Origin: Candidatus Latescibacterota bacterium
GTDB taxonomy: Bacteria; Latescibacterota; UBA2968; GCA-2709665
Direction of reading: 5' to 3'
NCBI GenBank assembly: GCA_965237675.1
Contig: OZ250150.1
Coordinates: 608,001-672,000 of the forward strand
Length of the DNA stretch: 64,000 bases
In this document: positions 1 to 64,000 of the stretch, in pieces
Position numbering within the stretch: the first letter of the stretch is position 1
Layout of the letters: each line of letters opens with the position of its first letter
Program-made: the position numbers and the translations under genes
Notes under the pieces: model-generated
What the model was told of the DNA's origin: nothing
Databases searched by the model: none
What the model saw: the letters and a program-made list of their open reading frames with translations, nothing else

Positions 1-59
1 CGCACGAAATTTTCTTCAAGACTTGAGAGATCTTCGGCTTGACCAATGAAGGCACTCAT
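1..59 (-). CDS. 5' end of a hypothetical protein (runs off the window), translationally coupled to the TIGR04255-like gene
   Basis: ATG at 59-57 overlaps the TGA stop (58-56) of the upstream gene; frame MSAFIGQAEDLSSLEENFV stays open to the edge. Confidence 0.5.
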   Translation of the reverse strand, partial: MSAFIGQAEDLSSLEENFV

Positions 60-775
60 TGCTTCTTCTCCCATATTCGTGTTTGAATGTCTTCCGTAAA
101 CATGCTGATGAATTTTTTGCGAATTTTATTGTGCGCCAACTCAAACCAGGTGATCATCGCGCCGAATTGGCTGTTCTGCGTTAAACCACGCATTGTAAAA
201 TCGGTTTGCAGCGTTTGCTTTTTGTCAGATACCCTAACCCTGTGACTGATGGCTACGTATAGTCGTCCGTTTAAGCTTTGAATGGGAAATGAAGTCCGCA
301 AGAAAACAGAATCGGCGCCGGACCAATACGAATCCGAAGATTCGGATGCGACAAACAGGTTGTAAATCTTCCCGGCATCATTAAGTGTATCCCAGCCCTC
401 CCCATGCATAAGATGATCGATATACGTTAGTTCGTACTGTAGAGGATTCAACGCACCAATTTCCATTTCTTCGATGATTTCGCCGAAACGGCAATAGAAC
501 TGTTTAAACTTTCCAAGAATCGACGAAAACCCGGGATATTTCTGATTCGGCTCGGTCTTACGCCAGTTAAACGTAAATCGATCCCGCTGGACCTGAATGA
601 TGTGATTTTGTTGTTCGTGGATGAACCAAATTCGTGCGAAGTTAGGGACATTTCCAAAATGTAGCTCAGTTTCTTGGTTTGAGTGAGTAGTATTTTCGAT
701 TGTAGGCATCACAAGCGGCTGTTCCACGACCTCTAAGAATCCCTCTTTCTTAAATTCCTGCCATATCACACCTAG

Positions 776-2463
776 CCTGAATAATTCACAAAAAAGGTAG
801 TTTCCATACCCAAGTCATTGTATTATATTATGGTTACGCAAATAACCTAATAACAATGAAACAGGAGGAAACTACCGTGGGAGTTCAAGATAAACATCAC
901 AGGTTGTCTTTCGCAAGTCTTTCTGGTAGGCAGGTAGAAGCCACGTTCGACGGGGGCGTGCTGACGACCGACGTCGGGGTGATGCTGCTTCGTGAGGTCG
1001 AGGCCAATGTCGGCATTTTGCATCGGATGGTTGCGGCGCTCACCGATCATCGACATCAAAGTTACGTACATCATTCGATGATGGACCTGATCAAACAACG
1101 TGTCTTTCAGATGGCCTGTGGGTATGAGGATGCGAATGATTGCAAGACGTTACGCGAGGACCCCGGCTTCAAGGCGGCCTGTGATCGGTTGCCGTTGTCT
1201 GGCGCGGACCTGGCCAGTCAGCCCACGATGAGTCGGTTCGAGAACCGCATCAGCAGAACCGATTTGTATCGGATCGCCAAGGCCTTTGCGGATGTGTTTG
1301 TCGCCTCGTATGAGGAACCGCCGGAAGCCATTCTGTTGGACATCGATGACACCGAAGACAAGGTGCATGGGTCTCAACAGTTGTCGTTGTTCAATGCGTA
1401 TTTCAATGGCTATTGCTACCAGCCCCTGCATATCTATGAAGGCCAAACCGGCAAGTTGATCACGACGGTCTTGCGTCCTGGCAGGCGGCCTGCGGGTAAA
1501 GAGATCGTCACCATCCTCAAACGGGTGATCGCCTACCTGCGTAAAGCCTGGCCCGACGTGGAGATCCTGTTACGTGGCGATGCGCATTTTTCGTGTCCGG
1601 AAGTGCACGTGTTGTGTGAGGAAGAAGATGTGTATTTTGTCCTCGGACAGAACGGCAACGCCAAACTCCTGCGGAAGGCACAGTCCTTGATAGACCAGGC
1701 CAAAACGCGGTATGCCGATTCCGGAGAAACCGTGCGCCTTTATCGCTGTTGGGCCTATCAGGCCGGCACCTGGGCGTGTCCACAACGCATCGTCTGCAAG
1801 GCGGAAGTGACACCGCAAGGTGTCAATATCCGATTCGTGGTCACCAACCTGAAGCGCGCCCAACCGTCATTCATCTACAAAACCGCCTATTGCACACGCG
1901 GCAGGATGGAAAACTTCATCAAAAATCACAAGACCTTTCTCCATTCCGATCGCACCTCTTGTCACACCTTCCAGGCCAATCACTTCCGTCTCTTTCTCCA
2001 CAGCGCCGCCTATGTCCTGATGCACAGCCTGGCTGCAATCGGATTGCGCGGCACGAAGTGGACCAACGCACAGTTCAATACCCTGCAAAATCGTCTCTTG
2101 AAAGTCGCCGGGCGCGTTTGTGAGTTGAAAACTAAAATCAAGTTCCATCTGCCAACGGCGTTTCCACTCAAACACCTTTATGGCAAGATCCTCTATAATC
2201 TGGCAACGGGTGTTCCATAACCCATCGACGTGCTGACCCCGCCTTCACATTTGCATCGACCACCACCAAAGGTCATGGAGAAGTCTGTGCGCTTGACACG
2301 GGCATCGAGGTCAACCTGACGTCACGAGGCAAAGCAGGCGCCGCCCAAACGGCTTGAACACGCCAAATCCGTCACAGCCCATGCGCTTTCGTTTCTTGTC
2401 TCACTCGGAAGCTCTTTCTGCTTCCTTAAAATGCTCTATCTGACGATTCATGAATTAATCGGG
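776..2463 (+). mobile_element. IS1380-family insertion sequence, copy 1 (1688 bp)
   Basis: Ends CCTGAATAATTCA / TGAATTAATCGGG (11/13 inverted match); CTAG duplicated at 772-775 and 2464-2467; single transposase ORF. Confidence 0.95.
856..2220 (+). CDS. IS1380-family DDE transposase
   Basis: 454 aa; FDGG..TTD.G, GYEDAND, LASQPTMSRFEN, LDID.T.D, LRGDAHF and RG.MEN.IK motifs. Confidence 0.95.
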   Translation: MKQEETTVGVQDKHHRLSFASLSGRQVEATFDGGVLTTDVGVMLLREVEANVGILHRMVAALTDHRHQSYVHHSMMDLIKQRVFQMACGYEDANDCKTLREDPGFKAACDRLPLSGADLASQPTMSRFENRISRTDLYRIAKAFADVFVASYEEPPEAILLDIDDTEDKVHGSQQLSLFNAYFNGYCYQPLHIYEGQTGKLITTVLRPGRRPAGKEIVTILKRVIAYLRKAWPDVEILLRGDAHFSCPEVHVLCEEEDVYFVLGQNGNAKLLRKAQSLIDQAKTRYADSGETVRLYRCWAYQAGTWACPQRIVCKAEVTPQGVNIRFVVTNLKRAQPSFIYKTAYCTRGRMENFIKNHKTFLHSDRTSCHTFQANHFRLFLHSAAYVLMHSLAAIGLRGTKWTNAQFNTLQNRLLKVAGRVCELKTKIKFHLPTAFPLKHLYGKILYNLATGVP

Positions 2464-2711
2464 CTAGATGGGGAGCCAGCAACATATCGAGAGACTTGAA
2501 AAGTACACTCAATACCACCTCATCTACCGGTGGTCGTGCGAAATCGAGCTTCTTGTGCTGGGTCTCCATTGTGTGGTAACGCCTGATTCAAACGTTAGGT
2601 TGCACCAAATGCGTTGCGAATGCTTGATCTAGCACTGGTCCTCCCTTTTTCTTAATTGCATCCGCAGTGCTCGGATATTTCTACATTGATTTTGTGTAAA
2701 CTAACATATAG

Positions 2712-4399
2712 CCTGAATAATTCACAAAAAAGGTAGTTTCCATACCCAAGTCATTGTATTATATTATGGTTACGCAAATAACCTAATAACAATGAAACAG
2801 GAGGAAACTACCGTGGGAGTTCAAGATAAACATCACAGGTTGTCTTTCGCAAGTCTTTCTGGTAGGCAGGTAGAAGCCACGTTCGACGGGGGCGTGCTGA
2901 CGACCGACGTCGGGGTGATGCTGCTTCGTGAGGTCGAGGCCAATGTCGGCATTTTGCATCGGATGGTTGCGGCGCTCACCGATCATCGACATCAAAGTTA
3001 CGTACATCATTCGATGATGGACCTGATCAAACAACGTGTCTTTCAGATGGCCTGTGGGTATGAGGATGCGAATGATTGCAAGACGTTACGCGAGGACCCC
3101 GGCTTCAAGGCGGCCTGTGATCGGTTGCCGTTGTCTGGCGCGGACCTGGCCAGTCAGCCCACGATGAGTCGGTTCGAGAACCGCATCAGCAGAACCGATT
3201 TGTATCGGATCGCCAAGGCCTTTGCGGATGTGTTTGTCGCCTCGTATGAGGAACCGCCGGAAGCCATTCTGTTGGACATCGATGACACCGAAGACAAGGT
3301 GCATGGGTCTCAACAGTTGTCGTTGTTCAATGCGTATTTCAATGGCTATTGCTACCAGCCCCTGCATATCTATGAAGGCCAAACCGGCAAGTTGATCACG
3401 ACGGTCTTGCGTCCTGGCAGGCGGCCTGCGGGTAAAGAGATCGTCACCATCCTCAAACGGGTGATCGCCTACCTGCGTAAAGCCTGGCCCGACGTGGAGA
3501 TCCTGTTACGTGGCGATGCGCATTTTTCGTGTCCGGAAGTGCACGTGTTGTGTGAGGAAGAAGATGTGTATTTTGTCCTCGGACAGAACGGCAACGCCAA
3601 ACTCCTGCGGAAGGCACAGTCCTTGATAGACCAGGCCAAAACGCGGTATGCCGATTCCGGAGAAACCGTGCGCCTTTATCGCTGTTGGGCCTATCAGGCC
3701 GGCACCTGGGCGTGTCCACAACGCATCGTCTGCAAGGCGGAAGTGACACCGCAAGGTGTCAATATCCGATTCGTGGTCACCAACCTGAAGCGCGCCCAAC
3801 CGTCATTCATCTACAAAACCGCCTATTGCACACGCGGCAGGATGGAAAACTTCATCAAAAATCACAAGACCTTTCTCCATTCCGATCGCACCTCTTGTCA
3901 CACCTTCCAGGCCAATCACTTCCGTCTCTTTCTCCACAGCGCCGCCTATGTCCTGATGCACAGCCTGGCTGCAATCGGATTGCGCGGCACGAAGTGGACC
4001 AACGCACAGTTCAATACCCTGCAAAATCGTCTCTTGAAAGTCGCCGGGCGCGTTTGTGAGTTGAAAACTAAAATCAAGTTCCATCTGCCAACGGCGTTTC
4101 CACTCAAACACCTTTATGGCAAGATCCTCTATAATCTGGCAACGGGTGTTCCATAACCCATCGACGTGCTGACCCCGCCTTCACATTTGCATCGACCACC
4201 ACCAAAGGTCATGGAGAAGTCTGTGCGCTTGACACGGGCATCGAGGTCAACCTGACGTCACGAGGCAAAGCAGGCGCCGCCCAAACGGCTTGAACACGCC
4301 AAATCCGTCACAGCCCATGCGCTTTCGTTTCTTGTCTCACTCGGAAGCTCTTTCTGCTTCCTTAAAATGCTCTATCTGACGATTCATGAATTAATCGGG
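2712..4399 (+). mobile_element. IS1380-family insertion sequence, copy 2 (1688 bp)
   Basis: Same ends and ORF translations as copy 1 (offset 1936 bp); ATAG duplicated at 2708-2711 and 4400-4403. Confidence 0.95.
2792..4156 (+). CDS. IS1380-family DDE transposase
   Basis: Translation identical to 856..2220. Confidence 0.95.
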   Translation: MKQEETTVGVQDKHHRLSFASLSGRQVEATFDGGVLTTDVGVMLLREVEANVGILHRMVAALTDHRHQSYVHHSMMDLIKQRVFQMACGYEDANDCKTLREDPGFKAACDRLPLSGADLASQPTMSRFENRISRTDLYRIAKAFADVFVASYEEPPEAILLDIDDTEDKVHGSQQLSLFNAYFNGYCYQPLHIYEGQTGKLITTVLRPGRRPAGKEIVTILKRVIAYLRKAWPDVEILLRGDAHFSCPEVHVLCEEEDVYFVLGQNGNAKLLRKAQSLIDQAKTRYADSGETVRLYRCWAYQAGTWACPQRIVCKAEVTPQGVNIRFVVTNLKRAQPSFIYKTAYCTRGRMENFIKNHKTFLHSDRTSCHTFQANHFRLFLHSAAYVLMHSLAAIGLRGTKWTNAQFNTLQNRLLKVAGRVCELKTKIKFHLPTAFPLKHLYGKILYNLATGVP

Positions 4400-4854
4400 A
4401 TAGATGCGTCCAAACAAAGCCAAATAGTGATATCTCCGATATCAGTCGCAACCGGCAAATCATCCGCAGGTATTCCTTCAGCGATGGAAATTAGATACGG
4501 TCAGTGGGCCAACCCGTCTGATGTGATTTTCGAGTTTGCACAGGCGTACTATGAAGCCTTTCTTTCATGGAAAAGTCCAAACAGAGATCCGCCAAAAAAA
4601 GCCCGATGCCGACTCCATATTCCTAAATTCCACGGTAGTTCGATGCGTAAAGGGTGTCTGCCTCTACAAATAAGGGTGGCCCGAAATTCAATCCTTTGAT
4701 TTTCATTGGAATTTCGGATCGAATTCAAAGCCAAGAATTACTGCAGTATTATGCCATTTCCTTCGACAGCAATTTCAATCGACATAGAATGGCGTGCCGA
4801 TCGTACCAGAGTTCCGCTGGCATCCGTGCGGCGGTATCCGGGCGTGTTACCCTC

Positions 4855-4883
4855 TTGACGAATCCGATCATTTCCGGTATATT
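4855..4883 (+). promoter_or_regulatory. sigma70-type promoter of the metal-uptake locus
   Basis: TTGACG-N17-TATATT, 46 bp upstream of the uORF start. Confidence 0.65.
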
Positions 4884-4929
4884 TTTATGTGCATCTCGAT
4901 GAGGTTTTCCCTCTTCTGGAGACCATAGG

Positions 4930-5205
4930 GTGTTTTATTCCTCCAGACGGATTCATCCTGTTGTCGTTTTCGCTCTGGTGATATTCGCGGCGTACCTCGC
5001 TGTAATCTTACTTGCCGCCTTCTCCGGTCACGATCACGATCAACAATGTACTGTCTGCGCCTGGTTCAACAACCTGAGCATCGGTTTGCTGGCAGTGCTG
5101 GTGTTGCAGCTTTGCTTCCTGCATTTCCGGCGGTCGCACTCCTCGTGCCATTCCCTCGGGACTTCCTTCCTTCTTCCAGATGGACGCGCCCCTCCTGTTT
5201 CCTGA
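4930..5205 (+). CDS. DUF2946/CruR/CutF-like regulatory uORF with CxxC and C-terminal RAPP
   Basis: N-terminal hydrophobic segment, HDHDQQCTVC, ends GRAPPVS; lies upstream of a lipoprotein and a TonB-dependent receptor. Confidence 0.75.
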   Translation: MFYSSRRIHPVVVFALVIFAAYLAVILLAAFSGHDHDQQCTVCAWFNNLSIGLLAVLVLQLCFLHFRRSHSSCHSLGTSFLLPDGRAPPVS

Positions 5206-5507
5206 ACCATCCTCACGTGTCCTCCCGACACGTCCCTCGTACTTCCTGGTTTATTCCAAACAGGTAATTCCGGATCGGCCCTTGGCCCAGATCTGCGCAT
5301 GCACGAATGTGGTATAATTCTGCGTGCGGGTGGACCTTTTTCTGCCGGGATCGCCATCGTGCAATCCCACCCCCTACGGGAAGATAAACCACGTAGCGAA
5401 TCGGCAGGTCGCCAGTATGCCGGCAAATCCGTATCACGTCTGCACGCCAGCGGATATCCATCCGGGCTTCGGGGCGACGCGTAATGATGGTATACAGGAG
5501 AACATTA

Positions 5508-6380
5508 ATGTTCAGCACGCCGAAATTGAAGACACCCCATAACCTGATTACAACGGCGGCAGTCTTAACCGTGTTCCTGGCTGGTTGTGGAAAGGATGAC
5601 CCCCTGACTCCACAGGAAGAACATTACGAAGCCGAAGGCCTGGTCCTCATTGACTCCGGCCAGCGGTTCTTCCGTTATTTCCAGGGTAAGATCGACTCGG
5701 GCGACAGCCGCGTGGACGTCCTCGAGGTTCCTCACGGTCAACTCACCAGCCACTGGAGCATCCGCTTCCTTGATGAGAACGGGAACGAAATGGCGCCCCC
5801 CAGCGGAGAGGGCCACAGTTTCACGTGGGAAATTGCGGATGAGTCGATCGTGCAAGTCGTCCAGGACGAGGGCGACGAGGGTAAATTCGATTTCCACCTG
5901 CGCGGTCTAGAAGCGGGCGAAACCACCATCAAGTTTCAGATCTCGCACGAGGGACACGTGGACTTCACCACGCCGCCCATTCCGGTGCACGTGGTAGAAG
6001 AGTTCGAGGCCGAAGGGCTTGTCCTCATCGAATCGGGCAACCGATTTTTCCGCTATTTCCAGGGTGAAATCGACGCCGCAGAAGGCCGGGTGGAGGTTCT
6101 CAAGGTACCGATCGGCCTGACTCCTCCCTGGCAAGTGAAATTCCTTGACGATCACGGCGAGGAAATAGACCCGCCCGACGATCCGGAGTTTACTTTCGGC
6201 TGGACCATTGCCGACACCGATGTGCTCGAAGTTCATCAGGACGAGGGCGACGAAGGTACATTCGATTTCCGCCTACGCGGGTTGAAAAAAGGCGAAACCA
6301 CCATTGTGCTGGAGGTCAGACACGAAGGACACGTGGACTTCCACACGAAACCCATATCCGTACACGTGGAGTCACAATAA
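5508..6380 (+). CDS. Putative metal-binding lipoprotein with two tandem ~125-aa repeats
   Basis: AGGAG RBS at 5496-5500; lipobox LAGC; each repeat starts EAEGLVLI and contains HEGHVDF near its end. Confidence 0.8.
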   Translation: MFSTPKLKTPHNLITTAAVLTVFLAGCGKDDPLTPQEEHYEAEGLVLIDSGQRFFRYFQGKIDSGDSRVDVLEVPHGQLTSHWSIRFLDENGNEMAPPSGEGHSFTWEIADESIVQVVQDEGDEGKFDFHLRGLEAGETTIKFQISHEGHVDFTTPPIPVHVVEEFEAEGLVLIESGNRFFRYFQGEIDAAEGRVEVLKVPIGLTPPWQVKFLDDHGEEIDPPDDPEFTFGWTIADTDVLEVHQDEGDEGTFDFRLRGLKKGETTIVLEVRHEGHVDFHTKPISVHVESQ

Positions 6381-6403
6381 TCGCCCGGTGGAGGGCAGGC
6401 TCA

Positions 6404-8680
6404 ATGGCCCATTTACACGGAATTCAGCGATTGGTTCCGATCGACAACGCCGGTGATCAGATCTTCCCAGGGTTTCGGCTGAATTGGATGGTGTCGGCGC
6501 TTCTTTGTCTGCTTTGTTCAGCAGGTATCGGTTCGGCAAATCAGGCCGTGTTGATCGAAGGGTATGTTTTCGACGGCGAAACCCGACGCCCCATGGAGAA
6601 CGTGAATGTACAGGTCGGAGATCACTCTGCGGGTACATCCACTGATGACGGAGGCCGCTTTGTGCTGCACCAGTCCCGGGGTGTATATCGGCTGACCTTC
6701 ACCCACGTCGGCTATCGGGATCTGCACCATGAACTGACCGTCTCGGGGGCGAAGCATCCCGTCATCTACATGGAGATGGCCCGGATGGACCTCAAGCTGG
6801 ACCCCGTGGACATCGTGGCCAATCGCGCCGAAACCCGATTTGACGAACTCGAACAGGCCACCGGCGTGCTCTCGGGCGACGAACTCAGGAAGAAATACAG
6901 CATCACCCTCGCCGAAACTATGAAGAACGAACTCGGCGTTGCCATCCGGAGCATGGGTCCGGCGCCAGCCCGACCGGTTATCCGCGGTCTCAGCGGGGAC
7001 CGCGTACAGATCAACGTCGACGGCATTCAGGTTCAGGATCTCTCTTCAACGTCCGCGGATCACGCGGTGACGGTCGAGACCTTCAACGCGGAACGCCTGG
7101 AAATCATCCGTGGGCCTCGTACACTGCTGCACATGTCCACCGCCGGCGGCGGGGTTATCAATGTCGTGAAACACAAAATTCCCGTAACACGGCCAAAGCG
7201 CTTTTTCGGCAGTGTCGGAGCCTATGGAGAAACGGTCAACCGGGGCTATTTCTCTTCCGCTGCGGTAACGGCGCCCGTAGGGCCGCTCGCGTTTCATGCC
7301 GAATCCACCTACCGGGATACACGTGACATATATACTCCGGTTGGCAGGCTCGACAACACACACATCAACACCCGTACCCATACCCTGGGCCTGTCCTACG
7401 CGGTGGATCGAGGCTATGTCGGCGCTTCTTTCGATCAATTCGACACCCGGTACGGCGTTCCCGGAGGGTTTATCGGCGCTCACCCCGACGGCGCAGACCT
7501 CGATATCACGCGTCGGGTATTCGACGGGAAGGCGGCATACCGGTTCGACGGCCGGTCGATAGACAAGGTGGAGGCGGGTTTCACAAAGGCTTATTACCAT
7601 CACCTCGAGTTCGAGTCCAGCGGGCTCATCGGAACCGAGTTCCTGTTTCATGACTACAGCGGCGATCTCAAACTCCACGTGAACACGCGAAACCGGAAGC
7701 AAAACACCGTGCTGACCGCCGGCTTTGAACACCGCTATCTCAAGCTGGGCGGCGCTGTCTACACCCCCCACACGCGAAAACAAGACGTCAACGTCGGTAT
7801 TTATCACGAAACCACCTATCGCCGAATAGAACTTCAGGCCGCAGCCCGCTACGCTTATGCCTCCTTCGACCCGCGTCCCGACGCGGATTCCAACGTGGGT
7901 CTGGATATAGACCGCACCTTTCATACCTGGTCCGCGGCCTTCAGCCCCCTCGTCCCGGTCACCGACCAACTGACCGCGGGCGTCAGCCTCAGCCGCTCCC
8001 AGCGCGCACCCACCATCGAGGAACTCTACAACCAGGGACCGCACCTGGCATCGTACACCTTTGAGGAGGGCAATGTCGAACTCAATGCTGAACGGAGTTT
8101 CGGCCTGGAGGCATTCATGCACTACCTGCAACCGGGTTTCGACATGGTCTTAACGGGATTCTGGAATGAATTCGGCAATTACATCGCTCCTCGAAATACG
8201 GGTGAAATCAACTTTGCTCTACTCCTCCCCATCTACGCCGCCGACGGCATAGACGCGAGATTGCTTGGCGTGGAAGCGCACCTGAAATGGCGTCCGAATG
8301 CGCGCCTGGAACTGGAAACGAATCTGAGCCACGTACGCGGCGAAAACCGGGACGAGCGTATACCCCTGCCCGAAATGCCTCCGCTCAAGTTCGTCGGCAG
8401 CGTAACCTATCGGCACCCCTGGCTTACAGCGGGAGGAACCGTGGAGTGGGCCGCCGGGCAGAAACGCGTGGACACGTTCGAAGACCCCACGGCAGGCTAT
8501 TCCGTCTTCGGCGCCAATCTGCAGCGCGATTTCCTCACAGACCGCGCCCGCCACAGCGTTATCCTTTCCCTGGAGAATCTCTTCGACACGGAATACCGCA
8601 ACCACCTGTCGCACATCCGCTCCGTGATGCCCGAAACAGGCCGGAGCCTTAAATTGCACTACAAGATGTATTTCTTTTAG
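6404..8680 (+). CDS. TonB-dependent receptor (ZnuD-like, probably metal uptake)
   Basis: N-terminal carboxypeptidase-regulatory-like domain, plug motif RPVIRGLSGDRV...DHAV, ENLFDTEYRNHLS, C-terminal Phe; start uncertain. Confidence 0.9.
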   Translation: MAHLHGIQRLVPIDNAGDQIFPGFRLNWMVSALLCLLCSAGIGSANQAVLIEGYVFDGETRRPMENVNVQVGDHSAGTSTDDGGRFVLHQSRGVYRLTFTHVGYRDLHHELTVSGAKHPVIYMEMARMDLKLDPVDIVANRAETRFDELEQATGVLSGDELRKKYSITLAETMKNELGVAIRSMGPAPARPVIRGLSGDRVQINVDGIQVQDLSSTSADHAVTVETFNAERLEIIRGPRTLLHMSTAGGGVINVVKHKIPVTRPKRFFGSVGAYGETVNRGYFSSAAVTAPVGPLAFHAESTYRDTRDIYTPVGRLDNTHINTRTHTLGLSYAVDRGYVGASFDQFDTRYGVPGGFIGAHPDGADLDITRRVFDGKAAYRFDGRSIDKVEAGFTKAYYHHLEFESSGLIGTEFLFHDYSGDLKLHVNTRNRKQNTVLTAGFEHRYLKLGGAVYTPHTRKQDVNVGIYHETTYRRIELQAAARYAYASFDPRPDADSNVGLDIDRTFHTWSAAFSPLVPVTDQLTAGVSLSRSQRAPTIEELYNQGPHLASYTFEEGNVELNAERSFGLEAFMHYLQPGFDMVLTGFWNEFGNYIAPRNTGEINFALLLPIYAADGIDARLLGVEAHLKWRPNARLELETNLSHVRGENRDERIPLPEMPPLKFVGSVTYRHPWLTAGGTVEWAAGQKRVDTFEDPTAGYSVFGANLQRDFLTDRARHSVILSLENLFDTEYRNHLSHIRSVMPETGRSLKLHYKMYFF

Positions 8681-8762
8681 GGTCCACCAGTCATCGGCAG
8701 CGACTGCACTACCACATTCCGTCTGATCTTCCCAAAGGTGGATGATCGCCCACAACTCAAAA

Positions 8763-8788
8763 CCCCGGATCCAAAAGCCGATCCGGGG
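8763..8788 (+). terminator. Hairpin downstream of the receptor gene, possible terminator
   Basis: CCCCGGATC-N8-GATCCGGGG; weak U-tract. Confidence 0.4.
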
Positions 8789-8789
8789 C

Positions 8790-8818
8790 TTGCACTTTTC
8801 GTGGCCAAGCTTTATCTT
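8790..8818 (+). promoter_or_regulatory. Putative sigma70 promoter of the toxin-antitoxin pair
   Basis: TTGCAC-N17-TATCTT. Confidence 0.45.
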
Positions 8819-8890
8819 AGAGTTTGAAAATCGCAACAATTGCGGGGCAGAAGCTATTCACCATTCCATCGAAATCACTGGAGGTTCTCC

Positions 8891-9133
8891 ATGGCTGAAA
8901 CAATGATTAATGAAGATGGGCACCTCCTCCTGCCCAAGGAAGTCCGGGAGTATCTACATCTGAATCCAGGGGACCGATTGAATCTTGTAATTCAAAACAA
9001 TGGAGATGTGGTTATAAAATCAAATTTGCGAGACGTTCGAGATTTGAAGGGAATTTTGCCCCCCACGTCAAAGCCGGTCTCTATTGCAGATATGAATCGG
9101 GCTATTCGGCTACGAGGTAGCAAGACACAATGA
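8891..9133 (+). CDS. AbrB/MazE/SpoVT-type antitoxin (VapB-like)
   Basis: GGAGG RBS; G.LLLPKEVRE.L.LNPGD motif; 4-bp overlap with the PIN gene. Confidence 0.85.
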   Translation: MAETMINEDGHLLLPKEVREYLHLNPGDRLNLVIQNNGDVVIKSNLRDVRDLKGILPPTSKPVSIADMNRAIRLRGSKTQ

Positions 9134-9516
9134 TGGGTCTGGATACCAACGTACTGGTTCGTTATCTCACGCAAGATGACACCGAACAGTCCAAAATCGC
9201 AACACGACAAATCGAAACGGATAACGAGTCCTTTTACATAACATCGACTGGCTTGTGCGAGCTTGTTTGGGTTCTGGAAACGGCCTATGACTATGACCGA
9301 TCGACAATTTCAGACACACTAAGGGTAATACTTCAAACACGTCAATTCGCATTTGACGATAAATTATCAATGGAGAAAGCGCTGGACGACTATCAACATA
9401 GTAAGGGTGATTTTTCAGATTACGTACTTGGCCACAAAAGCAAACTGGCCGGATGTGGTAAGACACTCACATTTGACCGAGCCTTGAAAAACCACGCGCT
9501 GTTCCGAATACTTTGA
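9130..9516 (+). CDS. PIN-domain toxin (VapC family)
   Basis: GLDTNVLVRYL, ELVWVL, DFSD and TFD motifs. Confidence 0.9.
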   Translation: MMGLDTNVLVRYLTQDDTEQSKIATRQIETDNESFYITSTGLCELVWVLETAYDYDRSTISDTLRVILQTRQFAFDDKLSMEKALDDYQHSKGDFSDYVLGHKSKLAGCGKTLTFDRALKNHALFRIL

Positions 9517-9668
9517 AAACCAGTCACCTGTTGAATCGCAATTTTCCACGGAATTCAAAGTGATTTAGACCCTCCTCCGGTACCGGATGTCCGTCAATCC
9601 CTAACCGCGGCGGAACTCTGTACCCTGTATGGCATCTGCTTGGACTCCGCCGGGTTCCAATCCGATCC

Positions 9669-10415
9669 TTAGATTTTTTCCAACATCGCCCGCCTCATCA
9701 CGGCCTCTACAATGCGGGGACACCACGTACCCAGGAAGGCCGCCGCCCGATTCTTGAAACCCGGGATGATAAGGCGTTTTTTCTTTTCGATTCCTCTAAA
9801 GACCGTCTCCGCCAACGCTTCGGGTGCCATGCGTTTTTCCTCTCGCGAATTGCCCGGGCTGTACCGACGGGCATGGGCGGTGCGTGTCGGACCCGAAAAG
9901 ACCGTCATGACGTGCATGTCCCATTGAGCAAGTGCGACCGAGAGACTTCGTGAATAGGAGGCCAGCCCGCTCTTGGTTGCCGCGTACGTCGCGGCCCCCG
10001 GATAACTTACGTAGTGGGAAAGAGAGGAGACAAAAACCAGGGACGCACCCCGGGCAATGCGGTTGGTCTTCAACAACCTCGCCGTCAACACCATGGGCGC
10101 GTAAAGGTTGACGGTGATCACGCGCTCCTGCAATTCCAGGCTCACTTCGGAAAACAGCCCGACGGCATTGATGCCGGCGTTGTGAATCAACACGTCGATC
10201 GTATCCATCGTGCCCAGTTGATCGTGAACTCCTGAAATGCCCACATCGGAACTCAAATCAGCAACGATAAACCGCGCCTCCAGTTCCCGCTCCAGATTGG
10301 CCGCATCCCTCGCATCCACGTCCACACCGGTTACGGAATATCACGCTCGTACGAATCTCCGGGTCAGCGCCTCGCCAATACCATTCGCCGCGCCGGTTAT
10401 CACCGCGTGTTTCAC
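9669..10415 (-). pseudogene. SDR-family oxidoreductase with an in-frame TGA at codon 25
   Basis: GTG at 10415 overlaps the upstream stop; KHAVITGAANGIG...RRFVRA-TGA(10343-10341)-YSVTGVDVD continues in frame to HNAG and YAATK. Confidence 0.75.
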
Positions 10416-11155
10416 CGCGCACTCCATCGCATCAGGGTATCGATCGCTCCGTCGCAATACCGCCCGCAGAACCGCAACCATTTGTTTCCCAATCCGATTG
10501 TCACCACAGACCTTCGTCCATCGATCGCACGCACAATCCGCCGGGCGACCCGATCCGCCGGCGGGAACACTCTCGAATTCTCGTTGTCCCATCCTGCCTT
10601 TCGATGAATGCCCGTTTGCGTCGCCCCCGGATGTATGACCTGGACGTCCACATCGCCCTCGACGCGCAAGTTGCGCCCCAGAACATTCAGCGCCTCCTTG
10701 GTTGCCGCATACACGGCAAAATCGGGACACGGAAACGCGTGAGCGATGGAGCCAATGAGCACGTGTTTGCCGCTTGCGTTTTTCACAAACGGTACCAAAG
10801 CGTGTGTCAGGCGTAACGGCGCCAGAAGATTGACGGCTACGATCTCTCGAATGCCGGCGTCGTGCTGATTGCCGACGGAACCGTAATATCCCGTTGCCGC
10901 GTTTTGAATCGCCAGATCCAATGCATCAATTTTCCGAAATCTCAGAAATGAGCACACCTTGTCCGCGCAATCCTCCTCCGACAGATCCACTTCACAATAG
11001 GTCTCTTCGCTGTAAAGCTTGCATTCGAGCGAATCCAGCGCCAGCCTGCCCACCAGCACCAGCCGTTCTTCACGCGCGCGATAGATTTCCGCAAGAGCCC
11101 GTCCAATTCCATCCGTTGCACCTGTGATCAATACGGTCTCTCTTTCCTTTGCCAT
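10412..11155 (-). CDS. SDR-family oxidoreductase
   Basis: ITGATDGIG, QNAA and YAATK motifs. Confidence 0.9.
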   Translation of the reverse strand: MAKERETVLITGATDGIGRALAEIYRAREERLVLVGRLALDSLECKLYSEETYCEVDLSEEDCADKVCSFLRFRKIDALDLAIQNAATGYYGSVGNQHDAGIREIVAVNLLAPLRLTHALVPFVKNASGKHVLIGSIAHAFPCPDFAVYAATKEALNVLGRNLRVEGDVDVQVIHPGATQTGIHRKAGWDNENSRVFPPADRVARRIVRAIDGRRSVVTIGLGNKWLRFCGRYCDGAIDTLMRWSAR

Positions 11156-11423
11156 GACATACATATCCTTCGTCGCGTCTGTCCCCGACACCCACGCCGC
11201 CCCCACTGGGGAGTTCGGGTGGATACGCACAGCACTGTATTGACCGTCCCATCCAGGGCTTGATCTGCGACGCGTCAGATCCTATCTTTCCTCGAGCCCT
11301 GGCTCACACAATGCCGGAGGCCAAAGACAATCTTCGCGAGTTGGCCGCCAAGCCCGATACCGTTGACATCTTGTCGGTAGCGGAAACCGGTATTTTACGG
11401 GAGGCGGCCGGAGAGACGAGACA

Positions 11424-12383
11424 ATGAATGATTCGCAGATGTTGACCGAAGGAGTGTCCGACGAGCGGGCATGGCGGACGAGTAGCATCGATGATTCCGC
11501 AGCGTGGTACTATCCGTTGTCCGAGGATTATCTCTCCAGCTCTGAGCGCATCGTCCGGGATGCGCGAGTTCGTCAATTGCCCATTACGGAGATTTCCCGC
11601 CAGGGCGTATCGTTCAATTACTCCGGAGAATGCCTTCAACCGGTACGTGACGCCCTCGGAGCGGGGCGTGGATTTGCCATCGTCAATCGCATGCCGATCG
11701 AAGGGTATGTGATTGAAGAAGCGCTGTCGATGTACTGGATGATTGGCGAGAACCTTGGCACCCCCGTGGAGCAGAATATTGAGGGAACGCTATTGTACGA
11801 TGTCCGAGATACGGGCAAGAATGTGGCGCAAGGAGCCAGGTTTTCAGTGACCAATGCTGAGAGCACGTTTCACAACGACAATGCCTTCGGCGAACCGCTG
11901 CCCGACATTGTGGGACTGCTCTGCCTGCGCACGGCGAAATCCGGCGGGCAGAGTCAGCTTGTCAGCGGCTACGCTCTCCACAATGAACTCCTCGAAAATT
12001 ACGCCGATGTCCTCGAAACACTCTATCAGCTGTTCCATTTTGATCGTCGAGGACAGTTCAAGGCCGGGGACTCGCCCACGTCTCAATTCCCGATTTTTCA
12101 GTGGAGCCGGGGCGAACTGACGCTCCGATACATGTACTATTACATCCAGGTGGGTCACGAGAGGGCCGGCAAACCGCTAACCGCCGATCAGAGAAGCGCA
12201 CTGGAAGTTGTGGAACAGTTGCTTGGCTGCGCGGATTTCAGGGTGGAGTTCAGTCTACAACCCGGACAGATGCTATTTACGAACAACCGCTGGCTACTGC
12301 ACAATCGTACCGCATTTGAGGACGATGCCGACCCTGCACGTCGGCGGCATTACGTGCGACTCTGGTTGCGGCACCAAGGCTGA
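11424..12383 (+). CDS. TauD/TfdA-family Fe(II)/2-oxoglutarate dioxygenase
   Basis: FHND (HxD), GG.S.LVS, NN..LLH.RT.F and R.Y.RLWL. Confidence 0.9.
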   Translation: MNDSQMLTEGVSDERAWRTSSIDDSAAWYYPLSEDYLSSSERIVRDARVRQLPITEISRQGVSFNYSGECLQPVRDALGAGRGFAIVNRMPIEGYVIEEALSMYWMIGENLGTPVEQNIEGTLLYDVRDTGKNVAQGARFSVTNAESTFHNDNAFGEPLPDIVGLLCLRTAKSGGQSQLVSGYALHNELLENYADVLETLYQLFHFDRRGQFKAGDSPTSQFPIFQWSRGELTLRYMYYYIQVGHERAGKPLTADQRSALEVVEQLLGCADFRVEFSLQPGQMLFTNNRWLLHNRTAFEDDADPARRRHYVRLWLRHQG

Positions 12384-12440
12384 AGGATCGAAATCGCAAA
12401 AAACGGTCGCTCGTTTCTGCCGCGAATTCGCTGCTTTCGC

Positions 12441-12638
12441 AGTGTTCTGTCCCGGAAACAGATCGCCAAGATTCGGCCGACCAGAAGCAGCAAAAACAGC
12501 TGTCAGCTCTCAGCCGTCAGCTTGAATCAAAAACCCGATCAGTTGACGTCAGCGCCGTGAAGAGGCGGGACCAGAACGGGCGCAGTTAGACGGGATGAAT
12601 CGGCGGTTGAATGGTAACATATTCACGGGACGGGTCTA
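12441..12638 (+). repeat. MITE-like dispersed repeat, variant with TCAGC-rich internal module
   Basis: Left end AGTGTTCTGTCCCGGAAAC; core 12471-12584 nearly identical to 56791-56905; degenerate right end runs into the queD TAG. Confidence 0.8.
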
Positions 12639-13091
12639 ATCCACGATCTCGTAGACGCCCGAATTGTTCATGTTCTCCCGCGTTTCCACCCTGTAGACCC
12701 AGCACCGCCCATCCGTCTTCTTGCGTATCATCTGATCAGCATAATCAAACACATATTTGGAGGAGGCCTCCATCCCCACGTTGGGTATCACGCGCAAATC
12801 CACAATCTCGCGGCGGTGCATCGCTTCGAACAACTCCCGCTCCGGGTCGTCTTCATTGATAAGCATCGTGTGGTCAAACATGTGCTCCAGCCAGACCTTC
12901 AGGTCCTTGAGCTTGCCAAAGTCAACCACAAAGTGATTCTCATCCAGTTCGTCGCACGTAAAATGAAACGTAATGTCCCGGTTGTATCCGTGGATAAACT
13001 TACAGTGCCCATCGTGATGCGCCTGTCGGTGTGAACAGGGCAGATTGTGAAATGTTTTGGTGGACGAAAACCGCCCTTTTCCGCTGGCCAT
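12636..13091 (-). CDS. queD: 6-carboxytetrahydropterin synthase (PTPS family)
   Basis: C..HGY, VVDFG.LK and FDH motifs. Confidence 0.8.
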   Translation of the reverse strand: MASGKGRFSSTKTFHNLPCSHRQAHHDGHCKFIHGYNRDITFHFTCDELDENHFVVDFGKLKDLKVWLEHMFDHTMLINEDDPERELFEAMHRREIVDLRVIPNVGMEASSKYVFDYADQMIRKKTDGRCWVYRVETRENMNNSGVYEIVD

Positions 13092-13197
13092 AAACCCGTC
13101 TCTCTTCCGTGTTGATTCCTGGCGTTCACCTTAGAAAATACGGATCTCACGGTCTCTGTCAAGGCTTCTGCACTGGAATAACACAAGGAGCGCCCCG

Positions 13198-14040
13198 ATG
13201 ATAATTGACACCCATACGCATTTCTACGATCCTCGACGCCCTGAAGGGGTGCCCTGGCCGCCGCCGGACGACACCCTGCTCTACCGCAGTGTGCTTCCTG
13301 AAGATTACAAGGCCGTGGCCGTTCCGGAGGGCGTGACCGGCACCGTCGTCGTGGAAGCCAGTGAGTGGCTTGAAGACAATCGCTGGATCCTCGATCTGGC
13401 CGAAAAGGAGCCCTTCATTGTAGGCTTCATTGGCAATCTCGACCCGGAATCAAGTGCCTTTGAAAAAAACCTTGCGAGTCTGGCAGGCAACCGGCTGTTC
13501 CGCGGGATCCGCCTCCACAGGAGCGAAGTTCAAACCGTCAGCGACTCACTGTTTTCCAAACTCGAGCTACTCGAGCGGAACGACCTCTCCCTCGACCTCC
13601 TCATCGACGTCGCGCAGCTTCACTCCGCGGTCCGTATTGCCGCCCGGCTACCAGACCTGCGCATTGTACTCAACCACGTTATCCATGTCCCCATAGACGG
13701 CAAGGCGCCGAACCCCGAATGGATCGATGGCCTGCACAATGTCGCACAGTATCCGAACATCTACTGCAAGGTCTCCGGCCTCGTCGAAACCGCCCGAGCG
13801 AGACCGGCGCCTCCCGAAGTGATCTATTACGCGCCGACCCTGGACCACCTCTGGGAAATCCTGGGCGTGGACCGCCTTATCTACGCCAGCAACTGGCCCG
13901 TGTGCGAACACGGCGCCGACTACGCCACGGTACAGCGCATCCCCATGGAATACTTCAAAGCCATTGGTGAAGAAGCGGTCGAAAAGGTTTTCTGGAAGAA
14001 CGCAAAAACAGCTTACAAGTGGCCCGACCGCAAACATTAG
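13198..14040 (+). CDS. Amidohydrolase family 2 protein (L-fuconolactonase-like)
   Basis: IIDTHTHF, VLNH, CKVSGL and YASNWPV. Confidence 0.85.
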   Translation: MIIDTHTHFYDPRRPEGVPWPPPDDTLLYRSVLPEDYKAVAVPEGVTGTVVVEASEWLEDNRWILDLAEKEPFIVGFIGNLDPESSAFEKNLASLAGNRLFRGIRLHRSEVQTVSDSLFSKLELLERNDLSLDLLIDVAQLHSAVRIAARLPDLRIVLNHVIHVPIDGKAPNPEWIDGLHNVAQYPNIYCKVSGLVETARARPAPPEVIYYAPTLDHLWEILGVDRLIYASNWPVCEHGADYATVQRIPMEYFKAIGEEAVEKVFWKNAKTAYKWPDRKH

Positions 14041-14163
14041 CAATCCGCGAGGCGATCGAAACCTTCCGCCTCGACAATCACCTCGGGTTCGGAACCGACG
14101 CACCCGAGGACCGATTCCGCCAACCGGACGCTCCGAATCACGACGAACCTCTATTCACGTCCG

Positions 14164-14514
14164 TTACCGGTTAAGCATGGGCCCGAGCGGGCGGCCACCG
14201 ATCAGATGCATATGCAAGTGGTAGACCTCCTGACCACCATGGTCCCGGCAATTCACAATCAACCGGTACCCATCCTTGGCGATTCCTTCCTCTTCCGCAA
14301 GCCGCGCCGCCACCGTAAACAACCGGCCAAGCACAGCCTCATCCTCGGTCGATACATCGCACACGGTTGGAATCACCTTATTGGGTATGATTAAAATATG
14401 GGTCGGCGCCTGGGGGCTGATATCTCGAAACGCCGTCACCAGTTCATCCTGGTAGGTTATTTCCGACGGTATCTCCTTCCGGATAATCTTGCTGAAAATC
14501 GTCTCTTCCGCCAT
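14164..14514 (-). CDS. hinT: HIT-family purine nucleoside phosphoramidase
   Basis: [22 protein letters not shown]. Confidence 0.92.
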
Positions 14515-14624
14515 GGATTCTCCTTTCGGTAATCACGTCATTTTACTATCTTCTCTTGCCGCCGACTGCCCTCAACAAGAAAACATCCCGTCATTCGCAA
14601 ATCAAGCCCATCCTGATCTCAACC

Positions 14625-14906
14625 ATGAGAATGCACCGGAACATGCTGCAGCTCATCGACCGCCTTCTGGCCGGTACAACGAGATTCCTTCTGTGGATTT
14701 ATCGGTTGCTGGTCTCTCCTTTTTTCCAGATGGTTTTCGGCCCTGGCAGCGGGTGCCGGTTTCACCCCACCTGCTCCCGGTACGCCCGTGATTGCTTCCG
14801 GCAGCACCCCTTTCTGATCGCCCTCTTTCTATCTGTCTCGCGAATTCTCAAATGTCATCCCTACCATTCGGGCGGATATGATCCCGTCCCGCCACAAAGT
14901 CGTTAG
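14625..14906 (+). CDS. yidD: Membrane protein insertion efficiency factor
   Basis: CRFHPTCSRYA, RILKCHPYHSGGYDPVP; start uncertain. Confidence 0.9.
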   Translation: MRMHRNMLQLIDRLLAGTTRFLLWIYRLLVSPFFQMVFGPGSGCRFHPTCSRYARDCFRQHPFLIALFLSVSRILKCHPYHSGGYDPVPPQSR

Positions 14907-14918
14907 TGTTCTGTCCCG
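14904..14918 (+). repeat. Isolated terminal stub of the MITE-like repeat
   Basis: TAGTGTTCTGTCCCG; includes the yidD stop and fills most of the 18-bp yidD-lgt spacer. Confidence 0.6.
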
Positions 14919-14924
14919 ACTCCT

Positions 14925-15710
14925 ATGATCGGAATCGCCCAGATCTATTGGAATGCCGACCCCGAAATTTTCCGCATCGGCCCCGTCGTCCTGCGCTGGT
15001 ACAGCCTGTGCTTTCTGGTCAGCTTCATCCTCGGCTTCTTCATTATGCGCCGTATGTTCGGGTTCGAGGGGAAATCCGCAAAAGACCTGGACAGCCTGGT
15101 AAACCACATGGTCCTCGGCACCCTCATTGGCGCGCGCCTGGGACACTGTCTGTTTTACGACCCTGTATTTTACCTCACAAACCCGATCGAAATCTTCAAA
15201 GTCTGGCGAGGCGGCCTCGCCAGCCACGGCGCCGCCGTCGGTATCTTTACCGCCCTCTATCTGTACGCCCGAAACCGGCCGGATCAATCCTATCTCTGGA
15301 TTCTCGACCGCATTGTTGTCACGGTTGCCCTTGGCGGATTCTTCATCCGTATTGGAAACCTGTTCAATTCCGAGATCTACGGCACGCCGACCGACCTGCC
15401 CTGGGCGATCGTTTTTTCTCAAGTAGACGCCGTGCCAAGGCATCCTGCGCAACTCTACGAGTCCATCGCCTACGGGCTGATCTTCCTCCTCCTTTATGCC
15501 GTCTATGCAAAACGGCGTGCCCGGACCCCGTCGGGGTCGCTTCTCGGCCTGTTCCTCGTTACCGTCTTCTCATTCCGGGTGGTCGTTGAATTCGTCAAAG
15601 TCCGCCAGGCCGCTTACGGCCACAGCCTCCCCCTCAGCGTGGGGCAATGGCTCAGTGTCCCCCTCATCATCCTTGGCATCATCCTGCTCGTAAACGCCTC
15701 CAGAAAATGA
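14925..15710 (+). CDS. lgt: Prolipoprotein diacylglyceryl transferase
   Basis: GARLGH, GGLASHG, RIGNLFNSE and HPAQLYE. Confidence 0.96.
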   Translation: MIGIAQIYWNADPEIFRIGPVVLRWYSLCFLVSFILGFFIMRRMFGFEGKSAKDLDSLVNHMVLGTLIGARLGHCLFYDPVFYLTNPIEIFKVWRGGLASHGAAVGIFTALYLYARNRPDQSYLWILDRIVVTVALGGFFIRIGNLFNSEIYGTPTDLPWAIVFSQVDAVPRHPAQLYESIAYGLIFLLLYAVYAKRRARTPSGSLLGLFLVTVFSFRVVVEFVKVRQAAYGHSLPLSVGQWLSVPLIILGIILLVNASRK

Positions 15711-15791
15711 AGGTTCGGCCGCGTCAAGATCCGTCATAACGGGAGCGACAAACACAGCTGTCCCCAATAAACCATAGAAAGGTGAGATCCC

Positions 15792-16547
15792 ATGAACGCG
15801 TATACAGCCATTGCCGGCTCGCTGCAGAAATCCCTGAACCTTGCCCTTCCACCCATTGCCGTCTGCATCTCGGACGAAGTGCCTGAGGGCGTACCGGACT
15901 ACCCTGATCGGGCGCCGGCCGGCTGTCTGTTCTGGCAGAAGGCTGAGAATGGCCCCTTCGCCACCCAGACCTCCCACCACGAACTGTGCGCCATCGGCGT
16001 ACACACACACCAAATGGCCGACCCTTCGCCATCATACGAAGCCGAACTGGGCGACGTCTTGAAGACCATGGCGGGGATGGATTACGTGCGCGAACAAGAC
16101 GTGATGGATATCCCGGTGCTCGAGAAGAAGACAAAGCACGTTATCTACGCCCCACTGGCCAAAACGCCCCTTGAACCGACCGTGGTCCTGCTCTTCGCGC
16201 ATTCACGGCAAAGCCTGATTATCACCGAGGCCGCCCAGCAGGTCGAACCGGCCGTGCCGCCAGCAATGGGCAGGCCCGCCTGCGCCGTGGTTCCCTACGT
16301 CGTCAACACGGGCCGGGCAGCACTCAGCCTGGGCTGCTGCGGCGCCAGGGCATACCTGGATGCCCTCACGGACGACGTCGCCGTGTGGGCCCTACCTGGC
16401 GACAGGGTCGGTACGTACGCTGAACGCATCGATATTCTCTCCAGAGCAAACACGGTCCTGGGTGAATTTCATTCGCTGCGTCGAAAAGACGTCGAAGCCG
16501 GACTTGAACCCACCATTGCGGAGTCCCTTTCGAGGCTCGGAAACTGA
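15792..16547 (+). CDS. DUF169-like Cys-motif protein
   Basis: PPIAV, GC.FW, C..G, RPACA and SLGC.GAR pattern. Confidence 0.7.
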   Translation: MNAYTAIAGSLQKSLNLALPPIAVCISDEVPEGVPDYPDRAPAGCLFWQKAENGPFATQTSHHELCAIGVHTHQMADPSPSYEAELGDVLKTMAGMDYVREQDVMDIPVLEKKTKHVIYAPLAKTPLEPTVVLLFAHSRQSLIITEAAQQVEPAVPPAMGRPACAVVPYVVNTGRAALSLGCCGARAYLDALTDDVAVWALPGDRVGTYAERIDILSRANTVLGEFHSLRRKDVEAGLEPTIAESLSRLGN

Positions 16548-16685
16548 CCGCGCGAGACACGGATAACGTCCGACCGAAAGACGCTTCGACGCCGTCGAAC
16601 GAGTCCCCGTTCAACGCACACCCGACGCGTTTCCAGCCGGGCGGATCAGCCCGCTGACGTTAACCGCCGGGTGCTCATCTTTCGC

Positions 16686-16713
16686 TTGAAACAGCACCAA
16701 TCCATGGTATATT
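16686..16713 (+). promoter_or_regulatory. Putative sigma70 promoter
   Basis: TTGAAA-N16-TATATT with extended TG. Confidence 0.45.
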
Positions 16714-16764
16714 GGGAAAAATTCATCAACTGAAGATTCAACTTCTCACCCTACGGAAATACCG

Positions 16765-17487
16765 ATGCGTGCCGCCACGAATGAAGAAACTCTGGACCTC
16801 CGTGAAAAAGGCAGACCCATCAACGGACAGGTACAGGCCAGCAACCGACGGCTTTACATGCAGTTGCACGTGTTTGGAAACTGCACGCGCACGGACGTCC
16901 TCGCCGAAGCACTCCGCGAATCCGGCATCGATGCCGTCCTGTACGTCGACCTGAACGATCCATCCGGCGTCGCCATTCTCACCATCTCCGAATCTCCAGG
17001 CACCTTCGTGGCGGGCCTTCGTACATTGCTCAACAACCACCCCTTCAATGAGCTTCGACGCGATCCCGACCTCACCATGATCGGTCGAACCTACGCCCAC
17101 GGCTACGAACCCGACGTCGAAGACACGCTGCTACACAAGCCACGCCGTAAGGTCCTCAACCCGGACTGGCCCTGGGCCGTCTGGTATCCTCTGAGACGCA
17201 AACCCGAATTCGGTCTGCTCTCGGGTGATGATCTACGCAAAATTCTCGGCGAACACGCCAGAATCGGACGCGCCTACGCCGAAGCCGGTTTCGCCCAGGA
17301 CATCCGCCTTGCCTGTTATGGCATGGACCGCAACGACAACGACTTCGTCATCGGCCTGCTCGGAACCGAATTGCATCCGCTCTCCCACGTTGTCCAGGAA
17401 ATGCGAAAGACCCGGCAGACCGCACAATACGTGCAATCTCTCGGACCGTTCTTCGTTGGTAAAGCCATCTGGCAAACTCCTTTGTAA
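16765..17487 (+). CDS. Chlorite dismutase-family protein, probably coproheme decarboxylase (ChdC/HemQ-like)
   Basis: YPLRRKPEF, EHARIG, D.DFVIG, MRKT and GPFFVG. Confidence 0.75.
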   Translation: MRAATNEETLDLREKGRPINGQVQASNRRLYMQLHVFGNCTRTDVLAEALRESGIDAVLYVDLNDPSGVAILTISESPGTFVAGLRTLLNNHPFNELRRDPDLTMIGRTYAHGYEPDVEDTLLHKPRRKVLNPDWPWAVWYPLRRKPEFGLLSGDDLRKILGEHARIGRAYAEAGFAQDIRLACYGMDRNDNDFVIGLLGTELHPLSHVVQEMRKTRQTAQYVQSLGPFFVGKAIWQTPL

Positions 17488-17544
17488 AACCGGCGAAAAA
17501 CGTACGGGCGGACAACGAGGTCAATTCACCCACGTCAGGCTGAC

Positions 17545-18798
17545 ATGATTTGTAAAGTCGAAGTCCTGCGCTACCGCTGCCTGCGTTTCATCAGCCGACC
17601 GCTCGATACGTTCCACATTCTGGTTGGCCCGAATGCCAGCGGGAAAACCACCCTGCTGGATGCCATCGCGTTCCTCGGCGACCTCGTTTCCACCGGCCTG
17701 GAGGAGGCCGTGGAAAAACGCACTGCCGACCTGCGCGATCTGGTCTGGCGGCGGAATTTCGACCCGTTTGAACTCGCCATCGATCTGAGTATACCGGCGC
17801 AGAAGACAGACCTCTTCGAGAATCGGCAATACGATCGATGCCGGTACGAAATCGCCATTGGGCCGTCGACCGAAACAGGCGAGACCGCCATTCTCGCCGA
17901 ACGTGTTCTGCTTCTCCCCAACGTGTCCCACGAAGAACCCGCGTGCGAACAGCAGACACTCTTCCCAATCGACCGCCCCATGCCAAGCACGCTTGCCCTG
18001 CCCCGCCTCAGAGGCGCCAGAACCATCGTTCACAAAGTACACGGCAGCAACGACAACTTCTACTACGAAACCGGCACCGGATGGGATCACTCATTCAAGC
18101 TGGGTCCGAGGCGGTCCGCTCTGGCCAATTTGCCCGAAGACGAAACCCGTTATCCCGTTGCCACCTGGCTGAAAGGCGTACTCAACAACGGAATCCAGCG
18201 CCTGGTTCTAAACAGCGCCAGCATGCGACGTCCCAGCCCGCCCGGCCGTCCCACGGGGTTTCAGCCCGACGGTTCCAATCTTCCCTGGGTCATCTCTGCC
18301 CTGCAGACCGGAGCACCCGACCGATTCACGGCTTGGATCGCCTGCCTGCAATCCGTCCTCCCCGACCTGAGAACCATTCGCACAATCGAACGTCCTGAAG
18401 ATCGGCACTGTTATCTGGTCTTCCAGGATCGCAACGGCCTGGAAGCGCCTTCCTGGACAATTTCTGACGGCACGCTTCGCCTTCTTGCGCTTACGCTCCC
18501 GGCCTACCTGCCGGACTTTGCTGGCGCCTACCTCGTTGAAGAGCCCGAAAACGGTATACATCCACGGGCCATTGAAACGGTTTTTGGAGCGCTCTCGGCC
18601 ATAAGAAACGTCCAGGTTCTCCTAACCACGCACTCGCCCGTCATTTTGGGCCTGGCGGAAGGCAGTCAGGTCATCTGTTTCTCCAAAACCGAAACCGGCG
18701 CCACGGACCTGGTCCTCAGCACCGAAAATCCCGCGCTTCGCGAGTGGCAGGGCGAAACCGATCTGGGCTCCCTGTTTGTCGAAGGTGTGCTGGGATAG
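17545..18798 (+). CDS. ABC/AAA_21-type ATPase of the kind found in defence systems
   Basis: Walker A GPNASGKT, signature ISDGT, Walker B LVEEPENGIHP, H-loop TTHS. Confidence 0.85.
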   Translation: MICKVEVLRYRCLRFISRPLDTFHILVGPNASGKTTLLDAIAFLGDLVSTGLEEAVEKRTADLRDLVWRRNFDPFELAIDLSIPAQKTDLFENRQYDRCRYEIAIGPSTETGETAILAERVLLLPNVSHEEPACEQQTLFPIDRPMPSTLALPRLRGARTIVHKVHGSNDNFYYETGTGWDHSFKLGPRRSALANLPEDETRYPVATWLKGVLNNGIQRLVLNSASMRRPSPPGRPTGFQPDGSNLPWVISALQTGAPDRFTAWIACLQSVLPDLRTIRTIERPEDRHCYLVFQDRNGLEAPSWTISDGTLRLLALTLPAYLPDFAGAYLVEEPENGIHPRAIETVFGALSAIRNVQVLLTTHSPVILGLAEGSQVICFSKTETGATDLVLSTENPALREWQGETDLGSLFVEGVLG

Positions 18799-18850
18799 AA
18801 CCGTAAACGACGGAAATGAAGTTGCGGTACGCCGGAAATCCGGAAATTTT

Positions 18851-18962
18851 GAGATCGTGAATCGGCCGGCGTAACCGCCGACGCCGCACGGAAGACTCCG
18901 GGAGGACCATCGACGACCCGCCCGCCCGGGCGAATTATCTTCATCGCCCGGGCTATTGTTTT
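18851..18962 (+). promoter_or_regulatory. Candidate ZMP/ZTP-riboswitch-like leader with intrinsic terminator
   Basis: CCCGCCCGCCCGGGC resembles the ZTP P3 element; it overlaps the stem GCCCGGGCGA(18924-33)/TCGCCCGGGC(18944-53) followed by TATTGTTTT; directly upstream of purH; 5' part non-canonical. Confidence 0.5.
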
Positions 18963-19009
18963 CAGGTCACATCAGTTTCCGATTTCGAGCGCATTCGAGG
19001 ACATACGCC

Positions 19010-20179
19010 ATGTTTGAACTCGCCCTGAAATACGGGTGCAACCCTCACCAAAAACCCGCAAGAATATACAACAGAAACGGCCCGTTGCCATTTACAGTGT
19101 TAAACGGCGCGCCCGGTTATATCAACCTGCTGGATGCGCTCAATTCCTGGCAGTTGGTTAGAGAACTGAGGCAGACGCTCGACACGCCCGCCGCCGCGTC
19201 CTTCAAACACCTCAGCCCCGCCGGCGCCGCGGTGGCCGTGCCTCTGTACGACGACCTGAAGAAAGCCTATTTTGTGGAAGACCTCGACCTATCGCCCCTG
19301 GCCGTCGCTTACGCCCGCGCCCGGGGCGCCGACCGGCTTTCTTCATATGGCGATTGGGCTGCCCTGAGCGACACGGTTGACGTCTCCACAGCCAGCCTTC
19401 TGCGCCGCGAGGTTTCCGACGGCGTGATTGCGCCCGGATTTGAACCTGGGGCCCTCGATGTATTGAAACAAAAAAAAGGCGGCGCCTACCCGGTCCTTCA
19501 GATCAATCCGGATTACAATCCACTGGAAGTAGAGCGCCGGGAAGTGTTCGGACTCACCCTTGAGCAGCAATACAACGATCTGGTCACAGGTCCCGAGATA
19601 TTGAAAAACATCGTTACTCACAACCAGGAAATACCCCCGGACAAAGCCCGTGATATGCTGTTGGCCACCATTACACTCAAGTTCACCCAGTCCAACTCGA
19701 TCTGCTTCGCATTGCAGGGCCAGGCCATCGGCGTGGGCGCGGGCCAGCAAAACCGCCTTGCATGCACCGATCTTGCTGCAAATAAAGCCGAAGCGTGGTT
19801 TCTTCGCCAGCACCCGGCGGTGCTCAATCTGAAATTCAGAAAAGGAACCAAACGGCCTGAAAAGATAAACGCCATCGAACTCTATCTCAAGGGAGACATG
19901 ACACCCGAAGAGCAAAGCGCGTGGCGGTCTTCATTCCGCGAAGCGCCCCAGCCCTTCGGCGATACGGCCAGGGGGGAATGGTTGAAGCGTCTCAAGGGCG
20001 TCGTACTCGGCTCTGACGCGTATATACCCTTCCGTGACAATATCGACCGGGCCGCTCGAACGGGTGTGGATTACGTTATCCAGACTGGCGGTTCCGTACA
20101 GGACGATACGGTGACCGCTGCAGCCGATGAATACGGCATGGTCATGGTCAATACCGGCATCAGACTCTTTCATCATTAA
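19010..20179 (+). CDS. purH: AICAR transformylase, short PurH form lacking the N-terminal IMP-cyclohydrolase domain
   Basis: Starts LKYGCNPHQ; SFKH.SPAGAA, TQSNS, GAGQQNR, SDA..PFRD and RLFHH. Confidence 0.9.
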   Translation: MFELALKYGCNPHQKPARIYNRNGPLPFTVLNGAPGYINLLDALNSWQLVRELRQTLDTPAAASFKHLSPAGAAVAVPLYDDLKKAYFVEDLDLSPLAVAYARARGADRLSSYGDWAALSDTVDVSTASLLRREVSDGVIAPGFEPGALDVLKQKKGGAYPVLQINPDYNPLEVERREVFGLTLEQQYNDLVTGPEILKNIVTHNQEIPPDKARDMLLATITLKFTQSNSICFALQGQAIGVGAGQQNRLACTDLAANKAEAWFLRQHPAVLNLKFRKGTKRPEKINAIELYLKGDMTPEEQSAWRSSFREAPQPFGDTARGEWLKRLKGVVLGSDAYIPFRDNIDRAARTGVDYVIQTGGSVQDDTVTAAADEYGMVMVNTGIRLFHH

Positions 20180-20551
20180 GATCGCCGGTTGCAGGCCCCT
20201 TTCTTGTCACGGAAACGGCTTCTTCTTCTCAACGCCGGACTGGACGCACGCAAGGAATAGTCGACGATGTTGTATCTCGTCCGTGACCTGACAAAACACC
20301 AAATTTCCCATTTACTACGTCACGACTCGGCCTTATATTTATCGCCCAACGCAGTTCAATTTTCAGGAAAAACGAAACTGTTTTTCGGCCATTTGCAGTC
20401 GATAACCATTGGCACCGGTGCAATCGCTCAGGTCCAGCAACCCAGGATACGGCTCCAAACTCCGGAAGTTCAGGGTGCGCATCAAAAAGCTTCTTGATGA
20501 ATGAATGGGTGTACCTGAGGCATACACCATCGCACACGGAGATTTCCGAAC

Positions 20552-21379
20552 ATGCATTCCAAGTGTTTGGACGGCGACGCCAACATCTATCTGCGTGACA
20601 TCCGAAAATTCACGCAGATGAGCAAAGAAGACGAGGCCGGCGTGATCGCAGACGCTCAGAAGGGTAACCGCAATGCCCTCGACCGTCTCATCACTGCCAA
20701 CTTGCGATTTGTCGTTCGTATTGCACGGAAATATAGCGGACGAGGTTTGCCCCTGGCCGATCTGATTGCCGAGGGCAACCTGGGTCTGATCCGAGCCATA
20801 CGGACATTCGATCTTGCCCGCGGACACAAATTCATCACTTACGCAGTCTGGTGGATCCGACAGGCCATCCTGTCCGCACTCAATCGGTATGCCCATCCGG
20901 TCGTTTTTCCTGTGAATCAGATCGACGACCTCGACGTGATCAATCGGGCTAAGAACGCCCTTTCCCAGTCGTTGGGACGAATTCCCAACCTGGGCGAACT
21001 GGTTGAAAAAACCGGTATGCCACTCAGAAGGCTGCGCCGAGCCCTCGAAGCCAACCGAACGACCGTTTCCCTTGACAGCCCCACACATGAGGGATCCTCG
21101 GGAGTTTACGCGGATACGCTTCCCGCCAAAGACGCTTGCCCAGACGAACAGTTTGACGACGCCCGAATCAAGAAAATCCTGAAAGAATGCCTTAACCGGT
21201 TGCCTCGACGGGAAGCGCGGATCTTGAATCTCTATTTTGGTCTTGGCACGGATAAGCCCGAGCCCCTGGAACGGATTGGCAAACGACTGCAAATCAGCAG
21301 GGAGCGGGTCCGGCAACTCAAAGACAGAGCACTCGGCAGGCTCCGACTCAGTTTTGTCCGGGAAGATTTAATTTCATAG
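20552..21379 (+). CDS. RpoD/SigA-family sigma factor lacking region 1.1
   Basis: YLRDI, ANLRFVV, DLIAEGNLGL, KFITYAVWWIRQ and SRERVRQ. Confidence 0.92.
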   Translation: MHSKCLDGDANIYLRDIRKFTQMSKEDEAGVIADAQKGNRNALDRLITANLRFVVRIARKYSGRGLPLADLIAEGNLGLIRAIRTFDLARGHKFITYAVWWIRQAILSALNRYAHPVVFPVNQIDDLDVINRAKNALSQSLGRIPNLGELVEKTGMPLRRLRRALEANRTTVSLDSPTHEGSSGVYADTLPAKDACPDEQFDDARIKKILKECLNRLPRREARILNLYFGLGTDKPEPLERIGKRLQISRERVRQLKDRALGRLRLSFVREDLIS

Positions 21380-21387
21380 GCTGAATG

Positions 21388-21450
21388 ATAGCACATCCAT
21401 AACAAAGCGGGCGGCCACTCAGGCCGCCCGCTTTGTTATGGATGTGCTAT
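21388..21450. terminator. Perfect 29-bp inverted repeat between convergent genes; probable bidirectional terminator
   Basis: ATAGCACATCCATAACAAAGCGGGCGGCC-ACTCA-exact reverse complement. Confidence 0.8.
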
Positions 21451-21463
21451 GGAAGTTACCGGC

Positions 21464-22663
21464 TTACTGCCCGGAAAAATCTGCCCGCTTTTGGATCATT
21501 TGCTGCTTCAACAACTGCAGGTCTCGTTGGAGTCGGAGGAATTCCTGATACAAGGCGGTGTTGCCCTGCTGCATTGTAAGCTGCGACGAGGCCGCAGGTC
21601 CGTCAAAACCGACCGATAGAAATCCTCTGGATTCCGGTGGAAGTTCACCCACCTCCACGTGGGGCGTGTCCGGTTGTTCACCTCGTTTGATCTTCATCCG
21701 AATCTCGGTCCCCGGAGTTGTGGAAAGGACCAGGCTCTGAAGATGCTCGGCACTTTCCACCTGCTGCTCCTGGAACGAAATGATAAGATCGCCCCGCACG
21801 ATGCCGCTCCTTGCCGCAGGCCCATTCAGCAAAATGCCATCGACGCGCACGCCATGATATTCCAAATCGTATTTCCCGACGACGCCCAACCACCCGTATG
21901 CTGTTCGCGAGCCACTGATAAGACGTTGGGCAATCCGAATGGCACGATTGATAGGTACCACAAAAACCGTCGTTGGAATCTCCTGTGCCATTCGGGCGCC
22001 CGGAGCCCCTTCAGGCAGAATATCGGACCATGGATCGGGCGGCAACGCCCATACTAAGCCCAAAATTTCTCCAGTACTGCAAAAAACCGGTGCGCCTCCA
22101 AAACTGAGATGCACCGGCGCCGAAATATGAATCAGGTCCTGGATGCGGTCGACATTGTGAACCATACCAAACGAAGGCATCAGGTTTCCAAAACTGTTGC
22201 CCAGAATAAACGCATAGTGGCCAATGCGGACCTGATCGGAATTCCCGATTGCAATCGGCTGCAGACCCTCTGCCTCAACCCGAATAACCGCCACCTCCGA
22301 TACCGGGTCCGATGCCACGAAACGAGCTTGGAGACGACGCCCCGTACCGAGCGTTACCCAGATTTCGTCGGCGTCCTTAACAGCACGATGGACCGTTATG
22401 ATGTTTCCCTTGGAATCCAGAATAAATCCGGTGCCGTGCATAAATCCTTTGCCATATTGCAGACCTTCCCCTGCCCCTATTTGGGTATAGCTGGCATGGA
22501 TGCGAACAACACCAGGCCGGTTCTTTTCGAGAATCTCGGCTCGCTCTTCTTCGATCCCCTTGAGCACGCTGCCGGCGTCGCACTCCGTCGCACCTGGCCC
22601 GGTGAACAGCAACCCCGCAATTGCGGGAACCGCCCAGAGGGATCTGCACCGTCGTGTTTTCAT
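21464..22663 (-). CDS. HtrA/DegP-like trypsin plus PDZ protein with a degenerate catalytic triad
   Basis: Signal peptide, GTGFIL, IGNSDQVRIG, PDZ GWLGV...GPAARSGI..GDLI; triad motifs altered. Confidence 0.85.
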   Translation of the reverse strand: MKTRRCRSLWAVPAIAGLLFTGPGATECDAGSVLKGIEEERAEILEKNRPGVVRIHASYTQIGAGEGLQYGKGFMHGTGFILDSKGNIITVHRAVKDADEIWVTLGTGRRLQARFVASDPVSEVAVIRVEAEGLQPIAIGNSDQVRIGHYAFILGNSFGNLMPSFGMVHNVDRIQDLIHISAPVHLSFGGAPVFCSTGEILGLVWALPPDPWSDILPEGAPGARMAQEIPTTVFVVPINRAIRIAQRLISGSRTAYGWLGVVGKYDLEYHGVRVDGILLNGPAARSGIVRGDLIISFQEQQVESAEHLQSLVLSTTPGTEIRMKIKRGEQPDTPHVEVGELPPESRGFLSVGFDGPAASSQLTMQQGNTALYQEFLRLQRDLQLLKQQMIQKRADFSGQ

Positions 22664-22696
22664 TGTCCGTGTAGACTTTCTCTCCCACAAGATTCA

Positions 22697-23302
22697 CTAA
22701 AAGGACACCCGACCCACGTTGGCCAGATGACGAACCGGCCGCATACGTACCATTGACGCAGCCTTTATGGAATCCACCGACTCGGACCGATGAACCTGTC
22801 CTGAAACAGGATAGGACGTTCTCTGGGACAGCATCTTCAGCGCCCCCCGCCGGTCCGGGGCGGGAAAAAACGGCGAAAATGATGGCGCGACCACGGTCAA
22901 CTGATGGATACGATCCGAGGTGACCGCACGCGTTGTCGGCTCCTCGTCGAGTGCCGTGGTCATGCCAAGCGCCATCAGTACAACCGCAACACCCGATGCA
23001 AGCGCCTTTGGCAGGGTTGGAAAAAACAGGGATGGCAGCTTATTCCAGAACGAAGTTTTTTGAGCCGCCTCCATCATCAGACGGCTCCGAAGGGCAAAAT
23101 CAAACCCGACCGAAGGCCGCACACGCGACATCCGGGCGAGCCGCTGGGTCAGGTTCCTGACGCCTTCCAACGAATTGGCGCAGGTGGGGCAGTCTACCGT
23201 GTGGTGATCCATCTGCGCCCGCTTGGCGCCTGTTACCTCGTCTTCAATATAGGCCGATAATCGGGCCGCAAACTCGCCGCACGTTATGTGACCCTCGCCC
23301 AT
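22697..23302 (-). CDS. Zinc-finger (ZAS, zf-HC2) transmembrane anti-sigma factor
   Basis: C......LSAYI, HTVDCPTC (HxxxCxxC), one TM helix; follows the ECF sigma gene. Confidence 0.85.
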   Translation of the reverse strand: MGEGHITCGEFAARLSAYIEDEVTGAKRAQMDHHTVDCPTCANSLEGVRNLTQRLARMSRVRPSVGFDFALRSRLMMEAAQKTSFWNKLPSLFFPTLPKALASGVAVVLMALGMTTALDEEPTTRAVTSDRIHQLTVVAPSFSPFFPAPDRRGALKMLSQRTSYPVSGQVHRSESVDSIKAASMVRMRPVRHLANVGRVSF

Positions 23303-23368
23303 GTATTTCCTCCGATGGTTCTATTGGATTACGAATGTCCGTAGGGTTCGACAGACGGCGTCAGGCTC

Positions 23369-23974
23369 TCAGACTTCCAGCCCCACGTCCCTTCCCTCAT
23401 TTTTCAGCTTTTGCTGCAGTTTCAGACGGGCCCGGTTCACACGCGACTTGACCGTACCCACCGGACACCTGCTGATCTCGGCAATCTCCTGGTAGGACAT
23501 CCCTTCCACGTCCCGAAGCAGGATCACCTTTCGGTAGTTTTCCGACAACGACATAATGGCCTGTTGAATCTGCACGTCTGCGATAGAAGATTCGGTAATT
23601 CGATCCGGCCGGTAGGACTCGTCCGGCAATTCCAGCCCCGTCTCGTTCTCGTCATCCCGATGCAGTGAAAACAGCCGCCAACGTTTTCGACGCCTTAATT
23701 CGCTCTTGGCCAGGTTGCCGGCAATTGTGAACAACCATGTGGAGAAATTCGCTATTGCCCGATATTCGTTCCGCTTTCGATACGCCCTGAGAAAAGCCTC
23801 CTGGACTATATCCTCTGCTGTCTCCCGGTCTCCGACAAACCGAAAAACAAAGTTGTAAAGCCTTCCTCTATATCGATTTACAATCTTTCCATAAGCTTCA
23901 ATATCGCCATTCGCAACATCGGTCAGAATATCAACATCCGACACCGCTGTGTTATCGGTTTTTACCATGAGCAT
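23369..23974 (-). CDS. ECF sigma factor (RpoE/SigW-like)
   Basis: AEDIVQEAF, FSTWLFTIA, SYQEIAE and GTVKSRVNRAR. Confidence 0.95.
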   Translation of the reverse strand: MLMVKTDNTAVSDVDILTDVANGDIEAYGKIVNRYRGRLYNFVFRFVGDRETAEDIVQEAFLRAYRKRNEYRAIANFSTWLFTIAGNLAKSELRRRKRWRLFSLHRDDENETGLELPDESYRPDRITESSIADVQIQQAIMSLSENYRKVILLRDVEGMSYQEIAEISRCPVGTVKSRVNRARLKLQQKLKNEGRDVGLEV

Positions 23975-24055
23975 GGATTCTCCCCCCTTTCACCTGCAAC
24001 ATCCGCGGGAATGGGGCATTCAAAACCCCCAATCCAGACGATCACCGAACAGCTA

Positions 24056-24083
24056 TTAAACCCTCTGGTCTGAGAAAAGTTCC
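24056..24083 (-). promoter_or_regulatory. Possible autoregulatory ECF promoter
   Basis: Minus strand GGAACTT-N16-TTTAA, close to the RpoE-type GGAACTT-N16-TCnAA consensus. Confidence 0.4.
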
Positions 24084-24238
24084 CGAAAAGCGGAAAATTC
24101 AGTACCGGTAACCGAAAGCGGCTCCTCGTCTCTGCACGACACGCTTAAGACCGGATTTGAAGAACAACTGCTCAAAAGATAAGGAAATCGAGGGAAGAAA
24201 CCAGCTGAATATCCACGCTTTCGATCTGGTTTCTCCCC

Positions 24239-24266
24239 TTGACATCCGCTTGGGATTTGGTATAAT
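24239..24266 (+). promoter_or_regulatory. Consensus sigma70 promoter of acs
   Basis: TTGACA-N16-TATAAT with extended TG. Confidence 0.8.
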
Positions 24267-24358
24267 AACAGCCGTTCCATCCAGGAATTGCAAGATCCTC
24301 TTTTACCGACATCGAATCTGCCAATTCAACCGTTTAATACCGAAAGAAAGGGTTTTCA

Positions 24359-26359
24359 ATGGCGGCAAATCCAGACCGGATTTCAGAACAGGGCGGAAGA
24401 TATTTCCCACCTCAACATCTCAGTGGGAAGGCCCATATTAAAAGCTTCGAAGACTACCGGCGGCGGTATCAGGAGTCCATAGAAGACATCGAAGCATTCT
24501 GGGCTGAAGTGGCAGGAGACTTCCATTGGTACAGACGATGGGACAACGTACGCGCATACAACTACAATGTCGACGAAGGACCCGTGTCAATTAAATGGTT
24601 TGAAGGTGCGAAAACCAGCATCGCGTACAATTGCCTCGACCGTCACCTGGAAACACGCGGGGATCAGGTTGCGATTATCTGGGAAGGCAACGAGCCGGGT
24701 GAAGACGGACGGCTAACCTACCGGGAACTCCACCATCAGGTCTGCAAATTCGCCAACGTCTTGAAGTCTCGGGGAGTGAAAAAAGGAGACCGCGTTTCCA
24801 TATATATGCCAATGATCCCCGAACTGGCCGTCGCGATGCTGGCCTGCGCCAGGATCGGCGCGGTTCACTCAATCGTCTTCGGCGGCTTTTCCGCAGATGC
24901 GCTTGCCGATCGCATTGTCGATTCCACCTGCCAGTTGGTCATTACGACCGACGGAATGTTCCGAGGCGACAGACCGATGGAACGCAAGGCATTTGCCGAT
25001 CACGCCATCTCCAATGCGGATGGCCGAATGGTCGGCAAAACCGTGGATACATGCATCGTCGTCCGCCGCGTGGGCGAACAAAAGGGTATTTCCTGCCCCA
25101 TGCGAGAGGGTAGAGACATCTGGTGGCACGAAGCCATGGAAACAGCCAGCCCGGATTGTCCGTGTGAAGAGATGGACGCGGAAGATCCGCTATACATCCT
25201 GTATACGTCGGGCTCCACGGGCAAACCCAAGGGCGTGCAGCATAATGTGGGCGGATATATGGTATACACCGCCTACACCCACAAAAATATCTTCGACTAT
25301 CACGATGGCGATATCTACTTCTGCGCCGCTGACATCGGCTGGGTTACCGGACACTCTTACATCATCTACGGTCCCTTGGCAAACGGTGCGACGTCGGTCA
25401 TGTTCGAAAGTACGCCGGTGTATCCCGACCCAGGGCGTTACTGGCAGGTGATTGACAAATACGAAGTCAATCAGTTCTATACGGCACCCACGGCGATCAG
25501 GGCGGTTGCCAAGGAGGGCGAAGCGTGGCCGGCCAAATACGACCTCTCCTCACTGAAGCTCCTGGGGACCGTTGGGGAACCCATCAACCCGGAAGCCTGG
25601 CTCTGGTACCACCACAACGTGGGTCGCGGCCGCTGTCCGATTGTCGACACCTGGTGGCAAACCGAAACCGGCGGCATCCTCATCACACCGCTCCCGGGCG
25701 CAACCGCCACGAAGCCCGGCTCCGCGACTTTTCCCTTCTTCGGTATCAGACCGGTTGTACTCGACCCGGAGTCCGGCAAAGAACTGGAGGGTAACGACGT
25801 CCGCGGCGTTCTGGCTATTGCGGAACCCTGGCCGGGGCAAATGCGCACCATTTACGGCGACCACAAACGCTTCGAGGAAACCTATTTCCAGCAATACAAA
25901 GGCTATTATTTCACTGGCGACGGCTGCCGCAGGGACGAAGACGGCTATTACTGGATCACCGGTCGGGTGGATGACGTGATCAACATATCCGGGCACCGCA
26001 TGGGCACCGCCGAGGTCGAGTCCGCCCTGGTCTCTCACGCGGGTGTGGCGGAAGCGGCTGTGGTGGGTTTCCCCCACGAAATCAAGGGCCAGGGAATCTA
26101 TGCCTATGTAACCCTGAACGTCGGTGTGGAATACATGGATTCACTGAAAAACGAACTGAAGGGATGGGTTCGAAAAGAGATCGGTCCCATCGCCACACCC
26201 GACGTGATCCATTGGGCGCCGGGACTGCCCAAAACACGATCGGGCAAAATCATGCGCCGAATCCTGCGCAAAATTGCCGCCGCCGATACCGGCGATCTCG
26301 GCGACACCTCCACGCTTGCCGATCCGGCGGTTGTGGATCAACTCCTTGAAAATCGCTAG
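24359..26359 (+). CDS. acs: Acetyl-CoA synthetase
   Basis: [21 protein letters not shown] and [12 protein letters not shown]. Confidence 0.97.
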
Positions 26360-26578
26360 TGCTCTGACCCGGAAACGGATTGCCGAAATCCGGCCGACGA
26401 GTCGCCCGGCTCGCAAGCCGCCTGCGATCTGCCCAAGGTCGGCGAGCGCGTTTCGACAGGCTCAACGCAGGCAACGAACGCAACGCAGCGAGACGGGATG
26501 AATCGGCGCCTGCCTGTGCGTGCTGCCTCACGCACGCAGACAGGGATGAATGGTGACATATTTCCGGGGCGCGACACC
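26358..26578 (+). repeat. MITE-like dispersed repeat
   Basis: Starts within the acs TAG; shares internal modules with the copies at 28643 and 45428. Confidence 0.85.
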
Positions 26579-26603
26579 TGGAAACCGTATTATTCACGCT
26601 AAG

Positions 26604-26633
26604 CCAAGAGGGAGCCGGATGGCTCCCTCTTGG
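26604..26633 (+). terminator. 13-bp perfect hairpin, probable acs terminator
   Basis: CCAAGAGGGAGCC-GGAT-GGCTCCCTCTTGG. Confidence 0.6.
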
Positions 26634-26662
26634 TGTTCATCAGGGACGGGTACCGCCCCAAA

Positions 26663-27370
26663 ATGACGTCTTTGCCTCAGAAATCCCTGCTCCTGCTCTC
26701 CGGCGGAATGGATTCGACGACCCTGCTCTGGTGGATGCGAGACCGTGGCATTTCCGAGATCCACACCGTCTCGATCGACTATGGCCAGCGCCACGCTATC
26801 GAACTCGAATCCAGCGCAACGCTCTCCCGAACGGCGGGCACCCGCTCCCACCGCTGTCTCAAGATCAATCTCCGGCAGATCGGCGGAAATCCGATCACCG
26901 ATACAGGCCATCCGGTTCCCGCAGCGGAACAGGATCGGCAGGCTCTAACCGTGGTTCCTTTCCGCAACATGCTCTTCGTCACGCTGGCTGCCGCATGGGC
27001 AGAGGTGAAGAGTTGTACCGATCTCTATCTGTCGCCGGTCCGGGACGACTTTCAGATCTACCGAGACTGCCGACGCGAATTTTACGATACGCTGGAGAAA
27101 TCCCTTGTCCTGGGCGCCACGCGACAGACCGACTACCGTATCCATACCCCTTTTGTGGAGAAATGGAAAGCCGAAGTCGTGAGCATCGGCCTGAAACTGG
27201 GGGTGCCCTACGCCGAGACCCACACCTGCTACGCAGGCAAACGCCCCGCCTGCGGCCGTTGCGATGCCTGCGTGGAACGCGTCGCCGCCTTTCGGACCAA
27301 CCACGCCGTCGATCCCCTGGCCTACGAAATCGAAATCGACTGGACAACATCCACGGCGCCGCATCGATAG
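26663..27370 (+). CDS. queC: 7-cyano-7-deazaguanine synthase
   Basis: SGGMDS, YGQRH, VPFRN, DCR and CY...CGRCDAC. Confidence 0.93.
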   Translation: MTSLPQKSLLLLSGGMDSTTLLWWMRDRGISEIHTVSIDYGQRHAIELESSATLSRTAGTRSHRCLKINLRQIGGNPITDTGHPVPAAEQDRQALTVVPFRNMLFVTLAAAWAEVKSCTDLYLSPVRDDFQIYRDCRREFYDTLEKSLVLGATRQTDYRIHTPFVEKWKAEVVSIGLKLGVPYAETHTCYAGKRPACGRCDACVERVAAFRTNHAVDPLAYEIEIDWTTSTAPHR

Positions 27371-27399
27371 GCGACCCTGCGTGAGGTCCGCCGGCCGGA

Positions 27400-28449
27400 C
27401 TATGCGTTTTTCAATGCTGTCAACGTGTCTATCAGCCGCCGATCCGCCTTGTATCGAAGTTCGAGAATCTGAGCGAGTTCCTCCGTACCGGTGTCTTTGG
27501 CGGTTAACCGATAGACCTCGAGCCGGTCTTCCAGGGCGTTCATGACCATATCGAGCAAGATGAGATCCGATGCATCGTCCTCGACCATACACTCATCCGC
27601 CAGCACACGGCGAACCACCTTCAGGCGGTCCCGCAACGCAGCGTCGTCAATCTCCTCGATCGTGTCTTGACTGACCAGTCGGGTGGACAGCGTCGCCAGA
27701 AATCCTTCACTCAAATACTTGCGGGCTTTCTCTTCGGTCCAGGTGTCCGCCAGGATCTCCACAACGGACTGGGGGATCCGCTCGGCCCGCTCCGTACTCT
27801 CCGCGGACCCGCCGCCTTCGTTCGGCCGCCGTGGCTGCCGCCGCCGTCTCGGCCGGCGATGTTCCTGCGAAGCGCCCCTGGAGGGCGGCTCCTGTGTCCG
27901 TTCAGCCGGTGTCTCCGCGGGTGCGCCCGCTGTAGCATCGGGCGCTGACGTCGCCTCAGCCTCCGCGTTTTCCACGACAGAATCCGGCACTGACTCCGGC
28001 GCGTTCGGCGGTTCAGGGGGCGTCGCAGCTGTTGCCGTCGCCGCCGACGGCTCAACGGTTGTCTCAGCCTCTTTTTGGGATTGGTTCTGCTCCTTGTCCT
28101 CCGCTTTCCCTGGTGGCGCGCGCTTCGGGGACTTCGCCGGCCCTCGCGACCGTTTCACGGGCCGGCGCGATACCACGCGTTTTTCCGAAACATCGGTGGT
28201 TTTCTCAGTAGACTCGTTTGCGTCTTCCGTAGCGTCAGCTTCGGACTTCTCCCCGTTTTCCTCGACCGGCGCGGTTCGGCTTCGCGTCGTCCTTTTTGGT
28301 TTCTTGGTGCTACTCCGGGTACGCTTGGCCGGTCGCCTTGACACCACGCGCCTTTCAGAATCCCGGGCGTCGTCCTTCTTCTCCGTGTCCGGGGCTCCCG
28401 ACACGGTTTGGTCATTCTCCCCGGATGGGGGATCCAGATTAACGTCCAT
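27400..28449 (-). CDS. Hypothetical protein with long low-complexity N-terminus and acidic helical C-terminal domain
   Basis: GGAGGG RBS; 349-codon ORF; duplicated SE.RVVSRRP.KR motif. Confidence 0.7.
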   Translation of the reverse strand: MDVNLDPPSGENDQTVSGAPDTEKKDDARDSERRVVSRRPAKRTRSSTKKPKRTTRSRTAPVEENGEKSEADATEDANESTEKTTDVSEKRVVSRRPVKRSRGPAKSPKRAPPGKAEDKEQNQSQKEAETTVEPSAATATAATPPEPPNAPESVPDSVVENAEAEATSAPDATAGAPAETPAERTQEPPSRGASQEHRRPRRRRQPRRPNEGGGSAESTERAERIPQSVVEILADTWTEEKARKYLSEGFLATLSTRLVSQDTIEEIDDAALRDRLKVVRRVLADECMVEDDASDLILLDMVMNALEDRLEVYRLTAKDTGTEELAQILELRYKADRRLIDTLTALKNA

Positions 28450-28580
28450 ATCCCTCCCTTCCAGTTGCAGACGGCCCATTATAGGCCACATCGTCTCCAA
28501 CCCTCCACAGTGTTGAACCTGCGCGAAAACATCATGCCGACACACCAATATAAACAAATGCCGTCATAGTTCAAGGGATG

Positions 28581-28610
28581 AAAAAAGGCCGGCCAGTAAC
28601 GGCCGACCCT
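28581..28610 (-). terminator. Intrinsic terminator of groESL
   Basis: Minus strand AGGGTCGGCC-GTTACT-GGCCGGCCTT then TTTT. Confidence 0.75.
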
Positions 28611-28642
28611 TGAACGGTTGCCCGATGTTGTGGACACGGTCC

Positions 28643-28856
28643 GGTGTTCTGTCCCGGAGATAGATTGCCTGAATTCGGCCGTCGAGTCGCCCGGCTCGCA
28701 AGGAGCCTGCGACCTGCGGAAGGTCAGCGAGCGAGGGCACTTCGACAAGCTCAGCGCAAGCAACGCAGCGAGACGGGATGATTCTTCCCTGCCTGTGCAT
28801 GCTGCCTCACGCACGCAGACAGGGAAGAATGGTGACATGTTTCTGGGACAGGACAC

Positions 28857-28857
<1 letters not shown>
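28643..28857 (+). repeat. MITE-like dispersed repeat (215 bp, both terminal inverted repeats present)
   Basis: GGTGTTCTGTCCCGGAGA ... TTTCTGGGACAGGACACC; abuts the groL TAG. Confidence 0.9.
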
Positions 28858-30497
<1,640 letters not shown>

Positions 30498-30621
30498 CTA
30501 AATGCTTTTGAACAAGACTTGGCGGATCCGGTTCCATGGACGGCATTCCCGGATCGTCATCGCCCGTCCCCCTCTGTCCGGGGCTCGAATCGCGACGTGC
30601 ATTTATGCGGGTTTTTGTTGT

Positions 30622-30912
30622 CTATTCAAGAATACCCAGAATGTCGTCTTCGGAAGTAATCAACAGTTCATCTCCACCCACTTCCACGTCTGTTCCTGCA
30701 TATTGGCCAATCAAGACACGGTTGCCCACAGTTACCGAAACCGGTATCGGTTCGCCGGTTTTGTTGTTGACTTTGCCCGGCCCGACCGCAACGACCTCGG
30801 CTTCGAGTGGTTTTTCTTTGGCCGTATCTGGAATAATAATGCCGCCATGAACCTGTTCATCGGCTTCAATCCGCCGGAGAAGTACCCGGTCGGCCAGAGG
30901 CTTCACCATCAT
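30622..30912 (-). CDS. groS: Co-chaperonin GroES
   Basis: KPLADRV, GGIIIPDTAKEKP. Confidence 0.98.
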   Translation of the reverse strand: MMVKPLADRVLLRRIEADEQVHGGIIIPDTAKEKPLEAEVVAVGPGKVNNKTGEPIPVSVTVGNRVLIGQYAGTDVEVGGDELLITSEDDILGILE

Positions 30913-30977
30913 AAATCCTCCTTCTCAAGAATGGAGTTTATGTTAACCCGTTAATTTATAGATGTTTTTTTCGGGTA

Positions 30978-31004
30978 TTAGCACTCAAGGCGATCGAGTG
31001 CTAA
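30978..31004. promoter_or_regulatory. CIRCE element (HrcA operator)
   Basis: Perfect TTAGCACTC-N9-GAGTGCTAA upstream of groS. Confidence 0.97.
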
Positions 31005-31011
31005 TAGCACA

Positions 31012-31040
31012 AATATACACGCTTTGATTTCGTGGCGCAA
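31012..31040 (-). promoter_or_regulatory. sigma70 promoter of groESL
   Basis: Minus strand TTGCGC-N17-TATATT with extended TG, just upstream of CIRCE. Confidence 0.7.
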
Positions 31041-31135
31041 GGACAAATTCCCGAACGAAGAAAGCGCATTACGAATGATAATGCGCTTCGGTCGAATTAC
31101 GCGGTATCGTCTTATGTATGTCCGCGATGCTCGGG

Positions 31136-31612
31136 CTATTGTATCGAATGCTTCAGCAGTTGTTTCTTCCGCGCGATCCGTTTCTCCAGGTGTTCTATTT
31201 CGGCCTCCAACAGTTCGGGACGATCCAGATCGTCGGCCTCTTCAGGCGGCGGTGGCTGTTCCGACGGAAGGGCGGCATCCGCCCAGTCATCGTACCCACC
31301 AGCCATCGAAATCACCCGCTCATAACCCAATTCTTTCAGAGATTCCGCAGCCAGCAGAGATCGTACCCCGCCAGCGCAGTAGACCACCACTTCCCGGGAC
31401 TTGTCGGGAATCCTGGATTCAGCCTCCGCTTCAAGGCGCCCCCGGGGAATGTGAAGGGCCCCCTGCAAATGTCCCGCCTCCCATTCTTCAAGGGCGCGCA
31501 CATCCAACAGGACCGGGCTTTCGCCGCTATTCAGATGGCTGTGCACCTCCTGTACGTTCATCTCCGGAATCTCCCTGCGGGCTTCACTCAACAGGTCATC
31601 TCGGGATTTCAT
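31136..31612 (-). CDS. Rhodanese-like domain protein
   Basis: LLDVR..EW..GHL.GA, YCAGGVRS, MAGG...W; C-terminal coiled-coil-like tail. Confidence 0.88.
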   Translation of the reverse strand: MKSRDDLLSEARREIPEMNVQEVHSHLNSGESPVLLDVRALEEWEAGHLQGALHIPRGRLEAEAESRIPDKSREVVVYCAGGVRSLLAAESLKELGYERVISMAGGYDDWADAALPSEQPPPPEEADDLDRPELLEAEIEHLEKRIARKKQLLKHSIQ

Positions 31613-31685
31613 CGCTTCTGAGCTCCTTTGTGTCGTTTCGGAAGGGTTTCGTATCGGACTGAAATGACTCGGCTGCAGTGGTTCT

Positions 31686-34600
31686 TCACGCCGGCACCCG
31701 ACCCGCCTGACCATGACATTTTTTGTATTTTTTTCCGCTTCCACACGGACACGGATTGTTTCTGCCCACCTTCTGCACCCGAATCGGACGCTGCCTCGCC
31801 GGCCCGCCTTCCGGGGCGCTGGTGACGGTATCCGCTGTCGGCGACGCGTCAACTCCCGGGGCAAATCCCATACCTGTTGCATCCTGATGCATCAGGGAGA
31901 CCTGTTGTGGTTGGCGGCCTCTGGGCCTTGTCAATTCCTCTTCAACGGGGATGCGAAACAGGGTTTTCAGTGTTTCGCGGTTGATCTCCTCGAGGAGATC
32001 GACGAACATTTGAAACCCTTCGCGCTTGTATTCGATCAGCGGGTCCTTCTGTCCGTATCCGCGCAGACCGATGCCCTCCTTGAGGTCGTCCATCTCCCGG
32101 AGGTGGTCCTTCCACTTTTCGTCGGTCACCCCCAGATAGACCATCCGCTCGATCTCCCGCATCCTTCCCGCTCCAATCAGACTCTCGCGACGCTTATAGG
32201 TCGCCCTGATCCCATCAAACAATTTTTCCCGGAATCCATCCTCGTTCAGCTCAGGCAACGCGTCCGGAGGCACGTCCGGGACCTGCAGAAAAATTTGGCG
32301 AAGATCCCGATAGAGTCCGTCCAGATCCCAGTCGTCCCGGGTGCCTTCATCCGGGAGATGGATCCCGAACGAAGCATTCACCACCACCTCCATCTCTTCC
32401 TCAATCTGTTCGTAGATATTGTGTTGCTCCAGCGCGTGGCGTCGCCGGTCGTAAACGACCTCCCGCTGCTGGTTCATCACGTCATCGTATTCAAGCAGAT
32501 GTTTGCGCACCTCGAAGTTTCGACCTTCCACGCGTTTCTGCGCCCGCTCGATAGATCGGGTCACCATCCGGTGTTCGATCACCTCGCCCTCTTCGGCTCC
32601 CAGCCGGTCCATAATCCGGGCAATCCGTTCGGATCCGAAGAGGCGCATCAGATCGTCTTCCAATGAGATGAAAAACCGGGAATTTCCGGGGTCGCCCTGC
32701 CGGCCCGCACGGCCCCGAAGTTGCCGGTCTATGCGGCGGGACTCGTGCCGTTCGGTACCGATAATATGCAATCCGCACGGCACATCCTCCCGGCACCGGT
32801 ATTCCTCCAGGTGCGGGCACAATGGACGAACGCCATTGGCCCCAAGATCGGGTATCAGCGCGCATTGATGGCCTTCCGGCGCCTTGACCACGCCGTCACC
32901 CAGCTTGATATCCGTACCACGACCCGCCATATTGGTTGCTATGGTCACCGCCGCCGGCTGTCCGGCGCTGGCAACGATCTGGGCTTCCTGCTCGTTGTGG
33001 CGGGCGTTGAGAACGGCATGTTTAATGCCTCTACGCTTCAACATTCGGGATAGCAACTCCGATACCTCAACGCTGATGGTACCCACAAGTACCGGCAGGT
33101 TGTTGTCGTTCAAGCGCTCTATCTCATCCACGATGGCGCTATACTTCTCCCGTTTGGTTCTGTGGATCAGATCCTCCGAATCCACCCGCCGAACCGGTTC
33201 GTTCGTAGGCATCACCACCACGTCGAGTTTGTAGATCTGGAACAACTCCGCAGCCTCGGTTTCGGCGGTCCCTGTCATACCGGCCAGTTTGTGGTACCAT
33301 CGAAAGTAGTTCTGCAAGGTAATCGTAGCAATCGTCTGGGTGTCCCGTTCCACCTTGACCCGCTCTTTCGCCTCCAGGGCCTGGTGCAGCCCGTCCGCGA
33401 ATCGCCGACCCGGCTGGGGGCGCCCGGTGAATTCGTCCACAATAATCACCTGGCCGCCATCCACGATATACTTTACATCCTTTTCATAAAGCGTATAGGC
33501 GACCAGAAGCTGTTGCACACTGTGAATCGCTTCGCTCTTCCGGGCGTAGTCCTGATAGGCGTCGTCCTGAGATCTGGCCTTTTCGTCCGGCGCCAGCGAA
33601 ACATCCCCTTCGATTTCGTGCAAGACTTCATCCAGGTCCGGCAGCACGAAATCGTCCGGCAATCTGCTGATCTGGACGCGTCCCTTGTCAGTCAGGTCAA
33701 TGACATGACTCTTCTCGTCAACGCTGAAGTAAAGGCCTTCGTCAATTTCACTCATTCGCTTGTCGCGCAGATAATCCGAATCAACCCGGCCGATCAGGCG
33801 TTTGATACCCTCCTCCTGAACCAACTTCATGAATCGGCGGTTTTTGGGCATCCCCCGCTGAACCTGAAGCAGCCGGATCCCCGCCTCGTATTCCTCTTCT
33901 TCAAGGAGGTCCTCCGCTTCGTTCAACGTTTCGGTCACCACCCGTGTCTGCGCCCTTACCAGGCGCTCCACCAGTGGCCGCATCTCGTCGTACCACTGGT
34001 TATCGGCCTCTGCAACCGCTCCGGAAATGATCAGCGGCGTCCGGGCTTCGTCAATCAAAATGCTGTCCGCCTCGTCAATAATTGCGAAATAATGCTCGCG
34101 CTGCATCAGGTCATCCGGGCGAACCGTCATATTGTCGTAAAGATAATCGAACCCGAACTGGTCTTTGGTGCCATAGATGATATCGGCCCGGTAGGCCTCC
34201 TGATGATCACATTCCCGAAGGCGGTACGCGCCCTGGCCATCCTCCTCCATACGGTACGCCTCTGCTTCCATGGACCGGTCCTGAATGATGCCCACGCTCA
34301 TCCCCAGAAAGAGGTAAACGGGACCCAGCCACATGGCGTCTCGCTTTGCCAGATACGAGTTTACCGTTACCAGATGCACGCCCCGACCCGTCAATCCGTT
34401 CAAGTACAGCGGCATTCCCGCCACCAGCGTCTTACCCTCGCCAGTGGCCATCTCAGCAATCTTTCCCTGATGCAGCACGATGCCGCCGAGCAACTGCACA
34501 TCGTACGGCACCATGTCCCAAACAATGGGTTCCCCTGCACGCTCCCATTGCTTTTCCTCCGCCTTGAACCGTCGGCACGTCTCTTTGTAGACCGCATATG

Positions 34601-34922
34601 CCTCCGGAAGAATCTCCTCCAGAGCTTCGTCCTCGACCTGCCTGACCTCCCCCTCCAGTTCAGTGATTTCATCCAGCAGCGAGGAACGATCCATCTCGTC
34701 CTCACGCTTCAACTCCCCGCGCAACCGATTCAGCTCTTCCGTATATTGCTGTGTCACGCCCTGCAGCCTTCCCTTGAACTCCACCGTCTTCTCGCGAAGA
34801 ACCGCTTCCGGAAGCGCGGCGTAAGACTCGCAAAACCCGTTAATCCTGTCGACCATCGGCCAGAGTTTCTTCAGATCTCGGTCGTATTTGGTCCCAAAAA
34901 CTTTCTTTATCACACCCATCAT
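31686..34922 (-). CDS. secA: Protein translocase subunit SecA
   Basis: [31 protein letters not shown]-terminal [13 protein letters not shown]. Confidence 0.98.
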
Positions 34923-35007
34923 AAGCGGTTATCCACCGTTTAACGACAATCCATGGTTTTCGGCGGCAAACAGCCACCGCTGTCCGCTACGCAGGCCGGA
35001 ACGCTGT

Positions 35008-35730
35008 TTAACGGCCGGCGGCCAGCCGTTCCGCCAGGAAACCCGGAAGCGCGGCGTTCCGGATCTTGAACTGTGTAATTGCAATGTCATAAGCCACGCG
35101 GCAGAGATGCATCTCGCAGGCCGCCTGGTCCCACACGACAAACGCCGCCCGCGGGTCTCTATCCCGCGGTTGACCCACACTGCCCGCATTGACCACATAC
35201 CGCTGGGAGGCTTCCACTCTCACCGTGCCTTCCCCCAGAATCTCCACGTCTCCGGTCTCGGAACAGATAAAAGCGTGGTGAGAGTGGCCCACGAAACAGA
35301 TGCGTGCATCCGTATGTGCCAGACACATACGGCCCTCGTCCGGACTGCCAATATATGCAAACGTATCCGGACGATACGGAGACGCGTGCACGTACAGCAC
35401 CGCGTCTTCTTTTACCGTTAACGGCCGTCTTTCGAGGTAAGTCAGGTGGGCCTGACTCAATTCGGCTGCCGTCCACCGGATCGCGGCAAGGGCGGCCGGG
35501 TTGAAATTGCGGGCGTATCCAGAAGATACGGCAGCCCGATCGTGATTGCCGGCAAGTACCGTATCGGCCACCGCGCGGACTTCAGTGATACACGCATTCG
35601 GATCGGCGCCGTACCCCACCACGTCTCCCAAACAGACCACACGGTCCACCTCCATCCCGACGCACCGCTCCAGCACGGCCTGAAGCGCTTCTAGATTACC
35701 GTGAATATCGGATATAATCGCGATGCGCAT
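35008..35730 (-). CDS. Metallophosphoesterase family protein
   Basis: SDIHGN, LGDVVGYG, GNHD, GHSH and N.GSVGQPRD. Confidence 0.92.
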   Translation of the reverse strand: MRIAIISDIHGNLEALQAVLERCVGMEVDRVVCLGDVVGYGADPNACITEVRAVADTVLAGNHDRAAVSSGYARNFNPAALAAIRWTAAELSQAHLTYLERRPLTVKEDAVLYVHASPYRPDTFAYIGSPDEGRMCLAHTDARICFVGHSHHAFICSETGDVEILGEGTVRVEASQRYVVNAGSVGQPRDRDPRAAFVVWDQAACEMHLCRVAYDIAITQFKIRNAALPGFLAERLAAGR

Positions 35731-35953
35731 GGGGGCAATACGGGCGGACGGACAAGTCGCAGCGTAACAGGATCCTGCGCGGATGCCCGAAAATACGATT
35801 GAGCCCGGTGCCGACCGAACGTTACAGCCGGATGCGGCAGGCTCAGGGCGCGCGGGGAACGTCGAACCGTTTATCCACAACGTGTATCGCGGCGTTTCTC
35901 ATCTGGATACGTATGCATATCCGAATCGGCTGACGCCTTCGGTCCTTGCGATC

Positions 35954-36376
35954 CTAGTGTTCTGTCAAGATCCTCTGCTGCCTGACCAGCGCATCCAGAA
36001 TTCCGTTGATAAACGTCGGCGCCTTCTCAGCGCTGTACCGCTTTGCAAGTTCTATGGCTTCGTTCATCGAGACCCTGACCGGGATGTTGTCGAATGCCAG
36101 CATCTCGGTCAGCGCCATCCACAGCAGAATACGATCGATTCTCGAGATGCGTTCCAGTGCCCAATTCCTGGAAATTCCCTCAACCATACGGTTCAGTTCT
36201 TCTTTCCGTGTCCATGTCTCGCGACCCAGCGCCTGTGCGAATTCGGTCGCATCCTCCGACAGTCCTTCTCGGAGCGCCACGGCGTGGAGCGTCTGATGCA
36301 CGGGGTCTCCCGAACTCTCACTCCAATACAGCGCCTGCAGCGCAACTTCGCGGGCTTTTCGGCGTGAACCCGTCAT
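35954..36376 (-). CDS. nusB: Transcription antitermination factor NusB
   Basis: [28 protein letters not shown]. Confidence 0.95.
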
Positions 36377-36852
36377 GCCTCGTCTTTGCTCCAGGATGCC
36401 AGCAGATTCGCCATCTCGACGGCGCCCAACGCGACCTCCCATCCTTTGTTGCCGGCCTTGGTGCCGGCCCTTTCGATCGCCTGTTCAATCGTATCGGTTG
36501 TCAGCACGCCGAACAGGCACGGCACACCCGATTCCAGACCAACCGACGCAATACCCTTGGAGACCTCGTTGGCCACATAGTCGAAATGGGGCGTACTCCC
36601 TCGAATCACGGCACCCAGACAGATCACCGCGTCGTAACGCCCGCCGTGCGCCATTTTTTGAGCCATCAGTGGAATTTCGAACGAACCCGGAACCCACGCC
36701 ACGTCCACATTTCCAGGGTCGCACCCATGCCGCTTCAGACAATCCTGGGCGCCTTCCAGCAACTGCTTGCTAACCAACGCGTTGAAGCGACTCACCACAA
36801 TTCCGAAGCGTTTGCCGATCGCACTCAATCCACCTTCAAACACTCTGGCCAT
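36373..36852 (-). CDS. ribH: 6,7-dimethyl-8-ribityllumazine synthase
   Basis: [27 protein letters not shown]. Confidence 0.97.
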
Positions 36853-38110
36853 ATGTTCCCTCCTTGGCGCCATCGACCAACTTCAAATCCTCTTCGTCAA
36901 AAATGTGACCCATCTTCTTCTGTTTGGTGCGCAGATACCGGATATTCCAGGGCGTCGGTACAATCTTAACCGGCACTCGCTCCACAATCTCGATTCCATA
37001 CGCCTCCAACCCCACCCGCTTGGCCGGGTTGTTGGTAATCAGACGCGCCTTCCTGATCCCCAGATCCAACAGAATCTGGGCTCCAATGCCGTAGTCCCGT
37101 TCGTCCATCTTGAACCCCAGCTTTAGATTCGCCTCCACCGTATCGTAGCCTTCTTCCTGAAGCCGGTAGGCGTGTATCTTTTCACGGAGCCCGATGCCGC
37201 GGCCCTCCTGCCGCATGTAGACAACAGCGCCCCGACCCTCCCGTTCAACCATCTCTATCGCCGAGTGGAGGTTCGCACTGCAGTCGCACCTTAACGACCC
37301 GAAGGCGTCGCCGGTCAGGCACTCGGAGTGCATCCGAACCAGCACAGGATCGGCTGCGGAAAGGTCCCCTTTGGTCAATGCGACATGCTCCCGCTCGTCG
37401 ACTTCGCTTTCGTAGAGATGGAGCTTGAACTCGCCGAACTGTGTGGGGAGACGCACGGTCTCCAGACAATCGACCAGCTTTTCCGATCGGCGACGATAAG
37501 CAATCAGATCCCGAATTGTGATGATCTTCAGGTTGAACTGCCGGGCCATTTCCATCAGCCGCGGCAGCCGCGCCATTGTTCCGTCCGGGTTCAATATCTC
37601 ACACAGAACACCCGCCGGATAAAGGCCGGCAAGCCGCGCCAGGTCCACCGTCGCCTCCGTGTGTCCCGCACGGCGCAATACGCCTCCGGGTCGGGCGCGC
37701 AGGGGAAAGATGTGCCCGGGCCGGGCAAAATCAACGGGCTGGGCGTCCGGGTCCACAAAACGCTGTATTGTCATGGCGCGATCCTGCGCCGAAATCCCTG
37801 TGCTGGTGCCTTCTACCGCGTCGATACTAACCGTGAAAGGCGTTCCATGCAGCGCTGTGTTTCTACCCACCATCATCTCCAGTTCCAACTCCTGCAGTCG
37901 CTCCGGTGTTGCCGGCAGGCAGACCAGCCCGCGCCCGTGCAGGGCCATGAAATTGATGATCTCAGGCGTGATTTTTTCCGCCGCCGTGATCAGGTCCCCT
38001 TCGTTTTCCCGGTCCTCATCGTCCACGACAATCACCAGCCTGCCCGCCCGGATGTCGTCCAGCGCCTCTTCGATGGAGGAAACGCAGAACTTATTTTCGA
38101 TTTCAGACAT
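36836..38110 (-). CDS. ribBA: Bifunctional DHBP synthase / GTP cyclohydrolase II
   Basis: [29 protein letters not shown] and QEGRGIGL. Confidence 0.97.
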
Positions 38111-38208
38111 GAAATGCCGCTCCCGGCGAAGTGAAGGTGAGAAATGACGACATTGCAACCCGTCCGATTTTCATTTCAAACCCCTTCTCAATCATTACCG
38201 AACCCCAT

Positions 38209-38829
38209 CTACCGCACCGCCGCCAATTCGCGATCCGGCGCGTGGCGGCCTGTCAACCTCTCCAGATACCGCGCCACCATGTCGACCTCGAGGTTCACCG
38301 CATCGCCGACACGACGTTCACCGATCGTTGTGGCCTCCAGCGTATGCGGAATCACCGTCACCGTGAAGTCGCGTGCGCCTGCCGACACGACGGTCAGGCT
38401 GATCCCGTCTACGGCTATCGATGCTTTATCGGCCACATACGGGCTCAGTTCGTCGGTCAATCCTATACAATAAACGACGTTGTCCGCCCACCGCCGCCGC
38501 TCCAGCACCCGACCCACTCCATCCACGTGTCCGGCCACCAGATGGCCACCCAGGCGGTCCGACAGCTTTAGCGACCGTTCCAGATTCACCCTGTCCCCCG
38601 TTTTCAACCTTCCCAGGGTCGTCCTCTCCAGGGTCTCGGACACGGACTCAAACGAGAACGTCAGACGCCCCACTTCGACCACGGTGTGGCAGGCGCCGTC
38701 GATCGATATGCTATCGCCGACCGCAACATCCGCCATCACGCGCATCGCTTCCAGTGTCGTCCGCTGATACCCCGTCCGCCTCTGAATCGCACGGACCCGC
38801 CCCACTTCCTCAACAATCCCCGTGAACAT
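38209..38829 (-). CDS. ribE: Riboflavin synthase (alpha chain)
   Basis: MFTGIVEE, VNLERS, GGHLV.GHVD. Confidence 0.96.
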   Translation of the reverse strand: MFTGIVEEVGRVRAIQRRTGYQRTTLEAMRVMADVAVGDSISIDGACHTVVEVGRLTFSFESVSETLERTTLGRLKTGDRVNLERSLKLSDRLGGHLVAGHVDGVGRVLERRRWADNVVYCIGLTDELSPYVADKASIAVDGISLTVVSAGARDFTVTVIPHTLEATTIGERRVGDAVNLEVDMVARYLERLTGRHAPDRELAAVR

Positions 38830-38903
38830 CGACCCCATCCTTTCGTGGATCGCGGAATATGGGAAATCAGCGACATGCCGATAATGGGTCCTGTTTTGCC
38901 ATT

Positions 38904-40016
38904 CTATCCCGCGGCTGATGTCGACTGTGTCGGCACCGCGGCGTCCTTCACCCGGGCCGTGTAGAACAAATCCGGCCCGGTCCAATCCACGTTGACCTCA
39001 TTCAGATTAACCGCATCCGCCATCCTCGATATCCCCAGATCGCCCACCGAGTCAATCCCTCTACCCAAAATCGAGGGTGCGATAAACACAACCAACCGGT
39101 CGATCAACCGGTCACGCAACGCCGACGCCGCCACGGTACCCCCGCCTTCGATCAGCACATGGGTAATTCCCTCGTTGCCCGCCCGGGTAAGCACGTCTCG
39201 AAGTATGGGCCTTCCTTCCTTCTGCGAACAGACCCAAACGTGAGCGCCGCATTCCTCCATCGTTTTTATTTTTTCTCGCGAAACCCCTCGCGCCGCGGCA
39301 AGAATCAGTGGCGCGCCATCGAAAACCCTTGCTTCTTTGTAAATCTCGAGCCTGCTGTCCAGTACGATTTTTATCGGATCAGCACCGTCCACGTACCGGA
39401 CTGACAGTTGCGGATCGTCTGCGTCAACCGTCCCACGCCCTACCAGCACCGCCATTGCCTCTGAGCGCAGCCCGTGCGCCCGTTTTCGGGACACTTCCGA
39501 AGAAATCCATTTCGATTCGCCCGTAGCGGTCGCAATCCGACCGTCGAGGGTCTGCGCCAGCTTCAGGGTAACAAACGGAAACCCCTTTGTCCGGTGTTTG
39601 ATAAACACCTCGTTCAGTCGGCGCGCCACTCCCTCAAGCACGCCAACCTCCACACGAATTCCCGCCTCACGCAACCGGCCGATTCCCCGACCCGAAACCC
39701 GTCTATCCGGATCCACCATTCCGCACACGACCCGCGCAACCCCTTTTTTTATCAACAGATCGACACAGGGCGGCGTACGGCCGGTGTGGACGCACGGTTC
39801 CAGTGTCACATAAAGCGTGACGCCTGAGGTTCCATCGGCCACACCTTCAAGCGCATAAACCTCCGCGTGCGGTTTCCCGGGTTCAGGGTAAAAACCCTGC
39901 CCGACAATATGCCCGTTCCGAACCGCCACAGCACCCACCATCGCTCCGTCCCGAACCCGGCCGCGTCCTTTTTCAGCCAACGACAACGCCAGCCGCATAT
40001 AATCCACATCCGTCAT
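38904..40016 (-). CDS. ribD: Bifunctional pyrimidine deaminase/reductase
   Basis: HAE, TLEPC.H.GRTPPC, SKWIS, IEGG. Confidence 0.95.
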   Translation of the reverse strand: MTDVDYMRLALSLAEKGRGRVRDGAMVGAVAVRNGHIVGQGFYPEPGKPHAEVYALEGVADGTSGVTLYVTLEPCVHTGRTPPCVDLLIKKGVARVVCGMVDPDRRVSGRGIGRLREAGIRVEVGVLEGVARRLNEVFIKHRTKGFPFVTLKLAQTLDGRIATATGESKWISSEVSRKRAHGLRSEAMAVLVGRGTVDADDPQLSVRYVDGADPIKIVLDSRLEIYKEARVFDGAPLILAAARGVSREKIKTMEECGAHVWVCSQKEGRPILRDVLTRAGNEGITHVLIEGGGTVAASALRDRLIDRLVVFIAPSILGRGIDSVGDLGISRMADAVNLNEVNVDWTGPDLFYTARVKDAAVPTQSTSAAG

Positions 40017-40066
40017 AAACCACCCCGTGTCGCCAGGACCGGGAATCCCGGAGCGTCCGAAGGGTC

Positions 40067-42118
40067 CTACTTCATATCAACCATCGCTTTACCAACTCCC
40101 ACGTTTCCCAGCGCATCGGTCGCACGAACCACCACCGTATATTCACCCGCTGTCATGTCTTGAATTTCAAAACGCAGGGTCTCAGTCATGGAGTCGAAAA
40201 TCTGATCTACAGGAAAAACCACCTTCCAGTCTCCCGAATTCACCGCATACGCCGCCTTCCAAAGCGGGCTCGCAGCGTCGTTCAACGATCCCTCGACGGC
40301 GATTGCCCCGCCGGCAGTCGGCCGGACCTGCACCCGAACCGTGGGCGGTGTATGGTCGAGGTCGAACGGCTCGCTTACCTTTTCGCCAACTTGCGCCAGT
40401 TCGTCCGGATTGGTCAACCGGTCCGATACCACCACCCGGACCAGCATCGTGCCTTCGGGGGCGGACTCGGTATGCCAGTCATAGGTGCTGGCACGCAGGT
40501 CCGCTTTCAGGAGTTTCCAGCTTTTCTCGGCGCGACCACGATAATACAGCGCATACACCAGCCGATCGTCATTTGCATCTTCCGCTTTCCATGAAATCCG
40601 CCACACACCTCTCATGTTGACCGGCGCCTGCCGACCCTTTCCCGCGTCCTTCGGCGCAGCGCCGTTGCCCTGCGACTCCAGGGGTGAAGCCACCAGCGCA
40701 AGCACCCGCGGGCCCACGTTTTCCTGGAGTCCGACCAGACTCACTTCTCGAATCATGGGTGTCGTGGCGCCCGTTACCGAACCCAACTCGGCCCGATATT
40801 GCAAGAATCGGGCGGGCGGACTGGATATCTGACCTCCCTGGGCGATTGAAGACCACTCGCTCCATGTATTGTCCGGCATTTCACTGTTTCCCGACCGCGT
40901 CTGGAAACGAATCGACGCACCCTGGGCGGGTTCCGAATCCCATCTGATCTTACCCCATCTGGACACCAGGGAGAAATCTCTCACCTTGGATTCCAACCTG
41001 CCCTGGAGCGTGTATGCCTTGCCCAACCGGTACACCTTTCCGGCACCCGCGGTTCCCACCCAGAATTCGCCGGTTGTCGTCCTGCAGAATGCCCATGGTT
41101 GTACATCTTTCAGCCGGGTCAGCAGTGTGGCCTGACCGTTCAGACCCACGCGATAGATGCTCCCATGGTCTCCGGTCAGCGCGGTAATCTCTCCTTCGTC
41201 TACCTCCAATGCCAGAAGCATCGGCGCGTCGACATCCCAGAGACGAACCGTCGCACCCGAAGGCCGTATGGCATACAACACGGAACCCTGTTGTGAGGAA
41301 GAGGGTCCCTGACCCTTGGCGGCTGGCTGGGAACCGCCCTTTCCGCTCCCCTTGGAACGCCTGGACATCGCCCCCGCGAACAGGATCCCGTCTGGTCCAA
41401 TCGCCAGTGCATGAATTTCATCCTCCGCCGCATCGTACAGTACTTCCACCCGTCCCTTTGGATTGACCCGATAGACCAACCCGCTCTGATCCGTACCCGC
41501 ATACACCTGTCCGTCGGTGTCCCGAATTAGCGAAACCACATTGTGGTCTTCGCTCCGATAAACCACGTCGACTTCTCCGGCCGCCGAAATACGCAGGATG
41601 CGTCCGTGTTTGCCGCCCGTGGCCGCGTACAGACCTCCCCGTCCATCCACCACCAACGCCCAGACATGCTCATCTCCGGTTCGGCAAAACATCTCGGGAT
41701 CTTTGCCCGGAACAACCCTGTAGACAATTCCGTCCGGCGACGAGCCGGCATAAAGCGTCCCGGTTGGCCCGACGGCAAGACTGAAAATCGCCACCTCGGG
41801 AGAATCGAAGAGAAGCACTGGCTCGCCCGAGCCATCAAACCCAAAGATCTTTCCACCATTACCCGTCGCAATATACAAACGGCCACCGTGCCCCTCCGCG
41901 AGCGCCCACACGAATTCTTCGCCCGTATCCGCTGCGGTTACCAGCTCCGGCGCGAGCAGCACCGTGCCCTCGCTGGTTATTGAGACTCCGTCCGACTCGC
42001 CCCTGGCAAACGCTTCCTGCGTACGGTCGCGCCAAACGATCGGCTCGACGCCTTCCGCGGAGCCAGACAGGCAGTTGAGTGCGAACCACAGGCCAAAAAA
42101 CAATACGTGACCCTTCAT
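40067..42118 (-). CDS. Secreted beta-propeller repeat protein with C-terminal Ig/FN3-like modules
   Basis: Signal peptide; repeated (V/I)xALAxxxxGxLYAxT blades; TRSGN...W..WS and RFLQYR. Confidence 0.75.
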   Translation of the reverse strand: MKGHVLFFGLWFALNCLSGSAEGVEPIVWRDRTQEAFARGESDGVSITSEGTVLLAPELVTAADTGEEFVWALAEGHGGRLYIATGNGGKIFGFDGSGEPVLLFDSPEVAIFSLAVGPTGTLYAGSSPDGIVYRVVPGKDPEMFCRTGDEHVWALVVDGRGGLYAATGGKHGRILRISAAGEVDVVYRSEDHNVVSLIRDTDGQVYAGTDQSGLVYRVNPKGRVEVLYDAAEDEIHALAIGPDGILFAGAMSRRSKGSGKGGSQPAAKGQGPSSSQQGSVLYAIRPSGATVRLWDVDAPMLLALEVDEGEITALTGDHGSIYRVGLNGQATLLTRLKDVQPWAFCRTTTGEFWVGTAGAGKVYRLGKAYTLQGRLESKVRDFSLVSRWGKIRWDSEPAQGASIRFQTRSGNSEMPDNTWSEWSSIAQGGQISSPPARFLQYRAELGSVTGATTPMIREVSLVGLQENVGPRVLALVASPLESQGNGAAPKDAGKGRQAPVNMRGVWRISWKAEDANDDRLVYALYYRGRAEKSWKLLKADLRASTYDWHTESAPEGTMLVRVVVSDRLTNPDELAQVGEKVSEPFDLDHTPPTVRVQVRPTAGGAIAVEGSLNDAASPLWKAAYAVNSGDWKVVFPVDQIFDSMTETLRFEIQDMTAGEYTVVVRATDALGNVGVGKAMVDMK

Positions 42119-42281
42119 ATGCCCGTTTGCTCGATCCAACAGCCTCATCTCCTGTCTTTCGTTATCGGTTATCGCTTCTGTTGCCCAGGCCACGGCCGGC
42201 CCATCCGTTGCTGGCTCGCCCGCCGTGTTCGCGAAGTGTTCGTGTCGGCTGGACGCCTGTTGGCGGTTTTTCTGTGACCGC

Positions 42282-44087
42282 CTATTTCCCTTTACCGCCG
42301 CTGTTTCCACCTTCGGCAAAAATGACGCCGTTCCGTTTCCTGTTCACATTCAGTACAACGACCTGGCTTCCCGAAAGCACATAGTCCGTGGGAATTCGCG
42401 CCCTTTGTACAACTGTCTGCAGAACCTGTTTAACCGTATCCGACGAACGGGAAAACCGAAGCACCGAAAGCACCGAGTACGGAAGCCTTGACACTTCCCG
42501 CCCCTCAATCGTTACACCCTGCGCGCCGGACAGCAACTCAATGACCAATTCGTTGTTCCGGCCCGCTCGCCCCAAGAGACGGATGAGATGGTCCAGATCT
42601 CTGGCATTATATTCACCTGGCGCACGTTTGGCCTCCTGTTTTTCGTGGGCGGATGCGCTGGAAACGCGTAGAATCAGCCGGCCGCCAGGTGTTTGATTCG
42701 GAATGATCAGCGCCTCCTGAACTTGCTGCAGGCCTCCCCAATAGGGTCTTAAGGAAACCGTAACGCGCACCGTATCGCCAGGCTGGAACCGTGTCTTCTG
42801 CAGGCCAATCGACTTGATATGGGCGGTGTGCGCCCGCTCGGCTTCAACATTGAGGTCGAAGGTCACGCGTTCGATCTGAACCGGCTCGAACGGATTCCGG
42901 ATCAGCTTCGCAAGTGGCGTGGTGACCCCCAGCACGGCGCTTCCCAGCCCCAGCGGGCCGGCATAGACGTTTTCAACCTCCACGGATGGCCGCCCATGCA
43001 GTTCAATTCGCACACGGGACTTCACCGTTACCTCTCCCGTCAGCTTCTCGGACGAAACCATCGCGCTGAATACCGCCATCCTCACAAGAGTGGGGCTCAG
43101 ATCACGGTTTCGCAGGATCTCCATCTGGAACCGTTCCTGCTTGCCCGGGGAGCGCAAATTGATCTGCGCAGGCATCATGTCCACGTCCAGGCCGATGGCA
43201 CCCGCGATGCCCGGCGCACGATCCTGCACGATGGCGCCCATGGTTTCCCCGGCCACACCCAGCTTGAAGGACGCATATTGACTGGGCAACACCTCGTGAA
43301 TATAGGCTGCCGTCATCGGCAACGCCGTGGCGCCGCCAAAAATCATGGGATGTCCAAACCCGACCACCCGGTCTCCGTCGCGATGGGTCAGCGTTCCGAT
43401 TCCCGTCATGCTGAGATCGCCGCGAACCAGTTGCACGCCCAGCGCAGCCCCCGGTTCGAACGCACCGGCAGGCAGTCCCGGATCCATTCCACCGCCGCCC
43501 TGAACCGGCGTCCATCCCATCTTCGAGAACTCCTGTCGAAATTCAACCACCGCCTGCTGTGCGAAACCGGAGATCACAATCGGCAGGCTGATCGGCTTCA
43601 ACTCTGCAACATCCGTCCCGGTCAGATCGACCAGGCGGCGCGCGCCGATTTCCGTCAATCGGACACGCGAACGGACGCCCTGCAATGACGACGGACGATT
43701 GAACAAATCCACCATTTCCGCTATTGGCGTTATCCCGGCGATGGGCTCCTTGGCAAAAACGCCAATTCGATACGATACCGCACCAATCAGCTTTCCTTCG
43801 ATATAAACCGGACTGCCGCTCATCCCCAGGATGACCCCGGTATTCGACAGGGGGCCACCGGACAGCCGGGCGAGAATCAGGTCGCTACCGGGACCGATCG
43901 CGTTGTGCAGCACACCCAGAATTTCGACCTGAAACGTATCGATCCGCGTGCCCTGGAAGACCGTACGGCCGATACCCCGCATACCTCTGTGGAGTTCCTT
44001 CACGGGCATGGTGGCCACAGTCGCCCAGGAATTGCCGACAATTGCGCCCCACAACAGAGCCGGTAGCGTTATTTGCAGCAGGCGCAT
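42282..44087 (-). CDS. SpoIVB-like peptidase S55 domain protein
   Basis: Signal peptide; G.G.TVF.G, GMSGSPVY..GKLIGAV, GT.T and FGHP. Confidence 0.85.
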   Translation of the reverse strand: MRLLQITLPALLWGAIVGNSWATVATMPVKELHRGMRGIGRTVFQGTRIDTFQVEILGVLHNAIGPGSDLILARLSGGPLSNTGVILGMSGSPVYIEGKLIGAVSYRIGVFAKEPIAGITPIAEMVDLFNRPSSLQGVRSRVRLTEIGARRLVDLTGTDVAELKPISLPIVISGFAQQAVVEFRQEFSKMGWTPVQGGGGMDPGLPAGAFEPGAALGVQLVRGDLSMTGIGTLTHRDGDRVVGFGHPMIFGGATALPMTAAYIHEVLPSQYASFKLGVAGETMGAIVQDRAPGIAGAIGLDVDMMPAQINLRSPGKQERFQMEILRNRDLSPTLVRMAVFSAMVSSEKLTGEVTVKSRVRIELHGRPSVEVENVYAGPLGLGSAVLGVTTPLAKLIRNPFEPVQIERVTFDLNVEAERAHTAHIKSIGLQKTRFQPGDTVRVTVSLRPYWGGLQQVQEALIIPNQTPGGRLILRVSSASAHEKQEAKRAPGEYNARDLDHLIRLLGRAGRNNELVIELLSGAQGVTIEGREVSRLPYSVLSVLRFSRSSDTVKQVLQTVVQRARIPTDYVLSGSQVVVLNVNRKRNGVIFAEGGNSGGKGK

Positions 44088-44311
44088 CACTATGCAAACC
44101 CCTTTTCGAAAATTGGTGTGAGAGCCACGAAATTTACGGTGCGCCCTCAAAAAAGTCAAGCATTGCAGCGTCCTGTCTGCCGCGTCCTAAGTTCTTGCAG
44201 AACAATAACGGAACGATATCGATGGCGCAAATATAATACCGGTTTTCGGAGTGTGGAACAAGCCCCTTGTGCAAACCCGATCTTATTCTTATCATAATTC
44301 CATAGCGAATC

Positions 44312-44773
44312 ATGTTGCTGGCCGTTGGCAAATGCCGCAAGCCGTACCTGAGACAAGGCGTGTCGGACTATATCGAACGCATCCGGAGATACGCCAGCCT
44401 GGAGCAGATCGAACTGAGAGAGGACCGGGCCCCGAGGAAGGGCACTACGCCAGGTGACCGTGACAGAGAAGGCGAACGCATCCTCCGAAACCTGCCGGAG
44501 AACGCTTATGTCGTCGTCGTGGATCCGGCCGGAGATACCTGCAGTTCCGACGCACTCGCGCGGCGTATCCAGAAATTGCGTATTGAGGGTATGAGCCGAA
44601 TCGCGCTTGTCATTGGCGGACCCTGTGGCCTTGCCTCCCAGGTTATCCGGCGTGCCGACTGGCGCCTTTCGCTTTCTTCCTTCACCTTCCCGCACGAAAC
44701 CGCCCGTCTGGTTCTCCTGGAACAGATCCACAGGGCATTTACCATAATGCGCGGCGAACCGTATCACAAGTGA
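44312..44773 (+). CDS. rlmH: 23S rRNA pseudouridine-1915 N3-methyltransferase
   Basis: AVGK, IGGP.G, SLS..TFPH and EQI.RA.TI..G.PYHK. Confidence 0.95.
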   Translation: MLLAVGKCRKPYLRQGVSDYIERIRRYASLEQIELREDRAPRKGTTPGDRDREGERILRNLPENAYVVVVDPAGDTCSSDALARRIQKLRIEGMSRIALVIGGPCGLASQVIRRADWRLSLSSFTFPHETARLVLLEQIHRAFTIMRGEPYHK

Positions 44774-44841
44774 AGGCCAGCGCAGACAGACCCGTAACGA
44801 CGCGTGAAGGATTCAGGCCGTCCATATTCCGAAGCCCGTAG

Positions 44842-45086
44842 AAAAAAAAAGCCCGGAAAACAGGTCCATCCGACAGCCGTGGAGAGATGATTCCGCCACC
44901 GGAATCCGGCTGCCGCGAACGTCTCCTGTTTCCGGGCTTTTTAAATGCAGACAGAAGTGCCTGGATATGCAGTTTCGGGGGAATGGAAGGAACGTAGATC
45001 CGGCATCCACGGATAACGGCCGGAGGGGTATCGGCCCCACGGGTGCCGGAAGCGGGAAAGCTTCAATCGCAGGCGTTTTGAAAGCA
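44842..45086 (-). ncRNA. Candidate structured small RNA (~245 nt)
   Basis: Promoter upstream, several stems with G-U pairs valid only on this strand, closing stem followed by U9; 5' end estimated. Confidence 0.55.
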
Positions 45087-45091
45087 ATTGA

Positions 45092-45120
45092 AAGATAAGC
45101 CATTGTTTTTTTTTAGTCAA
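45092..45120 (-). promoter_or_regulatory. sigma70 promoter with no downstream CDS
   Basis: Minus strand TTGACT-N17-TATCTT; A9 run in the spacer; AT-rich upstream region. Confidence 0.65.
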
Positions 45121-45427
45121 GGGTAAGTTTGTCATAATATACTGTTTTACATCATCTTGTGGTCACCTACACGAAATATACCTTATATAGATTTTAACGC
45201 AGCGAACCCTCCGGAACCGCAAATCGCGGCGCCGGGTGCGAGGGTATTCCCGGAATCGATAGCGATATCGCCCCTTCCCTCGACACTCTCTTCTCTTACG
45301 ACTTCGAAAATACGTCCCTGTCCGATATCACCACGGTCATCGAGGAGGCCGGAGGGCACAACCTCCGGCGTAGCCAGATACTTCTGGACAGGCTCCCGTT
45401 TCGACGCTATCTTCGATGTTCGCGGCT

Positions 45428-45598
45428 CGCGTCCTGTCCCGGAAATATGTCACCATGCCTCCCTGTCTGCGTGCGTGAGACTCAGCGCACAGGCAGGCGC
45501 CGGTTCACCCCGTCTCGCTGCGTTGCTTGCGCTGAGCTTGTCGAAGTGCCCTCGCTCGCCGGCAGAATTTCGGCGATCTATTTCCGGTACAGAACACC
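45428..45598 (-). repeat. MITE-like dispersed repeat, inverted orientation
   Basis: Reverse complement matches the 28643 copy with an internal deletion. Confidence 0.88.
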
Positions 45599-45656
45599 AG
45601 GAATCAGGTCCGTACAGATCGAACCCACACGCTTTCAGTGTCGACGCAATTATCGT

Positions 45657-47009
45657 ATGCCACATACCCTTACCATTACCCAGGCCAGCGCGGAAATTCG
45701 GGCAGGCCGTCTTGCTCCCCTGGAGCTTCTACGCGCCTGTTTTTCACAAATCGATGCCCTCGACGGACGCCTGCACGCCTGGGTCAGCGTCGACCGGGAA
45801 GGCGCCGAGCGTAGCGCCCGCCGTCTTCAGGAGGAACTTGCCCACGGTCGGTACCGCGGTCCCCTGCACGGAATACCGGTGGGGATCAAGGACATCATAA
45901 ACACGAAAGGTTTACCTACCGCCGCAGGAGCAAAACACCTTTACAATCTGTTACCGAAAGAAGATGCAACGGTGGTTGCCCGCCTTCGCCGCTCCGGTGC
46001 GGTCATCCCCGGCAAGACGGTTACCACGCCTTTCGCATGCTTCGATCCAGCCGAAACCAGAAACCCATGGAACCCGGTCCATACGCCCGGCGGCTCCAGC
46101 AGCGGGTCCGCCGCCGCCGTCGCGGCGCGCATGTGCCCCGCGGCCCTCGGGTCTCAGACCGGAGGTTCCATCAGCCGTCCTGCCGCGTACTGCGGCCTTG
46201 TGGGCCTCAAACCCACCTTTGGCAGGATCAGCCTGCACGGGATCCTGCCCGTCAGCTACAATCTGGACCATCCCGGTCCGATCACGCGCTCAGTCGCCGA
46301 CGCAGCCGTCATCCTCGAGAGCCTGGCCGGCAAAGATCCGCTGGATCCGCTCAGCGCCGACGTTCCCATCGGCAAATGCCGGATCGAGCCGTTGACCCGT
46401 CCGCCCCGCATCGGTATCATCCGGACATACTTCGTTGAAAACGCCGACGAAACCATGCGTGCCGCGACCAACGACACCGCAAAGCGTCTCGACTCCGCCG
46501 GCGCAGAAATCAAGGATGTGCGCCTGCCCGAATCCTTTGCCGAATTGCACGACAATCACGCCCTCCTGCTCGCCGTCGGCGCCGCGGCCGTTCACAGGGA
46601 AAGATATGACGCTCACGCCGACCGTTTTCCGCCAGGTCTACGCGATATCATGGAAAAAGGTCTCGCCGCCACGGCCGTCGATTTCGCCGAGGCCCGACGC
46701 CACCAGATTGCATTCAGATCGGAGGTTCTCGCTGCTTTCAAAGGCGTGGACCTGCTCCTCACCCCCGCAACGCCCACACCGGCGCCATCAGGCCTGGCAT
46801 CCACCGGCAACCCGGCCTTCAACAGCCCCTGGAGCTACGCCGGCCTGCCCACGATCGTGCTGCCTGTCACATCTACCCCCGGCGGCCTGCCCGCCGGTAT
46901 CCAGCTCATTGCTCGCCCCTTCGCCGAAACCCGCCTTCTCTCTATCTCCGCCTGGTGCGAATCCCTCCTTGAATGGACCCGCACCCCATCGATTCTTTGT
47001 GGCAATTAG
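45657..47009 (+). CDS. Amidase signature family protein
   Basis: GPLHGIPVGIKD, GGSSSGSAAAVA and GSQTGGSI.RPA. Confidence 0.93.
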   Translation: MPHTLTITQASAEIRAGRLAPLELLRACFSQIDALDGRLHAWVSVDREGAERSARRLQEELAHGRYRGPLHGIPVGIKDIINTKGLPTAAGAKHLYNLLPKEDATVVARLRRSGAVIPGKTVTTPFACFDPAETRNPWNPVHTPGGSSSGSAAAVAARMCPAALGSQTGGSISRPAAYCGLVGLKPTFGRISLHGILPVSYNLDHPGPITRSVADAAVILESLAGKDPLDPLSADVPIGKCRIEPLTRPPRIGIIRTYFVENADETMRAATNDTAKRLDSAGAEIKDVRLPESFAELHDNHALLLAVGAAAVHRERYDAHADRFPPGLRDIMEKGLAATAVDFAEARRHQIAFRSEVLAAFKGVDLLLTPATPTPAPSGLASTGNPAFNSPWSYAGLPTIVLPVTSTPGGLPAGIQLIARPFAETRLLSISAWCESLLEWTRTPSILCGN

Positions 47010-47013
47010 AACG

Positions 47014-48231
47014 ATGTATCCATATCGGACCCTCACGCATCTCACGTGGTTGACGCTCGTTTTTCATCTTTTCGGCATCGCCCACGCTTCCCGTGCGAAT
47101 GTCCCCAGGCAGGATGCGGTCCGCCTCGGGATCGACCATATGCTAAACGAACGTTTCGACCTCTCCCACTCCATATTCGATTCCCTTATCGCCGTGGAAC
47201 CCGACCGTCCCGAAGGTTTTCTGGGTAAAGCCCTGACTTACTGGAACGCCAGCATGCTTCTCGCGGACGGCGAACGGTTTGCCGACCGTGTAGACCACCT
47301 GACAGGGCGCGCCATCAAGATTGCCGAACGGACGCTCAAGACCGACAATGACAACGCGGAAATGGTCTTCCTTCTCGGAAAAGCCTATGGCCTGCGCGCG
47401 GGCCTGGCGCTCATCCATGGCAGCCCGATAGACGGTGTACTCCACGGCCTGAAATGCCGCGACTACCTCAAGGAAACCATCCGCCTGGATCCGAACCATG
47501 CAGATGCCTATTTCGGGCTGGGCCTCGCAGACTATGTCGCCGCTCGCCAGCCACGTTTCCTCAGGATGGTAAGCCGGCTCCTTTCGCTTCCCGACGGTAA
47601 CCGGAAACGTGGCCTCGCACGCCTGGAACGGGTTGCCCGGGATGGCATCTACACCCAGCGTCATGCAGTCTCCAGCCGTGCGTACATCGCCCTCTATTAC
47701 GAGAAAGACTACGGAGACGCCCGCTCCCGTTTCGCGGACCTGCACAGGCGCTACCCTCACAGCCTGGACTACCGTATCCGTTACCTGGACGCGCTATTCG
47801 GACTCACCATCCAGGGCAGGCAGGATCACCGGCGGGCCCTGATCGACTCCGCGCGATCCATCCGTCGCATGGCGAAGACGCGCAACTGGGATCTGAACCG
47901 CTGGTCGCGCACCAAGCTGGATTTTATCGAAGGCTTTGGTCACTACCTCTCCGGAAACGTGGAAGCCACAAAAAAACATCTCGAAATCTACATACGCGAA
48001 GCCACAAAAAAAAGCTGGCTGCTTGGCCCCGCACATCTCATCCTGGGCAAACTGGCCGACCTGCGAAACGACCGTGAAATTGCAATCCGCCATTACCGCC
48101 GCGCGCGAAACCATGAAGACGTATGGGGCGTCCACGTCGAAGCGGACACCTATCTTCGGCTTCCGTTTACCGGAGAAGAGCCCGTCCGGCGACCGCCGGA
48201 CACGGTCCGTCGTTATCCGGAGAAACCCTGA
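47014..48231 (+). CDS. Exported TPR-repeat protein
   Basis: Signal-peptide-like N-terminus; TPR-like helices such as LDPNHADAYFGLG. Confidence 0.75.
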   Translation: MYPYRTLTHLTWLTLVFHLFGIAHASRANVPRQDAVRLGIDHMLNERFDLSHSIFDSLIAVEPDRPEGFLGKALTYWNASMLLADGERFADRVDHLTGRAIKIAERTLKTDNDNAEMVFLLGKAYGLRAGLALIHGSPIDGVLHGLKCRDYLKETIRLDPNHADAYFGLGLADYVAARQPRFLRMVSRLLSLPDGNRKRGLARLERVARDGIYTQRHAVSSRAYIALYYEKDYGDARSRFADLHRRYPHSLDYRIRYLDALFGLTIQGRQDHRRALIDSARSIRRMAKTRNWDLNRWSRTKLDFIEGFGHYLSGNVEATKKHLEIYIREATKKSWLLGPAHLILGKLADLRNDREIAIRHYRRARNHEDVWGVHVEADTYLRLPFTGEEPVRRPPDTVRRYPEKP

Positions 48232-48450
48232 AGCGGGTCGCGCGCCTGGAATCACAGAGCCCCTCACACACCGCGGAAGCCCCGAAAACCCGGCCATCGC
48301 CCGCAGACGGCGCGTCGGATCGCGCCACAGCGATCGCACTGGCAGCCGGTTTCCAATGCCTTCCACGGATTTTCTTCTGGCTCGCCAGGTATTCGATCAA
48401 TTCCGGCTGTTAAACCTTGACGCCACTTCTGGAATACGCGTTATTTTATC

Positions 48451-48525
48451 GGATGGATCGTAGTGACGTGTCTATGGATGGATCGTAGTGACGTGTCTAT
48501 GAATGGATCGTAGTGACGTGTCTAT
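48451..48525. repeat. 3 x 25-bp tandem direct repeat
   Basis: G(G/A)ATGGATCGTAGTGACGTGTCTAT at 48451, 48476 and 48501, no spacers. Confidence 0.95.
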
Positions 48526-48617
48526 GATGGGACGATCAGCGGAATGACGGCTTGTCAAAAAAACAGCCGTGTTCCCGATAATGAACATGCCCGAATCTCT
48601 TCTTTCAGGGAAAGGTT

Positions 48618-49424
48618 ATGGCGTTCGCGTCCTCAAATTCCCTGCGCCATCAAAGACTCGGTTTTACCCGGGAGCGTATCCACTATCCCGCGCCTTCGTC
48701 CCGGCCATGGATCGTCCCCACCGTGGTACGTTTCAAGAACCCGGACGTAGACCTGAAGCTGCACTACCTGAAAATCATTCGCGTTTCCGTAGTCCTCTCT
48801 TCAATACTCCTCGCTCTTTTGTGCCTCGTCTTTCCGACGTTTGAATTTCGCAGCTATTCAGCCTATCCCGCGCCGATTATCATCACGCTCGAAGATATCC
48901 CTGAAACCTATCAGGCGCCAAAACCCGAAACCGAAGATGTGATTTTGGGCTCAGGCGACCTGGATGGCATGGCCGTCGTTGACACCGTCGAAGGAGAGGA
49001 ATCGGACATCGACTTTCTCGCCAACCTCCATATCGATGACACGCTCGGCGATATGGATCGGACGCTTGACGAGGATGCCGTGGAATTCTGGGCTGTTTCA
49101 AAAGAACCGGTACTCGTACGTGAGGTGCTGCCCATCTACCCCAAAATCGCCCACGAGTCCGGCCTCGAAGGGGCTGTCTTCGTCAAATTCGCCGTTGGCA
49201 CGGACGGACGGGTCAAAGAAGCCTCGATTCTGAAGGGTCCCAGGATATTTCACGCATCCGCCCTGGAAGCCGTCTACCAATTTATCTTCAAACCAGCTCT
49301 TCAAAACGACAAGCCTGTCGCGGTCTGGATGACGCTCCCCATACGTTTCCGCCTTGTTGACAACCCGCTTGAACCCCGGCCCCTGCAGGTATTCGAAACG
49401 CCATCGGTGCGCATTTCGCATTGA
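48618..49424 (+). CDS. Energy transducer TonB family protein
   Basis: TM anchor, acidic linker, P.YP..A...G.EG.V.VKF and F.PA....PV; start uncertain. Confidence 0.85.
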   Translation: MAFASSNSLRHQRLGFTRERIHYPAPSSRPWIVPTVVRFKNPDVDLKLHYLKIIRVSVVLSSILLALLCLVFPTFEFRSYSAYPAPIIITLEDIPETYQAPKPETEDVILGSGDLDGMAVVDTVEGEESDIDFLANLHIDDTLGDMDRTLDEDAVEFWAVSKEPVLVREVLPIYPKIAHESGLEGAVFVKFAVGTDGRVKEASILKGPRIFHASALEAVYQFIFKPALQNDKPVAVWMTLPIRFRLVDNPLEPRPLQVFETPSVRISH

Positions 49425-49443
49425 ACGCGCCAATTCCTCTATT

Positions 49444-50442
49444 CTACTCCTCCCGATCAATCGCGCCGCCGGAATAAGTCACTTCCTTTAAACGACCCTG
49501 TTCGTCCAGCCGAACCAGCAGGGTAAAAGCTCGCCTGTTCAGAAATTGCGGATTGTGATCCAGCGCCATCCGCAAGGCAAGCGAACCCAGCCAACCCAGG
49601 CCGTCGGCCCGAATCGCAAACCGCAGATCGTGAAGTAGAAACTTTCGTCCACTCTCCCCGGACTCCGCCACCGCCGGGAATCGTGCGAACCAGCGATAGA
49701 TCTGCCCGTCCCGCCGTTCCCACACACGTTCCAGACGGGGCTCCGAAAGCGCCGACCGGTATGTTTTCGGCGTCCCGGCAACCCCTGAAAACAAAGACAC
49801 GGGCACGTCGTACCATTCTTCCTCACTGGATGCGATTCCCCGCCGGTGCAGAGGAGAGAAGGGCACCGGAACCGCAGCGACGGCCTTCAGGCCCCTTTCT
49901 GTTGCCCAGCGGTCCAGATAAACGCAGGAAATAGTCGAAACGCCAATATTGAGCGCCATATAGGCGGCAAGCGCCATCGCGCCCAAACGGTACCCGCTGG
50001 TTCCCCTTCCCTTCCACCCGAGAATCAGCCCGCCGATCAGAATCAGATCCAGGTACGGGTCGATAATGAACAGCACGTCAAATAACGCCCGATACCTGGA
50101 AAATGGCATAAAGATCATCGTCCCATAGGAAGTCACCAGGTCGAACAGAATATGCAGCGACAGACCAAACAGGGCGACGGCATATAGCTTTGCAAGCGGG
50201 ACTTCCTTGAGTATGAAACACCGGACAACCCATGCCACGGCGAGGGCGCCAATCGCGACGCCGAAAAACGAATGTGTCATCCCCCGGTGCGTTTGCAGGC
50301 TGTCGAGCGCGTCGCTCGAAAAGAACACATCCACATCCGGCAATACACTGGTGAGGGTAACCAGATTCACATACCCCCGGTTCTGCGGCCATACGGATCT
50401 TGCAACGAGCCTGCCAACCAGGCCGTGCGTCGGGGTATCCAT
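49444..50442 (-). CDS. Membrane-bound metal-dependent hydrolase (YdjM-like)
   Basis: MD..TH, LPD.D, HRG.THS, H...D..TSYGT and IIDP. Confidence 0.88.
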   Translation of the reverse strand: MDTPTHGLVGRLVARSVWPQNRGYVNLVTLTSVLPDVDVFFSSDALDSLQTHRGMTHSFFGVAIGALAVAWVVRCFILKEVPLAKLYAVALFGLSLHILFDLVTSYGTMIFMPFSRYRALFDVLFIIDPYLDLILIGGLILGWKGRGTSGYRLGAMALAAYMALNIGVSTISCVYLDRWATERGLKAVAAVPVPFSPLHRRGIASSEEEWYDVPVSLFSGVAGTPKTYRSALSEPRLERVWERRDGQIYRWFARFPAVAESGESGRKFLLHDLRFAIRADGLGWLGSLALRMALDHNPQFLNRRAFTLLVRLDEQGRLKEVTYSGGAIDREE

Positions 50443-50631
50443 CCCGTTTGCCTTTGCTTCCGAAAGGAATGAAGCGGAAATCGGCGGCGGCGTTCCCTCG
50501 TCTCAAGGTCCAGCCGCGCGGCACCGGTCTGCGACTTGCCGTACGCATTGAATATACCCAATGCCCGGGCGGAATCAACCCCGCGAAAACGCAGCTTGAC
50601 AACGCGGGTTCCGGCGATGTAACATAGGTCC

Positions 50632-50720
50632 AGACGGGATGAACCCGCGCCTGCCTGTGCGTGCAGCCTCTCGCACGCAGACAGGGAAAAATGGTGACAT
50701 ATTTCCGGGACAGGACGCTA
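50632..50720 (+). repeat. Right half of the MITE-like repeat
   Basis: AGACGGGATGAA...CCTGCCTGTGCGTGC...GCACGCAGACAGG...ATGGTGACATATTTCCGGGACAGGACGCTA. Confidence 0.85.
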
Positions 50721-50764
50721 ATTTCCCTTTCTTTGCACGGAAGGGTTGATGGGGGGTTGAAAAT

Positions 50765-51496
50765 ATGTCCAGGCTTGAAGGTAAAGTCGCGTTGGTAACC
50801 GGCGGAAATCAGGGTATCGGGAAGGGAATCGCGCGGGCACTGGCCAAAGAGGGCGCGAACCTGGTGTTGACGGCCCGAACGGTGGAGACACTGGAATCGG
50901 CGGCGAAAGAGATCCGTGCGGAAGGCGTGGAGGCGCTGGTGGCGCCCGCGGACGTCACCGACGAAACGCAGGTGGAGGCCGTGTTCGCGCAAACGATGCA
51001 ACGGTTCGGAAGGGTGGATATACTTGTGAATAACGCGGCGGCGTTCGACGGGGGACCCATCGACAAGCTTTCCGCATCCGCCTGGGATTGGGCAATGGCG
51101 GTGAATCTGCGCGGACCCTTTCTGTGTACGCGGGCGGCGTTTCGCATCATGAAAGAACAGGGCGGCGGCCGGATAATAAATATAGGCAGCATTTCCGCGC
51201 AGCGGGTCCGTCCGAATTCCGCACCCTACAGCACGAGCAAATTCGGCATCACGGGCCTGACGCACGCCACGGCGCTGGACGGCCGGGACTACGGTATCGT
51301 TTGCTCATGCCTGCACCCCGGCAATACGCTGGTGGAACGTCGCCAGGTATCCGACGCGCCCACGGACGAGGAACCGATGATGACGGTGGATGAATTGGCG
51401 CAGGCCGCGGTCACCATGGCCACACTGCCGCTCCACGTCAACATGCTGGAGGCAATCGTGCTGCCCGTGGGGCAGCTATACGTTGGAAGAGGATGA
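50765..51496 (+). CDS. SDR-family oxidoreductase
   Basis: TGGNQGIG, LVNNA and YSTSK. Confidence 0.92.
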   Translation: MSRLEGKVALVTGGNQGIGKGIARALAKEGANLVLTARTVETLESAAKEIRAEGVEALVAPADVTDETQVEAVFAQTMQRFGRVDILVNNAAAFDGGPIDKLSASAWDWAMAVNLRGPFLCTRAAFRIMKEQGGGRIINIGSISAQRVRPNSAPYSTSKFGITGLTHATALDGRDYGIVCSCLHPGNTLVERRQVSDAPTDEEPMMTVDELAQAAVTMATLPLHVNMLEAIVLPVGQLYVGRG

Positions 51497-51660
51497 AGGG
51501 TTACCGGCAATGTTCGAGGCCTATATGGTTCCGATTTCCAGGTGCAGGCGACAGGCGATCGTCGGAATGGGAAACGGCTTAACGGAGAACTGAATGCGCG
51601 TGAATTAAGGCCAGGTTCAAGGATCGGCGCGGCCAGTTTTTTTTGGATCGAGAAATTTTC

Positions 51661-51689
51661 TTGACACTCGGTATATGATTGTTTAATGT
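51661..51689 (+). promoter_or_regulatory. sigma70 promoter of the aromatic amino acid operon
   Basis: TTGACA-N17-TAATGT. Confidence 0.7.
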
Positions 51690-51774
51690 TACACCGTTCC
51701 TGTCGTAGCGGCTTTTCGCCGGAACCTGGCACCGGTACGAGGCGAACAGATGCCTTGATCAAAGGGGATCGAAC

Positions 51775-51879
51775 GTGACGGAACATGGTCGGAACGGGTT
51801 TTCCTGGCGTGGATATTTTTATCGCTCCTACCGGTGGTATTACCGGAAGGTCGCAGAAGGTGATGTCTGCCCACGCTAG
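51775..51879 (+). CDS. Aromatic amino acid leader peptide (34 aa; 2 Trp, 5 Tyr, 2 Phe)
   Basis: AAAGGGG RBS 7 nt before GTG; MTEHGRNGFSWRGYFYRSYRWYYRKVAEGDVCPR-TAG; not in the ORF track. Confidence 0.8.
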   Translation: MTEHGRNGFSWRGYFYRSYRWYYRKVAEGDVCPR

Positions 51880-51904
51880 TAAACCGTTGACAGAGCCGGA
51901 AACT

Positions 51905-51934
51905 GAGCCGTGGGCATCTGCTCACGGTTTTTTT
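51905..51934 (+). terminator. Attenuator terminator upstream of trpE
   Basis: GAGCCGTGGGC-ATCT-GCTCACGG then T7; 5' arm complementary to TGCCCACG at 51868-51875. Confidence 0.85.
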
Positions 51935-52093
51935 GTGACCCGGTCGAAACAGAACATCAGCGAGACGCTAATGCGGCAATCTTGCCGGACGGCTGCCTGT
52001 GGGTCGTTGCCGGAAAATCGATTGACCCTCATAACGGGACGCGGATGTTTGGATCGCACTTTGTAATGTATGTGTTGAAGTCATGAACACCTG

Positions 52094-53584
52094 GTGAATC
52101 TCTTGAGTACACCCGATTTGGAAACGTTAAAGACGCTGGCTGAAGGCCGTGGATTGGTTCCGATTTCCAGGGAAATCCTCGGGGATACGGAAACACCGGT
52201 GTCCGCCTATCTTAAGTTGCGGTCCAGGAGTCCCTACAGCTTTCTTTTCGAGAGCGTGGAAGGTGGAGAAAAGATCGGGCGGTATTCTTTCCTGGGGGTC
52301 GAACCGTTTCTGGCTTTTCGGTCGTGGAAATCCCGTATAGAGTTGGAAGATTTAAAGCGGGGTGACGTTCGGGTTTATGAGGGATCGCCCGTTGCCGAAC
52401 TCAGGCGGCTGCTGAAAAAATACTGCTCAGCCCAGTTGAAGGGACTGCCCAGGTTTACCGGCGGGGCTGTGGGCTACGTGGGCTACGACGCAATCCGGTT
52501 GGTTGAAAATATCCCTGACCGCACGCGCGACGATCACGGTTTGCCGGACATCGTGTTGCTTTTCTACGATACGCTTCTTGGTTTCGACAACGTGCGGCAG
52601 AGGATCCATCTGATTTCCAACGTACATACGTCCGGGGATATTGAAGACAATCACCGGGAGGCGGAGGCGCGGATCGATGCGCTTGATAGGGCCTTGCGCG
52701 GGCCAATTCCCACGAACTGCGTTCCGGAAAGAGCGCCCCGACGCGGAGCGCTCAAGATCCGATCGAACACGGAGCGGTCTGTCTATTTGGACAAGGTACG
52801 GCGCTGCAAGGAGTATATCGCGGCAGGCGACATTTTTCAGGTCGTCATTTCACAGCGCTTTGAGACCGAGATAACCGTCGGATCGCTGGACATTTACCGT
52901 GCACTCCGCACGGTGAATCCGTCTCCTTATATGTTCCATCTGGATCTGAAGGAGGTACAGCTTGTCGGCGCGTCACCGGAGCTGCTGGTTCGGGTCGAGA
53001 ACGGCGTCGTGCAGGTGCGGCCAATTGCGGGCACCCGCTGGAGGGGGGCTACGGAAGAGGAGGATTCCGCCCTGGAGGCGGATTTGCTGAAAGACGAAAA
53101 GGAACGTGCGGAGCACATTATGCTGCTGGACCTGGGCCGGAACGACGTGGGGCGGGTATCCCGTTACGATACGGTACGGGTAACGGAACAGATGGCAATT
53201 GAACGATATTCTCATGTGATGCATATTGTGTCGAATGTTCAAGGGGTTCTCAACGATGGCGTCGATGCCCTGGATGCGCTTTATGCCTGTTATCCGGCAG
53301 GCACGGTCTCGGGCGCGCCCAAGATCCGTGCCATGGAAATTATCGACGAACTGGAAACGACCCGCCGAGGACCGTATTCGGGGGCGGTGGGTTATATCGA
53401 CTTTTCGGGCAATATGGATACCTGCATAGCCATTCGTACGATGGTGTTACAGGGCAAGAGAGCATACGTCCAGGCCGGTGGGGGAATTGTGTTCGATTCC
53501 GTACCGGAGGACGAGCACCAGGAGACGGTGAACAAGGCGAAGGCGTTGTTCAAAGCAGTGGAATTGGCGGAGGGTGCGGTTTAG
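52094..53584 (+). CDS. trpE: Anthranilate synthase component I
   Basis: GDIFQVV.S, NPSPYM, PIAGT, EH.ML.DLGRND and GTVSGAPK.RA. Confidence 0.96.
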   Translation: MNLLSTPDLETLKTLAEGRGLVPISREILGDTETPVSAYLKLRSRSPYSFLFESVEGGEKIGRYSFLGVEPFLAFRSWKSRIELEDLKRGDVRVYEGSPVAELRRLLKKYCSAQLKGLPRFTGGAVGYVGYDAIRLVENIPDRTRDDHGLPDIVLLFYDTLLGFDNVRQRIHLISNVHTSGDIEDNHREAEARIDALDRALRGPIPTNCVPERAPRRGALKIRSNTERSVYLDKVRRCKEYIAAGDIFQVVISQRFETEITVGSLDIYRALRTVNPSPYMFHLDLKEVQLVGASPELLVRVENGVVQVRPIAGTRWRGATEEEDSALEADLLKDEKERAEHIMLLDLGRNDVGRVSRYDTVRVTEQMAIERYSHVMHIVSNVQGVLNDGVDALDALYACYPAGTVSGAPKIRAMEIIDELETTRRGPYSGAVGYIDFSGNMDTCIAIRTMVLQGKRAYVQAGGGIVFDSVPEDEHQETVNKAKALFKAVELAEGAV

Positions 53585-53633
53585 CATAAAGAATGCATGC
53601 TGCCATCCTTCAACGATCACGGATCATTGACTT

Positions 53634-54197
53634 ATGATTCTGGTAATCGACAATTACGATTCGTTCACCTACAACCTGGTTCAGTATCTGGGTGAGTTGG
53701 GCGCGCGGATGGAGGTATTCCGGAACGATCGGATCGGACTGGACGAGATCGGCGCATCCCGACCGGACAAGGTAGTGATTTCACCCGGTCCGTGTACGCC
53801 GAACGAGGCGGGAATCTCTGTGGATTTGATCCGGCGGTATACGGGGCGGATTCCGATGCTGGGCGTCTGTCTGGGGCATCAATGCATCGGACAGGCGTTT
53901 GGCGGCACGGTCGTGAGGGCTCCGGCGATTCTCCACGGTAAAGTATCGGAGATACACCACGACGGACGTTCGATTTTCAGGGATATGTCAAATCCGTTCA
54001 TTGCCACCCGATACCATTCCCTGATTGTGGAACGCGAGAGCCTGCCGGACTGCCTGGAGGTCTCCGCGCAGACGCATGACGGGATTATCATGGGATTGCG
54101 GCACCGGGAGTATCCGGTCGAGGGCGTGCAGTTTCATCCGGAGTCCATCTTGACGTCCGAGGGCAAAGTGTTGTTGCGGAATTTTCTGGATGGCTGA
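53634..54197 (+). CDS. trpG: Anthranilate synthase component II
   Basis: [24 protein letters not shown]. Confidence 0.95.
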
Positions 54198-54252
54198 ATT
54201 CGGGGATCTGTAAATGGGTCCGGTTCTCTGTCTGCAAGTCAGGGAGATGGCT

Positions 54253-55269
54253 ATGTCGATACAGGATTCGATTGCAAGGCTGATTGAGGAACAGAATCTG
54301 ACACGGGACCAAATGGTCGGGACGATGAACCAGATTATGTCGGGCGGAGCGACGGACGCACAGATCGGTGGGTTTCTGGTCGCGTTGCGCCTCAAGGGGG
54401 AGACAGCGGAGGAGATCGCGGGCGCCGCGGAGGTGATGAGGGAAAAGGCGACCCGGATCGTGACGAGACATGCGACGGTGGTCGATACATGCGGCACCGG
54501 AGGTGATGGGTCGGGCACTTTCAATATATCGACGGCCGCAGCGTTTGTGGTTGCGGGCGCTGGCCTTTGCGTGGCCAAACATGGGAATCGCGCGGCAACC
54601 AGCTTGTGTGGCAGCGCGGATGTCTTAAAGGAACTGGGGGTGAATATCGAGGCGGCGCCGGAGACGGTGGTACGGTGTCTGGATGAGGTAGGCATCGGGT
54701 TCCTGTTTGCTCCGGCTTTGCACGGTGCAATGAAATATGCGATCGTACCCAGACGCGAACTCGGCGTGCGCACGGTTTTCAACGCTCTGGGGCCACTCAC
54801 CAATCCTGCGGGGGCAACCCGGCACCTGATCGGAGTATATAGTCGATCGCTGACCGGCAGGCTGGCGGAGGTGTTGCGAACATTGAATTCGGAACGTGCG
54901 TTTGTAGTTCACGGCCTGGACGGACTGGATGAGATCACCACGACCGGACCGACGCAGGTGAGCGAGTTGAAGAACGGAACGGTATCCACGTATGAGATCA
55001 GACCGGAGGATCTGGGCATCGCCAGGGCGACGACAGGTGATCTGGCAGGGGGCAACGCCGAGACCAATGCGGCGATTCTGCGCAGGGTGCTGAATGGTGA
55101 GCCTGGTGGGCGGCTGGATGTTGTCTTGCTGAATGCGGCAGCCGCCATCGTAGCCGGTGGCGCCGCGGATGATCTGCCGGCAGGGATAGCCCTGGCCAGG
55201 GAGGCCGTGGATTCGGGGCGGGCAATGGAAAAACTGGAAGAACTGAAACTGGTCTCGGACGGAGGGTAG
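54253..55269 (+). CDS. trpD: Anthranilate phosphoribosyltransferase
   Basis: DTCGTGGDG..TFNIST, KHGNR, DGLDE. Confidence 0.97.
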   Translation: MSIQDSIARLIEEQNLTRDQMVGTMNQIMSGGATDAQIGGFLVALRLKGETAEEIAGAAEVMREKATRIVTRHATVVDTCGTGGDGSGTFNISTAAAFVVAGAGLCVAKHGNRAATSLCGSADVLKELGVNIEAAPETVVRCLDEVGIGFLFAPALHGAMKYAIVPRRELGVRTVFNALGPLTNPAGATRHLIGVYSRSLTGRLAEVLRTLNSERAFVVHGLDGLDEITTTGPTQVSELKNGTVSTYEIRPEDLGIARATTGDLAGGNAETNAAILRRVLNGEPGGRLDVVLLNAAAAIVAGGAADDLPAGIALAREAVDSGRAMEKLEELKLVSDGG

Positions 55270-55360
55270 TTGACGTTGAGCGATTTCGTCACCCGCCCCC
55301 GAACATACGCCTTCAACGCGATCAATAAGGGTCGCCCGGCGGAAACGAAGATGGTTCAGT

Positions 55361-56152
55361 ATGGCTACAATCCTGGATGAGATCATCGCTTATAAGCGTC
55401 GCGTTGTGGCTGAGGCAAAACAACGGATTTCCCATGGGGAGTTGCAGAAGCAGTGGGATCTGGTCCGTGAGCCGGTCTCGTTGATTGAAAACCTGACTGC
55501 CGGGGAGGATATCGCGTTGATTGCGGAGATAAAGAAGGCATCTCCGTCGAAAGGAGTGATTCGCGAAGATTTCGATCCGGTGGAAATCGGCCGGGTTTAC
55601 GAAAAAAACGGCGCGGCGGCAATTTCCGTGCTGACGGATGTGAAGTATTTTCAGGGCTCCGACGACAGTCTGAAGGCCGTAAGCGAAGCCGTGGAACTGC
55701 CGGTGCTCCGGAAGGATTTCGTGGTTGATCCTTATCAGATCCATGAAGCCAGAACAATCGGGGCGTCTGCGGTTTTGCTTATTGTTTCAGCGCTCTCGCA
55801 ACGTGACCTGGCAGGGATGCTCGCTGTCTGCAGGGAGTCGAAATTAGGCGCGCTGGTGGAAGTGCACACCAGAGAGGAAGCGAGGATGGCGCTGGACGCG
55901 GGAGCAGAACTCTTGGGGGTGAATAACCGCGACCTGAAGACATTTAAAACAGACTTGCGAACCACATTCGACCTCATGGAACATCTGCCAGACGAACTTG
56001 TGACGGTCAGTGAAAGCGGTATCGAGACCAGGGACCAGGTGGTTCGATTACGGGAAGCCGGCGTGGATGCGGTGCTGGTCGGGGAGCATCTGATGCGCCA
56101 CCCTGATGTCGGTCGGAAGCTTCGAGCGCTGTTGGGCAAGGAAGGCGGCTGA
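55361..56152 (+). CDS. trpC: Indole-3-glycerol phosphate synthase
   Basis: IAEIKKASPSKG, LRKDF, NNRDL, ESGI. Confidence 0.97.
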   Translation: MATILDEIIAYKRRVVAEAKQRISHGELQKQWDLVREPVSLIENLTAGEDIALIAEIKKASPSKGVIREDFDPVEIGRVYEKNGAAAISVLTDVKYFQGSDDSLKAVSEAVELPVLRKDFVVDPYQIHEARTIGASAVLLIVSALSQRDLAGMLAVCRESKLGALVEVHTREEARMALDAGAELLGVNNRDLKTFKTDLRTTFDLMEHLPDELVTVSESGIETRDQVVRLREAGVDAVLVGEHLMRHPDVGRKLRALLGKEGG

Positions 56153-56160
56153 TTCAAACC

Positions 56161-56781
56161 ATGGTTCGGGTGAAGATTTGCGGCATCACGAATCCGGAGG
56201 ATGCGCTCTTTGCGGTTGCACAGGGCGTTGACGCCCTGGGGTTCATCTTTTATGAGCCCAGCCCGCGTTACGTGCATCCTGACCGCGTGAGCGAGATCGT
56301 GTCGGAGTTGCCGCCGTTTGTCACGCCAGTTGGCGTTTTCGTGAACAAGGTCAGGGAGGATATCCTGGCAATTGTGCGGTCGACGCGGCTTCGGGCGGTC
56401 CAATTGCACGGCGACGAGACGCCGGCTGATTGCCAGGGGTACCCTTTTCCGGTCATCCGTGCATTGCGGGTCGGCGAGGGATTCAACCCTGCGTCGCTGA
56501 GCGTTTATCCCGTAAACACGTTTCTGCTGGATACGGCAAAAAAAGGATGGTACGGCGGTACGGGAGAGACCTTTGACTGGCGGGTTGCAAGGGCAGCTGC
56601 GGCACACGGTCGGATCATCCTGTCGGGGGGGATCGATCCGCAAAACGTGGCGGAAGCGGTCCGAATGGTGAATCCGTATGCCGTGGACTGCGGCAGCGGC
56701 GTTGAGGCCGCGCCAGGCAGGAAGGACCACTGCAGGATCGCAGAGTTTTTCGAGGCGCTTCGCTCTGTAAACGGGAACTAG
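56161..56781 (+). CDS. trpF: Phosphoribosylanthranilate isomerase
   Basis: KICGIT, QLHGDE, GGTG.TFDW, SGVE..PG.KD. Confidence 0.96.
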   Translation: MVRVKICGITNPEDALFAVAQGVDALGFIFYEPSPRYVHPDRVSEIVSELPPFVTPVGVFVNKVREDILAIVRSTRLRAVQLHGDETPADCQGYPFPVIRALRVGEGFNPASLSVYPVNTFLLDTAKKGWYGGTGETFDWRVARAAAAHGRIILSGGIDPQNVAEAVRMVNPYAVDCGSGVEAAPGRKDHCRIAEFFEALRSVNGN

Positions 56782-57033
56782 ATTGCCGAAATTCGGCCGA
56801 CCAGAAGCAGCAAGAACAGCTATCTGCTCTCAGCCGTCAGCTTGAATCAAAAACCCAATCAGTTGACGTCAGCGCCGTGAAAAGCCAGCACCCAGAACGG
56901 GCGCAATGAGGGCACTTCTACAGGCTCAGTGTCCACATTTCCACAAACTTGCTTCGGCAAGCCGTTTCGACAGGCTCGACGTAGAAAACGCACCCGGCGA
57001 ACGCAAAGCGGATGGATTGCCGAAATCTGCGAC
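56762..57033 (+). repeat. Mosaic copy of the MITE-like repeat modules
   Basis: TAGATTGCCGAAATTCGGCCGA begins at the trpF stop; ~115-bp match to 12471-12584; CAGGCTC motifs shared with other copies. Confidence 0.75.
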
Positions 57034-57083
57034 AATCAGCGTAATTTTGCTTCATCAACCGAATCGATCTGGAGCGAGACATT

Positions 57084-58349
57084 GTGGACATCTTGAAAGA
57101 TCTGGAGTTCCGGGGGTATGTTTTTCAGGTAACGGACGCCAGCGGACTCAAGGCGCGGCTCGCCCGGGGGCCGATTACGCTCTATTCGGGGTTCGATCCC
57201 ACGGCAGACAGCATGCACCACGGTAACCTGATACCCATTCTGGGACTGCGCCGTTTCCAGTTGGCCGGGCACCATGCAATTGGCCTTATCGGGGGAGGCA
57301 CCGGTTTGATTGGCGATCCGAGCGGCAGCAAGGAAGAACGCCGGTTGAACCCGCCCGAGGTGATCGAGGCATATACCGGGAAGCTGACAGAGCAATTGGC
57401 TAAATTTCTGGATTTCGAGACACGGACAAATCCGGCGCAGGTGGTCAGTAATTCGGGCTGGCTTTCCGAACTCAGGGCAATTGACTTCCTGAGGGACACC
57501 GGCAAGCATTTTTCCATGGGTTATATGCTGGCGAAAGAGTCTGTGGCCTCCAGGCTGGAGTCGGGAATATCGTTCACTGAATTCAGCTATATGGTCATAC
57601 AGGCACATGACTTTATGGAGCTGTTTCGGACGCACGGATGCGAGTTGCAGATTGGTGGGAGCGATCAATGGGGCAATATTACCGCAGGAATAGAGTTGAT
57701 CCGTCGTCGGCTGCGCGGGCAGGCCCACGGGCTGACGTTTCCGCTGCTGGAGAAAGCCGACGGGTCCAAGTTCGGCAAGACGGCATCCGGTACCGTCTGG
57801 CTGGATGCTGCGAAGACATCGCCCTATCAGTTCTACCAGCACTGGATCAATACGGATGACCGGGATGTGGTGAGTTTCCTGAAGCTGTTTACCTTTCTCC
57901 CAAAGGATGAGATCCGAAATCTTGAATTGGAAGTGGCACAACGCCCCGAGAAGCGGCAGGCTCAGCGGGTGCTGGCCCACGAGGTGACCACGTTCGTACA
58001 CGACAGGGCCGCCACGGAGCGGGCGGAGCGGATATCCGAGGCGTTGTTTTATGGGGATCTGCGAAATTTGAGTGCTCAAGAGATAAAGGAAGCGTTCAGC
58101 GACGTGCCATCTCATGCGCTCAATGGCGTTTCTGAAGTGGGTCTGGTCAGTCTGCTGGTCGATGTCCGGATTTCATCATCCATGCGCCAGGCACGCGAAG
58201 ACATCAAGTCCGGTTCGATACAAATCAATGGCCGGCGGTGCACCGATTTAGGCCGGATCCTTGAGCCTTCCGACAGACTCGCGGGAAAATACCTGGTGGT
58301 GCGCCGGGGCAAACGCCGCTACTTTCTGGTGCGCTGGAATAATTGGTAG
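57084..58349 (+). CDS. tyrS: Tyrosine--tRNA ligase
   Basis: GFDPTADSMHHG, QIGGSDQWGNI, KFGKT, C-terminal S4 domain. Confidence 0.97.
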   Translation: MDILKDLEFRGYVFQVTDASGLKARLARGPITLYSGFDPTADSMHHGNLIPILGLRRFQLAGHHAIGLIGGGTGLIGDPSGSKEERRLNPPEVIEAYTGKLTEQLAKFLDFETRTNPAQVVSNSGWLSELRAIDFLRDTGKHFSMGYMLAKESVASRLESGISFTEFSYMVIQAHDFMELFRTHGCELQIGGSDQWGNITAGIELIRRRLRGQAHGLTFPLLEKADGSKFGKTASGTVWLDAAKTSPYQFYQHWINTDDRDVVSFLKLFTFLPKDEIRNLELEVAQRPEKRQAQRVLAHEVTTFVHDRAATERAERISEALFYGDLRNLSAQEIKEAFSDVPSHALNGVSEVGLVSLLVDVRISSSMRQAREDIKSGSIQINGRRCTDLGRILEPSDRLAGKYLVVRRGKRRYFLVRWNNW

Positions 58350-58442
58350 GCGGGTGTGGGGCCGCTTATGCGTATCGGAATGCAAATCAGGATATGAATA
58401 TTCGGAACTCAGCAGGAAAAACAAAAGGAGAGGATTCCTTCC

Positions 58443-59420
58443 ATGAAAGCACCCTGGATTACCTATCGGCCGGAACTCAAAGTACTTGATTGTACGATTC
58501 GAGACGGCGGATTGATGAATGACCATCATTTTACAGATGATTTCGTGAAGGCAGTTTATGAAACGTGCGTTGACGCGGGCGTCGACTATATGGAAATCGG
58601 GTACCGAAATTCCAAGGAGATGTTCCCAAAAGGACAATTCGGACCCTTCCGACACAGCGACGAAGAAGATATCCGGAAGGTTACGGGTGATCACGACCCG
58701 GTGGCGACCGGCCTGAAGCTCGCCATTATGGCCGATGCGGGCAAGAGCGATTGGGCGGAAGACATCCTGCCGGCCAGCGAGAGCGTGGTCAGCATGGTAC
58801 GCGTTGCGTGCTACGTCGAACAGATCCCCGAAACCGTCGAAATGCTTTGCGACGCCCATGAGAAGGGGTATGAAACCAGCTGTAACATTATGGCCATTTC
58901 GACCGTGCAGGAGGTCGAGATTGACCAGGCGCTGGAGGTTCTCATACAAACGCCGGTTGGAACAATATGCGTTGTAGACAGTTTTGGCGCATTGTACCGC
59001 GAGCAGGTGGATATGCTCATTCGGAAGTATATGGAAGCCGTCGACGGAACAGGAAAGGAAGTAGGCATTCACGCGCACAACAATCAGCAACTGGCATTTG
59101 CCAATACCCTCGAAGCGCTGATTCTGGGCGCCAACCGGGTTGATGCCACCGTGGATGGACTTGGCCGCGGCGCGGGAAATTGCCCCCTGGAATTGCTGCT
59201 CGGATTCTTGCGGAATCCCAAGTTCAAGATTCGTCCTGTCTATAGGCTGCTGGAAGACCATTTTGTCAAATTGCGCGGTGACTTGACGTGGGGGCCCCTG
59301 ATTCCGTACAACATCACGGGTCAGCACAACCAGCATCCCCGCGCGGCGATGGCGCTTCTGGACGGGGAAGACCACAATCGGTATCTGGCATTCTACGATC
59401 AGGTGATGAGGGATATCTAG
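58443..59420 (+). CDS. DRE-TIM metallolyase, 4-hydroxy-2-oxovalerate aldolase-like catalytic domain
   Basis: LDCTIRDGG, VDSFG, HAHNN and GRGAGN...E. Confidence 0.85.
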   Translation: MKAPWITYRPELKVLDCTIRDGGLMNDHHFTDDFVKAVYETCVDAGVDYMEIGYRNSKEMFPKGQFGPFRHSDEEDIRKVTGDHDPVATGLKLAIMADAGKSDWAEDILPASESVVSMVRVACYVEQIPETVEMLCDAHEKGYETSCNIMAISTVQEVEIDQALEVLIQTPVGTICVVDSFGALYREQVDMLIRKYMEAVDGTGKEVGIHAHNNQQLAFANTLEALILGANRVDATVDGLGRGAGNCPLELLLGFLRNPKFKIRPVYRLLEDHFVKLRGDLTWGPLIPYNITGQHNQHPRAAMALLDGEDHNRYLAFYDQVMRDI

Positions 59421-59490
59421 TGTTCTGTCCCAGAAATATGTTACCATTCATCCGCCGAGTTACGGCAATCTATTTCCGGGACAGAACACT
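59419..59490 (-). repeat. Minimal 72-bp MITE-like element
   Basis: 20-bp terminal inverted repeats AGTGTTCTGTCCC(A/G)GAAATA with 1 mismatch; starts in the upstream TAG. Confidence 0.9.
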
Positions 59491-59611
59491 CATCGCCGTC
59501 GCCCCGGTTTCTGCAGTCCGCACAGAAATACAGAGGTGAGAATGTCCGCCGTAAAGAGGGTCTGGAAAAGCGACGGCACCTGAATCTGCCTGGTCACCAC
59601 ACCTAAATAGG

Positions 59612-60832
59612 ATGGAAACAATGGCACTTCTCAAAGCAGATGAACCAACCCGGACGTGGCCCGATTCCGGCGGACACTTCGGACCCTATGGCGGGCGCTA
59701 CGTTCCGGAAACGTTGATGCCGTTGTTGGAGGACCTGGAGGCAGCCTACCACGAGGCGAAGGGCCGTACGGATTTCAAGGAGGAATTGGACCGGTATCTC
59801 GCGGAATTCGTGGGAAGGCCGACGTCACTTTATTTTGCACAAAGGCTGACCGCCAAACTGGGTGGCGCCAGAATCTATCTGAAGCGGGAGGACCTGGCGC
59901 ACACGGGCGCGCATAAAATAAACAATACGATGGGGCAGATTCTGCTTGCCAAGCGGATGGGCAAAACGCGCATCATTGCGGAGACAGGCGCCGGTCAACA
60001 CGGAGTGGCGACAGCAACTGTGGCGGCGATGTTCGGAATGGCCTGCGAGATTTACATGGGCACCGAAGACATGGAACGGCAGGCGTTGAATGTGTTTCGG
60101 ATGCGGCTGCTTGGGGCCAGAGTGACCGGCGTGGACTCGGGCAGCAGAACACTGAAAGATGCGATCAACGAAGCCATCCGCGATTGGGTGACGAATGTGG
60201 AGGATACGTTTTATATTTTCGGATCCGTCCTGGGACCGCATCCGTATCCGATGATCGTGCGCGATTTTCAGCGGGTGATCGGGGTGGAAACGCGTCGTCA
60301 GATCCTGGAAGCGGAAGGCCGGTTGCCGGACTGTCTGATCGCGTGCGTTGGGGGCGGCAGCAATTCTATCGGGCTGTTTCATGCCTTTTTGGAGGACACG
60401 GACGTGCGGATGGTTGGTGTCGAAGCGGGAGGCCATGGGATTGCCTCCGGAGACCATGCCGCCCGATTTCAAGGTGGGGATCTGGGCGTGCTGCACGGGG
60501 CCCGGATTTACATCTTGCAGGATGAGGACGGGCAGATCGCCCTTACTCATTCGGTGTCCGCGGGTCTGGATTATTCGGGAGTAGGGCCGGAGCACTGCCA
60601 TCTGCGGGATGCAGGTCGGATCGAGTATGTGTATGCAACGGACGACGAGGCACTGAAGGCCTTTCAACTGTTGAGCCGCACCGAGGGTATAATCCCCGCG
60701 CTGGAAAGCGCGCACGCGATCGCGTACGTGTCCAAAGCGGCGCCCGAAATGGGCAAGGACGCGGTCATCGTGGCGAATCTTTCAGGCCGCGGCGATAAAG
60801 ACGTACAGCAGGCGGCGAAGTACCTGGATTAG
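59612..60832 (+). CDS. trpB: Tryptophan synthase beta chain
   Basis: [30 protein letters not shown]. Confidence 0.98.
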
Positions 60833-60885
60833 GCACCTTTCCGCCGATTGTGTTCAAGCCGGAATCGAAGAATGGGGTCGCTCGA

Positions 60886-61698
60886 ATGACAAGGATCGGG
60901 AAGCGGTTCGAAGCGTTGAAAGACGCGGGCAGGACTGGATTTGTGGCCTATATTACGGCGGGAGATCCGGATCTGGCAACCACCCGAAAACTGGTGCCGG
61001 AGTTGGAACGGCGCGGGGTGGACATTCTGGAGTTGGGCGTGCCGTTCTCCGATCCACTGGCGGATGGTCCGGAAATCCAGCAGGCATCGCAGCGGGCCCT
61101 GCGGCATCGGGTCTCAATCGGCGACGTGCTGAATCTGGTGGAGGACCTGCGGTTGGAGACGGAGATGCCGATCGTTCTGTTTACGTATTTCAATCCGATG
61201 CATCGATTTGGCCTGAAACGGCTTGTTGACCGGGCGGCGGAAGCGGGGGTCGACGGCATTCTCGCACTGGACCTCCCACCCGAGGAGGCGGCGGAGTACA
61301 AGTGTCTGATGGCGGAACAGGGATTGGACACGATTTTTTTGATTGCACCTACGAGCCGTGAGGATCGCATTCAACGGATTGCAGCTCATACCAGCGGGTT
61401 TGTGTATTACGTCTCACGCACGGGCGTAACGGGGGAACGGAACAGGCTGGAAGAGACGCTTGCCGCCAAGGTGGCGAGCATCCGACGGCATACGTCGCAA
61501 CCGATTGCGGTAGGGTTTGGAATTTCGACGCCCGAACATACCAGGGAGGTTGCAGGTTATGCGGATGCAGTCGTCGTGGGCAGCGCGATTGTTCGGCGAA
61601 TTGGGCAGCGGCAAGGCGATCCGGATCTTGTTTCACAAATTGGGACATTTGTGGAAGAGCTTGTGCAACCGTTGAAGGGAGCAGCGGATGGATCTTGA
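60886..61698 (+). CDS. trpA: Tryptophan synthase alpha chain
   Basis: ELGVPFSDPLADGP, GVTG, VGFGIS. Confidence 0.97.
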   Translation: MTRIGKRFEALKDAGRTGFVAYITAGDPDLATTRKLVPELERRGVDILELGVPFSDPLADGPEIQQASQRALRHRVSIGDVLNLVEDLRLETEMPIVLFTYFNPMHRFGLKRLVDRAAEAGVDGILALDLPPEEAAEYKCLMAEQGLDTIFLIAPTSREDRIQRIAAHTSGFVYYVSRTGVTGERNRLEETLAAKVASIRRHTSQPIAVGFGISTPEHTREVAGYADAVVVGSAIVRRIGQRQGDPDLVSQIGTFVEELVQPLKGAADGS

Positions 61699-61981
61699 AG
61701 ACTGGCGAAAGGAAATCGACGCCCTGAATCAACAACTGTTGGAGCTTCTGAATCGGCGAGCCGAATGCGCCCTTGAAATTGGCAGGATCAAACAGGCAAT
61801 CGAGCAACCCATCTATGCACCGGAACGGGAGACGTCGATCCTGAACCGAATCCGCGAACTGAACACGGGGCCGCTGGCCGATGAAGCGGTGCAACGGATT
61901 TTTAAGCAGATAATCGATGAGTCCAGGCGGTTGGAACAGGAGCATGGCGAACGGGACACGGGGGGCACGAATCCCCTCTGA
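61688..61981 (+). CDS. Monofunctional chorismate mutase (AroQ/type II)
   Basis: R.EID......LL..R......IG..K and PERE. Confidence 0.9.
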   Translation: MDLEDWRKEIDALNQQLLELLNRRAECALEIGRIKQAIEQPIYAPERETSILNRIRELNTGPLADEAVQRIFKQIIDESRRLEQEHGERDTGGTNPL

Positions 61982-62052
61982 ATCCACCCGTGAAACCGGC
62001 CGAGACAGGACACAAGATTGACCGTCGCGATTTACCGCGGAGTTGAAAGCAT

Positions 62053-63081
62053 ATGGCCTTCAGAAAAATCCTGAAGATACCCACGCCGGAAGCCGTGCTG
62101 GAGAAAATGTCGCTTCCGAAAACGCTGAAGACGATAAAGGAGGATCGCGACACGGAAATCAGGGATATTTTCGCGCGCAAGAGCGATAAGTTTCTGCTGG
62201 TGATCGGACCCTGTTCAGCGCACAACGAAGATGCCGTATGTGAATACGTATTCAGGTTGGCGAAACTGCAGGAGGCCGTCCGGGAAAAGCTGGTTCTGGT
62301 GCCGCGCATTTATACCAACAAACCCCGCACAACCGGCGAGGGGTACAAGGGGATGGGGCATCAACCGGACCCGCGGAAGGCACCGGATATTTCTCAGGGC
62401 ATTTTTGCGGTTCGTCAGATGCACATCCGCGCGGCCCGGGAATCACACCTGACGGCGGCCGACGAAATGCTGTACCCGGGCAATCTGCCTTATGTCGAGG
62501 ATCTGCTGAGTTATATCGCTGTAGGCGCACGATCGGTGGAAAATCAGCAGCACCGATTGACCTGCAGCGGCGTTGGCGTACCCGTGGGAATGAAAAACCC
62601 GACGGGAGGAGATCTTTCGGTAATGCTGAACGCGATTCATGCCTCACAGATTCCGCACGTCTTCATCTATAACGGTTGGGAGGTGCGCACCGACGGCAAT
62701 CCCTTGACACATGCCGTGCTTCGGGGCTTCCTGGACGTGACAGGGCGTAGTATACCGAACTACCACTACGAAGACCTCATGTACGTTGCGGAACTCTATC
62801 AGCAGCGCCCACTCGCCAATGCCACAATCGTCGTGGATACGAATCACAATAACTCAGGCAAGCAGTTCCGCGAGCAACCCAGGATCGGGTTGGAGGTAAT
62901 ACGCAGCCGGCAGAGTTCGGAGTTTTTGAAGGATATGATCCGCGGGTTGATGGTGGAAAGTTATCTGGTTGAGGGCTCTCAGAATGTAAATGACGGCGTG
63001 TACGGAAAATCCATTACCGATCCGTGCCTGGGGTGGAAGGAATCCGAGGCGTTTGTAAAGGAACTGGCGGACAGGATATGA
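62053..63081 (+). CDS. DAHP synthase, class I-alpha
   Basis: IGPCSA, KPRTT, GARS, GMKNPT, H.NS and GKSITD.C. Confidence 0.93.
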   Translation: MAFRKILKIPTPEAVLEKMSLPKTLKTIKEDRDTEIRDIFARKSDKFLLVIGPCSAHNEDAVCEYVFRLAKLQEAVREKLVLVPRIYTNKPRTTGEGYKGMGHQPDPRKAPDISQGIFAVRQMHIRAARESHLTAADEMLYPGNLPYVEDLLSYIAVGARSVENQQHRLTCSGVGVPVGMKNPTGGDLSVMLNAIHASQIPHVFIYNGWEVRTDGNPLTHAVLRGFLDVTGRSIPNYHYEDLMYVAELYQQRPLANATIVVDTNHNNSGKQFREQPRIGLEVIRSRQSSEFLKDMIRGLMVESYLVEGSQNVNDGVYGKSITDPCLGWKESEAFVKELADRI

Positions 63082-63159
63082 GAGCGGACAGGCTCAGGAC
63101 TCATCAGGAAATCGGAATTGGCTTCCGACGCTTTTGCCCGCTCTTCCGAGGATGACCGT

Positions 63160-64000
63160 ATGGAAAATGATCCTCCGTTTGCGCGTGAGACGATAGCCAT
63201 CGTCGGCGTGGGGTTGATTGGCGGCTCTCTTGGTGTGGCGCTCAAGGGTCTGGGCATCGGGCGAAGCATCGTTGGCATCAGCAGGCAGGAGACGCTGGAT
63301 GTAGCCGGCGATTTGGATGTAATCGACGCGGGCTATCGCTATGAGGAACTTGCCGCGGCGATTGCCGACGCGGCGCTGATTTTCCTGTGTACTCCCATAG
63401 TACGTATTCTGAACCTGCTGCCGCAGGTCCTGGGGGCGGCGCGGAAGGGTGCGGTCGTAACCGATGTGGGCAGCACCAAACACGCGATTGTTTCCGCGGC
63501 GATGGCTCATCGGCGGGATGGCGTGTATTTTGTGGGAGGGCACCCGATGGCGGGGTCCGAACATCGTGGGGTCAGCGCGGCGGATCCGTTCCTGTTTCAG
63601 AACGCAATATATGTGTTGACGCCGTCGCCCGATACGCCCGATATCGTGATCGACCGGCTCGCGCGCCTCGTCGGGGCGCTCGGGGCGAGACCCATGAGGA
63701 TGACTCCTCAGACACACGACAGGGCGGCGGCGGCGGTGAGTCACCTGCCGCAGATGATGGCGACAAGCCTGGTGTCCATGATAGGCCGGATGACCGAGGC
63801 CGAAGGGCTGCCGATACGGATGGCGGCAGGCGGTTTTCGGGATCTGACACGCATTGCATCCAGCCCGTATGAGATGTGGCGGGATATCTGCCATACAAAC
63901 GCGGCCCCGATCCGTGAGATGATCGATCTGTATATTGAATCGCTGGCAGCGATTCGGGGGGCAGTAGACCAGGATCGGCTGGAACGGGCATTCGTCCATG
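63160..64000 (+). CDS. tyrA: Prephenate/arogenate dehydrogenase (3' end beyond the window)
   Basis: Read manually: IVGVGLIGGS, TDVGSTK, GGHPMAGSE, HD...A.VSHLP and GGFRDLTRIA. Confidence 0.92.
   Translation, partial: MENDPPFARETIAIVGVGLIGGSLGVALKGLGIGRSIVGISRQETLDVAGDLDVIDAGYRYEELAAAIADAALIFLCTPIVRILNLLPQVLGAARKGAVVTDVGSTKHAIVSAAMAHRRDGVYFVGGHPMAGSEHRGVSAADPFLFQNAIYVLTPSPDTPDIVIDRLARLVGALGARPMRMTPQTHDRAAAAVSHLPQMMATSLVSMIGRMTEAEGLPIRMAAGGFRDLTRIASSPYEMWRDICHTNAAPIREMIDLYIESLAAIRGAVDQDRLERAFVH

Follow-up and report, generated by a model that had tools for sequence, protein, structure and literature searches.

The window, by which we mean the whole stretch of 64,000 nucleotides analysed (G000:C1:608001-672000, from a genome of 5.6 Mb that is 99.9% complete), very probably contains a real, stand-alone RNA gene. 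The gene lies on the minus strand, runs from ~45085 to ~44845 and would yield an RNA of ~245 nt. Judged from sequence and conservation, the predicted RNA is non-coding, has its own promoter and its own terminator and is independent of its neighbours. It is a candidate new sRNA family with no matching family in Rfam 15, and the predicted gene, together with its promoter, is specific to one order (two families) of Latescibacterota.

To our knowledge, Latescibacterota (formerly WS3) have no cultured member, and our full-text literature searches returned no report of a regulatory RNA in the group. With a promoter, a structure supported by covariation and a clear phylogenetic range, the locus is a well-defined candidate. 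The RNA family could be used for an Rfam entry, for the annotation of metagenome-assembled genomes (MAGs) and for metatranscriptome tests.

Layout of the predicted gene

Read along the minus strand, the unit consists of TTGACT-N17-TATCTT (45120-45092), ~245 nt of transcribed sequence, a long hairpin (44937-44851) and a U9 tract (44850-44842). The promoter, the stems and the U9 tract listed in a preliminary description of this DNA were all found where it had placed them. The stems that it named (UCCGG/CCGGA, GGCCG/CGGCC and the long 3' hairpin) all lie within the minimum-free-energy fold. The start of the RNA was set at ~45086-45084 from the usual distance to the -10 hexamer. The features are as follows, with the basis of each in brackets.

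45120-45115, minus strand: -35 hexamer TTGACT (sequence, promoter scan)
45114-45098, minus strand: promoter spacer of 17 nt, A9 (45114-45106) followed by CAATGGCT (45105-45098) (sequence, conservation)
45097-45092, minus strand: -10 hexamer TATCTT (sequence, promoter scan)
45059..45086, minus strand: hairpin H1 at the predicted RNA start (consensus fold of 15 same-genus sequences, columns 6-34)
44999..45050, minus strand: hairpin H2, outer stem UCCGG/CCGGA, inner stem GGCCG/CGGCC (45036-45032 with 45022-45018) (folds)
45031-45023, minus strand: C-rich loop of H2, AUACCCCUC (within the stem named in the preliminary description)
44971..44998, minus strand: pyrimidine-rich stretch UCUACGUUCCUUCCAUUCCCCCGAAACU with a second C-run, CCCCC (44981-44977) (sequence)
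44851..44937, minus strand: 3' domain, a long irregular hairpin (alignments A1 and A2, model R1)
Within the 3' domain, minus strand: P1, GCCCGGAAACAGG/CCUGUUUUCCGGGC; P2, variable (alignments, fold)
44915-44908 with 44878-44871, minus strand: P3, CGGCAGCC with GGCUGUCG, including a G-U pair
44906-44902 with 44893-44889, minus strand: P4, GAUUC with GAAUC
44880..44888, minus strand: asymmetric internal loop AUCUCUCCA on the 3' side between P4 and P3 (A1, A2)
44842..44850, minus strand: U9 tract, forming a predicted intrinsic terminator with the 3' domain (sequence, fold)
44312..44773, plus strand: rlmH (SPOUT methyltransferase), convergent, ending 69 nt from the RNA 3' end (Pfam SPOUT_MTase, E = 3.4e-47)
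42282..44159, minus strand: gene of 625 aa downstream of the RNA, with a weak SpoIVB/S55 peptidase match (Pfam Peptidase_S55, E = 4.3e-09)
Start at or after 45447, plus strand: amidase gene

The minus strand folded at -102.4 kcal/mol, compared with -81.6 +/- 5.4 kcal/mol for shuffled sequences (z = -3.87), and none of the 200 shuffles was as good. The fold of the plus strand was slightly less exceptional (z = -2.71; 1 of 200 shuffles as good). In the promoter scan, the TTGACT/TATCTT site had 9 of 12 matches; five promoter-like sites were found in 44000-46000, where 0.9 would be expected from shuffles.

The claim that the unit holds no credible open reading frame stood, with the qualification that an ATG frame of 96 aa is present at 44813-45103. 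This frame was rejected: its start codon falls in the promoter spacer, Pfam gave no match for it, and just 3 of the 15 same-genus genomes keep it intact. On the basis of sequence and conservation, the unit thus shows the generic features of a trans-encoded sRNA, i.e. its own promoter and terminator, an intergenic position and the lack of a conserved ORF.

In the genus of the window, the RNA ends like an intrinsic terminator, with a stem followed by U5-U9, while across the order this pattern is seen only in part. The U-tract is kept in the first of the two families (f1) and is weak or absent in much of the second (f2), so that the 3' end of the RNA is uncertain in f2. Seen from the plus strand, this hairpin has A9 before it and U5 after it. 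Since U5 follows it on the rlmH strand, the hairpin is a probable terminator of both genes and probably ends rlmH transcripts from the other side. Like a bidirectional terminator, it is rich in G+C, has an A-tract on one side and a U-tract on the other and lies between convergent rlmH and the RNA gene. The differences are its size (~87 nt), the conserved inner helices, the invariant internal loop and its persistence in genomes that lack rlmH at this place.

Phylogenetic range and known RNA families

The unit (291 nt) is single-copy in its own genome and not the multicopy repeat considered in the preliminary description. A putative second copy at C1:4939695 was rejected as a weak match of 30 nt with neither promoter nor 3' domain. 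The unit had also been called an orphan, and this did not hold, as it is conserved across one order of Latescibacterota. All 14 other genomes of the same genus (14/14) carry it at full length with 84-88% identity. In other genera of the order, BLAST retained two islands only, the promoter block (~90% identity) and a 40-nt core of the 3' domain, which lie 190-340 nt apart in the same orientation. Promoter block and 3' domain co-occurred in the same orientation in all loci with enough DNA.

Model R1 of the 3' domain (111 positions, 27 pairs) was searched against the genomes of the phylum with the stricter filters of Infernal. It matched 47 of 151 genomes including that of the window (G000). Without the latter, the matches comprised 18/18 genomes of f1 and 28/30 of f2, i.e. 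46 of 48 sampled genomes in two families of one order. None of the 102 genomes from twelve other Latescibacterota families was matched. One genus (g5) was missed by both BLAST and R1; its RNA, with a slightly altered P4, was found via the promoter.

A stringent pattern derived from the most conserved part of the RNA was run against one genome for each of 185,579 species. It gave 39 matches, of which 38 were real and all of these fell within this lineage. By label, 33 of the 39 were Latescibacterota or Latescibacteria, three Gemmatimonadota and one Armatimonadota; two had no phylum name. The three records labelled Gemmatimonadota have sequences identical or near-identical to genomes of genus g1. 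The Armatimonadota record (L062) is a chance match, located in apparent coding sequence and lacking both a model match and the promoter.

A scan of metagenomes (all records at least 1 kb) added 17 contigs, 16 of them confirmed by R1, and the promoter was present in all 13 contigs with enough upstream DNA. No metagenome record was of transcript size, and a search of sequencing runs for the unit listed contigs (six rows, three studies) and no RNA run. Locus L127 was discarded as a chance match to the pattern, with no model match and no promoter. Searches with short C-loop motifs were unspecific.

The comparison with Rfam, which the preliminary description had proposed as a check, yielded no match at the gathering thresholds in the whole 64-kb window. 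When E values up to 10 were allowed for 44600-45400, matches were at chance level only, and neither 6C nor RsaE/RoxS was among them. SdsR/RyeB (RF00111; 16.5 bits against a threshold of 38, E = 4.5) and ncS025 (RF02869; 15.9 bits against a threshold of 46, E = 4.1) were rejected, as both matches rest on the terminator hairpin and the U-run. The preliminary description had seen no motifs of SRP RNA, tmRNA or RNase P RNA in the unit. In agreement with this, all three genes were located elsewhere in the genome, with 67.9, 204.6 and 296.5 bits, respectively.

Conserved promoter, 3' domain and C-rich loops

The block TTGACn-nnnnAAAAACAAnGGCT-TATCTT, with a constant spacer of 17 nt, was found upstream of the RNA in 68 of 69 loci. 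The sole exception is the chance match L062. The whole block, spacer included, is conserved across the order. Allowing up to two mismatches, the promoter pattern was present in 21/21 genomes of f1 and 30/31 of f2 and absent from the 115 genomes of other families (0/115), with no match of the reversed-pattern control. The phylogenetic distribution of the promoter hence matches that of the RNA. In the window's own genome, the block is unique (one copy).

The composition of the A-run varies between loci (A9, GGGAAAAAA, GAATAAAAA and others) but its length never does, as a shorter A-run is filled up by other bases. The preliminary description had suggested that the A9 run could vary by slippage. 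Because all 68 promoter copies keep the 17-nt spacer with no variation in length, slippage is unsupported.

A conserved spacer is unusual for a promoter of the sigma-70 type. Its conservation here suggests a bound regulator or a strict requirement on promoter strength. The sequences upstream of the tmRNA, RNase P RNA and SRP RNA genes are unrelated to the block. A sigma-54 reading of TGGC...GC was rejected by eye, since it fits genus g6 only and the GC at the required distance is not conserved.

The same promoter was also found at second loci in seven genomes, where it would drive an mRNA leader of 200-250 nt with CCCC hairpin loops. These leaders precede a gene for a secreted CARDB protein (f2) or an NHL-repeat gene (f1). 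The window's own genome has no second locus. The conserved spacer, common to this second class of loci, offers an entry point to transcriptional regulation in the phylum.

Covariation among homologues, which the preliminary description had proposed to examine, supported the 3' domain. In alignment A2 (47 sequences, 46 distinct rows), 95.1% of 1237 cells form standard pairs, compared with 87.8% in shuffles, and none of 500 shuffles was as high. Compensatory changes, on both sides of the pair, occurred in 15 of 27 pairs, which likewise no shuffle reached (0/500). When the partners were slid by 1-3 columns, pairing fell to 37-55%. As A2 was fitted to the model and its sequences are related, all these pairing figures overstate independence. 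Examples of compensatory change in P1 are AAA/UUU to GGG/CCC; CCG/CGG to CUG/CAG was also seen. At the junction of P3 and P4, a G-C pair is replaced by A-U in genera g8 and g9.

The argument of the preliminary description that G-U pairs point to the minus strand was borne out. The G-U pair of P3 is present in 43 of 46 rows and, over all pairs including this one, G-U cells outnumber A-C cells by 128 to 29. Read as the minus strand, 95.1% of the structure pairs, compared with 87.1% for the other strand. The excess of G-U over A-C thus indicates that the minus strand is the RNA strand.

The CU-rich internal loop of the 3' domain, AUCUCUCC, is nearly invariant. Its core CUCUCC does not vary in A1 (42 sequences), and no departure was seen in A2, which extends A1 to 47. 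The loop was also kept in the 16 metagenome contigs, where the search pattern itself required CTCTCC. Moreover, P4 and the inner half of P3 never vary in the alignment. Such stems would be expected in a surface that binds a protein or the ribosome rather than in a plain terminator, and their constancy suggests that sequence rather than shape is recognised.

A resemblance to the 3' end of 16S rRNA was considered and rejected. GYAGCCG/CGGCUG with GGAAUCAUCUCUCC looked similar to helix 45 and the anti-Shine-Dalgarno tail; the alignment was not significant, as its score was equalled by 491 of 2000 shuffles for the last 45 nt and by 201 of 500 for the whole 16S rRNA.

The 5' half of the RNA measures ~120-250 nt in relatives and can be aligned only within genera. 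For the genus of the window, the consensus fold comprises H1, H2, a small hairpin, the CCCCC stretch and the 3' domain. Across genera, the common property is the presence of C-runs. At least two runs of four or more C occur in all 47 RNAs, and two to four are typical, mostly in hairpin loops with differing stems. The mean was 3.2 per RNA, compared with 0.95 in shuffles of the same sequences; runs of four G averaged 0.28 per RNA. The CU-rich unpaired segments pointed out in the preliminary description therefore represent a conserved hallmark, in the form of pyrimidine-rich unpaired segments.

One C-run lies ~55 nt from the predicted start. In 41 of 47 RNAs it is in a hairpin loop with a closing stem of 5 bp or more, and in 46 of 47 with one of 4 bp or more. 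In the same test, 5000 random genomic C-runs reached 17% and 39%, respectively. The H2-type stems around this run have 19 different sequences, and 17 of their 106 pairs are G-U. A third C-run follows ~100 nt from the start in most homologues. The sequence flanking the C-runs varies among homologues.

Possible modes of action

Our leading reading, mechanism included, is a tentative one: the RNA may be a chaperone-independent, trans-acting riboregulator like 6C or RsaE/RoxS, outside those families. It would act in trans on the mRNAs of other genes. Its exposed C-rich and CU-rich segments would pair with G-rich stretches of these mRNAs, typically in the Shine-Dalgarno region, and the pairing would block initiation or alter mRNA stability. 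With strong G-C pairs, no chaperone would be needed, in the manner of 6C and RsaE/RoxS. We ranked this reading first because the host uses Shine-Dalgarno sites, no chaperones were found and 6C and RsaE/RoxS provide models.

Regarding the host, GGAG peaks ~10-fold at -13 to -9: at 9-13 nt before the start codon, it was counted in 106-168 of ~4200 long ORFs per position, compared with 9-21 further upstream. The preferred Shine-Dalgarno 8-mers spell GAAAGGAGG, and the 16S tail is canonical (GGAUCACCUCCUUUCU). Hfq, ProQ, CsrA and RRM_1 were searched for in the 99.9% complete genome and not found.

6C sRNA (B11; Rfam RF01066) of Actinobacteria is shorter than the present RNA with its ~245-350 nt. 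6C is reported to bind its targets via C-rich loops without chaperones and to act on several mRNAs by G-C-rich loop pairing, in hosts that lack Hfq and ProQ (PMC6486639). On that description, both RNAs carry C-runs in hairpin loops; Hfq and ProQ are lacking in the hosts of 6C and were not found here. The two RNAs differ in that they share no sequence or covariance-model similarity and belong to different phyla. Moreover, the present RNA has a conserved promoter spacer and, as an additional element, an invariant 3' domain of ~90 nt whose internal loop is CU-rich.

In RsaE/RoxS of Firmicutes, several C-rich regions (CRR1-4 in RoxS) are reported to pair with G-rich Shine-Dalgarno sequences and to block translation (PMC4409812). 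The likeness to this account lies in the several C-rich regions, with two to four C-runs here, in a host that uses Shine-Dalgarno sites. The differences are the lack of an Rfam match, the length and the 3' domain. If the proposed mode of action is true (C-rich loops without Hfq or ProQ), Latescibacterota would be the third lineage to have arrived at it independently, after Actinobacteria and Firmicutes.

Target scans of the window's own genome were done with RNAduplex, using three exposed segments against 13,935 crude start-codon windows. Nothing above chance was found in these crude translation-initiation windows. The best match was a perfect 13-nt complement to the H2 loop, 26-38 nt upstream of an ORF of 1090 aa; it falls inside the end of the preceding ORF, and ~0.25 such matches are estimated to arise by chance. 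GGAGAGAT was located upstream of starts at 34 of its 225 genomic sites and was rejected, as the genome does not favour it as a Shine-Dalgarno form. The invariant loop is complementary to GGAGAGAU, which does not rank among the preferred Shine-Dalgarno variants (consensus GAAAGGAGG), so the conserved loop is not a mimic-complement of the preferred ribosome binding site.

A protein-binding role fits the data nearly as well as base pairing and is a serious rival; as an explanation of its own, we regard it as possible and less likely. The CCCC loops, the invariant 3' domain or both would bind an RNA-binding protein, which would be sequestered or guided in the manner of CsrB/RsmZ. The C-rich leaders of secreted-protein genes under the same promoter would then be the mRNA targets of that protein. 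CsrB and RsmZ display GGA loops for CsrA. The likeness consists in a short motif repeated in hairpin loops and occurring again in mRNA leaders (the second loci). Unlike in CsrB/RsmZ, the motif is CCCC instead of GGA, only two to four copies are present and CsrA was not found.

Several observations agree with such binding. The RNA carries several copies of one short motif in hairpin loops with covarying stems, and P3, P4 and the internal loop are invariant in sequence beyond what pairing alone demands. The scans for base-pairing targets in the own genome gave nothing above chance. Furthermore, CCCC-loop leaders precede CARDB or NHL genes in the seven genomes with second loci. As an sRNA-like leader cannot pair with the sRNA (like with like), a shared binding partner fits these loci at least as well as base pairing does.

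On the other side, no candidate for the protein emerged, Hfq, CsrA, ProQ and RRM_1 were not found, and no conserved gene for an RNA-binding protein adjoins the RNA, whose neighbours are rlmH and the gene of the S55-like peptidase. The own genome is without a second locus, and the variable flanks of the C-runs are compatible also with simple G-C pairing. If protein binding were true, the RNA would point to a new post-transcriptional regulator.

A more far-reaching version, which we consider doubtful, would make the RNA the decoy of a Csr-like circuit. A protein or the ribosome would recognise the CCCC loops and the 3' domain with AUCUCUCC; the RNA and the leaders of the secreted CARDB and NHL proteins, which share loops and promoter in the seven genomes, would form one order-specific regulon; and a dedicated transcription factor would use the promoter spacer as its operator.

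Compared with base pairing in trans, a cis element is improbable. The RNA would then be antisense to, or interfere with, the 3' end of convergent rlmH, or it would be a long leader of the S55-like gene. The conserved gene order is in line with this. Of the 35 genomes with sufficient flanking DNA, 31 have a convergent rlmH-like gene immediately downstream of the RNA gene (among these 31, one is a remnant of 40 aa, one is partial and one is split over two frames). The S55-like gene is downstream on the strand of the RNA in 35/35. The gene upstream of the RNA differs between families.

The hairpin can terminate both strands; if rlmH transcription stops at this hairpin, the rlmH mRNA would share ~100 nt of complementarity with the RNA. 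In L017, L018, L023 and L027, the four genomes without rlmH beside the RNA, the S55-like gene follows the RNA directly at a distance of ~100-115 nt. The weak U-tract in f2 would also agree with a cis element.

Against a cis element, the RNA and its 3' domain are unchanged in these four genomes. The 3' domain is therefore not merely the rlmH terminator, a possibility considered in the preliminary description. The conserved 5' C-loops lie outside any antisense overlap. Moreover, 31 of 35 genomes have a gene on the opposite strand between the RNA and the S55-like gene, and in the genus of the window the RNA runs into a strong terminator with U9.

A divergent housekeeping RNA, chiefly 6S RNA, is very improbable. 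The 6S model RF00013 found none in the own genome at E up to 1; as it detected 6S RNA in no more than 5 of 14 control genomes, this negative result carries little weight. In line with a housekeeping role, the RNA is present as a single copy throughout the order, and its promoter is strongly conserved. Its fold is of another type, however: there is neither a stem closing the 5' and 3' ends nor a rod with a central bubble; instead, the 5' half consists of separate hairpins and the 3' domain is self-contained. With E values up to 10 allowed, the RNA region was not matched by any 6S-type model of Rfam. The RNA is also confined to one order, which would be unlikely for a universal housekeeping RNA.

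Hardly credible is the reading that there is no RNA gene and that a bidirectional rlmH terminator, to which the U5 after the hairpin on the rlmH strand would correspond, stands beside a chance promoter-like sequence. Against it, every locus with enough DNA has both the promoter block and the 3' domain, in one orientation and separated by 187-335 nt. The 3' domain stays where rlmH is gone, conservation of the internal loop and of the G-U pairs is specific to one strand, and the C-loop hairpins are conserved between promoter and terminator.

Loci with a second copy of the sRNA promoter

A second copy of the promoter block of the predicted small RNA (sRNA), in the variant ...AAAAAACAAAGGCTTATCTT, was found at loci L070–L073 and L116–L119, in genomes G020, G017, G050, G036, G048, G042, G049 and G045. 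Judged from the sequence, this copy would produce a leader of 200–250 nt ahead of a gene for a protein with a signal peptide. Hairpins with CCCC loops were present in the leader (e.g. GAGAAC-gcccc-GUUCUC). The gene behind the leader matched CARDB (Pfam, E = 3.6e-17) in Latescibacterota family f2 and NHL repeats (TEN_NHL, E = 6.6e-20) in family f1. The 3' domain of the sRNA was absent from these loci, and no locus of this type (promoter plus C-rich leader) was found in the window's own genome.

Complement of the H2 loop and a repeated ORF

A perfect 13-nt complement of the C-rich loop of H2, the hairpin in the 5' half of the sRNA, was found in the window's own genome at C1:3704207–3704219 (positions 608–620 of locus L120): CGGAGGGGTATCG. 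It lies 26–38 nt 5' of the ATG of a 1090-aa ORF, within the end of the preceding ORF. By our own estimate, this match is compatible with chance.

The same genome contains at least four copies of a 367-aa ORF, presumably a multicopy mobile element:
C1, start 593552, minus strand: 367-aa ORF
C1, starts 2920634, 3048673 and 4712357, plus strand: 367-aa ORF
The sequence upstream of the copies was identical.

Sequence and genes around the sRNA

Two features lie near the sRNA in the window:
45114–45143, plus strand: promoter-like site TAGTCA-18-TATACT, back to back with the overlapping sRNA promoter
42282–44159, minus strand: 625-aa gene with a weak, partial match to SpoIVB/S55 peptidase (residues 54–144, E = 4.3e-09)

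The plus-strand site may serve the amidase gene. In the upstream region (45121–45446), the AT-rich 20 nt immediately 5' of the sRNA −35 element, ACAGTATATTAnGACAAACTT, were kept within the genus. The S55-like gene, with a putative TTG start codon at 44159, was found downstream on the sRNA strand in all genomes examined (35 of 35).

The rlmH next to the sRNA appeared damaged in two genomes of the window's genus. In G002 (L007/L100), the match was confined to residues 4–43, and in G008 (L002/L078), it was divided between two segments that overlap and lie in different frames. Either genuine decay or an assembly error could account for the damage.

Insert in the P4 loop

The loop of stem P4 in the 3' domain was ~17–20 nt longer in genera g8 and g9 and in metagenome relatives (L105–L109 and L124–L137). 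The insert, CUGAGGUGCAACCACACACGCG, may form an extra helix or a binding site, and it was well conserved in its own right.

Follow-up and report, generated by a model that had tools for sequence, protein, structure and literature searches.

The trpL leader of E. coli carries a Trp-Arg pair. Multivalent attenuators are known from the E. coli ilvGMEDA, ilvBN and thr operons, where one leader holds codons for several amino acids that share the operon. For aromatic amino acids, attenuation by Phe codons is described for E. coli pheL-pheA and pheST in passages of PMC11802643 and PMC3082878. The characterised system closest to the one presented here is aroR of C. glutamicum, in which a Phe-Tyr-Phe leader peptide precedes aroF and acts through ribosome stalling (Neshat et al. 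2014, as summarized in PMC11802643). The same summary gives a response to Phe limitation and none to Tyr; therefore, the presence of a codon is no proof of sensing. Terminator/antiterminator heads have also been predicted for supraoperons that hold tyrA, such as the aro genes of Desulfovibrio vulgaris with the trp operon after them (Song et al. 2005; PMC1173090), although the relevant passages deal with structures only, without leader peptides, codon content or Latescibacterota.

In the window, by which we mean the whole 64-kb stretch of DNA that was analysed, trpE is preceded by what is very probably a classical ribosome-mediated (leader-peptide) transcription attenuator, judging from its sequence. 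It has the same position before trpE as trpL of E. coli and Salmonella, the same parts (a short leader ORF, antiterminator, terminator and T-run, with a predicted protector) and the same proposed ribosome-position logic, and the Trp-Arg pair of the E. coli peptide recurs in it. However, it has no detectable sequence or structure homology with trpL. Its 34 codons include 2 for Trp beside 5 for Tyr and 2 for Phe, its antiterminator arm lies within the last codons of the upstream ORF (uORF), and the genes that follow it form an aromatic supraoperon, with 18 members or more, rather than trpEDCBA. The leader of aroR is likewise a mixed aromatic leader on a common-pathway gene but, compared by its description in that summary, it has no Trp codon, contains three regulatory codons, stands before a DAHP synthase gene and belongs to another phylum. 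An aroR-type layout, with a Phe/Tyr leader directly before the DAHP synthase gene, was not found in the window, where the leader precedes trpE. The ilv and thr leaders concern the branched-chain amino acids and Thr/Ile, not the aromatic ones, and show no homology with the leader described here. Both pheL and pheST read a single amino acid, and Rfam Phe_leader gave no match here; pheST, as described in those passages, is nevertheless a precedent for attenuation of an aminoacyl-tRNA synthetase gene, as would be the case for tyrS at this locus.

The initial annotation of this DNA had stated that no characterised example of a leader sensing all three aromatic amino acids was known. As far as the full combination is concerned, this agrees with our full-text literature search, in which no description of a Trp/Tyr/Phe leader was found, although an earlier computational mention may exist. 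PMC545781 makes no mention of leader peptide, attenuator or aromatic. The statement needs qualification for mixed aromatic leaders, since the Phe-Tyr-Phe leader of aroR is presented as characterised in PMC11802643. The mechanism is not new; the element appears to be an uncatalogued variant of leader-peptide attenuation that has mixed aromatic codons and is retained throughout one class within an uncultured phylum.

Leader anatomy and the downstream gene cluster

Table 1. Coordinates, within the window, of the leader elements and of the genes that follow them
Feature	Coordinates	Strand	Details
Promoter-like hexamers	51661-51689	+	TTGACA 51661-51666, 17-nt spacer, TAATGT 51684-51689
5' untranslated leader	51696-51774	+	~80 nt; 5' end deduced from the -10 box
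Shine-Dalgarno (SD) sequence	51762-51768	+	AAGGGGA, 6 nt 5' of GTG 51775
Leader peptide uORF	51775-51879	+	GTG start, 34 codons, TAG stop 51877-51879
Segment 1 (protector 5' arm)	51804-51812	+	over first Trp codon; pairs with 51871-51879
Hairpin inside aromatic run	51827-51850	+	9 pairs, retained by 11-14 of the 14 sequences from the genus
Segment 2 (shared arm)	51868-51880	+	over last four codons and stop; partner is segment 1 or 51902-51916
Intrinsic terminator	51905-51934	+	stem 51905-51915 with 51920-51930, loop 51916-51919
trpE	52094-53584	+	Pfam
trpG	53634-54197	+	Pfam
trpD	54214-55269	+	Pfam
trpC	55361-56152	+	Pfam
trpF	56161-56781	+	Pfam
tyrS	57084-58349	+	TIGR00234, 389 bits
HMGL-like aldolase gene (x)	58443-59420	+	no assigned role
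trpB	59612-60832	+	
trpA	60850-61698	+	
Chorismate mutase (CM)	61688-61981	+	97 aa
DAHP synthase (DAHPS)	62053-63081	+	10 kb 3' of leader
Prephenate dehydrogenase, tyrA	63118 onward	+	runs off window

The promoter hexamers, SD sequence and uORF that had been read from the letters are exact to the base (Table 1), as is the earlier count of nine aromatic codons in 15. The promoter was recognized by reading its hexamers; a consensus scan of 51300-52300 listed no promoter, and missed this one because its -10 hexamer fits the consensus at only 3 of 6 positions. Of 53 related loci, 47 show a loose promoter pattern (TTGAC-N16-18-T[AT]NNNT) 5' of their uORF. We thus describe the element as promoter-like, with a weak -10 box and with backing from its conservation in related loci. 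The distance from the -10 box to the start codon of the uORF is 78-86 nt in the genus of the window versus 17-62 nt in other genera. Among the same 53 loci, a further promoter lies 3' of the terminator in 12 relatives, and in none of those in the window's genus.

The uORF encodes VTEHGRNGFSWRGYFYRSYRWYYRKVAEGDVCPR. The nine aromatic codons, in the order F, W, Y, F, Y, Y, W, Y, Y, fall within the run at 51799-51843. This density is exceptional for the genome. Among 8,101,540 stop-free 15-codon windows in the six frames of the whole 5.6-Mb genome, 11 windows, at about 10 places, contain nine aromatic codons, and none contains more than nine. Compared with the proteome of this genome, the leaders of the 53 informative loci of the class (see below) are enriched 4.2-fold in Tyr, 3.4-fold in Trp, 3.1-fold in Cys, 2.7-fold in Phe and 1.65-fold in Arg. 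A Cys-Pro pair occurs near the C-terminus of most leaders, and its codons coincide with TGCCC, the RNA core that is the partner of the terminator arm. The enrichment of Cys is thus explained, since TGC belongs to this core.

Known regulatory families gave no match. Rfam searches returned nothing at gathering score in the whole 64-kb window, and no leader family at E≤10 in 51550-52150, where the only match, to a trypanosomatid snoRNA at 13 bits, is a chance one. The Rfam families Trp_leader (RF00513), Phe_leader and T-box were rejected, as they did not match even at E≤10. At a TRAP site of the Bacillus type, (G/U)AG triplets follow one another with spacers of 2-3 nt; no run of four or more of them is present in 51661-51940, which contains five triplets in all. 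Short T-box core fragments are likewise absent from the leader.

The cluster continues beyond the window with aroA, aroE, ubiE, argS, aroK and aroB (read on G000:C1:670900-686000), resulting in the gene order trpEGDCF-tyrS-x-trpBA-CM-DAHPS-tyrA-aroA-aroE-ubiE-argS-aroK-aroB, with at least 18 genes. The leader had been proposed to serve an operon covering the common pathway and the branch enzymes. Most of this coverage is confirmed, with the Trp branch, chorismate mutase, tyrA, tyrS, DAHP synthase and aroA, aroE, aroK and aroB all in place, but pheA is located outside the operon, approximately 88 kb upstream of trpE, and no aromatic leader was seen in the 128-nt gap before it. Gaps of about 300 nt 5' of tyrS and 5' of aroE leave room for internal promoters. 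Of 56 genomes with a TyrS match, 45 have tyrS 3' of trpE, on the same strand and no more than 8 kb away. The position of argS inside the cluster is phylum-wide.

Conservation of the leader and its codon content

A search of the class found TrpE in 61 of 61 genomes, counting that of the window, and the region upstream of trpE was taken from 55 of them. Two genomes were left out because trpE is broken over contig ends (G007 and G041), and four because their best TrpE match covers the query in part only, at an identity no higher than 42% (G055, G057, G059 and G060). Two further loci (L101 and L133) are cut by contig ends, which leaves 53 informative loci, again counting the window. An aromatic-rich uORF of 25-35 codons and a T-run precede trpE in all 53 (one start is uncertain), a count that overstates the independent support, as these loci are kin from about 13 genera in four families. 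None of the 53 leaders has fewer than one Trp, two Tyr or one Phe codon, and the medians are 2, 5 and 3, respectively. An SD-like motif with a start codon was detected by a loose regular expression in 49 loci; in the remaining four, the script chose a TTG over a nearby ATG. Among named relatives, a Latescibacteria MAG (UBA2968) is closest, with a TrpE identity of 73%; it has exactly the leader peptide of locus L100.

The composition of the peptide is retained while its sequence drifts. The order of residues differs between genera, as exemplified by FSWRGYFYRSYRWYY, FFWRYFWYYRYY, YFWYFWRRFDGRYYYY and SRFYYYWRFY, and the median nucleotide identity of the aromatic-codon part is 59% among 13 genus representatives. 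Even so, aromatic codons make up 116 of 408 codons in the uORF frame; the two alternative frames have 31 and 34, each out of 395. Leaders of all 13 genera are enriched in Tyr and Phe, in reshuffled order. Within the window's genus, aromatic residues have replaced one another (Tyr to Phe twice, Trp to Tyr once). Most leaders of the window's order have 1-2 Trp codons versus 7-11 Tyr and Phe codons. From the genome-wide rarity of such a codon run together with this conservation, the occurrence of an aromatic-rich uORF and a terminator before trpE is not due to chance.

The codon mix differs between families of the class. Leaders of the sister family f3 are dominated by Trp (3-4 Trp, 1-2 Tyr and 1-2 Phe codons; for example, RRWWWRFW and DWWRFWYY), a pattern that is clear in L136 and in three of seven additional loci. 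The f3 clusters, in six regions, consist of trpEGDC, a gap, chorismate mutase (in five of the six), tyrA, aroA, aroE, argS, aroK and aroB; in none of the six was a match found to tyrS, trpF, trpB, trpA or DAHP synthase. The families f1 and f2, which have leaders rich in Tyr and Phe, hold tyrS between trpF and trpB in 8/8 regions and DAHP synthase also in 8/8. The leader mix thus appears to vary in step with cluster content, which fits a selected codon mix and amounts to two or three independent contrasts. In the other classes of the phylum, 23 loci were informative; at least 8 carry a leader that is Trp-rich or mixed, and 14 show none. A survey of other phyla covered the 80 best TrpE relatives, with 77 informative loci. 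Its criterion flagged two loci only: L001, which is the Latescibacteria MAG whose leader is the same as that of L100, and L080, which is ambiguous. In other phyla, leaders before trpE, where present among these 77 loci, are of a WWW type (L054, L056 and L059).

Three helices and their spacing

Three mutually exclusive pairings had been proposed for the leader RNA. All of their coordinates proved correct, and folding of the relevant segments gives protector, antiterminator and terminator. The terminator, an 11-pair stem followed by seven T residues, has a folding energy of -16.8 to -18.2 kcal/mol and its T-run at 51928-51934. Its sequence occurs once in the genome, and a repeated terminator element is ruled out by this uniqueness. 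Its 5' arm is shared with the 3' arm of the antiterminator (51909-51916). The minimum free energy (MFE) structure of the whole leader combines protector, inner hairpin (51827-51850) and terminator (-97.4 kcal/mol, z -2.83). This inner hairpin, which lies within the aromatic run, may cause pausing.

In an alignment of 48 distinct sequences, 97.5% of the cells of the terminator are paired, compared to 29-54% in slid controls. Compensatory changes are observed at 4 of 11 pairs (one pair, for instance, is CG in 30 sequences, UA in 14 and UG in 4); 23 cells are changed on both sides versus 8.5 in shuffles, and none of 500 shuffles reached the observed score. The T-run lies 45-76 nt 3' of the uORF stop in all 53 loci. 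A hairpin before it was found by script in 52 of them, and in L135 by motif only.

The antiterminator, pairing 51868-51875 with 51909-51916, is the MFE structure of 51858-51919, which represents the RNA left between the terminator loop and a ribosome that has stalled at the end of the aromatic run. In its extended form the helix joins 51868-51880 to 51902-51916, with an energy of -20.1 kcal/mol. When the 3' arm of the terminator is included, the terminator outcompetes it thermodynamically (-26.7 kcal/mol). Antiterminator without the 3' arm and terminator with it is the pattern predicted for a kinetic switch. Among the 48 aligned sequences, the antiterminator helix is 81% paired, compared to 32-50% in slid controls, and its core, TGCCC with GGGCA, is paired in 43-48. 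No pair is changed on both sides, so there is no covariation for or against this helix, because the core is invariant. Folds of the whole uORF without the 3' arm gave the terminator arm other partners in many loci; this is the wrong model, since a stalled ribosome masks the upstream part.

The protector is also present in the MFE structure of 51796-51882 (-32.4 kcal/mol, z -2.4). A consensus fold of 14 sequences from the genus recovers it with 13 pairs, none of which is changed in more than 3 of the 14 sequences. In other genera, different partners are predicted in place of the protector pairing, and we regard the protector as a predicted helix documented within the window's genus only. In a single-locus test, which has little power, folding energy beats that of shuffled sequences (p≤0.05) in 9 of 52 loci for the antiterminator and 10 of 52 for the protector; these two helices were judged by position, alignment and slid controls instead. 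An alignment of related genomes had been suggested as a check for conserved Phe, Tyr and Trp codons and covarying stems. The codons are present in 53/53 leaders and the terminator covaries as anticipated, but the antiterminator core is invariant and the protector is confined to the genus.

The spacing of these elements is also constrained. Across 52 loci, the median distance from the last aromatic codon to the start of the antiterminator core, GCCC or GTCC, is 25 nt (range 2-26), and the core lies a median of 11 nt 5' of the stop codon; neither form of the core is present in L136. Therefore, a ribosome at the stop codon would cover the core, and one stalled in the aromatic run would not.

Proposed mechanism and alternatives

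We consider it likely that the element is a ribosome-mediated attenuator with regulatory codons for Trp, Tyr and Phe. Points against this reading include the GTG start codon of the uORF, the weak -10 hexamer and the location of pheA outside the operon. Transcription would start about 80 nt 5' of the leader ORF, which is presumably translated. With all three aromatic tRNAs charged, the ribosome would reach the TAG codon and cover segment 2; the terminator hairpin (51905-51930) and its T-run would then form, and most transcripts would end near 51934. If the leader were not translated, segment 1 would hold segment 2 and the terminator would again form. A ribosome stalled on any codon of the aromatic run would cover or unwind segment 1, leaving segment 2, 25 nt past the last aromatic codon, free. 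Segment 2 would then pair with the 5' arm of the terminator once this has been made, in a kinetic competition between the helices, and allow read-through into trpEGDCF-tyrS-x-trpBA-CM-DAHPS-tyrA-aroA and probably further.

Which amino acids are read is the less certain part. The conserved enrichment in Tyr and Phe codons makes it somewhat probable that more than one aromatic amino acid is sensed, with Tyr and Phe codons acting alongside those for Trp. An attenuator that senses Trp only, or Trp and one other, with the remaining codons serving as filler or RNA structure, is unlikely but has several points in its favor: Trp codons are present in 53/53 leaders, Trp dominates the leaders of sister lineages (WWWRFW type), WWW leaders precede trpE in other phyla (L054, L056 and L059), trpE is the first gene, and the Tyr codon of C. 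glutamicum aroR gave no Tyr response according to the summary cited above. Such an attenuator does not readily account for Tyr being the most enriched residue (4.2-fold), with Phe at 2.7-fold, in all 13 genera despite the reshuffled order, nor for the preponderance of Tyr and Phe over Trp codons in the window's order. The replacements within the genus, in which Tyr gave way to Phe and Trp to Tyr, and the presence of tyrS, tyrA, chorismate mutase and DAHP synthase in the operon also argue against it.

The remaining alternatives dispense with tRNA charging as the signal. It is very unlikely that a protein or small ligand (TRAP-like, T-box-like or a riboswitch) selects between antiterminator and terminator and that the uORF is incidental. 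A binding site could yield the unusual sequence conservation of the terminator and antiterminator core across the class, but the Rfam searches matched no family at either threshold, the chance snoRNA match aside, neither (G/U)AG runs nor T-box core fragments were found, and the frame is open, has a start codon and SD sequence, shows frame-specific aromatic enrichment, and keeps a footprint-like spacing as its nucleotides drift. The Cys-Pro pair kept near the C-terminus of most leaders could suggest selection on the peptide itself, as a functional aromatic micropeptide or as a TnaC-like arrest peptide sensing the free amino acid. We consider this extremely unlikely, as the RNA core encoded by the same codons accounts for their conservation and the order of residues is otherwise unconserved between genera. 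A chance ORF beside an ordinary terminator is scarcely credible: the weak -10 hexamer is all that speaks for it, against the genome-wide rarity, the conservation over 53 loci, the geometry and the frame specificity.

Returning to the attenuator with Trp, Tyr and Phe regulatory codons, we tentatively propose that the leader operates as a three-input OR gate, in which reduced charging of Trp-, Tyr- or Phe-tRNA would be relayed to the whole supraoperon, which spans about 25 kb with 18 or more genes and contains the Trp and Tyr branches, the common shikimate pathway and the two aminoacyl-tRNA synthetase genes tyrS and argS, and that its codon mix co-evolves with operon content. Arg could be a fourth input, a speculation prompted by the mild, 1.65-fold enrichment of Arg in the leaders and the presence of argS in the cluster.

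In practical terms, the arrangement provides a rule by which trp and aro operons of metagenome-assembled genomes can be annotated, and a compact part for sensing starvation for aromatic amino acids. The natural series of leaders, from Trp-rich to rich in Tyr and Phe, offers material for testing codon content as the input of an attenuator. If all three amino acids are in fact sensed, a single 105-nt ORF would balance the supply of three products that draw on one shared precursor, and a tRNA synthetase gene would be adjusted by the same signal. Multivalent attenuation, known for branched-chain amino acids, would then extend to the aromatic family. The element itself, kept across a class and invisible to Rfam models, indicates that classical attenuation is old and widespread outside Proteobacteria and Actinobacteria.

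The 5′ region, terminator and codons of the leader

In the genus of the window, 78–86 nt separate the −10 box from the start codon of the leader, compared to 17–62 nt in other genera, and the extra 5′ stretch that this genus carries (51696–51760 in the window) is predicted to fold into hairpins. The terminator stem contains a G-U wobble near its middle (51913 with 51922), which is kept in 45 of the 48 aligned relatives. The G of this wobble pairs with a C in the antiterminator, and this may tilt the competition towards the antiterminator.

Among synonymous codons, the leader (51775–51879) and 13 others of the same genus prefer the less-used ones. TTT accounts for 25 of 26 Phe codons in these 14 leaders versus 37% when long frames across the genome are counted, and TAT for 39 of 70 Tyr codons versus 40%, a preference that constitutes weak evidence since the 14 leaders are closely related.

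A promoter-like box between the leader terminator and trpE

In 12 of the 53 informative trpE loci of the class (L095, L096, L098, L099, L100, L102, L103, L104, L117, L122, L131 and L134), the leader terminator is followed by a second TTGACA-N16–18-TNNNNT box, 9–29 nt 3′ of its T-run, compared to 0.5 loci expected from shuffled sequences. Among these 53 loci, none from the genus of the window or from genus g6 has such a box. It may represent a second promoter that would bypass the attenuator.

Gene content of the aromatic cluster

The cluster continues past the end of the window and includes, alongside its aromatic biosynthesis genes, an HMGL-like aldolase gene, argS and two non-coding gaps of ~300 nt (see table). 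The top NCBIfam matches of the HMGL-like aldolase are models of 4-hydroxy-2-oxovalerate aldolase, with scores far under their cut-offs, and the gene is also found in genera g6 and g10. The gaps preceding tyrS and aroE may harbour internal promoters or further control elements; a search of the former, which lies in the window, against Rfam gave no match.

Coordinates of features in and around the aromatic cluster (L111, continuation of the cluster past the window end)
Feature	Position	Strand	Location
TonB C-terminal domain protein	window 48618–49424	+	upstream
Non-coding gap, ~300 nt	window 56782–57083		5′ of tyrS, within cluster
HMGL-like aldolase gene	window 58443–59420	+	between tyrS and trpB
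Non-coding gap, ~300 nt	L111 2767–3080		5′ of aroE, within cluster
argS	L111 4742–6808 (G000:C1:675641–677707)		past window end, within aroE-ubiE-argS-aroK-aroB

The position of argS, 9–17 kb 3′ of trpE, is kept across nearly all relatives, among them members of other families in the class and of some other classes. Arginine is mildly enriched in the leaders (1.65×). The argS open frame encodes 712 residues in the genome under study, compared to 566–590 in most relatives, and carries an N-terminal DUF559 part that is absent from most of them.

The sister family f3, which belongs to the same class, has a shorter cluster (regions L171–L176), consisting of trpEGDC, a gap of ~1 kb and CM-tyrA-aroA-aroE-argS-aroK-aroB; no match to trpF, trpB, trpA, tyrS, ubiE or DAHPS was found within any of the six regions. 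This shorter arrangement accompanies Trp-dominated leaders.

Upstream neighbour

The TonB C-terminal domain protein encoded upstream points to an envelope of the Gram-negative type.
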